Origin: a bacterium
Lineage (GTDB): Bacteria > Patescibacteriota > Minisyncoccia > Phycocordibacterales > UBA9973
Direction: 5' to 3'
Length of the DNA stretch: 40,650 nt
Assembly: GCA_037140115.1 (NCBI GenBank)
Contig: JBAXFB010000001.1
Coordinates: forward strand, 1 to 40,650
Shown piece after piece: positions 1 to 40,650 of the stretch. The position numbers and the translations under genes are program-made. The notes below the pieces were generated by a model. The model saw only the letters and a list, made by a program, of their open reading frames with translations, did not search any database and was not told the DNA's origin. How positions within the stretch are numbered: position 1 is the stretch's first letter; every line of letters starts with the position of its first letter.

Positions 1-160
1 TGAATACGTTCTCAAGTCTTGTACTCACCGCCCGTCAAGTCAAGGGAGCCGGGAATACCCGAAGTATCCACATAAGTGGGTCCTAAGGTAAGCTCGGTGA
101 CAGGGACTAAGTCGTAACAAGGCACGGGTAGCGGAAGCTGCTCGTGGAATAATTCAATTT
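1..160 (+). rRNA. rrs: 16S rRNA, 3'-terminal ~160 nt (partial, runs off the left edge)
   Basis: Matches universal 16S 3' motifs: TGAATACGTTC...CTTGTAC.CACCGCCCGTCA (helix 44 region) and AAGTCGTAACAAGG followed by a helix-45-like hairpin CACGGGTAGCGGAAGCTGCTCGTG. The exact 3' end is estimated by alignment from memory to the E. coli tail. Confidence 0.9.
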
Positions 161-377
161 GAAAACTGTCCCGGCATTAATTTATTAATGTTGAAGATTT
201 ATCGAGAGATTTATCTTGATCTCGCCCCGCGAGATTGGACTAATTGAGTCGGTATTGTATGCCTCAATTGAGCATACAATAGTTTGAAAGAACTTAAAAC
301 TTTATGACGATCTGCAAAGACAGATACCAAAAAGCTTTCAAGAACGAAACAAAACAAAGGACAGCAGAAAACAAAAA

Positions 378-406
378 ACACCTAGTGGAAACACTGGGTG
401 TTTTTT
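378..406 (+). terminator. Rho-independent terminator-like hairpin downstream of the 16S trailer
   Basis: ACACCTAGTG-gaaa-CACTGGGTGT stem-loop followed by TTTTTT. Confidence 0.6.
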
Positions 407-422
407 GTTATAATCTCAACAA

Positions 423-938
423 ATGAAACTAAATTATTTTAAATTAGCAGTAAGTATTTTAGCGGTATGGTATTGTTTTTATTACCTTCGCACGATGGAT
501 GACTGGCATTTTATCAGCAGTGTGAATTTAATAATTCACGAGGCAGGGCATTGGATATTTTTTATTTTCGGAGATTTTTTATACATTGCCGGTGGGAGCC
601 TTATGCAACTAATTATGCCTTCATTATTTATTGTATATTTTTTCGGAACTGAGCAGAAATATTCCGGGTCATTGATGTTTTACTGGTTGGCAATTAATTT
701 TTTTAGCGTTGCTCAGTATGCCGGAGACTCGATAGTAATGCAGCTTCCGCTTCTAGGAGGAGACGGCGCTATCCACGACTGGAATCAATTACTTACAACG
801 ATGGGAATTTTAAAAGACACCAAGATAGTTGCTGATATTATATATACTCTCGGGATATTATCAATTATCGCCGGATTATATTTTTCGTTTCAAGCATTTT
901 TGTATTCCAAGCGTTTGGCAGATAGAATAATTTTATGA
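423..938 (+). CDS. Small polytopic membrane protein with HExxH motif (putative membrane zinc peptidase-like)
   Basis: 171-aa ORF, several hydrophobic helices, motif IIHEAGHW. TATAAT at 408-413 lies just upstream of the ATG. Confidence 0.6.
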   Translation: MKLNYFKLAVSILAVWYCFYYLRTMDDWHFISSVNLIIHEAGHWIFFIFGDFLYIAGGSLMQLIMPSLFIVYFFGTEQKYSGSLMFYWLAINFFSVAQYAGDSIVMQLPLLGGDGAIHDWNQLLTTMGILKDTKIVADIIYTLGILSIIAGLYFSFQAFLYSKRLADRIIL

Positions 939-965
939 ATAAAGAAATAGTGTTATAATTCAGCA

Positions 966-1829
966 ATGCCGGAAACAAAGATTAATACAAAAAAAAGACT
1001 AGGAATATTACGTGGTGGGGCAGGAGATCATCATTCCTCTTCTGTCAAAAAAGGCGGAGAGATTCTTTTACATATTCATGAACATTTGAGTGAAAAATAT
1101 AAACCAGTAGATATTTTGGTTGACCGTGATCACATTTGGCATTTAGGTGGATTGCCGATTAGTCCGAGCGAGCTGATGACTAAGGTGGATTTGGTTTGGA
1201 ATACTGCACATAGTAGTTTTTCAAATATTTTAGACAGTCTTTCTGTGCCAAACATAGGAGCTGGTGCTTTTTTTTCAAACATTGATGCCAGTAGGGAGGC
1301 GCTAAGAAAGCACATAGCACAGATTGGTCTGTCTATGCCAAGACGTATAGTTTCCCCCAAAAATGCACGAGATGTCTTTGAAAAGTTTGGTGCGCCATGG
1401 ATTGTAAAAAATTCAAATGAAATAAAGTTAGTAAAAACTTTCGACGAACTTGTAGAAGCAGTAAACAATGTAGAAAATGTAACAGTTGAAGAATTTATCG
1501 CAGGCAAGGTGGCATCTACACATTCTGTAGCAAAATTTCGAGGAGAAGATGTGTATGTTTTTCCAATCGGCAATCACTTTACAAATCTTACATCTGAGGA
1601 TAAGCAAAAAATCACAGCCCATACTAAAGATTTACATAAGCATTTAGGTGCGAAGCATTATTTGCGTGCTGATTTTGTATTAACATCAAAAGGTAAATTG
1701 TATTTGTTAAATATCGAATCCATACCAAATTTGAAAACCGGTTCACATTTTTCTCAAGTTTGTGAATCTGTGGGTGCGAAAATGCATGAGCTGGTGGAGC
1801 ATATGTTCGAGCGCACGCTTGTGTTATAA
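966..1829 (+). CDS. ddl: D-alanine--D-alanine ligase family ATP-grasp enzyme (short form)
   Basis: N-terminus KKRLGILRGGAGDHHSSSVKKG is like Ddl N-domains. ATP-grasp-like C-terminal half (ADFVLTSKGKLYLLNIESIPNL). Confidence 0.65.
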   Translation: MPETKINTKKRLGILRGGAGDHHSSSVKKGGEILLHIHEHLSEKYKPVDILVDRDHIWHLGGLPISPSELMTKVDLVWNTAHSSFSNILDSLSVPNIGAGAFFSNIDASREALRKHIAQIGLSMPRRIVSPKNARDVFEKFGAPWIVKNSNEIKLVKTFDELVEAVNNVENVTVEEFIAGKVASTHSVAKFRGEDVYVFPIGNHFTNLTSEDKQKITAHTKDLHKHLGAKHYLRADFVLTSKGKLYLLNIESIPNLKTGSHFSQVCESVGAKMHELVEHMFERTLVL

Positions 1830-1846
1830 TTCTATTTCATAAAAAC

Positions 1847-3604
1847 ATGAAAATATTCTATACATATTTAAAGAAATATTGGAAGCTTTGCGCGCTTACG
1901 CTTGCGTTGGCATCCATAAACCAAATTTTTTCATTGTTGGATCCTTACATATTTCGTCATGTTATAGATCAATACGCTACCAAACCAGAACTTTACACTC
2001 AGGCTGAATTTTTTAGTGGTGTGGGAGTACTTTTGCTTGCTATTGTCGGAGTAGCCTTTGTTTCTAGAACAGCCAAGAATTTTCAAGATTATTTTTTGAA
2101 TGGTATTACCCAAAGAGTTGGGGCTGATATATATAGTAATGGTATAGCACATGCTCTCTCTCTTCCATATAGTGTTTTTGAAGACGAAAGAAGTGGGGAG
2201 ACTTTGGGTAAATTGCAAAAGGTTCGCCAAGATACAGAAAAGCTTGTTGCCGCATTGGTCAATGTAATCTTTGTATCTTTTGTCGGTTTTATTTTTGTTG
2301 CTATATATGCACTCAGTATATATTGGGGGATTGCACTAGCTTTCTTTGGTACGATTCCAATTATTGCTGGCATGAGTATGCTTTTGTCAAAAAAGATAAA
2401 AAATATTCAGACCACTATAGTGGCCGAGACAGCAGCCCTTGCTGGGTCGACTACCGAGTCTCTTCGCAACATTGAGTTGGTCAAGAGTCTAGGTCTTTCA
2501 AGTCAGGAGATGGGTCGTCTTAATACTACAACTCAAAAAATATTAAAGCTTGAATTAAAAAAACTGAGATATCTTCGCAGTTTAAGTTTTGTGCAGGGTA
2601 CGGTCATAAACTTTGTGCGTACGGCAATTTTATTCTTTCTGTTATATCTTATTTTCAATGGGACCATTTCTTTTGGAGAATTCTTCTCTCTGTTTGTTTA
2701 TTCTTTCTTTGTGTTTGGACCTCTTCAAGAAGTGGGCAACGTTGTTGGTATCTACCGTGAGGCAGAAGCATCCTTGGCTAATTTTGAAAAATTGATGCAT
2801 CTGTCACCGGAGGCGAAAGCAGCCAATCCAGCACATATTGGCTTGGTAAATAAAATAGCTTTCGAAAATGTTTCTTTTAAGTATAATTCAGGCACTGATA
2901 ATGCGCTCGAAGCTATATCATATGAAGCAAAAAAGGGTAAAACTATAGCTTTCGTCGGTCCGTCTGGTTCTGGGAAGACTTCACTTGTAAAACTTTTGGT
3001 TGGGCTTTATACGCCAACTAAAGGTAAAGTATTGTACAACGATGTGTCTTTTGAAGATATAAATAAAGAAGAGGTTCGTTCACAGATAGGATTTGTGACT
3101 CAAGATACACAACTTTTTGCTGGTACAATTCGTGAGAATTTGCTTTTCGTGAGGCCTTTAGCTACAGATGTAGAATGTCTAGATGCTTTAAATAAAGCAC
3201 AATGCCAAAACCTGCTTGCTAGGGGTGGCAAAGGCTTAGATACTGTAATAGGAGAAGGTGGAGTGAAAGTTTCAGGTGGTGAAAAGCAAAGACTTTCTAT
3301 TGCACGTGCGTTATTACGTATACCAAAAATTCTTATATTCGATGAAGCTACATCATCCTTAGATAGTTTAACGGAAGAGGAAATTTCTAAAACTATACGT
3401 GATATTTCAACATCTGATTCCCATATAACCATTTTAATTGCGCATCGTTTATCTACTGTAATGCATGCAGACACCATTTATGTTTTGGAAAAGGGTAAAA
3501 TTGTAGAACATGGAACTCATACAGATTTAATTTCTGCAAAAGGATTATATTATGCTATGTGGCGTCAACAGATAGGAGAGAGGGTAGAAATTAATCGAAA
3601 ATAA
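1847..3604 (+). CDS. ABC transporter, fused permease/ATP-binding (MsbA/exporter type)
   Basis: N-terminal six-TM-like domain. Walker A GPSGSGKTS, ABC signature VSGGEKQRLSIARAL, Walker B ILIFDEATSSLD. Confidence 0.92.
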   Translation: MKIFYTYLKKYWKLCALTLALASINQIFSLLDPYIFRHVIDQYATKPELYTQAEFFSGVGVLLLAIVGVAFVSRTAKNFQDYFLNGITQRVGADIYSNGIAHALSLPYSVFEDERSGETLGKLQKVRQDTEKLVAALVNVIFVSFVGFIFVAIYALSIYWGIALAFFGTIPIIAGMSMLLSKKIKNIQTTIVAETAALAGSTTESLRNIELVKSLGLSSQEMGRLNTTTQKILKLELKKLRYLRSLSFVQGTVINFVRTAILFFLLYLIFNGTISFGEFFSLFVYSFFVFGPLQEVGNVVGIYREAEASLANFEKLMHLSPEAKAANPAHIGLVNKIAFENVSFKYNSGTDNALEAISYEAKKGKTIAFVGPSGSGKTSLVKLLVGLYTPTKGKVLYNDVSFEDINKEEVRSQIGFVTQDTQLFAGTIRENLLFVRPLATDVECLDALNKAQCQNLLARGGKGLDTVIGEGGVKVSGGEKQRLSIARALLRIPKILIFDEATSSLDSLTEEEISKTIRDISTSDSHITILIAHRLSTVMHADTIYVLEKGKIVEHGTHTDLISAKGLYYAMWRQQIGERVEINRK

Positions 3605-3605
3605 T

Positions 3606-4376
3606 ATGAGAGAGCCTGTAATTTGTTTCGGTCAACAACCAAATGGATTTTTCCCAAAGGGTTTTTTCTATGCCAAAGTGGAAACAGCGCGCAAATTGCA
3701 AAAAAAGATTGGCGGAAAAATTGTTTTTTTCTATCATGACTCGGATGCAGACTATCGCGAGACCATTACCATATTTGTGGATCCGAAGACGGGAGAAGAA
3801 GTCCGTCTCAACTTCAACACAAAAAATAAAATACAAAAAAAGTATTCTCCATTATATATCAAAAAGATTTTATCTGAATGGCAAGATGAGATTGTACGCA
3901 AATTGCCTAGATTTATGGATGAAAAATTAATTAATATTTTTAAACAGGCACAAGGTTTGACGGTGGCAGATTTTTGTTTAGATATGTATAAAAGACTAGG
4001 TCTGTTGGATGGTATAGAGGTGATGCGTTCTTCTGACCCTGGTTTTCGTATGAAAGCAGATGATCTTAAGGAATTTTTTGCCGATGTGCCTTACCAAAAT
4101 GAAATAGTTCGTGCGGAAATGTTTAATGGAAAACTCAGACTTCATGAGGGTGGTGGTAAGTATTTTGATATAGAAAGTCCTGCGGTCATAGAGAAATACC
4201 AAAAGAATCCAGCTCGAGATGAACGTTTTGCTTGGATGCAGTCAGTAATTCATGCTACACATTATGTTGCCGGTGTGGGTGAGAATGGGTATCTTAAAAA
4301 AGACAATTTTCCGGATGTGATTTTTGTGGAAAGAGATGCAATCGAAAAGTCTGAGTATGCTTATATTCCAGATTAA
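3606..4376 (+). CDS. Hypothetical protein, possible short BshC-like (bacillithiol cysteine-adding enzyme N-domain-like)
   Basis: 256-aa ORF directly upstream of the bshB/bshA homologs. Motifs CFGQQPNGFFPKGFFYAK and FFYHDSDADYRE recall BshC motifs (GGQQAGLLTGPLYTIHK, FWVAGEDHD) as I remember them. It is much shorter than canonical BshC (~540 aa). Confidence 0.4.
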   Translation: MREPVICFGQQPNGFFPKGFFYAKVETARKLQKKIGGKIVFFYHDSDADYRETITIFVDPKTGEEVRLNFNTKNKIQKKYSPLYIKKILSEWQDEIVRKLPRFMDEKLINIFKQAQGLTVADFCLDMYKRLGLLDGIEVMRSSDPGFRMKADDLKEFFADVPYQNEIVRAEMFNGKLRLHEGGGKYFDIESPAVIEKYQKNPARDERFAWMQSVIHATHYVAGVGENGYLKKDNFPDVIFVERDAIEKSEYAYIPD

Positions 4377-4404
4377 TAATTAATAGTGTATTATATTAGC
4401 ATCT

Positions 4405-5097
4405 ATGAAAAAAATACTTGTATTTGGCGCTCATCCGGACGATATAGAATTTGGCTGTGGCGGGCTTTTAATAAAAGAGAAACAAGAAGGAGCCGAGATT
4501 AAATTAGTGGTGTGTTCTTTTGGTGAGGCTGGTACTAATGGCACCAAAGAAATTCGCAGAAAAGAAGCAGAGGCTGCAGCTCTTTTCCTCGGCGCAGAGA
4601 TAGAGTTTTTAGATTTGGGAGGGGACTGCCACATACAATACAACCCAGAGACTTCCTTTACTCTTGCTTCGGTAATAAGAAATTTTCAACCAAATATTGT
4701 GCTCTCGACATCTCTTGCCGAAAATCAGCATCCAGACCATCTCGCTTTGGCGCAGTCGGTTAGGGCTGCGTGCAGGCTTGCTCGATACGGAGGCCTCAAG
4801 GAATTGAGTGCAAATAAATTTCATGTTATAGATGCGCTTTATTATTATCCGTCTAGCGCTGAATTTTATAAGAATCCAGATATTATAGTGGACGTCTCTC
4901 ATGTATATCCGAAGTGGAAAGAATTAATGTCTTTTCATGAAAGCCAAATGCAAACAAGAAGTTATATCAATATGGTTGAGAGTAGGGCTAAATATCTTGG
5001 GGTGTCGGTTGGTGTCGACTATGCTATTGGTCTTTGGGTCAACGATTCCGTAAGAGTTGACAGTCTTTTTAGTCTTGGTTCCTCTCGAAAATATTAA
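4405..5097 (+). CDS. bshB: PIG-L/LmbE family N-acetylglucosaminyl deacetylase (BshB-like)
   Basis: N-terminal ILVFGAHPDDIEFGCGG motif typical of the LmbE/PIG-L family. Adjacent to the BshA homolog. Confidence 0.75.
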   Translation: MKKILVFGAHPDDIEFGCGGLLIKEKQEGAEIKLVVCSFGEAGTNGTKEIRRKEAEAAALFLGAEIEFLDLGGDCHIQYNPETSFTLASVIRNFQPNIVLSTSLAENQHPDHLALAQSVRAACRLARYGGLKELSANKFHVIDALYYYPSSAEFYKNPDIIVDVSHVYPKWKELMSFHESQMQTRSYINMVESRAKYLGVSVGVDYAIGLWVNDSVRVDSLFSLGSSRKY

Positions 5098-6135
5098 ATG
5101 TCAGAAGATAAAATACTAAAAATAGGCATTGTGTGTTATCCGTCAGTCGGAGGTTCTGGTGTCGTGGCTACGAGTCTGGGTATTGAACTCGCGAAGCTTG
5201 GGCATCAGGTGCACTTCATTAGTTATGATCCACCTTTCAAGTTGGATACTGAGCAGAAAAATGTATTTTTCCATAAAGTTGAAATGACTGGATATTCTTT
5301 GTTTAAGTATCCGGACTATACACTACCTCTTGCAGTAAAGATTGTAGATGTTTCAAAAGAGTACAAACTTGATCTGGTGCACGTGCATTATGCCGTGCCT
5401 CATGCTACTGCTGCACTTCTAGCAAAAGAAATCGCTAAGGAAGAAAAACTGCATTTTCCAAATGTGATAACTACTCTTCATGGTACAGACATTACACTTC
5501 TTGCTAGAGATAAGACGATAATGCCAGTGATCAAATATTCCATAGAAAGTTCTTGCGGAGTGACTGCGGTCTCAGAAAGTCTAAAGAAAGATACTGAAAA
5601 ATTACTCAAAACTACAAGAGATATTCAGGTGATTCACAATTTCTACGACCCAAAAGAAATCACTAAAAGCTCCAGTGCTATACGTAAAATTCTAGGGGTG
5701 GCAGAAAGTGATTTTCTTGTGATCCACCTTTCAAATTTACGTCCCGTAAAGAGGATTCCAGATTTGTTGGAAATAATGCACACAGTGAAAAGTAATCCGA
5801 GAATAAAGTTGTTGATTTTATCTGGGGGTGATTTTTCTCCATACGAAAAAATTGTAAAAGAGTATGGCATAGAAGATAGAATTATAGTAAAAAGTGGTGT
5901 TACAGATATTGAAAATTATATCAATGCGTCTGATATCGGGCTGTATACTTCAGAAGAAGAAAGTTTTGGGATGGGAATATTGGAGACTATGTCTTACGGC
6001 AAGCCAGTATTGGCTACGAATGTGGGTGGGGTGGCAGAATTTATGAGAGATGGCAAGACTGGATTTTTGTTTCCTGTGGGGGCAGTCGAGAAATTCGCCG
6101 AGAAATTATTCAACTTTCTGTGGATCTTGACCTAG
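5098..6135 (+). CDS. bshA: GT4 glycosyltransferase, N-acetyl-alpha-D-glucosaminyl L-malate synthase BshA-like (reading frame breaks near 6103)
   Basis: KIGIVCYPSVGGSGVVATSLGIELAKLGHQVHFIS, TTLHGTDIT and EESFGMGILETMSYGKPVLATNVGG closely follow B. subtilis BshA as I recall it. The ORF ends prematurely, and the C-terminus continues in another frame. Confidence 0.85.
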   Translation: MSEDKILKIGIVCYPSVGGSGVVATSLGIELAKLGHQVHFISYDPPFKLDTEQKNVFFHKVEMTGYSLFKYPDYTLPLAVKIVDVSKEYKLDLVHVHYAVPHATAALLAKEIAKEEKLHFPNVITTLHGTDITLLARDKTIMPVIKYSIESSCGVTAVSESLKKDTEKLLKTTRDIQVIHNFYDPKEITKSSSAIRKILGVAESDFLVIHLSNLRPVKRIPDLLEIMHTVKSNPRIKLLILSGGDFSPYEKIVKEYGIEDRIIVKSGVTDIENYINASDIGLYTSEEESFGMGILETMSYGKPVLATNVGGVAEFMRDGKTGFLFPVGAVEKFAEKLFNFLWILT

Positions 6136-6248
6136 CAAACAAATTAGGGAAAGAAGCAGAGAGTACAGTCATTCATAATTTTTCAAGCAATCAAATGGTG
6201 GAGGAATATATTTCTTACTATAGAAAAGTTTTAAGTATAAAGAAATGA
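6104..6248 (+). pseudogene. bshA: Out-of-frame C-terminal continuation of bshA (…IIQLSVDLDLANKLGKEAESTVIHNFSSNQMVEEYISYYRKVLSIKK*)
   Basis: Reading from about 6104 in the frame shifted by one base gives a typical GT4/BshA C-terminal helix ending at TGA 6246-6248. One extra A in the run at 6103-6105 would restore a ~383-aa protein. Confidence 0.7.
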
Positions 6249-6332
6249 TAGGTACCTTAACTTGCTAAGTCGAAGATGCGTCAAATCGTGGAGCATATTT
6301 TAAAAGAGGCTTCTGTATGATACAATAAAGAT

Positions 6333-6737
6333 ATGAAAAACAGAGTTGTGCATTTTGAAATACAAGTAGACAATCCAGAACGCGCAATGAAATTCTATGG
6401 CGACGTTTTTGGCTGGGAATGGAAAGATTGGAGTTCGGTAACTGGCTCTCCATATTGGGGTATTATGACAGCGCCCATGGATAGCAAAGAGCCTGGGATA
6501 AACGGCGGACTTTTGAAACGTCCATGTCCAGCGCCAAAAGTGGGACAAGGCACCAATGCTTTCGTTTGCACTATCCAAGTGGATAACTTTGATGAAGTGG
6601 CTAAGAAAATCACGGATGCAGGTGGAGTGGTTGCAATGCCAAAAATGGCTTTGGCCGGCATGGCCTGGCAGGGATATTTTCTCGACACCGAAGGCAATAC
6701 CTTTGGTCTTCACCAGTTAGATAAAAACGCAAAATAA
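6333..6737 (+). CDS. VOC (glyoxalase/bleomycin-resistance/dioxygenase) family protein
   Basis: VVHFEIQVDNPERAMKFYGDVFGWEW N-terminus and the C-terminal GYFLDTEGNTFGLHQ are typical of VOC-fold proteins. Confidence 0.8.
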   Translation: MKNRVVHFEIQVDNPERAMKFYGDVFGWEWKDWSSVTGSPYWGIMTAPMDSKEPGINGGLLKRPCPAPKVGQGTNAFVCTIQVDNFDEVAKKITDAGGVVAMPKMALAGMAWQGYFLDTEGNTFGLHQLDKNAK

Positions 6738-7028
6738 ATGTTCAAAGAATACATTGCATATTTGAAAGATAATCCACAAGGTCTATGGTTCAAACGCAAA
6801 CTCTACGGCTGGGGTTGGACGCCAGCGCGCTGGCAGGGGTGGGTAGTTCTTTTGGCCTACGTGGTAGGTCTCGTAAAAATTTTTATAATTGTTGATGCAG
6901 GCTCACATTCGGGGAGTGACACCATGATCAGCATGGCCTTGCCATTTCTTCTTTTCACGGCGCTTTTGTTTTTTGTTTGTTACAAAAAAGGCGAATCACC
7001 TCGCTGGCAGTGGGGTTGGAAGAAGTAG
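6738..7028 (+). CDS. Small membrane protein, unknown function
   Basis: 96-aa ORF abutting the previous stop (TAAATG). Two hydrophobic helices. Confidence 0.55.
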   Translation: MFKEYIAYLKDNPQGLWFKRKLYGWGWTPARWQGWVVLLAYVVGLVKIFIIVDAGSHSGSDTMISMALPFLLFTALLFFVCYKKGESPRWQWGWKK

Positions 7029-7062
7029 TATAATAGTATTTAATTAAATTGTTTTTATCTGT

Positions 7063-7117
7063 AGCGGGTGGTCGCACTCACATATGCACTTATGTTGGAG
7101 TTTCGCCATCACCCGCT
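7063..7117 (+). ncRNA. Candidate small structured RNA element (GC-rich stem AGCGGGTG...CACCCGCT with inner hairpin)
   Basis: An 8-bp outer stem encloses CATA-tgcact-TATG. Preceded by TATAAT at 7029-7034 and followed by a strong terminator at 7138-7178. No family recognised. Confidence 0.25.
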
Positions 7118-7137
7118 TCAAATGAAAATAATAAAAT

Positions 7138-7178
7138 AAAAAATCCAAAACAAAATTTTGTTTTGGATTTTTTATTTT
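7138..7178 (+). terminator. Rho-independent terminator (perfect palindrome ATCCAAAACAAAA/TTTTGTTTTGGAT plus T-run)
   Basis: 13-bp self-complementary arms at 7143-7168, flanked by an A-run and a T-run. Confidence 0.7.
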
Positions 7179-7352
7179 TAAGAGTTATCCCCAGTTTTAC
7201 AAAAAATACATTGTGTTGTGTTCTTATATACGCGATAATTAAGATGTTTCCGAAGCAATAAATATTTTGGTCGTTTTATTGCACACCCTCGGCCGTAAGC
7301 CTATGGGCGAGGCTCACATTAGTAAGTTAATCTCGTGTAAGAGCAAAATCAT

Positions 7353-7433
7353 ATGGCAGCAAAAAAGAAAAAGAGAGTAGCAAAGAAGACAGCGAAAAAG
7401 GCAAAGAAGAAGACTACAAAGAAACGAAAATAG
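7353..7433 (+). CDS. 26-aa lysine-rich small protein MAAKKKKRVAKKTAKKAKKKTTKKRK
   Basis: ATG 7353, TAG 7431-7433. Its own terminator lies 20 nt downstream. Below the size cutoff of the ORF track. Confidence 0.45.
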   Translation: MAAKKKKRVAKKTAKKAKKKTTKKRK

Positions 7434-7450
7434 TCTTTTCTGTTTTTTGA

Positions 7451-7486
7451 AAAACTCCCCAAAATACGGGGAGTTTTTTATTTTTT
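7451..7486 (+). terminator. Rho-independent terminator
   Basis: CTCCCC-aaaatac-GGGGAG followed by TTTTTTATTTTTT. Confidence 0.75.
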
Positions 7487-7502
7487 GTGCTAGTATATAT
7501 CA

Positions 7503-10022
7503 ATGTCTATATTTGGAACAATATTTGGTGATGAGAGCTCAAAATTCCTTGGAAGCATTAAGGGAACCGTTGAAAAAATCAATGCTCTAGAAGCTGATGT
7601 TTCAAAGTTCACAGATGCGGACTTTCCAAAGAAAACCCTTGAATTTAAAGATAGATTAACAAAAGGTGAGTCTTTGGACGATATTTTGCCAGAGGCTTTT
7701 GCGTTGGTGCGTGAAGCTTCCAAAAGAAATTTAAACGAAAGGCATTACGATGTCCAGCTCATCGGAGGTATTGCTCTACATAAAGGTAAAATCGCAGAGA
7801 TGCGTACAGGTGAAGGTAAGACTTTAGTGGCAGTGCTTGCTGCTTATTTAAATGCTTTGAGTAGAGAGGGTGTGCATATCATTACAGTGAATGATTATTT
7901 GTCTCGTATTGGTGCTGTGCTGATGGGGCAAGTTTATAATTTTTTAGGCTTGTCAGTGGGAGTTATAAATTCAAATAATGTTTCGTATCTTTATGACTCT
8001 ACCCATAAAGAAGAAGACAAAGAGCGTGATGCAGTCGGTGAATTTAAAGTTGTGTATGATTTTTTAAAACCAACTAGCCGTAAAGAGGCCTATGCTGCAG
8101 ACATTACTTATGGTACAAATCATGAATATGGTTTTGATTATTTGCGCGACAATTTAGCAACGACAGTAAGTGGTTTGGTCCAACGTGCACCAAACTATGC
8201 GATAGTCGACGAAGTAGACTCTATTCTGATAGATGAAGCCAGAACTCCACTTATTATTTCTTCTGCTGCAGGCGACTCTGAAGATTTTTATACAAAGTTT
8301 TATCAAATCGCCAAGCAGATGAAGCGCGACACTGACTATGAAGTTGATGAGAAGTTACGAGCGATTACTTTAACCGATGCAGGCATTAACAAAGCTGAAC
8401 AGCTTTTGGGGGTTGAAAATATTTACACAGAAAAGGGTATCAAGTATGTTCACCATCTAGAGACTGCAGTAAAAGCTCAAGCAATATTTCTGAAAGACAA
8501 AGACTACGTTGTAAAAGATGGTGAAGTTGTTATAGTGGACCCTTCTACTGGTCGTTTACAACCAGGACGACGTTGGTCAGAGGGAATTCATCAGGCGATC
8601 GAAGCAAAGGAAGGAGTCAAAATAGAAAAAGAAACTCGTTCTAGTGGTTCTATAACTTTTCAGAACTATTTTAGATTTTATAAAAAGTTGGGTGGCATGA
8701 CGGGTACGGCACAGACTTCTGCAGAAGAGTTTTTGAAAGTTTACGGCCTGGATGTGATAGTCATTCCAACGCATCGACCGATAGTACGTATGGACCACAA
8801 TGATTTAATCTTTCAAACCGAAAAAGGGAAGTTTCAAGCGATTGCTAAAAAAATAAAAGAATTAAACGCTAAAGAACAGCCGGTCTTGATAGGTACTATA
8901 TCAATTGAGAAAAATGAACTCTTGTCTGTTTATTTAAAGCAAGAAGGTGTACAGCATGTTATTTTGAACGCTAAAAATCACGAGAAGGAAGGAGAGATCA
9001 TAGCGCAAGCAGGTAAAAGAGGGGCAGTTACTATCGCTACAAACATGGCAGGCCGTGGAATCGACATCAAGCTTGGGGGGAATCCACACACACAAGAGGA
9101 TTATGAATTCGTGAAAAACATCGGCGGACTTTTTGTGTTAGGCACAGAAAGGCATGAAGCTCGTCGCATCGACAACCAGCTTCGTGGACGTTCGGGTAGA
9201 CAAGGAGATCCAGGTGATACTCAGTTTTATGTTTCGCTTGAAGATGACCTCATGCGTGTGTTCGGTTCAGATAAAATAAAAACCATGATGGGACGTTTTG
9301 GCATACCGGAAGATCAGCCGATTGAAAACCGTTTCATTGGTAGAACTCTTGAAGGTGCGCAAGCCAAGATCGAAGGATTTCATTTTGATGCTCGTAAAAA
9401 TACTCTTGAGTACGACGACGTTATGAATCATCAGCGTAAAATTATTTACGAACGAAGACAGAAGATGCTAAAGGCTGATAAGGCTGGCATTGAAGCATTG
9501 ATCGAGGACCTTAAGGCGGAACATGAAGGTTTTGACAAAATAGTTGAGGAAAAAAAGAAGAAATTAGGCGAGGCAGAATTTTTCGAAGTTGTGCGTCGTA
9601 TTGCTTTGTACACCACTGACACTCTATGGATGGAACATTTAGAGGTGATGGATTATCTTCGCTCTTCTGTAAACCTGCGTGCTTATGGTCAACGTGAGCC
9701 GATTGTGGAATACAAAAAAGATGGTCTGATGATGTTTAAGCAAATGGAGGAAAGCTTTAAAGAACAAGTTTTTGCTTTGGTTGGCACAATTTCTGAGCCG
9801 GCTAGAACAGAAGAAAATAATATTTCTCAAACTTTAGTCACAAGTCATACTGAACCAAGTGAACTTGGAGGTCCAAAAGACTTGAATGCTGGAGGTGAAG
9901 ACATTGGAAGAAATGACCCATGTCCTTGTGGAGCAATCAACCCAGAAACTGGCGAAGTCTACAAATGGAAAAAGTGCGGAATGATCAACGCTCCACAGCA
10001 TAGGAAGGCGCTTGTAAATTAA
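7503..10022 (+). CDS. secA: Preprotein translocase ATPase SecA
   Basis: 839 aa. MRTGEGKTL Walker A, DEVDSILIDEARTPLIIS, TNMAGRGIDIKLGG, RIDNQLRGRSGRQGDPG. C-terminal Cys-rich tail CPCG...KKCG. Confidence 0.97.
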   Translation: MSIFGTIFGDESSKFLGSIKGTVEKINALEADVSKFTDADFPKKTLEFKDRLTKGESLDDILPEAFALVREASKRNLNERHYDVQLIGGIALHKGKIAEMRTGEGKTLVAVLAAYLNALSREGVHIITVNDYLSRIGAVLMGQVYNFLGLSVGVINSNNVSYLYDSTHKEEDKERDAVGEFKVVYDFLKPTSRKEAYAADITYGTNHEYGFDYLRDNLATTVSGLVQRAPNYAIVDEVDSILIDEARTPLIISSAAGDSEDFYTKFYQIAKQMKRDTDYEVDEKLRAITLTDAGINKAEQLLGVENIYTEKGIKYVHHLETAVKAQAIFLKDKDYVVKDGEVVIVDPSTGRLQPGRRWSEGIHQAIEAKEGVKIEKETRSSGSITFQNYFRFYKKLGGMTGTAQTSAEEFLKVYGLDVIVIPTHRPIVRMDHNDLIFQTEKGKFQAIAKKIKELNAKEQPVLIGTISIEKNELLSVYLKQEGVQHVILNAKNHEKEGEIIAQAGKRGAVTIATNMAGRGIDIKLGGNPHTQEDYEFVKNIGGLFVLGTERHEARRIDNQLRGRSGRQGDPGDTQFYVSLEDDLMRVFGSDKIKTMMGRFGIPEDQPIENRFIGRTLEGAQAKIEGFHFDARKNTLEYDDVMNHQRKIIYERRQKMLKADKAGIEALIEDLKAEHEGFDKIVEEKKKKLGEAEFFEVVRRIALYTTDTLWMEHLEVMDYLRSSVNLRAYGQREPIVEYKKDGLMMFKQMEESFKEQVFALVGTISEPARTEENNISQTLVTSHTEPSELGGPKDLNAGGEDIGRNDPCPCGAINPETGEVYKWKKCGMINAPQHRKALVN

Positions 10023-10053
10023 AATGAATGAACAGAGTTAGTGAAAATTTTTT

Positions 10054-10599
10054 ATGGAAAATAAGGTGGGACAACTAGAGCAATTAGGTAAGTTAGTGCA
10101 ACCATCTCTAGAATATAAAGCTAGTTTTATTGAAGCTATGCGAGAGTTTCAAGCAGAGGGCAAGAAATTAAATATTGATATAGAAGATTTAGAAAATAAT
10201 TTCAATGAGTTCTTGGAAAAAATTGTTAAGGATGATGATCTGCCAGACGATCAAATACCTCAAACGGTACTTTGGCTTGTGGATAGAAATGAATTTATTG
10301 GTAGAGTTTCTGTAAGGCAACAACTAAATGAGCGACTCTTAAAAGAAGGTGGAAATATAGGATATGAAATACGACCTTCAAAAAGAAAATTCGGATATGG
10401 AAGTAAAATTTTAGAATTAGGGTTGCCTATTGCAAAAGGTCTTGGCATACATAAAGTTCTTTTAACTTGCGACGATGACAATGTTGGTTCAGTTAGAATT
10501 ATCGAAAAGAATGGAGGAGTTTTGGATAGAGAAAACCCAAAAATTATTTCCCCGGACAGTGGTAAAAATGTTCGTAGATATTGGATTGAAGTTAAATAA
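10054..10599 (+). CDS. GNAT family N-acetyltransferase
   Basis: IGYEIRPSKRKFGYGSKILELGL and NVGSVRIIEKNGGVL match the GNAT acetyl-CoA-binding core. Confidence 0.75.
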   Translation: MENKVGQLEQLGKLVQPSLEYKASFIEAMREFQAEGKKLNIDIEDLENNFNEFLEKIVKDDDLPDDQIPQTVLWLVDRNEFIGRVSVRQQLNERLLKEGGNIGYEIRPSKRKFGYGSKILELGLPIAKGLGIHKVLLTCDDDNVGSVRIIEKNGGVLDRENPKIISPDSGKNVRRYWIEVK

Positions 10600-10620
10600 T
10601 CTAGTGCTCTTGCTTTTAAT

Positions 10621-10640
10621 TTGTACATTTTGTACAATAT
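10621..10640 (+). promoter_or_regulatory. Tandem TTGTACA boxes (TTGTACAttTTGTACAatat), likely promoter/operator of the TA operon
   Basis: Two copies of TTGTACA (containing the palindrome TGTACA) 2 nt apart, ending in a TACAAT-like -10 element 4-9 nt before ATG 10645. Confidence 0.45.
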
Positions 10641-10644
10641 ACCC

Positions 10645-10893
10645 ATGAACAACATAAAAACACTTTCGACCACAAAATTACGTGAGAATATAAGCGATTT
10701 TATAGATATTGTAGCTACCAGTGGCAGGTCTATTGTACTTGGACGTAGAAACGTTCCAGAAGCGGTTCTCATACCGTTCCCCAATCTTTGGAATGGCAAA
10801 CTATCAGAAATAACAAATATCAATGCATATTCCAAAAGTTTTGATTTTCTTGCTGACGAGCCTGAAATTTACTCAATTAAAGATATAAAATAA
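10645..10893 (+). CDS. Type II antitoxin, Phd/YefM family
   Basis: MNNIKTLSTTKLRENISDFIDIVATSGRSIVLGRRNVPEAVLIPF fits the Phd/YefM N-domain. The track ORF starts at TTG 10621, but ATG 10645 is more plausible. Confidence 0.75.
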   Translation: MNNIKTLSTTKLRENISDFIDIVATSGRSIVLGRRNVPEAVLIPFPNLWNGKLSEITNINAYSKSFDFLADEPEIYSIKDIK

Positions 10894-10895
10894 AT

Positions 10896-11237
10896 ATGCA
10901 TAAGGCTGGTGATATAATTCTAACTCCTTTTCCCTTCACAGATCTTTCAGGAAACAAAGTTCGTCCAGCTTTAGTGCTTGGTGCCCAGAGTGGGGGCGAT
11001 GATGTTACAGTTTGTTTTATTTCATCAAATGTTTCTCAAAAAGTTCACAAGCTTGATGTTTTGGTTGATTCAACGGAAAAAAGTTTTCAAAAGACGGGTC
11101 TTAAGTTGCAATCAATAATTAAGATCACAAAAATCGCTACCCTAGATAAGGCCGTAGTTTTGGGTAAAATTGGCGTTTTGGATGCTGTAAACAGGAAGAA
11201 GGTAAAAGAAGTTTTAGGAATTTATTTTGGGATTTAA
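10896..11237 (+). CDS. Type II toxin, PemK/MazF family endoribonuclease
   Basis: GDIILTPFPFTDLSGNKVRPALVL is the PemK/MazF signature. Starts 2 nt after the antitoxin stop. Confidence 0.8.
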   Translation: MHKAGDIILTPFPFTDLSGNKVRPALVLGAQSGGDDVTVCFISSNVSQKVHKLDVLVDSTEKSFQKTGLKLQSIIKITKIATLDKAVVLGKIGVLDAVNRKKVKEVLGIYFGI

Positions 11238-11285
11238 TTTATCCACACTCAGTACAACAAATACTTGTGTTACAATTAGTAAACT

Positions 11286-12023
11286 ATGCTTCAGTCTTAT
11301 TATGTTCTTAACAATAATAATATTTTGTTAGACAACAAAGGCAAGAGGTATCATTTAAAGATACGTGATTTGCCTATAGAAGATAAGCCTCGTGAGAAAC
11401 TTTTAAAACACGGAGTTGGAGCTTTAACTTTGTCAGAATTGTTGGCCGTGGTTTTAAATACTGGCACAAAGAAAGAAGGAGTTTTGGAAATGTCTCTCCG
11501 CGTCATAAAAGATTACGGAGAGGGTGGCATAATGAGCCAAAAAAATCCTACAGCTTTGTCGAAAGACCTTGATATACCTATTGGAAAATCTCTTCAAATT
11601 GTAGCCTCTGCTGAGCTTGGTCGCAGGTTTTTTGAGAAGAATACAGCGTCACTGCCCACGATTCGAACTGCGAGTGAAGTGTATGAATATGTAAAAGATA
11701 TGCATAGTTTATCAAAAGAACACTTACGCGGTATTTATCTAAATGCTCACTACAAAGTAATTCATAATGAAATTATTTCGATTGGCACTGTGGATGCAAA
11801 CATTATCCATCCACGTGAAGTTTTCAAGCCAGCAGTTGAACATTGTGCTGTGGCCTTGATCCTTGTGCACAACCATCCATCTGGAGTAACTAGTCCAAGT
11901 GAAGCTGATTTGTCGATAACATCTCAGCTTGTTGCGGCCGGCAAATTGCTCGGGGTAGATCTGATCGATCATGTTATTGTTACTAAAGATTCATTTGCAA
12001 GTGTGCCCGTGCTTTACCATTAA
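11286..12023 (+). CDS. radC: RadC-like JAB domain protein (UPF0758)
   Basis: C-terminal JAMM-like motif LILVHNHPSGVTSPSEADLSIT. N-terminal helix-hairpin-helix-like LSELLAVVLNTGTK. Confidence 0.85.
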   Translation: MLQSYYVLNNNNILLDNKGKRYHLKIRDLPIEDKPREKLLKHGVGALTLSELLAVVLNTGTKKEGVLEMSLRVIKDYGEGGIMSQKNPTALSKDLDIPIGKSLQIVASAELGRRFFEKNTASLPTIRTASEVYEYVKDMHSLSKEHLRGIYLNAHYKVIHNEIISIGTVDANIIHPREVFKPAVEHCAVALILVHNHPSGVTSPSEADLSITSQLVAAGKLLGVDLIDHVIVTKDSFASVPVLYH

Positions 12024-12048
12024 TAATTTATAAAATATTATAAAAATT

Positions 12049-12372
12049 ATGAATAGTTATCAAGATCAGTTATATTCAATAAGTTCACCTAAGTTTTGGC
12101 TTGTGAATGACAGGCCCGACAGTGCAAAGTATTTGACAGCAGAAGATAACAAGGCCCACATGAAAAGTTTGTTGTTCCACGTTTCTAAAGGGGATTATCT
12201 TTCTACTTTGTCTACCGTGCTGAGATTCTTTGAAGAATCTATAAAAAATAAAGAAATAACTCCCGAAATGACAGACCTTGAACTGAAAACTATCAAAATA
12301 GCCATGAGTGACCTTTTGTATTTAAATGACAACTATGATTTAGTGCTTAAGAAAGAGAATAAGCAGAAATAA
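12049..12372 (+). CDS. Hypothetical protein
   Basis: 107-aa ORF fills the gap between radC and murE. No motif recognised. Confidence 0.5.
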   Translation: MNSYQDQLYSISSPKFWLVNDRPDSAKYLTAEDNKAHMKSLLFHVSKGDYLSTLSTVLRFFEESIKNKEITPEMTDLELKTIKIAMSDLLYLNDNYDLVLKKENKQK

Positions 12373-12379
12373 GTGATTA

Positions 12380-13651
12380 ATGATGAAAAAGTTTAATTAT
12401 AAAAATTTTAAACGACGGCTTATAAATAACCTTTTAGGTTTTCACTTTTTTCGCGATCCTTACAAGAAATTAAAAATTATTGCAGTCACGGGCACAAATG
12501 GCAAGACGACGACAGCCACGCTTCTATATAAAATTGCCACAGAGCTGGGATATAAAACAGCATTGATAAGTACTGTGGAAAACATTATTGGCTCGCGGGA
12601 TAATATAATTCCGCATAGTGCAAAAGGTCCAGGTACGACTCCTGACCTGACTTATTTAAATAAGCTTTTAAAAGCCGCTGTTAAGTACGGTTGTGAGTAT
12701 GTTTTTATGGAAGCGACATCGATTGCCTCGGATCAAGACAGATTTGCGGGTATAAATTTTGCTGGTGGAATTTTTACAAACCTGACTCACGATCATTTGG
12801 ATTATCACAAAACTTTTGAGAATTATTTCGGTGCCAAAAAAAGATTTTTCCAAAAACTAGGTAAGCATGCTTTTGCTCTCACGAATGCTGATGATGAATA
12901 TGGACTAAAGATGCTGGAGGGGATACATGCGCACTCATTTTCTTACGGTTTTAATCAAAATTTTGATAAAGTACTTTTCCATGGAGAAATTAAAAAATCC
13001 AGTTTTGATGGTTTAGATCTTTCTTTTAACAAGATTGATTTGAGCACCAAACTTCTCGGTAAATTTAATGCATACAATCTCCTTGCTGTTTGGAGTGCGT
13101 GTTCTTTACTTGGTTTTGATATGGATAGAGTTAATAAAATAATAGAAAACATAGAGCCACCGCGTGGCAGGTTCCAACACTTTACTTCGAAAAGTGGCGT
13201 ACTTTCTATTGTTGATTATGCTCATACGCCAGATGCTCTCGAAAAAATCCTAACAGCAATAAAAGAAGTTGCGGAAGTCGGACTTCCGCAAAAGGGTAGA
13301 ATAATTTCTGTTTTTGGTTGCGGTGGGGATCGTGATCCGCTCAAACGTCCAGTCATGGGGCTTGTGGGTGCAAATCTTTCTGATATTGCAATTTTTACTT
13401 CAGACAATCCGCGAAGTGAAGATCCAGATAAAATTCTGCATCAAATGACAGAAAAATTATCACCAGAAGAAATTAAAAAAGTGAAAACAATTCCAGACAG
13501 ACGTGAGGCAATCATCGAAGCTGTAAAGTTGGCCCAAAAAGGGGATGTTATACTAGTGGCAGGTAAAGGCCACGAAGATTATCAAGAAATAAATGGAGTC
13601 AAGAACCATTTTGATGATATGGAGGAATTGAAAAAACTTTACTTAGAATGA
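12380..13651 (+). CDS. murE: UDP-N-acetylmuramoyl-tripeptide synthetase MurE (short N-terminus)
   Basis: IIAVTGTNGKTTTA P-loop, NLTHDHLDYH, VDYAHTPDAL, GCGGDRD, SDNPRSEDP are typical of MurE. Confidence 0.85.
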   Translation: MMKKFNYKNFKRRLINNLLGFHFFRDPYKKLKIIAVTGTNGKTTTATLLYKIATELGYKTALISTVENIIGSRDNIIPHSAKGPGTTPDLTYLNKLLKAAVKYGCEYVFMEATSIASDQDRFAGINFAGGIFTNLTHDHLDYHKTFENYFGAKKRFFQKLGKHAFALTNADDEYGLKMLEGIHAHSFSYGFNQNFDKVLFHGEIKKSSFDGLDLSFNKIDLSTKLLGKFNAYNLLAVWSACSLLGFDMDRVNKIIENIEPPRGRFQHFTSKSGVLSIVDYAHTPDALEKILTAIKEVAEVGLPQKGRIISVFGCGGDRDPLKRPVMGLVGANLSDIAIFTSDNPRSEDPDKILHQMTEKLSPEEIKKVKTIPDRREAIIEAVKLAQKGDVILVAGKGHEDYQEINGVKNHFDDMEELKKLYLE

Positions 13652-15012
13652 TTCTACTAAATCACATGTCTAATTTTAAACAAATTTTCAAAGATAAAAA
13701 GATAACTGTCATAGGCTTGGGCTTGCTTGGGCGAGCCTCCGGCGATACCGCTTTTTTCGCTGAATATGGTGCGGATTTGATCGTTACAGATTTAAAAACT
13801 AGTGAACAGCTGAAAGATTCTTTGAAAAAGTTAGAAAAATATAAAAATATAAAATATGTTTTAGGTGAACACAGACTGGAGGATTTTAGAGGGAGAGATT
13901 TTATTTTAAAGACGGCAGGGGTCCCAATCGATTCTTTATATATACAAGAAGCGGAGAAAAATAATATTCCGGTAGAAATGAGCGCGGAGCTTTTAGTTAG
14001 ACATTCTGGTTTGCCAACTGTGGCGGTGACCGGTACACGAGGCAAATCCACAGTTACACATTTAATTTCACACATTTTAAAGTCTGCAAATAAAAAAATA
14101 ATTTTAGGTGGAAACGTACGAGGTGTTTCAAATTTGCAGTTGCTAAAAGAAGTACAAGGCAAAGATTTTTTAGTATTGGAGCTCGATTCGTGGCAGCTTC
14201 AAGGTTTTGGGGCTAAAAAAATTTCTCCAAATGTCTCTGTTTTTACGACCTTTTTTCCTGATCATATGAATTACTATAAAGGTAGTATGGAGAAATATTT
14301 TGCAGATAAAGCAAATATTTTCAAATTTCAACATAAAAAAGATCTATTGGTGGTCGGGTCACAGGCAATGCCTTTTGTTTCAGAGTGGGGTGGGGAAATA
14401 AAAAGCGAAGTTGTAACCCCAGAAGGTGTGTTGCCAGAGGGGTGGAAATTTAATTTACCAGGTGCTCATAATGAATACAATGCCATGCTGGCGGTAGAAG
14501 TGGCTAGGCATTTAGGCATTCCAGATGAAAAGATTAAAAAAGCTCTTAATGATTTCGAGTCTCTTTCAGGTCGTCTGCAGTTCTTGCGAGAAGTTAATGG
14601 AATAAAAATATATAACGATAATAGCTCGACTACTCCAGATGCGACTATTGCAGCGTTGAAAGCCGTTGGGGATATCACAGAACGTAAAGTGATTCTTGTT
14701 TTCGGTGGTGATAATAAATTTTTATATATGTCGGCGCTTATTTCTGAAATTCCAAAATTTTGCTCGAAAGTTATTTTATTTAAAGAACGAGGTACAGACC
14801 TTATTCGAGACAAGGTGTTTGAACTTAACAAGAAAGGTGTGGAGGTTTACGAAGAAGAAGGTTTGGAAAATACTATTAAACGAGCTTTTCAAGTTGCAAA
14901 AAGCGGTGAGACTATTTTATATAGTCCAGCATTTTCGTCTTTTGGAAAATATTTTACTAATGAATATGATAGGGGAGATCAATTCGTAAAAATCGTAGAA
15001 AGTTTAAAGTAG
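13648..15012 (+). CDS. murD: UDP-N-acetylmuramoylalanine--D-glutamate ligase MurD
   Basis: N-terminal Rossmann-like VIGLGLLG, VTGTRGKSTVT P-loop, Mur ligase C-domain. ATGA overlap with murE. Confidence 0.85.
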   Translation: MILLNHMSNFKQIFKDKKITVIGLGLLGRASGDTAFFAEYGADLIVTDLKTSEQLKDSLKKLEKYKNIKYVLGEHRLEDFRGRDFILKTAGVPIDSLYIQEAEKNNIPVEMSAELLVRHSGLPTVAVTGTRGKSTVTHLISHILKSANKKIILGGNVRGVSNLQLLKEVQGKDFLVLELDSWQLQGFGAKKISPNVSVFTTFFPDHMNYYKGSMEKYFADKANIFKFQHKKDLLVVGSQAMPFVSEWGGEIKSEVVTPEGVLPEGWKFNLPGAHNEYNAMLAVEVARHLGIPDEKIKKALNDFESLSGRLQFLREVNGIKIYNDNSSTTPDATIAALKAVGDITERKVILVFGGDNKFLYMSALISEIPKFCSKVILFKERGTDLIRDKVFELNKKGVEVYEEEGLENTIKRAFQVAKSGETILYSPAFSSFGKYFTNEYDRGDQFVKIVESLK

Positions 15013-15792
15013 TTGTGCTTCTACAGACCCGCCAAACCATTTTTTAACCAGACGATCCATATTTTGAGTTTTGTCGGTCACCAGAAGTTTAACTTCGCCG
15101 TTCTTTGATAAATTTTTTGATATTTCTGGGTGTCGAGATAAGTATTCTTTTAATTTTCCTGGGACTATTTCGTCTTGGGAGATAAGTTTTACATTACTTG
15201 GGATATTTTTTTTAATTTCTTCTTTCATGATCGGGTAGTGCGTACAACCTAGAATGAGAGCATCGATATTGTTTTCAATCAAAGGTTTTAGGTATTCCAA
15301 AATAAATGGTTCTGCCTTAGAATTTTCTCCTTCTTCTATTAGCGGCACGAGCATCGGTGCCGCATTTTGGAAAACTTTCACTTTATCATTAAGTTTGATT
15401 ATTTCTTTCGGGAAAGTATTTGATGCCACTGTTCCGATGGTGGCCAGGACGCCAACCCTTTCATATTTGGAAGCCACTTCGGCCGCAGGTATAAGCACAC
15501 CGAGTATTTTTCGGTCTCCGAAATTTTCTGGTAAGTATTTTTGTTGTATTTCTCGTAGAGCTTGGGCAGAAGCTGTGTTGCAGGCAACAATCACAATAGC
15601 ACAATCTTCTTTACGAAAAAGATAGTCTATAGCTTCACGTGTAAACTGTAGGACTAAGTCGTGCGACTTGTTGCCGTAGGGTAGTCTTTTTGTGTCTCCA
15701 TAATATACATAATCATACTCTGGCATGGCTTCACGTATTGCTTTAGCAATGATGAGTCCTCCTAGCCCTGAATCGAAAATTCCAATCTTCAT
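15004..15792 (-). CDS. murI: Glutamate racemase MurI
   Basis: IGIFDSGLGGL, VVACNTAS, LGCTHYP catalytic motifs. Confidence 0.92.
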   Translation of the reverse strand: MKIGIFDSGLGGLIIAKAIREAMPEYDYVYYGDTKRLPYGNKSHDLVLQFTREAIDYLFRKEDCAIVIVACNTASAQALREIQQKYLPENFGDRKILGVLIPAAEVASKYERVGVLATIGTVASNTFPKEIIKLNDKVKVFQNAAPMLVPLIEEGENSKAEPFILEYLKPLIENNIDALILGCTHYPIMKEEIKKNIPSNVKLISQDEIVPGKLKEYLSRHPEISKNLSKNGEVKLLVTDKTQNMDRLVKKWFGGSVEAQLL

Positions 15793-15847
15793 TTCTGCAT
15801 CTTAACATAATTCGAGCATTCGTGGTATATTAAGTTTTAATCAGATT

Positions 15848-17155
15848 ATGGACATAGATTTATCTAAAATTAAAAAAGTTTTCTTTGTTGGTGTTGGCGG
15901 TATAGGTATTTCAGCCATAGCGCAGATGCTATTTTTGTCTGGTAAGGAAGTTTCTGGTTCTGATATGTCTGAAAGTGTAGTTACAAGAAGCTTAGAAGAT
16001 CTTGGTGTAAGAGTGACTATCGGGCAGGATTTCTCGCTGATACCTAAAGACGCTGATTTGATCGTCTATACCACTGCGATTCCTCACTACGATCCAAAGC
16101 TTTTTGAATTGATTTCATCTTCAGGTATTCCATCTAAAAGTTATCCACAAATGCTTGGAATTGTAACAGCAGACAAGTTTACCATTGCAGTTTCCGGTAC
16201 ACATGGCAAAACTACAACTACAGCCATGATCGCAAAGGTGCTTATTGAGGCCAAGATGGATCCATCTGTAATTGTGGGGTCATTATTAAAGGAATATAAA
16301 TCAAATTTGGTTTCTGGAAAAAGTAAATTTTTCGTTGTTGAGGCTTGTGAATATGAAAGGTCTTTTTTAAATATAAATCCTAAAATCTTAGTAATAACCA
16401 ACATTGAAGAAGATCATTTAGATTATTACAAAGACATGGCTGATATTCAGCGTGCTTTTAGTGAACTTATTGCCCAAACTGGCGATGTTGTAGTTTGCAA
16501 TGGAGAAGATAAAAACGTGAAAAATCTAGTAGCTGGATATAAAGGTAAAATAGTAGATTACTCTAAATATTTAGATAAAGTTCCCAAGCTTTCAGTGCCG
16601 GGCGTTCACAATAGAATGAACGCCGCCGCCGCTATGTCAGTTGCTAGCCTATTGAGTGTCAAAGAAGACATTTCACAAAAGGCATTGGCTGAATTTTCTG
16701 GTACATGGCGCCGGCTTGAAAAAAGAGGTGAAACCAAAGAGGGGGCCATTGTTTATGATGACTACGCGCATCACCCGACAGAGATAAAAGCTAGTTTGCA
16801 GGCACTTCGTGAGTTGTACCCAAAAGATAAAAATAAAATTACTGTTTTGTTTCAACCTCATCTATACAGTCGCACAAAAGCTTTATTTAATGAATTTGTA
16901 AAAAGCTTTCAAGATGCTGATAGGGTTCTTTTGCTTCCTATATATTTTGCCCGTGAGCTTAAGGATGAAAGTATTTCAAGTGAAAAATTAGCTCAAGCTG
17001 TCAGCCTGATAGGTCAAGAATCTATGGCGTACCCTGACTTCAAGTCTGCAGAAGTGGGTGTTTTGTCACTAAAGTTGGGATCAAAAGATGTTTTGGTTAC
17101 CATGGGTGCAGGAGAAGCTTTCAAGGTTACTGATGAGCTTTTTAAGTTTTCCTAA
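15848..17155 (+). CDS. murC: UDP-N-acetylmuramate--L-alanine ligase MurC
   Basis: FVGVGGIGISAIAQ, VSGTHGKTTTTAM, DDYAHHPTEI. Confidence 0.9.
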   Translation: MDIDLSKIKKVFFVGVGGIGISAIAQMLFLSGKEVSGSDMSESVVTRSLEDLGVRVTIGQDFSLIPKDADLIVYTTAIPHYDPKLFELISSSGIPSKSYPQMLGIVTADKFTIAVSGTHGKTTTTAMIAKVLIEAKMDPSVIVGSLLKEYKSNLVSGKSKFFVVEACEYERSFLNINPKILVITNIEEDHLDYYKDMADIQRAFSELIAQTGDVVVCNGEDKNVKNLVAGYKGKIVDYSKYLDKVPKLSVPGVHNRMNAAAAMSVASLLSVKEDISQKALAEFSGTWRRLEKRGETKEGAIVYDDYAHHPTEIKASLQALRELYPKDKNKITVLFQPHLYSRTKALFNEFVKSFQDADRVLLLPIYFARELKDESISSEKLAQAVSLIGQESMAYPDFKSAEVGVLSLKLGSKDVLVTMGAGEAFKVTDELFKFS

Positions 17156-17277
17156 AAGCAAAGGGGAACTTTTTATTACCCCATTTTTAAGCTATCTTGT
17201 CAAACAGTTATTATCGAAAAACCCTTATTTTACAAGGCTTTTTTGGCTTGACATATCAAAAAATCATTGTCTAACTA

Positions 17278-17306
17278 TTGACTTTTAAACCAAAGTATGC
17301 TAGTAT
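17278..17306 (+). promoter_or_regulatory. Near-consensus sigma70-type promoter (TTGACT-17 nt-TAGTAT)
   Basis: TTGACT at 17278-17283, a 17-nt spacer, TAGTAT at 17301-17306. Confidence 0.5.
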
Positions 17307-17314
17307 ATAGGCAT

Positions 17315-17357
17315 GTCCTTAGTAATAGGCGTAAAGCTTATTAAATAAGGACTTTTT
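17315..17357 (+). terminator. Terminator-like long hairpin plus T-run inside the leader of the 17376 gene (attenuator or short sRNA)
   Basis: GTCCTTAGTAATAGGC-gtaaa-GCTTATTAAATAAGGAC followed by TTTTT. Starts about 8 nt after the predicted -10 and ends 19 nt before the ATG. Confidence 0.4.
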
Positions 17358-17375
17358 AATTTCTGCCACAAAACT

Positions 17376-18032
17376 ATGAAAAATAAAACATTGATAAGAT
17401 TTGTAGAGTCGTTCATTCTTTTACCTGCTTTGACTATGTCAGGAGCACCTGTAGGAACTACTATGGGTCCGATATCTCAAGCAGTAATGAATATGGTTAA
17501 TACTCAACCTGCTTTGTCTTTGTCTAAGGTAGGGGCTCCAGCTTCTGATGCTTTAGCTCTTAACGAGACTATCCAAAAGAACCTCGAATTGCAAAAAGTT
17601 AAAGCCGATGCAGTTGATGCATATTTCAATAAATACGATATGCCATTAGAAGGTACTGGCATGAAGATGGTTACCGAATCTGAAAAGAATGGTCTTGATT
17701 GGAGATTGCTTCCAGCTATTTCTGTACGAGAATCTACTGGTGGAAAACATGATTGTGGTAAGACTTCTTTCAACCCATTCGGTTGGGGTTCATGTAGAAT
17801 TGGTTTTAAATCAAATAATGATGCGATCGAGACAGTTGCCCGTCATTTGAGTGGTAATGATAAAGGCACAGAAACATACTATAAAAACAAAACTACCTTA
17901 CAGATCCTGCATGCTTACAATCCACCTTCAGTGGTTCGAGACTATGCTGAACAAGTCATGTCTATCATGAATGACATAGAAGGTATGAAAATTACTCCAG
18001 CTACTCCAGAAACAGCAAACAAGACTGCTTAA
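17376..18032 (+). CDS. Secreted protein, possible cell-wall hydrolase-like
   Basis: N-terminal hydrophobic signal-like segment. LLPAISVRESTGGKH...NPFGWG loosely resembles muramidase/transglycosylase active-site regions. Weak call. Confidence 0.4.
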   Translation: MKNKTLIRFVESFILLPALTMSGAPVGTTMGPISQAVMNMVNTQPALSLSKVGAPASDALALNETIQKNLELQKVKADAVDAYFNKYDMPLEGTGMKMVTESEKNGLDWRLLPAISVRESTGGKHDCGKTSFNPFGWGSCRIGFKSNNDAIETVARHLSGNDKGTETYYKNKTTLQILHAYNPPSVVRDYAEQVMSIMNDIEGMKITPATPETANKTA

Positions 18033-18053
18033 ATAATAAATACTTAACTAATT

Positions 18054-18083
18054 AAAAAATCCCCGAGCGATCGGGGATTTTTA
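18054..18083. terminator. Bidirectional terminator hairpin between convergent genes
   Basis: AAAAAATCCCCGA-gcga-TCGGGGATTTTT. Confidence 0.7.
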
Positions 18084-18091
18084 GTTTCATA

Positions 18092-18463
18092 TTAAGATTT
18101 AATTTCCCATTTGATACCTTTCTCTGAAAAATGATCGGTAATTTTTCTTAAAACTTTATCTTTTTCCTCGTTAGTTAATATTTCTTCTTTGTCGTTCCAT
18201 CTTAAGGCGTCGGTGCGGTAAATTCTTCTATCCAAAATTCCACCTTGCATCATTTCAGTTCCTATTGTAACAAACCGGCCATTTTCATAATATCGATAAG
18301 AATCCCGACCTTGTATTATTATAAGTGGTTTTATAAAACTTTGACTTAGTCTTTGCTCTTGTTTTCTGGCGTTCAAATAATGAAAAAACTTATTGATCGG
18401 GGAACGACATATATACAGGATAAGGATAAAGAAAATAAGAATAAAAAATATAGTGTTCTCCAT
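18092..18463 (-). CDS. Hypothetical N-terminally membrane-anchored protein
   Basis: 123-aa ORF with an N-terminal hydrophobic helix (TIFFILIFFILILYI). Confidence 0.5.
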   Translation of the reverse strand: MENTIFFILIFFILILYICRSPINKFFHYLNARKQEQRLSQSFIKPLIIIQGRDSYRYYENGRFVTIGTEMMQGGILDRRIYRTDALRWNDKEEILTNEEKDKVLRKITDHFSEKGIKWEIKS

Positions 18464-18532
18464 GGCATTAATTTATTATTAGTTTATTGTACCCTAAATT
18501 AACATCTTTAATCAAACTCTCAATCTAAATAG

Positions 18533-18564
18533 CAAAAAGTGGTCAACCTGGCAGGTTGACCACT
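18533..18564 (-). terminator. Rho-independent terminator downstream of rpsA
   Basis: GTGGTCAACCT-ggc-AGGTTGACCAC. On the minus strand it is followed by TTTTT. Confidence 0.75.
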
Positions 18565-18593
18565 TTCCGATAAGGTTTAATCTTATTCTAATT

Positions 18594-19712
18594 TTACTCT
18601 AGATGTATCAAAGTCATCTTCTGATCCTTTGGTTCGAAGAGGGTGATTTGGAAATTGTAGTTCTTTCCAAGTTCTAGTTTCTCTCTTAGTTTTGCCTCTG
18701 TTGGAAAAGTTGAGTTGTGGACTAGTCCTGCTACGCCTTCCTTGATAGAGATCAGAGCACCATGTTTGTTGTATTTGATAACAACCCCCTTGATGATGTC
18801 TCCTTTTCTTAGTTTACCTTCGAATTCTTTCCAAGGATTTTCCTTTAGAGCCTTTACTGAAAGGGAACTCTTGCCATCTTTGATCTCGATAACTTTAGCG
18901 CGGATTTTGTCGCCAACCTTGAACATAGTTCGAGGATTGTCTACAAGACCCCAATCAAGTTCAGAGATGTGTACTAAGCCTTCTAGTCCGTCTTCTAGTT
19001 TTACGAAAACCCCGAAGTCTACAAGTCCAGCTACTGTACAATCTAGATCGTCGCCAACATTGTATTTACTTAGGATTTCCTTTTTCTCTTCTGGGTTGTT
19101 GTCCTTTTCAGAGAAGATCAATTTGCCTTCTTTTGGAAGGGTAGAGATGATCATCACAGAAATCTTTTGGCCGACGAGTTTCTTGAGCTCTTTTAATATC
19201 TTATCTTTATCAGAATCTAGAACGCGAGGGTAGTGGTCGGCTTTAAGTTGAGATGCAGGTAGGAAACCTTGGATACCTTGCCATTCCAAAATAAGTCCAC
19301 CTTTGTTTGCATCTTTGATTTCTAGGCTCATCACTGTCTTTTCCTTGATAGCTTTTTCAGCTTCGTTCCAAGTCAGCGCTTGCTTCGCTTCCTTTAGGGA
19401 AAGCTCGGTGTAGCCATCTGAGTTTTCTGTTTCGACAACCTTTGCCTTAATAATATCGCCTGGACGAATCTTCTTGATGATGTCCTTTGCGTTGATGAAT
19501 TCGCGACCATAAATGATACCTGTGCCAAATGGCGCCAAGTCTACATAAACAGATGATTTTTTGACGTTGATAACTGCTCCTTCTACTAATGTATCAACTT
19601 CAGGCTTGTTGACACTGCGAGATACGATCATGCCTAAAACTGAAGTGTCTTCGACTGGGGCTACTACTGGTTCTTTTTTCATATAATGTTTTAAAATTAA
19701 AAAATCCGCCAT
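18594..19712 (-). CDS. rpsA: 30S ribosomal protein S1 (four S1 domains)
   Basis: Repeated S1/OB-domain motifs (GxVxxVxxxGxFVxL-type: GLVDFGVFVKLEDGLEGLVHISEL and others). The true start may be the internal ATG at 19682 (MKKEPVV...), because codons 1-10 overlap a hairpin plus T-run. Confidence 0.85.
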   Translation of the reverse strand: MADFLILKHYMKKEPVVAPVEDTSVLGMIVSRSVNKPEVDTLVEGAVINVKKSSVYVDLAPFGTGIIYGREFINAKDIIKKIRPGDIIKAKVVETENSDGYTELSLKEAKQALTWNEAEKAIKEKTVMSLEIKDANKGGLILEWQGIQGFLPASQLKADHYPRVLDSDKDKILKELKKLVGQKISVMIISTLPKEGKLIFSEKDNNPEEKKEILSKYNVGDDLDCTVAGLVDFGVFVKLEDGLEGLVHISELDWGLVDNPRTMFKVGDKIRAKVIEIKDGKSSLSVKALKENPWKEFEGKLRKGDIIKGVVIKYNKHGALISIKEGVAGLVHNSTFPTEAKLREKLELGKNYNFQITLFEPKDQKMTLIHLE

Positions 19713-19838
19713 AAGCGGATTAAGGTCTAGGTTCTAAAGAGGTACATACACTCAATAGGGTTACCCTAAATCCTGCTAATAATCAAAACTAATATTGTCA
19801 GTCTAGCAAAAAAGAGTCTAAATAGCAATCTAGAGCTC

Positions 19839-19865
19839 CCCACTTGGCGGTTTAACCGCCAAGTG
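19839..19865. repeat. REP-like palindrome copy 1 (ccCACTTGGCGGTTtAACCGCCAAGTG)
   Basis: 25-nt perfect palindrome with 12-nt arms, 13 nt upstream of the Y1 transposase ATG. Confidence 0.85.
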
Positions 19866-19878
19866 CTAAAATAAACTC

Positions 19879-20397
19879 ATGAGAAGAGTGCCACTTGCAA
19901 CTGGGGAAATTTACCACATCTTTAATAGAGGAGTCGACAAGAGAAAAATTTTTTCTGATCAAAAAGACCTGGATAGATTTTTTGAAAGTATTTTAGAGTT
20001 CAATAACATCGAGCCAATTGGAAGTTTGTTTGAAAAGAGTTTCCAGAAAGACAAAATTAAAAAGCCTCTCGTGGAATTTGTAGCATATAATATTTTGCCG
20101 AACCATTTTCATTTCGTTTTGAAACAAGTTTCTGAAAACGGCATCAGTGAATTCATGAAGCGCCTCTTGGGAGGTTATACGTGGTATTTCAATCATAGGC
20201 AAAAGAGATCTGGCTCCTTATTTCAAGGAACTTTTAAAAGCAAGCATATAGATTCCAACGAATATCTTTTACATGTGAGCGTCTACGTAAATTTGAACGA
20301 CAAAATCCCACTTGGCGGTTTAACCGCCAAGTTGAACAAATCGAGCTGGAATGAGTATGTAAATCCGGATTTAGTTAATAATTATGAACGAATATGA
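19879..20397 (+). CDS. IS200/IS605-type Y1 (HUH) transposase-like protein, REP-associated tyrosine transposase (RAYT/COG1943-like), interrupted by an in-frame TGA
   Basis: YHIFNRGVDKRKIF, HUH motif LPNHFHFVL, GSLFQGTFKSKHIDSNEYLLHVSVYVNLN with catalytic-Tyr context. Homolog-like sequence continues in the same frame after TGA 20395-20397 up to TAG 20515-20517. Confidence 0.8.
   Translation: MRRVPLATGEIYHIFNRGVDKRKIFSDQKDLDRFFESILEFNNIEPIGSLFEKSFQKDKIKKPLVEFVAYNILPNHFHFVLKQVSENGISEFMKRLLGGYTWYFNHRQKRSGSLFQGTFKSKHIDSNEYLLHVSVYVNLNDKIPLGGLTAKLNKSSWNEYVNPDLVNNYERI
20307..20333. repeat. REP-like palindrome copy 2, inside the transposase CDS (encodes PLGGLTAK)
   Basis: ccCACTTGGCGGTTTAACCGCCAAGTt, 24 of 25 nt identical to copy 1. 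Confidence 0.85.
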
Positions 20398-20517
20398 TAT
20401 GGCAAAGATATCATCCTCGATCAGTTTGACTCAACTGAAGACTATAAAAAATTTGCTTTTTCTTCTTTGGAAGACATACGGCTCAATAAAGAAAGTTATA
20501 AAGAGCTGGAAGAATAG
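20398..20517 (+). other. In-frame post-TGA continuation of the RAYT-like ORF (YGKDIILDQFDSTEDYKKFAFSSLEDIRLNKESYKELEE*)
   Basis: Same reading frame as 19879-20397. Resembles the usual C-terminal tail of this protein family. Confidence 0.6.
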
Positions 20518-20543
20518 CCACTTGGCGGTTTAACCGCCAAGTA
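20517..20543. repeat. REP-like palindrome copy 3
   Basis: gcCACTTGGCGGTTTAACCGCCAAGTa, immediately after TAG 20515-20517. Confidence 0.85.
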
Positions 20544-20592
20544 GGGGAATGCGGCAGTGATTTTATTTATTTTTTCTGCTATAATATACGGA

Positions 20593-21237
20593 ATGATAAT
20601 CACATATTTCGGTAAACAATTTTTTAAGGTACAACAGGGAGAAATGGTTCTTTCGTTTAATCCTGTGAGTAAGGGTTCAAAGACTGGCATAAACGCTCAT
20701 TTTGGTGCCGACATAGCTCTTGTCACCACAAATCATCCAGACTTCAATGGCATAGATCAGCTTGCTCATGGTGAACGTGTGCCTTTCGCTGTGACAGGCC
20801 CGGGGGATTACGAAGTAAAAGAAATTTTCATCAAAGGAGTTTTGTCTGATGCATTAATTGGAGATAAGAAATTCATAAATACAATTTATTCTCTTACTGT
20901 AGATAATATAAATATAGTTTTTCTCGGGGCTCTTTCGAGTGCAGATTTACCTAAAGAGGCGATAGAGGCAGTGGGCAGTCCAGATATTCTTTTTGTGCCT
21001 GTGGGAGGCCTGTCTGCGCAGGCAGGAAATGGAGTGCTTGATGCAAAAGGTGCTAGCAAGCTCGCTGCTGCTCTTGAGCCTAAATTAATTATTCCGATGG
21101 ATTATGACCCTGCATCACTTAAAGCTTTTCTAAAAGAGTCTGGTGAGGAAAAGGCAGAAGTAGTCGACAAATTGACACTGAAGGCAAAAGATTTAGAAGG
21201 TAAAGAAGGAGAAGTAATCGTATTAAAAAGTCTATAA
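20593..21237 (+). CDS. MBL-fold metal-dependent hydrolase-like protein (UPF0173-like, degenerate metal motif)
   Basis: MIITYFGKQFFKVQ...ALVTTNHPDFNG...ILFVPVGG...LIIPMDY follows the short MBL-fold pattern. TATAAT at 20580-20585 favours ATG 20593 over the track start at 20557. Confidence 0.6.
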   Translation: MIITYFGKQFFKVQQGEMVLSFNPVSKGSKTGINAHFGADIALVTTNHPDFNGIDQLAHGERVPFAVTGPGDYEVKEIFIKGVLSDALIGDKKFINTIYSLTVDNINIVFLGALSSADLPKEAIEAVGSPDILFVPVGGLSAQAGNGVLDAKGASKLAAALEPKLIIPMDYDPASLKAFLKESGEEKAEVVDKLTLKAKDLEGKEGEVIVLKSL

Positions 21238-21241
21238 AAAT

Positions 21242-21517
21242 ATGAAAAAGATTATTCACCATTTAAGAAGTAAGCCAGAACATATTCGAAGACACATTTT
21301 GCATGTGCTCACTGTCGTCGCTGGATTTATTTTGTTGTCTATCTGGTTTTTTTCTTTGAGTGTTCATTTCAGTGATCCTGATACACAGGTAAAACTAGCA
21401 CATGATGTAAAGCCATTTTCAGCGTTGAAAGACAATTTAGTGGGTGGCTATCAGAGTTTATCCGCACCAAACGCAAGCACCGAATCTGATTTAAAAGCTC
21501 AAGTAGATAATCTGTAA
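21242..21517 (+). CDS. Small membrane-anchored hypothetical protein
   Basis: 91-aa ORF with one TM helix (VLTVVAGFILLSIWFFSL). Confidence 0.5.
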   Translation: MKKIIHHLRSKPEHIRRHILHVLTVVAGFILLSIWFFSLSVHFSDPDTQVKLAHDVKPFSALKDNLVGGYQSLSAPNASTESDLKAQVDNL

Positions 21518-21541
21518 AATTCCCGCCAAAGGCGGACAAGT

Positions 21542-24013
21542 ATGAAAAAAAAACAAGAAGAATCAAATAAAGAAGTTGCAATCACAGATAAAATTTTGCC
21601 AGTGGATGTTGTGACTGAGATGAAAGAGTCGTATTTGGCGTATGCCATGTCTGTTATCACTTCACGTGCGCTTCCGGACGTGCGTGACGGACTAAAACCT
21701 GTGCATAGAAGAATTTTGTATGCCATGCATGAGATGGGTCTTACGGCTTCTGCTCGTTTTCGTAAATCTGCTGCAGTAGTGGGAGATGTGCTCGGAAAAT
21801 ATCATCCTCATGGAGACGTCGCGGTGTATGATTCTATGGTGGGAATGGCGCAAGAATTCTCTTATCGTTATCCTTTTATTTTAGGACAAGGAAACTTCGG
21901 TTCGATTGATGGCGACAATGCAGCCGCAATGCGTTATACCGAAGCAAAGATGTCCAAGATCTCTGGTGAGCTTTTGCGAGATCTTGAAAAAGAAACTGTT
22001 GATTTTCGTCCAAACTATGACCAGACTCGTAAAGAGCCAATTGTGTTTCCATCATCTGTGCCTGCGCTTCTTTTAAACGGAACCCTTGGTATCGCTGTTG
22101 GTATGGCGACAAACATTCCTCCGCACAACTTGGCAGAAGTTTTGGATGCGACAAAGCATTTGATAGAAAATGAAGATGCGACCACTGAAGACCTGATGCA
22201 ATTCATTAAAGGTCCAGATTTCCCGACTGGTGGTATTGCTTATGGCCATAAAGATATGTTGCATGCCTACTCAGGCGGACGTGGTGGAGTAGTCACCAGA
22301 GGTGAGGCAGAGATCGTGGAACAAAAGGATGGCAACTTTTCTATCATCATTACTTCGATTCCTTTTCGTGTGAACAAATCAAACTTGATCATGGCTATCG
22401 CTGAGCTTGTACAAGAAAAGAAGCTTGAAGGCATAAAGGGTTTGCGTGATGAATCTGCGAAAGATATTCGTATAGTGATTGATTTGAAGTCTAGCGCTCA
22501 TCCAGAAAAAGTTTTAAATTATATTTACAAAAACACTCAACTTGAATCAAATTTCAACTTCAACATTGTGGCATTGGTGGATGGTGTGCCGCAGACTTTA
22601 TCGCTCAAGTCTATCCTTGAGCAATTCGTGCTTCACAGGAGGGAAGTTGTAAAGAGACGCACCGCTTATGATCTCAGGCGAGCAGAAGAACGAGAACACA
22701 TCTTGCTTGGTTTGAAAAAAGCGCTCGATAAGATAGACCGTGTTATCACTATCATCCGTTCTTCAAAGAATTCTCAAATCGCGAAAGTAAACTTAATGAA
22801 AGAGTTTAAGTTTTCTGATTTACAGGCGACAGCTATCTTGGAAATGAAGTTGGCAAAGCTTGCGGGGCTTGAACGCAAGGCCGTCGAAGATGAATTAGCA
22901 GAAAAGCAGAAATTTATTGCAGAAATGAAAGAGATTTTGGCAAGCCCAAAGAAGGTCTTAAAAATTATTGTAGATGAATTGGTAGAAATCCGTACAAAAT
23001 ATGCTGACGAGCGACGCACAAAGATAGTAAAAGGTGGCGTTAAGGAGATTTCTGACGAAGACTTGGTGCCAGAAAAGGAAACTATGCTAGTACTCACTGC
23101 TGGTGGTTATGTAAAGTGTACTGATCCATCAGAATATCATGCACAAAAGCGCGGAGGTGTGGGTGTCATAGACCTAGAAACCAAAGAAGAAGACTTTGTG
23201 ACTATGCTCGTCTCTGGTTCTACACACAGCAATCTCTTGTTCTTTACCAACCTAGGTAAAGTTTACCAAATGAAAATGTACGATATTCCAGAAGGCCGCA
23301 GAGCTACTCGTGGTAAATCTATCATGAACTTCCTTTCTCTGGGTGGGGAAGAAAAAGTTAATTCTATTTTAGCAATGCCCAAGGAGGACAAGAATATAGA
23401 TAAATCTCCGGCCTCCTTAATGCTTGTGACCAAAAATGGTACAGCGAAAAAAATGTCTTCTGAGAGTTTCAAGGATGTGCGTCGCAGTGGCATCATCGCT
23501 ATTCGTTTAGACAAAGACGATCAGCTCATTTCTGCGTTGGTCACAGAAAAGGGTGATGAAGTTATGATCGCGACTGGTGACGGACAGTCCATACGCTTCA
23601 AAGAATCTGATATCAGAGAGATGGGCAGGACTGCTGGTGGAGTGCGTGGAATAAAATTAGATAAAGACGATGCTGTCATAGGCGTGGACGTTGTGAAAAA
23701 GGGTAGCGAGAAGGGTGCGTTTTTGACGATGAGTGCAAATGGTTTTGGAAAAAAGACTGATCTTAAAGAATATAAAGTTCAAAATCGTGGTGGTTCAGGT
23801 ATCAAGACTGCAAAAGTTACTCCAAAAACAGGTCAGCTTATCGTGGCAAAAGTTTTGACTGGCGAAGAAGCGGAATTAATCGCAATGTCTAAAAAAGGCC
23901 AAGTCATTCGGACAGCTTTGAAAGATATTTCTTCTCTTGGACGTCAGACACAAGGTGTCACCATCATGCGACTTCGCGGTGGGGATGGAATCGCATCGTT
24001 GGCATGTATTTAA
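21542..24013 (+). CDS. gyrA: DNA gyrase subunit A
   Basis: [28 protein letters not shown], active-site AAMRYTE, C-terminal beta-pinwheel repeats. Confidence 0.97.
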
Positions 24014-24015
24014 TT

Positions 24016-24105
24016 CTCCTCTTGAGGAGTACTCCGACCTAGGTCGGAGGGAGGTGGACGAATTTATCCACCCCGTCTCGCAAGCGAGCCACCCCTCAAG
24101 AGGGG
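24016..24105. repeat. 90-nt GC-rich multi-hairpin intergenic element
   Basis: Five consecutive hairpins: CTCCTCttGAGGAG, CTCCGACCtaGGTCGGAG, GGTGGAcgaatttaTCCACC, CTCGCaaGCGAG, CCCCTCaaGAGGGG. The terminal hairpins are inverted-repeat-like. GC-rich in an AT-rich background. Confidence 0.7.
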
Positions 24106-24125
24106 AATATGTTACAATTAACCTC

Positions 24126-24641
24126 ATGTTCACAGATCCATTAAAAAATATAAAATCTTTAGGACTTCGGGAGACGGATATTGTGGCAGATTTGGGAGCC
24201 GGAACTGGCTTCTATTCTGTGGCAGCTGGACATATTGTGTCTAAAGGTAAAGTCTATGCAGTTGAGATAAATAAGGATTATTTAGCTACAATAAAACAAA
24301 AAGTCAGGGACGCGCATGTCAGTAATGTGGAAATAATTTGGGGCGATATAGAGAAAAAAGGTGGCACATCACTGCGAGATGGCATTATTGATGTTGCTAT
24401 TGCTTCAAACGTTCTTTTTCAAGTTCAAGATAAAGATAAATTTATTCAAGAGATATTTCGCATATTAAAAAAAGGTGGCAAAGTGCTGCTGATAGATTGG
24501 ACTGAGACTTCGCTAATGGCAGGGCAAAGCATCGTCTCAAAGAAAAATGCTTTGGCCTTATTTGAGAAGCATGGTTTTGTTTTGGATGTAGAAGTTAATG
24601 CAGGTTTGCATCATTATGGTATGATATTAATTAAGAAATGA
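24126..24641 (+). CDS. Class I SAM-dependent methyltransferase
   Basis: Motif I VADLGAGTGFYS and post-I/II motifs. The track ORF start (23937) overlaps gyrA and the GC-rich repeat, so ATG 24126 is preferred. Confidence 0.8.
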   Translation: MFTDPLKNIKSLGLRETDIVADLGAGTGFYSVAAGHIVSKGKVYAVEINKDYLATIKQKVRDAHVSNVEIIWGDIEKKGGTSLRDGIIDVAIASNVLFQVQDKDKFIQEIFRILKKGGKVLLIDWTETSLMAGQSIVSKKNALALFEKHGFVLDVEVNAGLHHYGMILIKK

Positions 24642-25936
24642 AAAAATTTCAAATTATAGTCATAGTCATTTTTATAGTTTTGGCCATTTTTGGAGTTTTG
24701 GTATTTTCTGGTACCATCCCAATAGGTAAGAATAGTAGTAGCACTCCTGGTGCCTTGGGTAACGTAGTTTTGTGGGGTTTTGTAAAATCTTCGGTTCTTT
24801 CTACTCCCATTGATGCATTTAATGCTGCGAATACTTCTTTTGTATTAAAGTATGTAGAAAAGTCTCCAGATACTTTTGATCACGACTTGCTTGAGGCTTT
24901 AGCTGATGGCAATGGTCCGGACCTTATCCTTGTGCCTGAAAATCTTGCATTTCATTATTCTGCTAGGATTTTCCCGATACCTTATGAAAGCTACCCACTT
25001 GCATCATATCAGAGCAATTTTGCTAGTGCCGGGAACGTCTTTGCAACTTCAAAAGGTATTTTAGCTTTTCCACTTTCTATAGATCCTTTGATGATGTATT
25101 TTAATCGAAGCACTCTTGATGCTAACGGTATTGTTTATCCTCCGGCATCTTGGGATGATCTAGTAAGCATTACACCGACTCTGACCAAAAAAGATGATGC
25201 TAATAAAATAACTAAAAGCGCAGTTGGCCTTGGTCATTTTGTAAATGTTGATAACGCTAAAGCCATTTTGTCTACACTTTTGATGCAAGCGGGTAGTCCT
25301 CTTGTGTCAGAACAAAACGGAGGAGTTTTTAAATCAAAATTTGATACATCAAACCCAGACTTAAGTTCGTCAGATATTTTAAATTTCTACACAAGCTTTA
25401 CTGATCCAAACAAAGCTGTTTATACTTGGAATCGCTCTTTGCCTGGTAGTGGCAATTTTTTCTCTTCTGAGAATTCGGCATTTTATTTTGGTTTTGCAAG
25501 TGAGCTTTCGAGTTTGATCAACAGAAATCCGAACCAAAATTTTGGTGTGGCTGCTGTACCTCAGATCAAGAATGCAAGTTCAAAATCAACCTACTCTCAC
25601 GTGTTTGGTGTGGCACTCCTTTCTTCATCGCGTAATTCCAATACTGCTTTTACTGCAGCTAGTTTGCTTGCAAGTGGTGACTTTGCTGCCCAGTTCGCTA
25701 ACGCCACAGGCACCGTGCCTGCTCGTAGAGATTTATTAAATACCAAAAAAACAGATGCATTTTCAAATATTTTCTACACTTCAGCTTTATTTGCCAAAAG
25801 TTGGTTGGACCCGGCATCTTCTGGTACGGACAAAATATTTAGTGGCATGATCGAAGGGGCGATTTCAAATAGTGTAACCTCAGCATCTGCTTTAAGTGAC
25901 GCAAGCAGCAAGCTCGACTTTCTTTTATTACGATAA
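24638..25936 (+). CDS. Membrane-anchored extracellular solute-binding-protein-like protein
   Basis: N-terminal TM anchor followed by a ~400-aa domain resembling family-1 (sugar-type) ABC substrate-binding proteins. No cognate permease or ATPase is adjacent. Confidence 0.55.
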   Translation: MKKFQIIVIVIFIVLAIFGVLVFSGTIPIGKNSSSTPGALGNVVLWGFVKSSVLSTPIDAFNAANTSFVLKYVEKSPDTFDHDLLEALADGNGPDLILVPENLAFHYSARIFPIPYESYPLASYQSNFASAGNVFATSKGILAFPLSIDPLMMYFNRSTLDANGIVYPPASWDDLVSITPTLTKKDDANKITKSAVGLGHFVNVDNAKAILSTLLMQAGSPLVSEQNGGVFKSKFDTSNPDLSSSDILNFYTSFTDPNKAVYTWNRSLPGSGNFFSSENSAFYFGFASELSSLINRNPNQNFGVAAVPQIKNASSKSTYSHVFGVALLSSSRNSNTAFTAASLLASGDFAAQFANATGTVPARRDLLNTKKTDAFSNIFYTSALFAKSWLDPASSGTDKIFSGMIEGAISNSVTSASALSDASSKLDFLLLR

Positions 25937-25946
25937 TATTTTTTAT

Positions 25947-26387
25947 ATGAAACTCCCAAAAACAATCTTTGTATCCATTGCAATATTTTCCATTCTTGTT
26001 GTGCCAGCCTTATCCTTGGCGGAGACAACAGTAGATACAGATATTCCAGATGTGGTCGTGGGTGGCAGCTTGGTACCTTGTGGGCATCCAAATCCTAATC
26101 AGAATAATGAAATAACTAATCCATGCAGTTTTAAAGATGCTATAACTATGATAAATACCATTACCAACTTCATTCTTTACAAAATGGCTATTCCAATTTG
26201 TGCCATAATGTTTGCTTATTCTGGATTTTTGATGGTTAGCTCTGGTGGCAGTTCAGAGTCCTTAGGAAGAGCAAAAAAGATTTTTACGAGTACTGTTATG
26301 GGGCTTGCTTTTGTCGCAGGTGCATGGCTTATAGTGAAGACAGTTATCACCACCCTTGGTTATGATGCTACTTGGATTGGGTTTTAA
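25947..26387 (+). CDS. Small secreted two-TM protein, VirB2/TrbC-like pilin paralog 1
   Basis: Signal peptide (ALSLAE), Cys pair (PCGHP...NPCSF), then two hydrophobic helices separated by SSGGSSESLGRAKK. Confidence 0.55.
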   Translation: MKLPKTIFVSIAIFSILVVPALSLAETTVDTDIPDVVVGGSLVPCGHPNPNQNNEITNPCSFKDAITMINTITNFILYKMAIPICAIMFAYSGFLMVSSGGSSESLGRAKKIFTSTVMGLAFVAGAWLIVKTVITTLGYDATWIGF

Positions 26388-26391
26388 TTAT

Positions 26392-26790
26392 ATGTATAAT
26401 ACACTTATGAGTTTTACAAAGAGAAGTTGCTATGGTTTGTTTGTTATATTATCTCTTTTTATTGTGCCTGGAATAATTTATGCCCAAGGGGATGTTCCAG
26501 CTCCGTGTCTTCCTGCTGCTGGCAGGATTTGCAATCCGCTAGGAAATACCAACACAATCCCAGCTTTTATAAAAATTATTCTTGAAGGTGCACTCAAGGT
26601 GGGTATCCCTATCATCGCCCTTGCTGTAATTTATTGTGGCTTTCTCTTTGTTGCAGCACAGGGTAACCCTGAAAAATTAGGTAAGGCAAAAGATGCGTTG
26701 CTTTATACATTAATAGGGGCTGGAATCCTTTTGGGTTCCTTAGCCATTGCAGAACTCATTTCTGCGACCATAAAAAGTGTAACTTCTTAA
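26392..26790 (+). CDS. VirB2/TrbC-like pilin paralog 2
   Basis: Signal peptide (IIYAQG), Cys pair (PCLPAAGRIC), two TM helices separated by AAQGNPEKLGKAKD. The start could be 26392 or 26407. Confidence 0.55.
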   Translation: MYNTLMSFTKRSCYGLFVILSLFIVPGIIYAQGDVPAPCLPAAGRICNPLGNTNTIPAFIKIILEGALKVGIPIIALAVIYCGFLFVAAQGNPEKLGKAKDALLYTLIGAGILLGSLAIAELISATIKSVTS

Positions 26791-26794
26791 TAAT

Positions 26795-27214
26795 ATGAAA
26801 AAAATATTTAAATATCTTTATTTTTTATTACTAGTATTGTTTTATCCAAGCCTTTCACTGGCAACTAACTTAACGCCTGCAGGAGATACTTGTGAGCTTG
26901 GGACTACCGGGGTGACTTTTAGCTTACTCGTAAAATTTTTTATATGTAACATAAATACAGCCATAATACCTTTAATTTTCGTTCTTGCGTTCCTTATGTT
27001 CGTCTGGGGTGTAGTGAAATTCACCTTGAACAGTAGCGAAGAAATAAAAAAGGAAGAGGGGAGACAATTTATGCTTTGGGGTGTTGTAGGGTTAACAGTT
27101 ATGGTGTGCGTATGGGGGCTTGTTGGTATACTAGCCAACACCTTTCATGTTAACGTAAGGGTTATTCCACAGGTGCAGACTCCGGCTACAACAACACCTC
27201 CTACCACTCCTTAA
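26795..27214 (+). CDS. VirB2/TrbC-like pilin paralog 3
   Basis: Signal peptide (SLSLAT), two Cys, two TM helices with linker NSSEEIKKEEGRQ and motif MLWGVVGLTVMVCVWGLVGILANTF. Confidence 0.55.
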   Translation: MKKIFKYLYFLLLVLFYPSLSLATNLTPAGDTCELGTTGVTFSLLVKFFICNINTAIIPLIFVLAFLMFVWGVVKFTLNSSEEIKKEEGRQFMLWGVVGLTVMVCVWGLVGILANTFHVNVRVIPQVQTPATTTPPTTP

Positions 27215-27327
27215 GTTAATCCCCAGTTGCTTTTGCTTTTAAATATCCTTGTAGTATAATTATCAGTATTATTATTTAAGGTCGTTTTAATTATTAGAAA
27301 TTATTAATAACGTTTCTAGAAAATTAT

Positions 27328-27777
27328 ATGAAAAAGAAATTAGGTGTTTTATTTATGGTTTTTGGTTTGTTGATTAGTGTTGCAGCTCCTATGGCAGCAT
27401 TTGCTGTTACTACTCCTGCTGGTACTGGTACTGGTAATGGTTCTTGTTCTATTACAACTACCGATATAACTGGTGGTGCGTTGAATGGTGGTACAGACTG
27501 GGATTTAAGAGCGGTGATCTGTAGAATAGAAGGTATATTGAGTTCACTGGTTCCTCTTTTGATGATCTTTGGATTTCTTTACTTCATTTGGGGAGTTATC
27601 TCTTATGTTATCGCTGGTGATGAAGAAGCTAAGACAGCAGGTAGAGACAGAATCATCTACGGAGTTATTGGATTCACAGCTATCGTTACACTTTGGGGAT
27701 TGGTAGCAATCTTGGCAAACACATTCAACATAAACAAAGCAGTCACTGTGACTCTTCCAGTCATTACCAGTCATTAA
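27328..27777 (+). CDS. VirB2/TrbC-like pilin paralog 4
   Basis: Signal peptide (MAAFAV), two Cys, linker AGDEEAKTAGRDR, motif IIYGVIGFTAIVTLWGLVAILANTF (nearly the same tail as paralog 3). Confidence 0.55.
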   Translation: MKKKLGVLFMVFGLLISVAAPMAAFAVTTPAGTGTGNGSCSITTTDITGGALNGGTDWDLRAVICRIEGILSSLVPLLMIFGFLYFIWGVISYVIAGDEEAKTAGRDRIIYGVIGFTAIVTLWGLVAILANTFNINKAVTVTLPVITSH

Positions 27778-27816
27778 CAGTGTACAATGAAACTAAGATT
27801 CTTAAATATTGATTAA

Positions 27817-28140
27817 ATGGAATTTTTTTCTACAAAGGTAGCCTATGCAAGTATAGATACTTTTCTTGGAAAAGTTGAAACCCAGATCGTCAACCCTATC
27901 ATCGTCTTACTTTTTGCTCTAGCGTTAATGTACTTTCTTTATGGAGTTTTTGAATTCATAATGAACAGTGCTAACGACGAAAAGAAGACCACTGGTAAGG
28001 AACATATGCTTTGGGGGGTTATAGGTTTGACTATCATGCTTGGGGTTTGGTTTATTCTAGGAGTCGTATTGGATACATTCAATATTCCTAGAAACCAGAT
28101 TGATCCTGAGCATGGCAAGGTCAACTTACCTGTAAAGTAG
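27817..28140 (+). CDS. VirB2/TrbC-like pilin paralog 5 (no Cys pair)
   Basis: Two TM helices with linker NSANDEKKTTGKEH and motif MLWGVIGLTIMLGVWFILGVVLDTF. Confidence 0.5.
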   Translation: MEFFSTKVAYASIDTFLGKVETQIVNPIIVLLFALALMYFLYGVFEFIMNSANDEKKTTGKEHMLWGVIGLTIMLGVWFILGVVLDTFNIPRNQIDPEHGKVNLPVK

Positions 28141-28164
28141 CAAAAGTTATTGAAATAGAAAATA

Positions 28165-28194
28165 AAAGACCCTAGCTTTGGCTAGGGTCTTTTA
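28165..28194. terminator. Bidirectional terminator
   Basis: AAAAGACCCTAGC-tttg-GCTAGGGTCTTTT between convergent genes. Confidence 0.8.
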
Positions 28195-28197
28195 TTT

Positions 28198-28644
28198 TTA
28201 ACTATGCTTTAGGGGAGATGAATGATATTTGTCTTCTGCACCATAAGCCTTTCTGACTAGGACCACGATGGCTAAGATAAGTATCGCTAAGATCAACCAT
28301 TGGATTAAGCCTGAAGGCAAGAAGCTGTTTGAGCCAAAGATCGCTGCAGCTCCAAGGTTTGTACCAGCGTTATTATTGTAAGTAGGTTCTACTGGGACTG
28401 ATTTCGCATCAGTGTTGGAAATAATGTTTGGAATAAATGTTGCTGGTGCAGAAGGCGCAATGTCAGGTGTTGTGGCCATACTTATACCTCCACTTGATAT
28501 AGAAGTAGCAGGGCCAGCACAGTTAGCTGCTAATACACTGTTCAAAGGAGTGAAAAGTAAGCCAGAAGCCATAATTAATAACATTCCCAAGTTCAAAACT
28601 ATTGATTTGTTATTTGTATTACTCATATAAAGATAGTATAGCAT
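28198..28644 (-). CDS. Secreted low-complexity protein with C-terminal TM anchor
   Basis: N-terminal signal-like helix, Ala/Ser/Pro/Asn-rich middle region, C-terminal helix LIQWLILAILILAIVVLV followed by basic residues. Confidence 0.55.
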   Translation of the reverse strand: MLYYLYMSNTNNKSIVLNLGMLLIMASGLLFTPLNSVLAANCAGPATSISSGGISMATTPDIAPSAPATFIPNIISNTDAKSVPVEPTYNNNAGTNLGAAAIFGSNSFLPSGLIQWLILAILILAIVVLVRKAYGAEDKYHSSPLKHS

Positions 28645-28716
28645 ATATGAGTCTCATTGTCAAGTGTAAAAATAAGCCACATTTTATAGCCTATTTTAGG
28701 CTAATTTGATGTTGTG

Positions 28717-28798
28717 TGGGCAAGGGGGGACTCGAACCCCCAAGTCTTGCGACATTAGTTCCTAAGACTAACGCGTATACCAATTCCGCCACTTGCCC
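28717..28798 (-). tRNA. tRNA-Leu (anticodon UAG), type II with long variable arm
   Basis: The reverse complement folds as GGGCAAG/CTTGCCC acceptor, anticodon loop CTTAGGA, variable arm TGTCGCAAGACTT, T-arm GGGGG-TTCGAGT-CCCCC. Confidence 0.93.
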
Positions 28799-28893
28799 AA
28801 TAAGAATTATTTCTTACCTGAACAAGCATAGCATATTTTCTAAAAAAATCACTCTTATTTGTAGGATGTACCACATTTAGATGTTATACTTTT

Positions 28894-30012
28894 TTGGTGA
28901 AAAATTTTCTCAGGAATTTCCCCATAGAGATGTACGTCCTTTTGTTTCCTTCTATTCTTTTTTTATTAGTGGTGAGTGTATACCTGACTTTTCAAGGTTC
29001 CACTTTTATTGAAGATTTTTTTCATGGATATTTCCTATATCAGCTTTTTGCTATAGATGTCATCTTGCCTGTGGTTACACTCGTACTAGCGTCCAACCTT
29101 GTTGAGATTTCAATCATGTTAAGTAAAGGTGTCGAACGTTCTTTGATTTTTAGATTTTTACGAAGCGCCTTTTTTCTTCTAAGTGTTTTTTCTATTAGTC
29201 TTGTGTCTTTATCTGTTGGGGTTCAGTTTGTTTTTATGAAGGCTGATCCTGTTCGTGTCGCCACAATGTCTGTTATGTTTACCCATTGGGATCACGTACT
29301 CTTTGGAGCATATCCTTGGATTTCTTGGCACTCGTTCTTTACTGGCCCTTGCCTGCAACAGTTTATATATTTTTCTTATTCAAGTCTTGTGTCCGTTCTC
29401 ATTATTGTTTTAGTAGTTTCATTCCTACACAAAACACATATCTTGAGAAAGTTAGTGCTATCTTTTTGTTTAGTTACTTTTTTAGGTATGCCATTTTGGA
29501 TTGCTCTACCATCTTTATCTCCAGACCTAATGTATCGAGTAAATATTTTGGGTGTTTCTGTGCAATCTGATGTGAAAGAATCTCTTGAAGGTACTAGTTT
29601 TTCTAAAATTACTGAGGACACATTGGATACTCTTGAAAAATTTTGGTCTGACCCCAAAAAGGAGTCTTTGCCTGTAACTTCTTTTCCATCCATGCATGCA
29701 GCTTGGGGTGTTATTGTTACAGTTGTGGGTATAGAGCTTTGGGCACCATCTGCTTTTTTTCTGATCCCTTGGCTCTTGGCTGAGTTAGTTGCCACAGTGC
29801 TTACGTTGGAACATTATGCTGTGGATACGATCTTCGGGGCACTCTTAGGCTTACTTGCTTTGTGTGTTGCATCGCGTCTACTTTCTTTTGATAAAAAAAG
29901 ATTTGTCGATAAGTGGGACTTGTTCCTTTCAATAGGTCAAATCCAGACAGATTTAGAAAAGGCAGTAGATTGGCTAAAAGCGAAAATAAAATACGCTTTA
30001 AAGCTAACTTAG
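28894..30012 (+). CDS. PAP2-superfamily membrane protein (phosphatase/phosphotransferase-like)
   Basis: Polytopic. SFPSMHAAW and LEHYAVD match PAP2 C2/C3 motifs (SxH, HxxxD). The track start is TTG 28894. ATG 28930 is an alternative. Confidence 0.65.
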   Translation: MVKNFLRNFPIEMYVLLFPSILFLLVVSVYLTFQGSTFIEDFFHGYFLYQLFAIDVILPVVTLVLASNLVEISIMLSKGVERSLIFRFLRSAFFLLSVFSISLVSLSVGVQFVFMKADPVRVATMSVMFTHWDHVLFGAYPWISWHSFFTGPCLQQFIYFSYSSLVSVLIIVLVVSFLHKTHILRKLVLSFCLVTFLGMPFWIALPSLSPDLMYRVNILGVSVQSDVKESLEGTSFSKITEDTLDTLEKFWSDPKKESLPVTSFPSMHAAWGVIVTVVGIELWAPSAFFLIPWLLAELVATVLTLEHYAVDTIFGALLGLLALCVASRLLSFDKKRFVDKWDLFLSIGQIQTDLEKAVDWLKAKIKYALKLT

Positions 30013-30072
30013 TCATTGTGCCCCTAATAGTATCAAATTGGAACCTAATTATCAACCAAATAAAGGGTTTTT

Positions 30073-30663
30073 CTATGTCTTAACCTTTTTAAATTTTCTC
30101 AAAAAGACTATTTCTCCTATTATTATGAATTTCGTTAATAGAACTGAGGCAGGATATATCCAGTTAACTAGAGAGTAGCTACCCATAGAAAAAATAGATA
30201 GAGAATGTTTTACTGCATCCACATACATTGAACCCAATGACTCACTGTGTGGTGCATGCCAAGTTTTTCGCATAGTTGGAAAGAACGCTATTAAATCAAT
30301 AAGTGTTGCAAGTATAACTGACCATAATACACTATCAACTAAAAGCCAAGGTAGAATTGCCACTAAAGAAAAAACTAAACATATTTTATCAAACCTCGTA
30401 ATATCTTTTGTGCCGTATCCACCCCTTAAAGAAAGAATTAATGTGAAAATAGTTACAATTGCTGCGACTCCTGTTGCCCACGATCCTGGACCTCCACCAG
30501 AGACCCATTGTCCAAAGAAAGCTATTGTAGTGACAATGGCCCAGATAAGCCAAGTGTATGTATGAGGTTTTGTATTACCCCGAAAAATATCTTTAATGTA
30601 TAGAAAGGAACTGAAAAGGGCAAGAAGTGCTGCAATTGCTCCAAGGATTATTTTTATGTCCAT
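30073..30663 (-). CDS. Polytopic membrane protein, unknown function
   Basis: 196-aa ORF with about 6 hydrophobic helices. Flanked by a 16/17-nt direct repeat. Confidence 0.55.
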   Translation of the reverse strand: MDIKIILGAIAALLALFSSFLYIKDIFRGNTKPHTYTWLIWAIVTTIAFFGQWVSGGGPGSWATGVAAIVTIFTLILSLRGGYGTKDITRFDKICLVFSLVAILPWLLVDSVLWSVILATLIDLIAFFPTMRKTWHAPHSESLGSMYVDAVKHSLSIFSMGSYSLVNWIYPASVLLTKFIIIGEIVFLRKFKKVKT

Positions 30664-30738
30664 TTCAGAATTGTATCAAATTTGGAACCAAAAGACTCAA
30701 GGTAGCAACAAAAAGCATAATTTGCTATACTTATTTCT

Positions 30739-32049
30739 ATGATAAAGTCGGTAAGCATAAAAAACTTCAGAAGTATAGAAAACCAGAAGGTTGAACTTAC
30801 GCCTATAGTTTTTATTTATGGTAATAATGCGGCTGGTAAGTCGTCTTTATTCTATTCTTTTAATATTCTTAGAAACATAGTATCTAACCCAAACCAGCCG
30901 ATAGATAGTTTTTTTAGTTTAGGTTTTGCAAACCTTGGTAGTTTTAAAAAGGTTGTAACCAAACATGATGAAACAAAGACAATCACAATTTCTATAGATG
31001 GTTTGGTGGGTAAGGTAAATTTTACATATGGAGTCAAAATCAATCCAAAAAGGAGTGAATTTTTCTTGCATCTAGATAAACCTTATTCTTTAGAATTTTC
31101 TTTGCCAGTTACTTTTCCTTATCCACTTAACTTGAATGTTGAAAATCCTGTTACTTTTGATGATGTAGAATATAAAATAAACTGGAATGGAGTAACTGCG
31201 CAAGTAAGTTCAACAATTGCGACTCCCACCGACAGTTCAAATAAAAAGATAAGAGAGATTACTTTTTTATTGAACAAAATTGCAGAACTTATTCGTTCCG
31301 TTGATTTGGTTTCTGTTAGAAGAGGTTTTTTTGAACCCCAATATGGAGCTGTCAACATTACTCAATTTCCCATAAAAGAAGAAGAAGTTGCTTCAGTTCT
31401 GGCTGTGGATGAAAATCTTGATCATCAAGTTAATTCTTACTTAGAACAAATGATAGGGCGTCAATTTAGAGCTAAACCCAAATTAGGTACTTCTCTTGCT
31501 GAATTAACTACTATTGACCCAGAAGCAAAAATAAATTCCGATGTAGTTAATGATGGTTTTGGAGTTAACCAATTGGTATTCGTTTTAGCAAAGATGTTAA
31601 ATAAAAGTATACATACTGTATGCCTAGAAGAACCAGAATCTAACTTACACCCAGGGGCAGTTAGAAAACTTCCACAATCATTTATTGAAATAGCAAAAAA
31701 AGAAAATAAGCAATTAATTATTACAACCCACAGCGAGGCCTTAATTATTGCAATGCTTTCTGCTGTGGCAAAAGGTGAGGTTGCAAAAGAAGATGTGAGT
31801 TTTTACTTAACGCTAAGACAATCTGATACTGGTATTACATCTTTTGAAAAACAAGAAGTTTCAGAAGAAGGAGAAATACCAGGTGGTCTTAAAAGTTTTA
31901 TGGCTGGAGAACTTGAGGACATAAAAGGATTTTTTAAATCAAAACGAGGTAAGAAAAATGTAGAAAAAATGGTAGATGATAATACTCAAATTGCACATCA
32001 AGATTCAACAGAGAATCAAAATACAATTGAAAAACCATTGGAGCAATAA
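30739..32049 (+). CDS. ABC/AAA15-AAA21-type ATPase (OLD/Gabija GajA/PARIS AriA/Septu PtuA-like ATPase architecture)
   Basis: N-terminus SIKNFRSI plus Walker A GNNAAGKSS. C-terminal NDGFGVNQL (signature-like), Walker B VCLEEPESNLHP, H-loop ITTHS. TATACT at 30726-30731 lies 7 nt before the ATG. Confidence 0.8.
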   Translation: MIKSVSIKNFRSIENQKVELTPIVFIYGNNAAGKSSLFYSFNILRNIVSNPNQPIDSFFSLGFANLGSFKKVVTKHDETKTITISIDGLVGKVNFTYGVKINPKRSEFFLHLDKPYSLEFSLPVTFPYPLNLNVENPVTFDDVEYKINWNGVTAQVSSTIATPTDSSNKKIREITFLLNKIAELIRSVDLVSVRRGFFEPQYGAVNITQFPIKEEEVASVLAVDENLDHQVNSYLEQMIGRQFRAKPKLGTSLAELTTIDPEAKINSDVVNDGFGVNQLVFVLAKMLNKSIHTVCLEEPESNLHPGAVRKLPQSFIEIAKKENKQLIITTHSEALIIAMLSAVAKGEVAKEDVSFYLTLRQSDTGITSFEKQEVSEEGEIPGGLKSFMAGELEDIKGFFKSKRGKKNVEKMVDDNTQIAHQDSTENQNTIEKPLEQ

Positions 32050-32057
32050 ACATTTTT

Positions 32058-32558
32058 ATGTCAGTTCCTATTATTGTAGATGAATGGCTATTTGAAGACT
32101 TAGCTGGTAAAAATGGTGCAGATAAACAAAGCCAAGCTGTACAATTTTTGTATAAGCTTGAAGAAATTTGTGATCGAATTGTTGTTTTAGAGGGAAGTCC
32201 TTTTGAGAAAAAAATGCATGATCTTATGGGGAGCACAAATGATTCTTGTCGTTTTAGAGCAGCTAGAAGTGTTTTCATTGAACTTATAAGTAGCAACTCC
32301 TTGAAGAAGTGTTTTATTGCCAAGGAAGACATAAGTGCTTTGCCTGATGATGTTATAAAACTTATTCACAAAATAAATCCTTCCTCAACAAAAGACCACT
32401 ACTTATTCCAAGCCCACCAAAAACTAAAACATAAAGATTGTTTTATCTTAACTAGCGATGGTCGCTGGGAAAATGAAAAATTAAAGAAAAAAGGTTTTCG
32501 GATTGTAATGAAAGATTCTTTTATTACTCAATATTTGGAACGTGAGATTTCTAATTAG
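32058..32558 (+). CDS. Hypothetical 166-aa partner protein, PIN-like acidic-residue pattern (possible nuclease effector)
   Basis: Starts 9 nt after the ATPase stop. PIIVDEWLFEDL (N-terminal Asp), LEEICD, KDHYLFQAH, FILTSDGRW give a D...E...D...D spacing like PIN-fold domains. Assignment is by eye only. Confidence 0.4.
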   Translation: MSVPIIVDEWLFEDLAGKNGADKQSQAVQFLYKLEEICDRIVVLEGSPFEKKMHDLMGSTNDSCRFRAARSVFIELISSNSLKKCFIAKEDISALPDDVIKLIHKINPSSTKDHYLFQAHQKLKHKDCFILTSDGRWENEKLKKKGFRIVMKDSFITQYLEREISN

Positions 32559-32703
32559 GTTCTTTGATTTTTGCAAAAGTTAAAAACAGTCTAGCATACG
32601 AGTCAAGATATTCATTGGCAGTTTCTTTAGATATGTCTAAGTTGTGTTCTTCTTTAAAGTTTTTAATGAGTTCTTCTATCAGTTTGTCGCTATACTGGTG
32701 CAT
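32551..32703 (-). CDS. Small ORF a, 50 aa: MHQYSDKLIEELIKNFKEEHNLDISKETANEYLDSYARLFLTFAKIKEPN
   Basis: Not in the ORF track (under 60 aa). 24 of 49 ungapped identities with the adjacent small ORF b. Its stop overlaps the convergent 32058-32558 stop in the palindrome CTAATTAG. Confidence 0.55.
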   Translation of the reverse strand: MHQYSDKLIEELIKNFKEEHNLDISKETANEYLDSYARLFLTFAKIKEPN

Positions 32704-32709
32704 AAAAAT

Positions 32710-32859
32710 TTATTTTTCTTTAGATTCAGCAAATACAGCAAACATTCCTCCTAGGGAGTCTAAATATTCAACAGCAGTTTCTTCATTGACATGATGATTA
32801 TATCTTTTAGTAAAATAGATAATTATTCTTTGTATAAGTTTGTCGCTATATTTATGCAT
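32710..32859 (-). CDS. Small ORF b, 49 aa: MHKYSDKLIQRIIIYFTKRYNHHVNEETAVEYLDSLGGMFAVFAESKEK
   Basis: Not in the ORF track. The ATG overlaps the DUF2726 gene stop (ATGCATAA), which suggests translational coupling. Paralog of ORF a. Confidence 0.55.
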   Translation of the reverse strand: MHKYSDKLIQRIIIYFTKRYNHHVNEETAVEYLDSLGGMFAVFAESKEK

Positions 32860-33328
32860 GAAGTTTTTCTTTTATTCTAGTTATTGATTGAGCAAAATCA
32901 GTTCCAACTTTAACCGTCTCAAAAGGTAGTCCTGCATCCTCAAAAATTTGCTTTTTTATAGAATCTTTTTGTTCTTGTCTTGGACTATTATGATAACCAC
33001 CATTCACTTCTATGGCGACCACAGGCTTAAAATAATAATCACAAATTAAAAAGTCTATATGTTTCGGTAAAACACTATTTCTCATGTGATAGTAGCCTCT
33101 ACCGCTTTTAGTTTCTATGATGTCAGCGATACGCATCTTTGGAAAAATATGATAGCCCTGAGGTAATTGTTTTTGTAGTTCAAAGAAGAAAGCAGATTCA
33201 GTGCTATTCATTACGCTTGATCGCTTTTTGTAAATGCTATCTTTCCTTGCGTCAGTTCTGGGTTGTTTCAAATACGGTACTAGAAAAACAGCAAGCAATA
33301 CAACTACAATAAAAAATATTATTACCAT
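32852..33328 (-). CDS. Membrane-anchored DUF2726-like (restriction-endonuclease-fold) protein
   Basis: N-terminal TM helix, then STESAFFFELQKQLPQGYHIFPKMRIADII...HIDFLICD...VVAIEVNGGYH...RQEQKDSIKKQIFEDAGLPF. This matches the DUF2726 pattern (D...E.x nuclease core) as I recall it. Confidence 0.7.
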   Translation of the reverse strand: MVIIFFIVVVLLAVFLVPYLKQPRTDARKDSIYKKRSSVMNSTESAFFFELQKQLPQGYHIFPKMRIADIIETKSGRGYYHMRNSVLPKHIDFLICDYYFKPVVAIEVNGGYHNSPRQEQKDSIKKQIFEDAGLPFETVKVGTDFAQSITRIKEKLHA

Positions 33329-33353
33329 AATTAATTTTGTTAAAAAATAATTA

Positions 33354-33480
33354 TGATGGGCTAGAAAACAAAAAGCCCATCACGGGTAGAGACTTGCGTC
33401 TCTCGTATAAGTTTCCCTATACGGCCTATCAAGCGACCCCATGACGGGTTCTTTACTCTTGATAGGACTTTTAGCCATGC
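33354..33480. ncRNA. GC-rich structured intergenic segment (candidate ncRNA or leader; strand unresolved)
   Basis: Hairpins GATGGGCT-11 nt-AGCCCATC, GAGAC-ttgc-GTCTC, CCTATCAAG-24 nt-CTTGATAGG. Direct repeat CCCATCACGGGT / CCCATGACGGGT. Sits in a 230-bp divergent intergenic region. Confidence 0.3.
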
Positions 33481-33558
33481 CATTTCTGGTTTAGACTACT
33501 TATTAAGTTATGTTGAGAATTATAGCTTTTTGGCTCTAAAATTGCTAGATTTAAAATT

Positions 33559-34359
33559 ATGGATAAGTTTATAGATGTTATTAAATCTCATTATGAAATG
33601 GCTCTCAAAAGTGGCACAGGACTCCCTTTCTATAGTGATGTTAATCACTATCTTTTTTACATAATCAAAACTCCCAAACTCTACGCTATTATCACAGACG
33701 AATATGCAAAATTAAAAAATGAATTAAAGGAAATTAAAGAGAATCCTTTTTTATCGTCTTCGGCAGAAGAAGACATTTTAGACCAAACAAAAAAAATTTC
33801 ACTATATACAGATTATATAGTCTTATATAAAGCAATCTATCTTCCTTTTCAAGCGAACGACAACGAATCCATTCTCAGCGAAGAAAATTCAAAAGCCCTT
33901 TTCTATCTAGGTGGCATTGAAAAGGTTCCTGAAAAAGAACGCTCATTTTGGCAAGATTCATTCGCCTCACACTTTGAAAGAAATAAAAAACATTTTACTA
34001 ATTTACATTTTAAACTGTTAGAGATTTTGGAAACAAAAAATAAGGAATTAGTTGTAAAAAATAAAGATTTTGATTTTGATGTTAATACTGGTCAATTTAG
34101 ATATTTTAAAACAAAGGGCACTTTTTCTCCTAAAAAGAAAGAATTTAAATTCTTAAAAACACTTTATTTTAAAAATAGCCACCAAGCTACTTACGCAGAG
34201 CTATCTGATGTTGATCAAGCTTCCAGAAACGACAAAATTAAATTAACTGAGACTGTTAGAAATGTAAAAACCAAACTAGGTATTCTTTCAAAGACTAAAC
34301 ACAAAAATAAAGATATTATAAAAACCGTTTCAGGATATGGTTATGAATTAGATATCTAG
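33559..34359 (+). CDS. Hypothetical protein with C-terminal OmpR/CadC-type winged-helix DNA-binding domain
   Basis: The C-terminus KKEFKFLKTLYF...ATYAEL...LTETVRNVKTKLGI...IIKTVSGYGYELDI fits the trans_reg_C pattern (EF..L, V...V..LR.KL, I.TV.G.GY.L). No receiver domain. Confidence 0.55.
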   Translation: MDKFIDVIKSHYEMALKSGTGLPFYSDVNHYLFYIIKTPKLYAIITDEYAKLKNELKEIKENPFLSSSAEEDILDQTKKISLYTDYIVLYKAIYLPFQANDNESILSEENSKALFYLGGIEKVPEKERSFWQDSFASHFERNKKHFTNLHFKLLEILETKNKELVVKNKDFDFDVNTGQFRYFKTKGTFSPKKKEFKFLKTLYFKNSHQATYAELSDVDQASRNDKIKLTETVRNVKTKLGILSKTKHKNKDIIKTVSGYGYELDI

Positions 34360-34404
34360 CACCAGAAAATTCCCATAATTTTTCGTACTAACCAATAGTC
34401 ATTT

Positions 34405-34428
34405 CCTCTACTATGATAGAGGTTTTTT
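34405..34428 (+). terminator. Rho-independent terminator
   Basis: CCTCTA-ctatga-TAGAGG followed by TTTTTT. Confidence 0.7.
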
Positions 34429-34449
34429 GTTATGGGTCGATCTGGTGCA

Positions 34450-34503
34450 ACGCCCGCCCACCGCTTTAGCGGGGCGGGCGTGGGACGAGCGAAGCGAAGT
34501 CCC
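34450..34503 (+). promoter_or_regulatory. Two strong GC hairpins upstream of the Rep gene (candidate double-strand origin/nick-site region)
   Basis: ACGCCCGCC(ca)CCGC-ttta-GCGGGGCGGGCGT (13 bp, nearly all G:C) and GGGAC-gagcgaagcgaa-GTCCC with a tandem GCGAA in the loop. Lies 50 nt upstream of ATG 34553. Confidence 0.4.
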
Positions 34504-34552
34504 GACTTGCTTTCTCACTAACTTAATAAGATAAGAGAAAAATATTATTTTT

Positions 34553-35323
34553 ATGGGTTACAGCAAAACTATTATTAGTGGAAATAATTTAGAAAGAACT
34601 GACTATGAAAAAGACGTCATCAGTTTGGGAAGAAGCACAGGAAACAGGAAGACTACTCCTGCAACTGAGAATATGGGAACTAGCGGAAAAGATACACTTT
34701 CGGAAAGGGACAGTGCCACAACATTGGGGAAGCGACGAGACAACGCACAACGCTCTAGTGTGGCTTTCCGAAGGATCGTTGCATCTAACCTCGGAGGACT
34801 TACACGCCCTCTACTGGTTACTCTTACCTACCGAGATAATTTCACAGACCTTAAAGGAAGCTATAAGCATTTCTCATCTTTTATCCAATCTCTACGCTAT
34901 AAATTCGGAAAAGATTTTAAATACATCAGTGTCCCAGAATTTCAAAAGCGTGGAGCAGTTCATTTTCACGCTCTCTTCTGGGGGTTACCCGAGGGAATAT
35001 TTTTACAAGAACGGAAAACTAGAACACTTGCCGAACTTTGGGCAAGGGGTTTTGTTTATTTAAAAGAAACTGACGGCAATGAAAAATTATCTTTTTATTT
35101 ATCAAAATATATGGCAAAAGCATTCATAGACCCAAGACTAAAAAATCAGAAATGCTATGTTGCTTCTCGTAACATTCAAAGACCAACAGTTATTGTCGGT
35201 GCTTCTCCTCTTTGGGTTATTCTTGAGGATTATGGAATTACTGACGAGCCATTAATTGATAGAGAATATCCGACAAAATATTTAGGCAAAGGTCGGTATA
35301 GGTTATTTAAAATTCCAAAATGA
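34553..35323 (+). CDS. HUH-superfamily rolling-circle replication initiator (two-tyrosine type, phiX174 gpA / Microviridae VP4-like motifs)
   Basis: Motif 1 LVTLTY, motif 2 (HUH) GAVHFHALFWG, motif 3 YLSKYMAK (Y-x-x-K-Y-x-x-K, two catalytic Tyr spaced as in phiX174 gpA YVAKYVNK). Confidence 0.75.
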   Translation: MGYSKTIISGNNLERTDYEKDVISLGRSTGNRKTTPATENMGTSGKDTLSERDSATTLGKRRDNAQRSSVAFRRIVASNLGGLTRPLLVTLTYRDNFTDLKGSYKHFSSFIQSLRYKFGKDFKYISVPEFQKRGAVHFHALFWGLPEGIFLQERKTRTLAELWARGFVYLKETDGNEKLSFYLSKYMAKAFIDPRLKNQKCYVASRNIQRPTVIVGASPLWVILEDYGITDEPLIDREYPTKYLGKGRYRLFKIPK

Positions 35324-35505
35324 TCAGCCTTGAAGACCTAAAAAGAATAGAGCCTAAACTTCAAGGGAAGTCTGACGAGGAATTAACAAAAATCCGTAAT
35401 TTATTATATGGTTTAGGTCAATTAACTTTGGAAACATATTTAGAAAGAAAAAGTGGTTCCAAATTTCCCGTTGGGGTATATGGACTTAATAATGAGGATA
35501 TGTAA
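35320..35505 (+). CDS. Hypothetical 61-aa protein
   Basis: ATGA overlap with the Rep stop. No motif recognised. Confidence 0.4.
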   Translation: MISLEDLKRIEPKLQGKSDEELTKIRNLLYGLGQLTLETYLERKSGSKFPVGVYGLNNEDM

Positions 35506-35509
35506 AAGT

Positions 35510-37057
35510 ATGGATATGCAAGAAAACAAAAATGCAATAATCTATGTCCGTGTGTCTTCTAGTGAACAAGTAGACGGCACAAGCTTAGAATCTCAAGAAA
35601 GATTTTGCAAAGAATACGCTCAAAAAGAAAACTTAAATATTCTTTCAATTTTCATTGAAAAAGGTGAATCGGCTAAAACTGCTGACCGCACGGAATTTAT
35701 AAAAGCCATTAGTTTTTGCTCCGATAAGAAAAACAAAGTTAGCTATTTTATTGTTGCTAAAATTGATCGTTTTTCTAGGAACCAAACCGACTATGCTATA
35801 GTCAAACAAAAACTACAAAAGTATGGAACGGAAATCAGATCAGTCTCGGAAAAAATTGACGATACGCCATCGGGTAAGTTGATGGAAGTTATGCTCTCTG
35901 GCTTTGCTGAATTTGATAACAACATCAGAACTGAAAGAAGTGTTAATGGTATGAAAGAACGCTTAAAACAGGGCGTATGGGTCTGGCAAGCTCCTCTAGG
36001 CTACTATCGGACTGAAAAGGGTGGAAATATCACTCCTGACCCTAAAACCGCTCCGTTTATAAAAATGGTGTTTGAAGAATATGCTAAGGGAACTTACACT
36101 TTTGAATCTTTAGCTAGGTTCTTAAAAGAAAAAGGTTTTGTTTCTCGCTATGGTAGAACTGTAATTTCCCAGACGATAGAAAAAATAATCAAGAATCCAA
36201 TTTACTGCGGAATAATTAAAGTTTGGGATAATGAAAGCAAAGGAACTTTTAAACCGATTATCAGTGAGAATCTTTTTTACCTTTGCCAAAAAGACGGCAG
36301 AAGGGATAGGGGTAAATTACACTTCGTAAAGAACCCCGATTTTCCACTTAGGAATTTAGCCACTTGCCAATTTTGTGGCGATCCTTTAACTGGTAGTCAT
36401 TCAACAGGGCGTAAAGGCAAACGCTATCCATATTACCACCACCATAAAGTTAATTGTGATTATGCAAAGTCTATTCCTAAAGAAAATTTTGAGCAGATAT
36501 TTGTTGAATATTTGAATGAAATAAATCCTAGTATTGAATATGAAAAAGCTTTCAAAGCTATCGTTATTGATATTTGGAAAAATAACTGTAAGGGTTTTAA
36601 CAATCAGAACGAGGCTCTTAGAAAAGAAATTAAAGAACTGGAAAATAGTAAGCAACATATTTTTGATTTACACCAAAGTGGTGTTTATGACGACACTGAT
36701 TTCACTACTCAGAAAAATATTGTCTGTAAAAAGATTGCTCAAAAAGAAAGTTTAATTCACGACAAAAGAATCCAAGAATTTAATATGGAAGAAGCCTTAG
36801 AATTTTGTTTTGATACAGTTCGCCATAGTGCAAGGTCTTGGGTTGAATACGAGAAAGAACCTGAGAAAAGAATCCGATTCCAAAATTTTATATTTGAGGA
36901 AAATCTGCCTTATGCTGAAAACAAATTTGGAACCGCAAAGTTAACGCCTATTTACAGCGTATATCAACAATACTTAGTGAATCCATCTAACTTGGTGCGT
37001 CCAGCAGGGATCGAACCTGCGACCTTATCCTTAAGAGGGATCTGCTCTACCAGCTGA
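35510..37057 (+). CDS. Large serine recombinase (integrase)
   Basis: AIIYVRVSSSEQ (catalytic Ser), IVAKIDRFSRN, recombinase domain, zinc-ribbon-like CQFCGDPLTGSHS...YYHH, coiled-coil C-terminus. The start is chosen after the stop of the 61-aa ORF (the track start 35453 overlaps it). The last ~21 codons are antisense to tRNA-Lys. Confidence 0.85.
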   Translation: MDMQENKNAIIYVRVSSSEQVDGTSLESQERFCKEYAQKENLNILSIFIEKGESAKTADRTEFIKAISFCSDKKNKVSYFIVAKIDRFSRNQTDYAIVKQKLQKYGTEIRSVSEKIDDTPSGKLMEVMLSGFAEFDNNIRTERSVNGMKERLKQGVWVWQAPLGYYRTEKGGNITPDPKTAPFIKMVFEEYAKGTYTFESLARFLKEKGFVSRYGRTVISQTIEKIIKNPIYCGIIKVWDNESKGTFKPIISENLFYLCQKDGRRDRGKLHFVKNPDFPLRNLATCQFCGDPLTGSHSTGRKGKRYPYYHHHKVNCDYAKSIPKENFEQIFVEYLNEINPSIEYEKAFKAIVIDIWKNNCKGFNNQNEALRKEIKELENSKQHIFDLHQSGVYDDTDFTTQKNIVCKKIAQKESLIHDKRIQEFNMEEALEFCFDTVRHSARSWVEYEKEPEKRIRFQNFIFEENLPYAENKFGTAKLTPIYSVYQQYLVNPSNLVRPAGIEPATLSLRGICSTS

Positions 37058-37068
37058 GCTATGGACGC
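36993..37068 (-). tRNA. tRNA-Lys (anticodon CUU), CCA encoded
   Basis: Reverse complement GCGTCCA-TA-GCTC-AGCTGGTA-GAGC-A-GATCC-CTCTTAA-GGATA-AGGTC-GCAGG-TTCGATC-CCTGC-TGGACGC-A-CCA. Confidence 0.93.
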
Positions 37069-37083
37069 GTGTATTAAGTTGTG

Positions 37084-37167
37084 TGCCCGAGGTGGGAATC
37101 GAACCCACATGACCTTGCGGTCGGGAAATTTTAAGTCTCCTGCGGCTACCAATTACGCCACTCGGGC
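37084..37167 (-). tRNA. tRNA-Leu (anticodon UAA), type II
   Basis: Reverse complement GCCCGAG...anticodon loop CTTAAAA...variable arm CGACCGCAAGGTCAT...GTGGG-TTCGATT-CCCAC-CTCGGGC-A. Confidence 0.93.
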
Positions 37168-37194
37168 ATTTCTACCCAAAACCATTCTACCATT

Positions 37195-37220
37195 AAAAAA
37201 TCAAAAATGTTTGATTTTTT
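37195..37220. terminator. AT-rich palindromic hairpin between tRNA-Cys and tRNA-Leu
   Basis: AAAAAATCAAA-aatg-TTTGATTTTTT. Confidence 0.35.
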
Positions 37221-37221
37221 G

Positions 37222-37293
37222 AGGCCTGGGGCGGAATCGAACCGCCGTATATTCCTTTTGCAGAGGAATGCCTTACCACTTGGCTACCAGGCC
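37222..37293 (-). tRNA. tRNA-Cys (anticodon GCA)
   Basis: Reverse complement GGCCTGG-TA-GCC-AAGTGGTAA-GGC-A-TTCCT-CTGCAAA-AGGAA-TATAC-GGCGG-TTCGATT-CCGCC-CCAGGCC-T. Confidence 0.93.
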
Positions 37294-37323
37294 GAATACA
37301 TGTAAACACAGTTTTCCATCAAA

Positions 37324-37360
37324 CTCCCCCTTGATAAGGGGGAGAATCAAAGAGGGGGTC
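37324..37360. repeat. GC-rich hairpin element (CTCCCCCTT-gat-AAGGGGGAG ... GAGGGGGTC), same family as the in-frame elements; may double as the rbfA terminator
   Basis: 9-bp G/C-rich stem 26 nt downstream of the rbfA stop. Core architecture (CTCC..CTT-nnn-AAG..GGAG then a G-rich tail) is shared with 38323-38412 and 40250-40308. Confidence 0.55.
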
Positions 37361-37369
37361 TTATACATC

Positions 37370-37702
37370 CTACTTTTTGAAAAGCAATTCGTCAATTTTC
37401 TGTCTGTGCTTTTCACCCAAATCTATCTCGATGTCAATGAAGGGGATGTTTTTTGTGGTCATGTTTTTCTTTAGGAATTCTCGCAGTTCGGGCCTTTTTC
37501 TTTTGGCAAATTCTAACGCAGTCTTTTCTTTGTTGTCTGGCAACACTGTGATATACACTGTCGCACGTTTGAGGTCGGGAGAGCAGTCTGCAGAAGTCAC
37601 AGTGATGAGAGAGGTCTTGTTGTTTTCTCGCCCTAAGAATTGTGCTGTTAATTCCTTTATGTAGTTTGATACTTTTGCTGTTCGCGGATTTTCGTTGGAC
37701 AT
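37370..37702 (-). CDS. rbfA: Ribosome-binding factor A
   Basis: 110 aa immediately downstream of infB (classical infB-rbfA order). ITVTSADCSPDLKRATVYITVL fits the RbfA KH-like core. Confidence 0.8.
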   Translation of the reverse strand: MSNENPRTAKVSNYIKELTAQFLGRENNKTSLITVTSADCSPDLKRATVYITVLPDNKEKTALEFAKRKRPELREFLKKNMTTKNIPFIDIEIDLGEKHRQKIDELLFKK

Positions 37703-37703
37703 A

Positions 37704-39263
37704 TTATTTTTGGGCTATTGAGAATAATTCAATGACGTCGCCTGAAGCAACTTCGATCTTGGATTCGATCATCATGCCGAACTCTAGACCTTCTTCGACT
37801 ATGCTAGTTTTTACCTTACCTTTTTCAAGATTCACTATTTTGCCACGACCTATCTCGAAATCTCGGCGCATGATCTTCACATTGCCGTTAAGAAGCATTT
37901 GACCTTCGATAACTTTACCACCGATAATCTGGCGTTCCTTTGTGCGGCTGAAAGCACGGATGATCTTGGCACGGCCAGTCGTCTCCACTGTCTCGACTCT
38001 TGGTCGTCTTTTCTCCATTTCTTCTTCGAGCCATTCGGTCATTTTATAAATTACATTGAATGAAGAAATCGTGATTCCTTGATTTTCAGCAACTTCGATG
38101 GCACTCTTGTCGGCTTTGACGTTGAATCCGATGACGATGACGCTCTCACTATTCGCGAGATTCTTGATGTCAGACAGAGTGATGGGTCCGACACCTTTGC
38201 TGATAATCTTAAACACGGCACTTTCGCTATTTACACCCTTGCATTTGATTTTAGATATTTCTTTTTCGATAGCTTCGAGTGATCCCGCGACGTCAGCCTT
38301 TATTAGTATTGGGATTATTTTTTTACCACCCCCAGCCCCCTCCTTCACAAGGAGGGGAGTAAATTTATCTCCTCCTGTTTTAGGAGGAGTGCCCAAGGGG
38401 CGAGGTGGTAAATTTTCAGCATATTCCAAGGCCTCTTTTTTATTTTTGAAACTTTTAAAAGGAGCGCCGACTTGTGGCATCTTGTCGAATCCACAAAGTC
38501 GTACAGGAGAAGAAGGGCGGGCGCTATCGATCATGGCTCCTTTGAAGTCTTGAATCATACGAGTCGATACTATCGCATCTTCCACTACCACAGTCATACC
38601 TTTGGTCATTACTCCATTTTTTATGATCAGTGTCGCTTGGATTCCACGTTTTGAATCCAAGTCAGCTTCGATCACAAAGCCTGAAGCGCCTTCTTCTGTA
38701 CTTTCGGTAAAACTTTCCATTTCAGCTAAAATTAGAATTAAAGATAGCAAATTGTCTACGCCAGTTCCGACTTTTGCGGAGATTTCTGCAAAGGGGATTT
38801 TGCCTCCATAATTTTCTAAATAAATTTCTTTTTCTGCTAATTCTTGTTTGGTTTTTTCTACGTTGGCGTTTGGTTTGTCGATTTTGTTGATGGCGACGAT
38901 CACAGGGAGCTTCGCTTCGACGATAGTCTTCCAAGCTTCTATCGTTTGTTGTTTGACGCCATCTTCTGCTGATACGACGAGAATGGCAATGTCTGCTATG
39001 TTTGCTCCTCGCTCACGCATTTTAGAAAAAGCTTCATGTCCAGGAGTGTCTAGGAAAGTGATCTTGCAATCTTTACCTGCATCATCTTTATGTACAACTT
39101 CGTAGGCGGAGATGTTTTGGGTAATGCCTCCAGCTTCATTGTCAGTAATGTTTGTCTTTCTGATGTAGTCGAGCAAGGTAGACTTACCATGGTCAATATG
39201 CCCCATCACTACGACGACGGGTGAACGCGGAACAATATTTTGTTTTTTATTTTTTTCACTCAT
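37704..39263 (-). CDS. infB: Translation initiation factor IF-2 (short form lacking the N-terminal extension)
   Basis: G-domain VVVMGHIDHGKSTLLD, DTPGHEAF, NKID. C1/C2 domains ILIKADVAGSLEAI. Contains a 30-codon GC-rich insert. Confidence 0.95.
   Translation of the reverse strand: MSEKNKKQNIVPRSPVVVVMGHIDHGKSTLLDYIRKTNITDNEAGGITQNISAYEVVHKDDAGKDCKITFLDTPGHEAFSKMRERGANIADIAILVVSAEDGVKQQTIEAWKTIVEAKLPVIVAINKIDKPNANVEKTKQELAEKEIYLENYGGKIPFAEISAKVGTGVDNLLSLILILAEMESFTESTEEGASGFVIEADLDSKRGIQATLIIKNGVMTKGMTVVVEDAIVSTRMIQDFKGAMIDSARPSSPVRLCGFDKMPQVGAPFKSFKNKKEALEYAENLPPRPLGTPPKTGGDKFTPLLVKEGAGGGKKIIPILIKADVAGSLEAIEKEISKIKCKGVNSESAVFKIISKGVGPITLSDIKNLANSESVIVIGFNVKADKSAIEVAENQGITISSFNVIYKMTEWLEEEMEKRRPRVETVETTGRAKIIRAFSRTKERQIIGGKVIEGQMLLNGNVKIMRRDFEIGRGKIVNLEKGKVKTSIVEEGLEFGMMIESKIEVASGDVIELFSIAQK
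38323..38412. repeat. ~90-nt GC-rich palindromic element with 8-9 bp terminal inverted repeats, inserted in frame in infB
   Basis: TTACCACC...GGTGGTAA termini. Inner hairpins CCCCTCCTT-cac-AAGGAGGGG and CTCCTCCT-gtttt-AGGAGGAG. Central AAATTTATC. Encodes LPPRPLGTPPKTGGDKFTPLLVKEGAGGGK on the minus strand. Confidence 0.75.
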
Positions 39264-39722
39264 TTATTTTAATTCAATTTTCTGGAGGACATTCTCTTCT
39301 TCTTCAGAAAGTTCATACTCAGATTTATTCCCTTTGATTGGTTTAGCAAAGACGCTCATGCGTTCTCGTGAATATAAACTTGAAAGCACAACTCCGTCGC
39401 CTTCTTCGTTGAGTAGTCCAATCGCAAAACTTTGATTGCTACCTTGATCAGGGAATGGGTTGAAGCGTATGGTTTCAAGTCCACGAATACTTTTTTTGAC
39501 TTTTGCATTAATGATTGCAATGTCTTTTTGCATTTCATCTCTGGTCTTTCTTAAACTAGAGATGTTGTTTTCCAAGATGCAGATTGTTTCTTCTAAGTCG
39601 TTTGCTTTTTTACCTAGGAAAAATCTTTTGAGACGTCTGTTGGTAACCAATATCCAAATAATCATCGCAAGTAGTACGACGCCAACTAAAACAAAAAAAG
39701 CTATTTCGAGCTTTATATTCAT
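39264..39722 (-). CDS. DUF4446 family membrane-anchored protein
   Basis: N-terminal TM helix, coiled region, and IRFNPFPDQGSNQSFAIGLLNEEGDGVVLSSLYSRERMSVFAKPI...YELSEEE match the DUF4446 pattern as I recall it. Confidence 0.7.
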   Translation of the reverse strand: MNIKLEIAFFVLVGVVLLAMIIWILVTNRRLKRFFLGKKANDLEETICILENNISSLRKTRDEMQKDIAIINAKVKKSIRGLETIRFNPFPDQGSNQSFAIGLLNEEGDGVVLSSLYSRERMSVFAKPIKGNKSEYELSEEEENVLQKIELK

Positions 39723-39746
39723 ACCGTTTCAATATATACTATTTTT

Positions 39747-40650
39747 ATGCCCAAATCAAATGAAAATTCTGGAAAGAAAGGCCGAAAAATATATATGGAT
39801 TATGCATCTAGCGCTATTTCTTCTGTTGCGAACCCTGGAGCCATCCATGAACTTGGCGTCAAAGAGAAAAATAAGCTAGAAGTCGCTCGCAAGACAGTGG
39901 CTACGATATTACACGCTCATGCAAATGAGATAGTCTTCACCTCTGGGGCCACTGAAAGTAATAATTTGGCGATTTTGGGCTTGGTTCGTAATTTTAAAAA
40001 TCCGCACATTGTAACTACAAATATAGAACACGCGTCTGTGCTTGAAGTTTTTAAATATTTAGAAAACACCAAGCAAGCTGAAGTGACATATGTACCTGTC
40101 GAAGCAAGCGGGATTGTTGATGTAAATAAAATTAAAAAAGCATTAAAGCAAAATACTGTGCTGGTGTCAGTGATGTATGCCAATAATGAGATAGGTACCG
40201 TGCAGCCCATCAGGGAAATTGCCAAAGAGATTCGGCATTTTAGAAAGACACACCTCACCCGCCTTCGACACCCTCTCCTTAACAAGGAGAGGGTTGGGGA
40301 GAGGTTCCCTTTTTTTCATACAGACGCAACTCAAGCGGTAAATTATTTACCTATCAAGGTGGAAGTGCTTGGTGTAGACATGATGTCTTTTAATGCAGCG
40401 AAAATCTATGGACCGAAAGGTGTTGGCGTTTTGTATCTGAAAAAAAAAACGTCACTTGTGCCGATCATGTTTGGCGGAAATCAAGAATTTGGTTTACGCC
40501 CAGGTACAGAGAGTGTGGCGTTGGCTATCGGGCTCGCCAAAGCTCTCGAGCAGGTGGAAAAAATAAAAGAGAAAGAAGTGGTGAGATTAACCAAACTTAG
40601 AGATTATTTCATAAATAAAATTACTAAAAACTCTGCGATCGCAGAAAAAT
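39747..40650 (+). CDS. Cysteine desulfurase (NifS/IscS/class V aminotransferase family), partial, runs off the right edge
   Basis: Hand translation: MPKSNENSGKKGRKIYMDYASS...FTSGATESNNLAILG...TTNIEHASV...SVMYANNEIGTVQPI...FFHTDATQA...SFNAAKIYGPKGVGVLY...GGNQEFGLRPGTES. Absent from the ORF track, probably because there is no stop inside the window. An alternative start is ATG 39795. Confidence 0.85.
   Translation, partial: MPKSNENSGKKGRKIYMDYASSAISSVANPGAIHELGVKEKNKLEVARKTVATILHAHANEIVFTSGATESNNLAILGLVRNFKNPHIVTTNIEHASVLEVFKYLENTKQAEVTYVPVEASGIVDVNKIKKALKQNTVLVSVMYANNEIGTVQPIREIAKEIRHFRKTHLTRLRHPLLNKERVGERFPFFHTDATQAVNYLPIKVEVLGVDMMSFNAAKIYGPKGVGVLYLKKKTSLVPIMFGGNQEFGLRPGTESVALAIGLAKALEQVEKIKEKEVVRLTKLRDYFINKITKNSAIAEK
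40250..40308. repeat. ~57-60-nt GC-rich hairpin element in frame in the cysteine desulfurase gene
   Basis: CCCTCTCCTT-aac-AAGGAGAGGG core (40271-40293) flanked by ACCTCACCC / GGGGAGAGGT. Encodes THLTRLRHPLLNKERVGERF just before the conserved FHTDA motif. Confidence 0.7.

What the first reader, a model, noticed from the sequence alone, without database searches (positions are those of the whole stretch)
40250..40308. Related GC-rich hairpin element in frame in the cysteine desulfurase gene, same orientation relative to the coding strand as in infB
Between the conserved IREIAKEIRHF and FFHTDATQA segments the gene contains CACCTCACCCGCCTTCGACACCCTCTCCTTAACAAGGAGAGGGTTGGGGAGAGGTTC. Its core hairpin is CCCTCTCCTT-aac-AAGGAGAGGG, flanked by the imperfect inverted ACCTCACCC/GGGGAGAGGT. 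On the coding strands the two genic copies align: infB has CCCCTCCTTGTGAAGGAGGGGGCTGGGGGTGGT and this gene has CCCTCTCCTTAACAAGGAGAGGGTTGGGGAGAGGT. Both therefore encode a PLL-x-KE-x-x-G peptide (TPLLVKEGAGGG versus HPLLNKERVGER). Two independent in-frame insertions in conserved enzymes suggest one of two things. Either only frame-preserving, orientation-compatible insertions survive selection, or the element is adapted to be translated.
Basis: seen in the sequence. Interest (0 to 1): 0.6.

Follow-up and report, generated by a model that had tools for sequence, protein, structure and literature searches.

The report
Triplex-type hairpin repeat inside cysteine desulfurase
A small GC-rich hairpin repeat of the old, unexplained BoxC/PIT "triplex motif" kind sits in frame in a surface loop of the cysteine desulfurase gene of an ultra-small (CPR) bacterium. 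It is one of about 20 copies in the genome, 11 of them inside housekeeping genes, and the same sequence forms the end repeats of tiny DUF559-nuclease cassettes in related genomes.

Summary
A perfect 11-bp hairpin lies at 40270-40294, flanked by ACCTCACCC and GGGGAGAGGT. It sits in frame in a type-I cysteine desulfurase and adds about 15 residues between the IREIAKEIRHF helix and the FFHTDATQ strand.

It belongs to a repeat family of about 20 copies in this 0.62-Mb Nomurabacteria-type genome. Eleven copies are in frame in housekeeping genes: infB, ligA, mnmA, gyrB, leuS, guaA, cca, dus and others. None disrupts a gene.

Each unit is pyrimidine arm, purine arm, then a mirror purine block. That is the published BoxC/PIT/TMECO intrastrand-triplex motif, which is reported as strictly intergenic in E. 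coli.

Orthologs show an empty 36-37-residue loop, the same element, or unrelated perfect palindromes at the same site. Inside the element, synonymous codons are about 90% identical, against about 44% in the rest of the gene.

The claim of "same orientation as infB" has no meaning for this copy, because it scores equally on both strands. Two-hairpin copies occur in genes in both orientations and at least three frames. This favours survivorship over adaptation to translation.

Pairs of these motifs flank small DUF559 nuclease genes here and in relatives, and one such end repeat is 36/38 identical to this element.

The scan has found this phenomenon before on other CPR DNA and on infB of this window. 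I found no published description for CPR.

The parts
39747..40649 (+). Cysteine desulfurase gene (IscS/NifS type I). First 301 codons only; the gene is cut by the contig end.
   Evidence: Pfam Aminotran_5, E 2e-50. PDB IscS/NFS1 matches at E 1e-55 to 1e-46. The invariant residues H95, D193, Q196 and K219 are present.
40248..40307 (+). In-frame insert, codons 168-187 (THLTRLRHPLLNKERVGERF). It is translated as an extension of the helix-to-strand loop.
   Evidence: Ortholog alignment. An AlphaFold model of the 79%-identical ortholog P0002 shows helix 151-164, a low-confidence beta-hairpin at 168-170/177-179, then strand 185-189.
40252..40260 (.). Outer-left pyrimidine block ACCTCACCC. It mirrors the pyrimidine arm and pairs with the tail.
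40261..40269 (.). Spacer GCCTTCGAC. It is a decayed mini-hairpin: GCC-TTC-GGC in the orthologs L095, L096 and L098, and GCCCAA...TTGGGC in L097.
40270..40294 (.). Core hairpin ACCCTCTCCTT-AAC-AAGGAGAGGGT, a perfect 11 bp stem.
   Evidence: The stems are invariant in 7 orthologs while the loops vary.
40296..40305 (.). Third block GGGGAGAGGT. It is a mirror repeat of the purine arm, 10/10 under the triplex pairing rule.
   Evidence: Compared with the TMECO consensus given in PMC4666352.
38324..38408 (-). Two-hairpin copy of the same family, in frame in infB.
   Evidence: Covariance model R1, 55 bits, E 2e-13. Peptide.
37324..37361 (+). Solo hairpin-plus-tail copy of the family, lying between a tRNA gene and the end of infB.

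Best explanation
**What it is.** The element is a miniature copy, without a nuclease gene, of a small mobile DNA family. Its end repeats are BoxC/PIT-type motifs: pyrimidine arm, loop, purine arm, then a mirror purine block. In this lineage the full-size units are cassettes of about 420-450 bp, in which two such motifs in inverted orientation bracket a DUF559 (Vsr-like, PD-(D/E)XK) nuclease gene. The 55-85-nt copies are what remains when the nuclease gene is lost. The two-hairpin form keeps both end repeats. The one-hairpin form, as here, has the two hairpins collapsed into one.

**How it got here and why it persists.** One copy landed in, or was copied into, the loop between a helix and the PLP-binding strand of cysteine desulfurase. 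It persists because its net length is a multiple of three, the frame used has no stop codon, and the loop tolerates extra residues. It is transcribed and translated with the gene as a proline-rich then glycine-rich loop of about 15-18 residues, predicted as a weak beta-hairpin.

**Shown.**
- Membership in the repeat family.
- Insertion relative to orthologs.
- The in-frame state of all 11 genic copies.
- The physical link between the motif and DUF559 genes.
- Nucleotide conservation far above synonymous-site background.

**Inferred.**
- Actual mobility, and the role of DUF559 in it.
- Translation of the insert.
- Neutrality of the insert for the enzyme.
For: **Family.**
- About 20 copies are in the genome, against 0 hairpins of this kind in shuffles.
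- The consensus is a three-way structure, and 14 of 24 pairs show compensatory changes.

**Genic copies.**
- Eleven copies are in frame in infB, cysteine desulfurase, DUF192, ligA, mnmA, gyrB, dus, an R3H gene, leuS, cca and guaA. They sit mostly at Pfam domain boundaries.
- The other copies lie between complete, distinct genes.

**Insertion at this site.**
- The loop between NNEIG and HxDAxQ is 30 residues in archaeal and other homologs, 36-37 in most CPR orthologs, and 51 here.
- The same-genus genome G030 has the empty 37-residue form.
- Unrelated perfect palindromes with stems of 10 to about 30 bp sit at the same site in L014, L015, L023, L025, L026, L027, L029 and L131.

**Nucleotide-level conservation.** Codons for identical residues are identical in 78 of 87 cases inside the element. 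In the rest of the gene the figure is 535 of 1207 (Fisher p 1e-17).

**Motif.**
- The third block mirrors the purine arm at 96%, against 78% for a direct repeat and 76% for shuffled arms. Thirty of 34 units favour the mirror.
- The unit is close to the published TMECO sequences.

**DUF559 link.**
- Inverted motifs bracket the DUF559 genes on C16 and C43.
- Nineteen of 24 stand-alone DUF559 loci in family relatives have such a hairpin within 200 nt, 12 of them on both sides. The background is 0.034 per kb.
- The window element matches both end repeats of the G032 cassette at 36/38 and 35/38.
- Across 61 genomes the co-occurrence counts are 9, 2, 4 and 46.
- E. coli ycjD (DUF559) also has a hairpin of this kind at its stop codon and a BoxC about 190 nt away.
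Against: - No target-site duplication or shared target motif was seen at the junctions.
- No transposition, cleavage or translation was observed.
- DUF559 is not a known transposase.
- The assembled 80% of this genome holds no DUF559 cassette with the CCCTCTCC-type arms of this particular copy. The matching cassettes are in relatives.
- Four of 13 genomes with the repeat show no stand-alone DUF559 gene.
- Genomes within a family are not independent, so the co-occurrence test overstates.
- An AU test does not reject a single origin of the insert in the orthologs that carry it (p 0.175). Recurrent insertion at this site is therefore not proven. The high nucleotide conservation could instead reflect selection on the hairpin.
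Confidence: 0.7

Rival explanations
1. The hairpin is kept by the host because it does something in cis at the DNA or RNA level. Examples would be pausing ribosomes or RNA polymerase before the PLP-binding strand, stabilising or processing the mRNA, or acting as a recombination or replication signal. On this reading the peptide is a by-product.
For: - The stems are invariant and the loops free in 7 orthologs of 68-80% protein identity.
- Synonymous conservation is about 90% in the element against about 44% in the flanks.
- A single origin is not rejected, which would imply long-term nucleotide-level constraint.
- The 3' end of the element plus the host T-run scores as terminator-like.
Against: - Many orthologs, including the same-genus genome, lack any insert.
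- Others carry unrelated palindromes at the same site.
- The same repeat lies in 10 unrelated genes and in intergenic DNA.
- Published tests of PIT elements in E. coli found no promoter or terminator activity (PMC4666352).
Confidence: 0.15
2. The insert is not translated. It is removed from the mRNA or bypassed by the ribosome, as with the GC-rich byp elements of yeast mitochondria or the gap in T4 gene 60.
For: It is a GC-rich hairpin insert in an AT-rich genome, superficially like byp elements (my own knowledge, not tested here).
Against: All 11 genic copies here, and all 7 ortholog copies at this site, keep the reading frame and lack stop codons, even though only about half of the element's frames are open. 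Removal or bypass would lift that constraint.
Confidence: 0.04
3. The extra loop has been co-opted as a functional part of the enzyme, for instance as a partner-binding beta-hairpin, and is conserved for that reason.
For: The peptide HPLL(N/G)KERVGER recurs in several orthologs. The model gives a beta-hairpin.
Against: - Conservation is at the nucleotide level, synonymous sites included.
- Ortholog L099 reads the same DNA in another frame through the hairpin (PSPLSLIRRGGG).
- pLDDT is low over the insert, with a block mean of 51 for residues 171-180.
- Close orthologs do without it.
Confidence: 0.06
4. It is a chance palindrome in a hypervariable loop, with no repeat family behind it.
For: The loop is hypervariable in length and sequence among CPR orthologs.
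Against: - It matches the family covariance model.
- It is 36/38 identical to a cassette end repeat in another genome.
- No such hairpins appear in shuffled genomes.
- The local fold z-score is -4.1.
Confidence: 0.01

Closest known systems
BoxC / PIT elements / TMECO intrastrand triplex motifs (Hoyne et al. 2000 and Holder et al. 2015, the latter read as PMC4666352)
   Same: - The same three-block plan: pyrimidine arm, purine arm, then a second purine block that mirrors the purine arm.
- Near-identical sequence to the E. coli units. For example, CCCTCTCCCTTGAGGGAGAGGGTTAGGGTGAGGGT in E. coli against CCCTCTCCTTAACAAGGAGAGGGTTGGGGAGAGGT here.
- Stems conserved and loops variable.
- Pairs in inverted configuration occur.
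- Found widely across phyla.
   Different: - In E. coli the motif is reported as always intergenic, and without any linked mobility gene.
- Here more than half of the copies are in frame inside essential genes, and pairs bracket DUF559 genes.
- The block ends carry a T:A.T triplet where the consensus has C:G.G.
Rickettsia palindromic elements (RPE; Ogata et al. 2000, as summarised in PMC10969869)
   Same: - A palindromic repeat family in a small genome.
- About half of the copies are inserted in frame in unrelated housekeeping genes.
- The copies are read through as extra peptide segments that are compatible with the fold.
   Different: - RPEs are about 100-150 bp, AT-rich like their host, and confined to Rickettsia.
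- They have no triplex-type block structure and no known nuclease partner.
- I found no sequence relationship.
[quoted passage not shown]
   Same: - Small size and terminal inverted repeats.
- The ability to fold as a long hairpin.
- The end repeats are shared with a longer unit that carries a gene.
   Different: - No target-site duplication was seen.
- The partner gene is a Vsr-like nuclease, not a transposase.
REP elements mobilised by RAYT (Y1) transposases
   Same: Short GC-rich palindromes scattered through a genome that also encodes Y1 transposase-like genes.
   Different: None of the four Y1 genes lies near a copy of this family. The nearest copy is 5.9 kb away.
Vsr-fold homing endonuclease I-Bth0305I (grouped with DUF559 in PMC3424549)
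   Same: It shows that a Vsr/DUF559-type catalytic domain can drive mobility of a selfish element.
   Different: That enzyme sits in a phage group I intron and has no hairpin end repeats. No activity is known for the CPR DUF559 proteins.

Membership tests
BoxC/PIT/TMECO triplex motif | Three consecutive blocks, with block 1 (pyrimidine) complementary to block 2 (purine) so that they form a hairpin | tested here: met
   Perfect 11-bp pyrimidine/purine hairpin at 40270-40294.
BoxC/PIT/TMECO triplex motif | Block 3 is a purine block able to lie antiparallel on block 2 (mirror repeat; G on G, A or T on A) | tested here: met
   10 of 10 positions for this copy. Family mean is 96%, against 78% for a direct repeat and 76% for shuffled arms.
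BoxC/PIT/TMECO triplex motif | Match to the consensus CCCTCNCCC N3-6 GGGNGAGGG N3 GGGNGAGGG (PMC4666352) | tested here: inconclusive
   The copy reads CCCTCTCCT-TAACA-AGGAGAGGG-TTG-GGGAGAGGT. The spacing fits. Three mismatches all fall at the last triplet (T, A, T in place of C, G, G).
BoxC/PIT/TMECO triplex motif | Intergenic location (23 of 23 copies in E. coli K-12) | tested here: not met
   This copy and 10 others are in frame inside genes.
BoxC/PIT/TMECO triplex motif | Forms an intrastrand triplex in vitro | not testable with these tools
   Needs CD or NMR on the oligonucleotide.
Rickettsia palindromic elements | Sequence homology to RPE-1 to RPE-10 | not tested
   No RPE sequences were at hand. 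Size, base composition and host differ, so RPE is treated as an analogue only.
Rickettsia palindromic elements | Palindromic repeat found in frame in many unrelated housekeeping genes | tested here: met
   11 genic copies out of about 20.
MITE | Terminal inverted repeats and small size | tested here: met
   Outer blocks pair. Copies are 40-85 nt long.
MITE | Target-site duplication | tested here: not met
   No direct repeat flanks any of the 14 units examined.
MITE | A longer partner element with the same end repeats that encodes the mobilising enzyme | tested here: inconclusive
   DUF559 cassettes share the end repeats, but DUF559 has no shown transposase or homing activity.
REP/RAYT | Repeats flank or cluster with a Y1 (RAYT) transposase gene | tested here: not met
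   The four Y1_Tnp loci have no copy of this family nearby.
Type I cysteine desulfurase (IscS/NifS) - host gene | Aminotran_5 fold with the PLP lysine, the Asp and Gln of HxDAxQ, and the catalytic His | tested here: met
   Pfam E 2e-50. H95, D193, Q196 and K219 are invariant. The model matches IscS/NFS1 at TM 0.76. The Cys loop lies beyond the contig end but is present in the 79%-identical ortholog.

The most novel reading that the evidence does not exclude
BoxC/PIT triplex motifs have been known since the 1990s with no function and no known means of spread. On this reading they are the end repeats of a very small mobile unit whose only gene is a DUF559 (Vsr-like) nuclease. In CPR bacteria its gene-less derivatives repeatedly enter the same permissive loops of essential enzymes, such as this cysteine desulfurase loop. 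There they are translated, and they stay conserved at the nucleotide level because the nuclease or the structure keeps acting on them.
Probability: 0.3. Interest if true: 0.8.

Novelty: new variant of a known kind. Interest (0 to 1): 0.6.

Why it matters
- It extends "selfish DNA inside protein-coding genes", so far a Rickettsia curiosity, to the candidate phyla radiation. It shows the inserted repeat is the widespread BoxC/PIT triplex motif, which was thought to be purely intergenic.
- It gives that motif a candidate partner enzyme, DUF559, that can be tested at the bench.
- It explains part of the unusual insertions seen in CPR housekeeping proteins.
- It flags a source of annotation and alignment artefacts: proline/glycine-rich loops that are repeat DNA.
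- The cysteine desulfurase loop, occupied in different lineages by at least eight unrelated palindromes, is a natural experiment on which protein sites tolerate such DNA.

Tried and rejected
- **Rfam.** No family matches the element at gathering score or at E up to 10.
- **Rest of the gene.** The 3' part of the gene was not found elsewhere in the 80%-complete assembly.
- **Target-site duplications.** None were seen.
- **Independent insertions from the gene tree.** The carriers are scattered on the tree (8 changes; well-supported branches force at least 3). However, the AU test does not reject one clade (p 0.175). I therefore do not claim recurrent insertion.
- **"Adapted to be translated".** Rejected, because the fraction of open frames equals that of random windows.
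- **RAYT/REP link.** Rejected on position.
- **Literature.** Searches for CPR plus palindromic insertions, and for DUF559, found no description of this phenomenon.

Full report
**1. The observation**

The window is the whole of contig C1 of a 622,745-bp, 64-contig, 38.9% GC genome that is about 80% complete. Record names of the closest orthologs place it among Nomurabacteria/Paceibacteria of the candidate phyla radiation.

- The quoted sequence lies at 40251-40307.
- The arms 40270-40280 and 40284-40294 form a perfect 11-bp pyrimidine/purine hairpin with loop AAC.
- ACCTCACCC (40252-40260) pairs with GGGGAGAGGT (40296-40305).
- The fold energy is -29.8 kcal/mol, z = -4.1, and none of 200 shuffles folds as well.
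- The element lies in frame in ORF 39747..40649. This is a type-I cysteine desulfurase (Aminotran_5, E 2e-50; IscS/NFS1 structures at E 1e-55 to 1e-46) and is cut by the contig end.
- The peptides quoted for this gene and for infB are correct.

**2. It is an insertion, in a loop that is a hotspot**

In the PDB alignments the query has 29 residues where A. fulgidus IscS has 7. This stretch lies between the helix that follows NNEIG and the strand that carries the PLP-binding Asp and Gln.

Across 80 genome loci, the distance from NNEIG to HxDAxQ takes these values:

| Group | Length (residues) |
|---|---|
| Archaeal, Chloroflexota and other homologs | 30 |
| Most CPR orthologs | 36-37 |
| This window | 51 |

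The same-genus genome G030 has the empty 37-residue form.

Among 50 close orthologs, 12 have the baseline loop and 7-8 have this element. The rest carry other inserts. Many of those other inserts are perfect palindromes of quite different sequence, with stems of 10 to about 30 bp: L014, L015, L023, L025, L026, L027, L029 and L131.

An AlphaFold model of the 79%-identical full-length ortholog P0002 has pTM 0.74 and matches IscS/NFS1 at TM 0.76. It shows helix 151-164, a low-confidence beta-hairpin from the insert at 168-170/177-179 (block pLDDT 51-71), then strand 185-189. I could not compute solvent exposure. That the connection is on the surface is an inference from its position at the far end of the strand from PLP, and from its length variation.

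**3. The repeat family in this genome**

A hairpin search and a covariance model (R1, built from eight two-hairpin copies) find about 20 copies. Shuffled genomes give none.

The full form is: outer pyrimidine block, hairpin A, spacer, hairpin B, outer purine block. It folds as a three-way structure, and 14 of 24 pairs show compensatory changes. The copy in this finding is a one-hairpin form with both outer blocks.

Eleven copies are in frame in housekeeping genes:
- infB
- this cysteine desulfurase
- a DUF192 gene
- ligA
- mnmA
- gyrB
- dus
- an R3H gene
- leuS
- cca
- guaA

They sit mostly at Pfam domain boundaries. The remaining copies lie between complete, unrelated genes: pyrF/PRTase, efp/recA, rpsI/grpE, pilin/T2SSF, PBP/Mur ligase, and upstream of dnaA. 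No gene is split or frameshifted.

**4. Orientation and frame**

- The one-hairpin copies score equally on both strands (21.8 against 20.2 bits for this one). "Same orientation as infB" therefore cannot be defined.
- Two-hairpin copies do have an orientation, with 15-35 bits of difference. They occur in genes both ways.
- At least three frames relative to the hairpin are used. The ortholog L099 reads the hairpin in a different frame from the window.
- Only about half of the six frames of a copy are open: 53% for genic copies, 43% for intergenic copies and 44% for random windows.

The shared PLL-x-KE peptide therefore reflects the same DNA read in the same one of three frames. It is not evidence of an adapted coding capacity. 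Selection that removes every insertion which shifts the frame or brings a stop codon is sufficient.

**5. What kind of repeat**

Each unit is a pyrimidine arm, a purine arm and a further purine block. That third block mirrors the purine arm under the purine-motif triplex rule (G on G; A or T on A). The figures are 10 of 10 positions here, and 96% on average across 34 informative units. A direct repeat gives 78% and shuffled arms give 76%.

This is the published definition of the BoxC/PIT/TMECO intrastrand triplex motif. The E. coli units listed in PMC4666352 are almost the same sequence. That paper reports three things:
- the motif is always intergenic in E. coli K-12;
- it is present in more than 260 genomes;
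- it forms triplexes in vitro, and no mobility gene was found near it.

Membership is therefore met on architecture, partly met on consensus, and not met on location.

**6. Link to DUF559**

- The genome has three small DUF559 genes.
- Those on C16 and C43 are bracketed by two inverted motifs of this family. The outer blocks face outwards, exactly as in the two-hairpin repeats but with a gene of about 300 bp in place of the spacer.
- The third, on C32, is bracketed by a different GC-rich hairpin family that also has short copies elsewhere in the genome.
- In 24 stand-alone DUF559 loci from 61 genomes of the same family, 19 have a pyrimidine/purine hairpin within 200 nt, 12 on both sides. Elsewhere in those loci the density is 0.034 per kb. 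The two loci from this genome were missed only because their stems are imperfect.
- The hairpin plus tail of the cysteine desulfurase element is 36/38 and 35/38 identical to the two end repeats of the DUF559 cassette of genome G032, loop included.
- Presence of strong DUF559 genes and of R1 matches co-occur across the 61 genomes: 9 both, 2 DUF559 only, 4 repeat only, 46 neither (Fisher p 2e-6). These genomes are kin and not independent.
- In E. coli K-12, the DUF559 gene ycjD has such a hairpin at its stop codon. A BoxC lies about 190 nt further on, beside a duplicated fragment of the end of ycjD.
- DUF559 is grouped with Vsr and with a Vsr-fold homing endonuclease in PMC3424549.
- I found no paper linking DUF559 to these motifs.

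**7. History at this site**

Seven orthologs of 68-80% protein identity carry the element at the same place, with two junction types. The stems and outer blocks are invariant. The loop varies (AAC, GGT, GGC, AAT, GCC), and so does the spacer.

Codons for identical residues are identical in 78 of 87 cases inside the element, against 535 of 1207 outside.

On the gene tree the carriers are scattered, but the tree is weak, and an AU test does not reject a single clade (p 0.175). There are two possibilities:
- the element entered once and has been held by nucleotide-level constraint; or
- it has entered, or been refreshed by copying from other copies, more than once.

Both are incompatible with a dead, freely drifting insertion.

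**8. Verdict**

It is wrong on orientation.

The best explanation is a gene-less miniature of a DUF559 cassette with BoxC/PIT-type ends, tolerated and translated in a permissive loop. I put this at about 0.7 for the whole picture, and about 0.3 for DUF559 being the mobilising enzyme.

The scan has reported the same phenomenon before, for infB of this window (e1-3678469) and for several other CPR genomes. I found no published description for CPR.

Noticed in passing
L134 2700-2930 (E. coli K-12 NC_000913.3, about 1351200-1351430): The DUF559 gene ycjD of E. coli has a pyrimidine/purine hairpin at its stop codon. A full BoxC/TMECO lies about 190 nt downstream, next to a duplicated fragment of the 3' end of ycjD. 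The 2015 TMECO paper reports no mobility-related neighbours.
   Followed up: partly
G000 C32 3860-4500 (not in the window); related short copies at window 24066-24100, C2 14333 and C13 7742: A second GC-rich hairpin family (type ATCCACCCCGTCTCG...CGAGCCACCCCTCAAG) brackets the third DUF559 gene of the genome. It also occurs as short copies elsewhere, one of them apparently inside an ORF on C13.
   Followed up: no
L006 2-2887 (G000 C30): The gyrB gene carries an intein (Intein_splicing plus HNH_3, residues about 306-729) as well as a copy of the hairpin repeat at residues 867-882. That is two different selfish inserts in one essential gene.
   Followed up: no
window 40296-40317: The purine tail of the element plus the host codons CCC TTT TTT form a terminator-like hairpin followed by a T-run inside the coding sequence. 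This is a consensus match only.
   Followed up: no
L013, L014, L015, L023, L025, L026, L027, L029, L131 (orthologous cysteine desulfurase loci): At the same helix-to-strand loop, other CPR lineages carry unrelated perfect palindromes with stems of 10 to about 30 bp, all in frame. In several loci the predicted stem extends into the A-rich and T-rich host flanks.
   Followed up: partly
window 20994-21027; C2 18076; C30 3550; C58 1740: A further short palindrome family (CCTGCCTGCGCAGGCAGG) occurs in this genome. One copy lies near the RAYT-like Y1 gene of the window (20047-20292).
   Followed up: no
G000 versus G030 (same genus): The complete same-genus genome has no stand-alone DUF559 gene and no match to the repeat model at E 1e-4, whereas G000 has 3 genes and 16 matches. 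The family is therefore very patchy among close relatives.
   Followed up: partly
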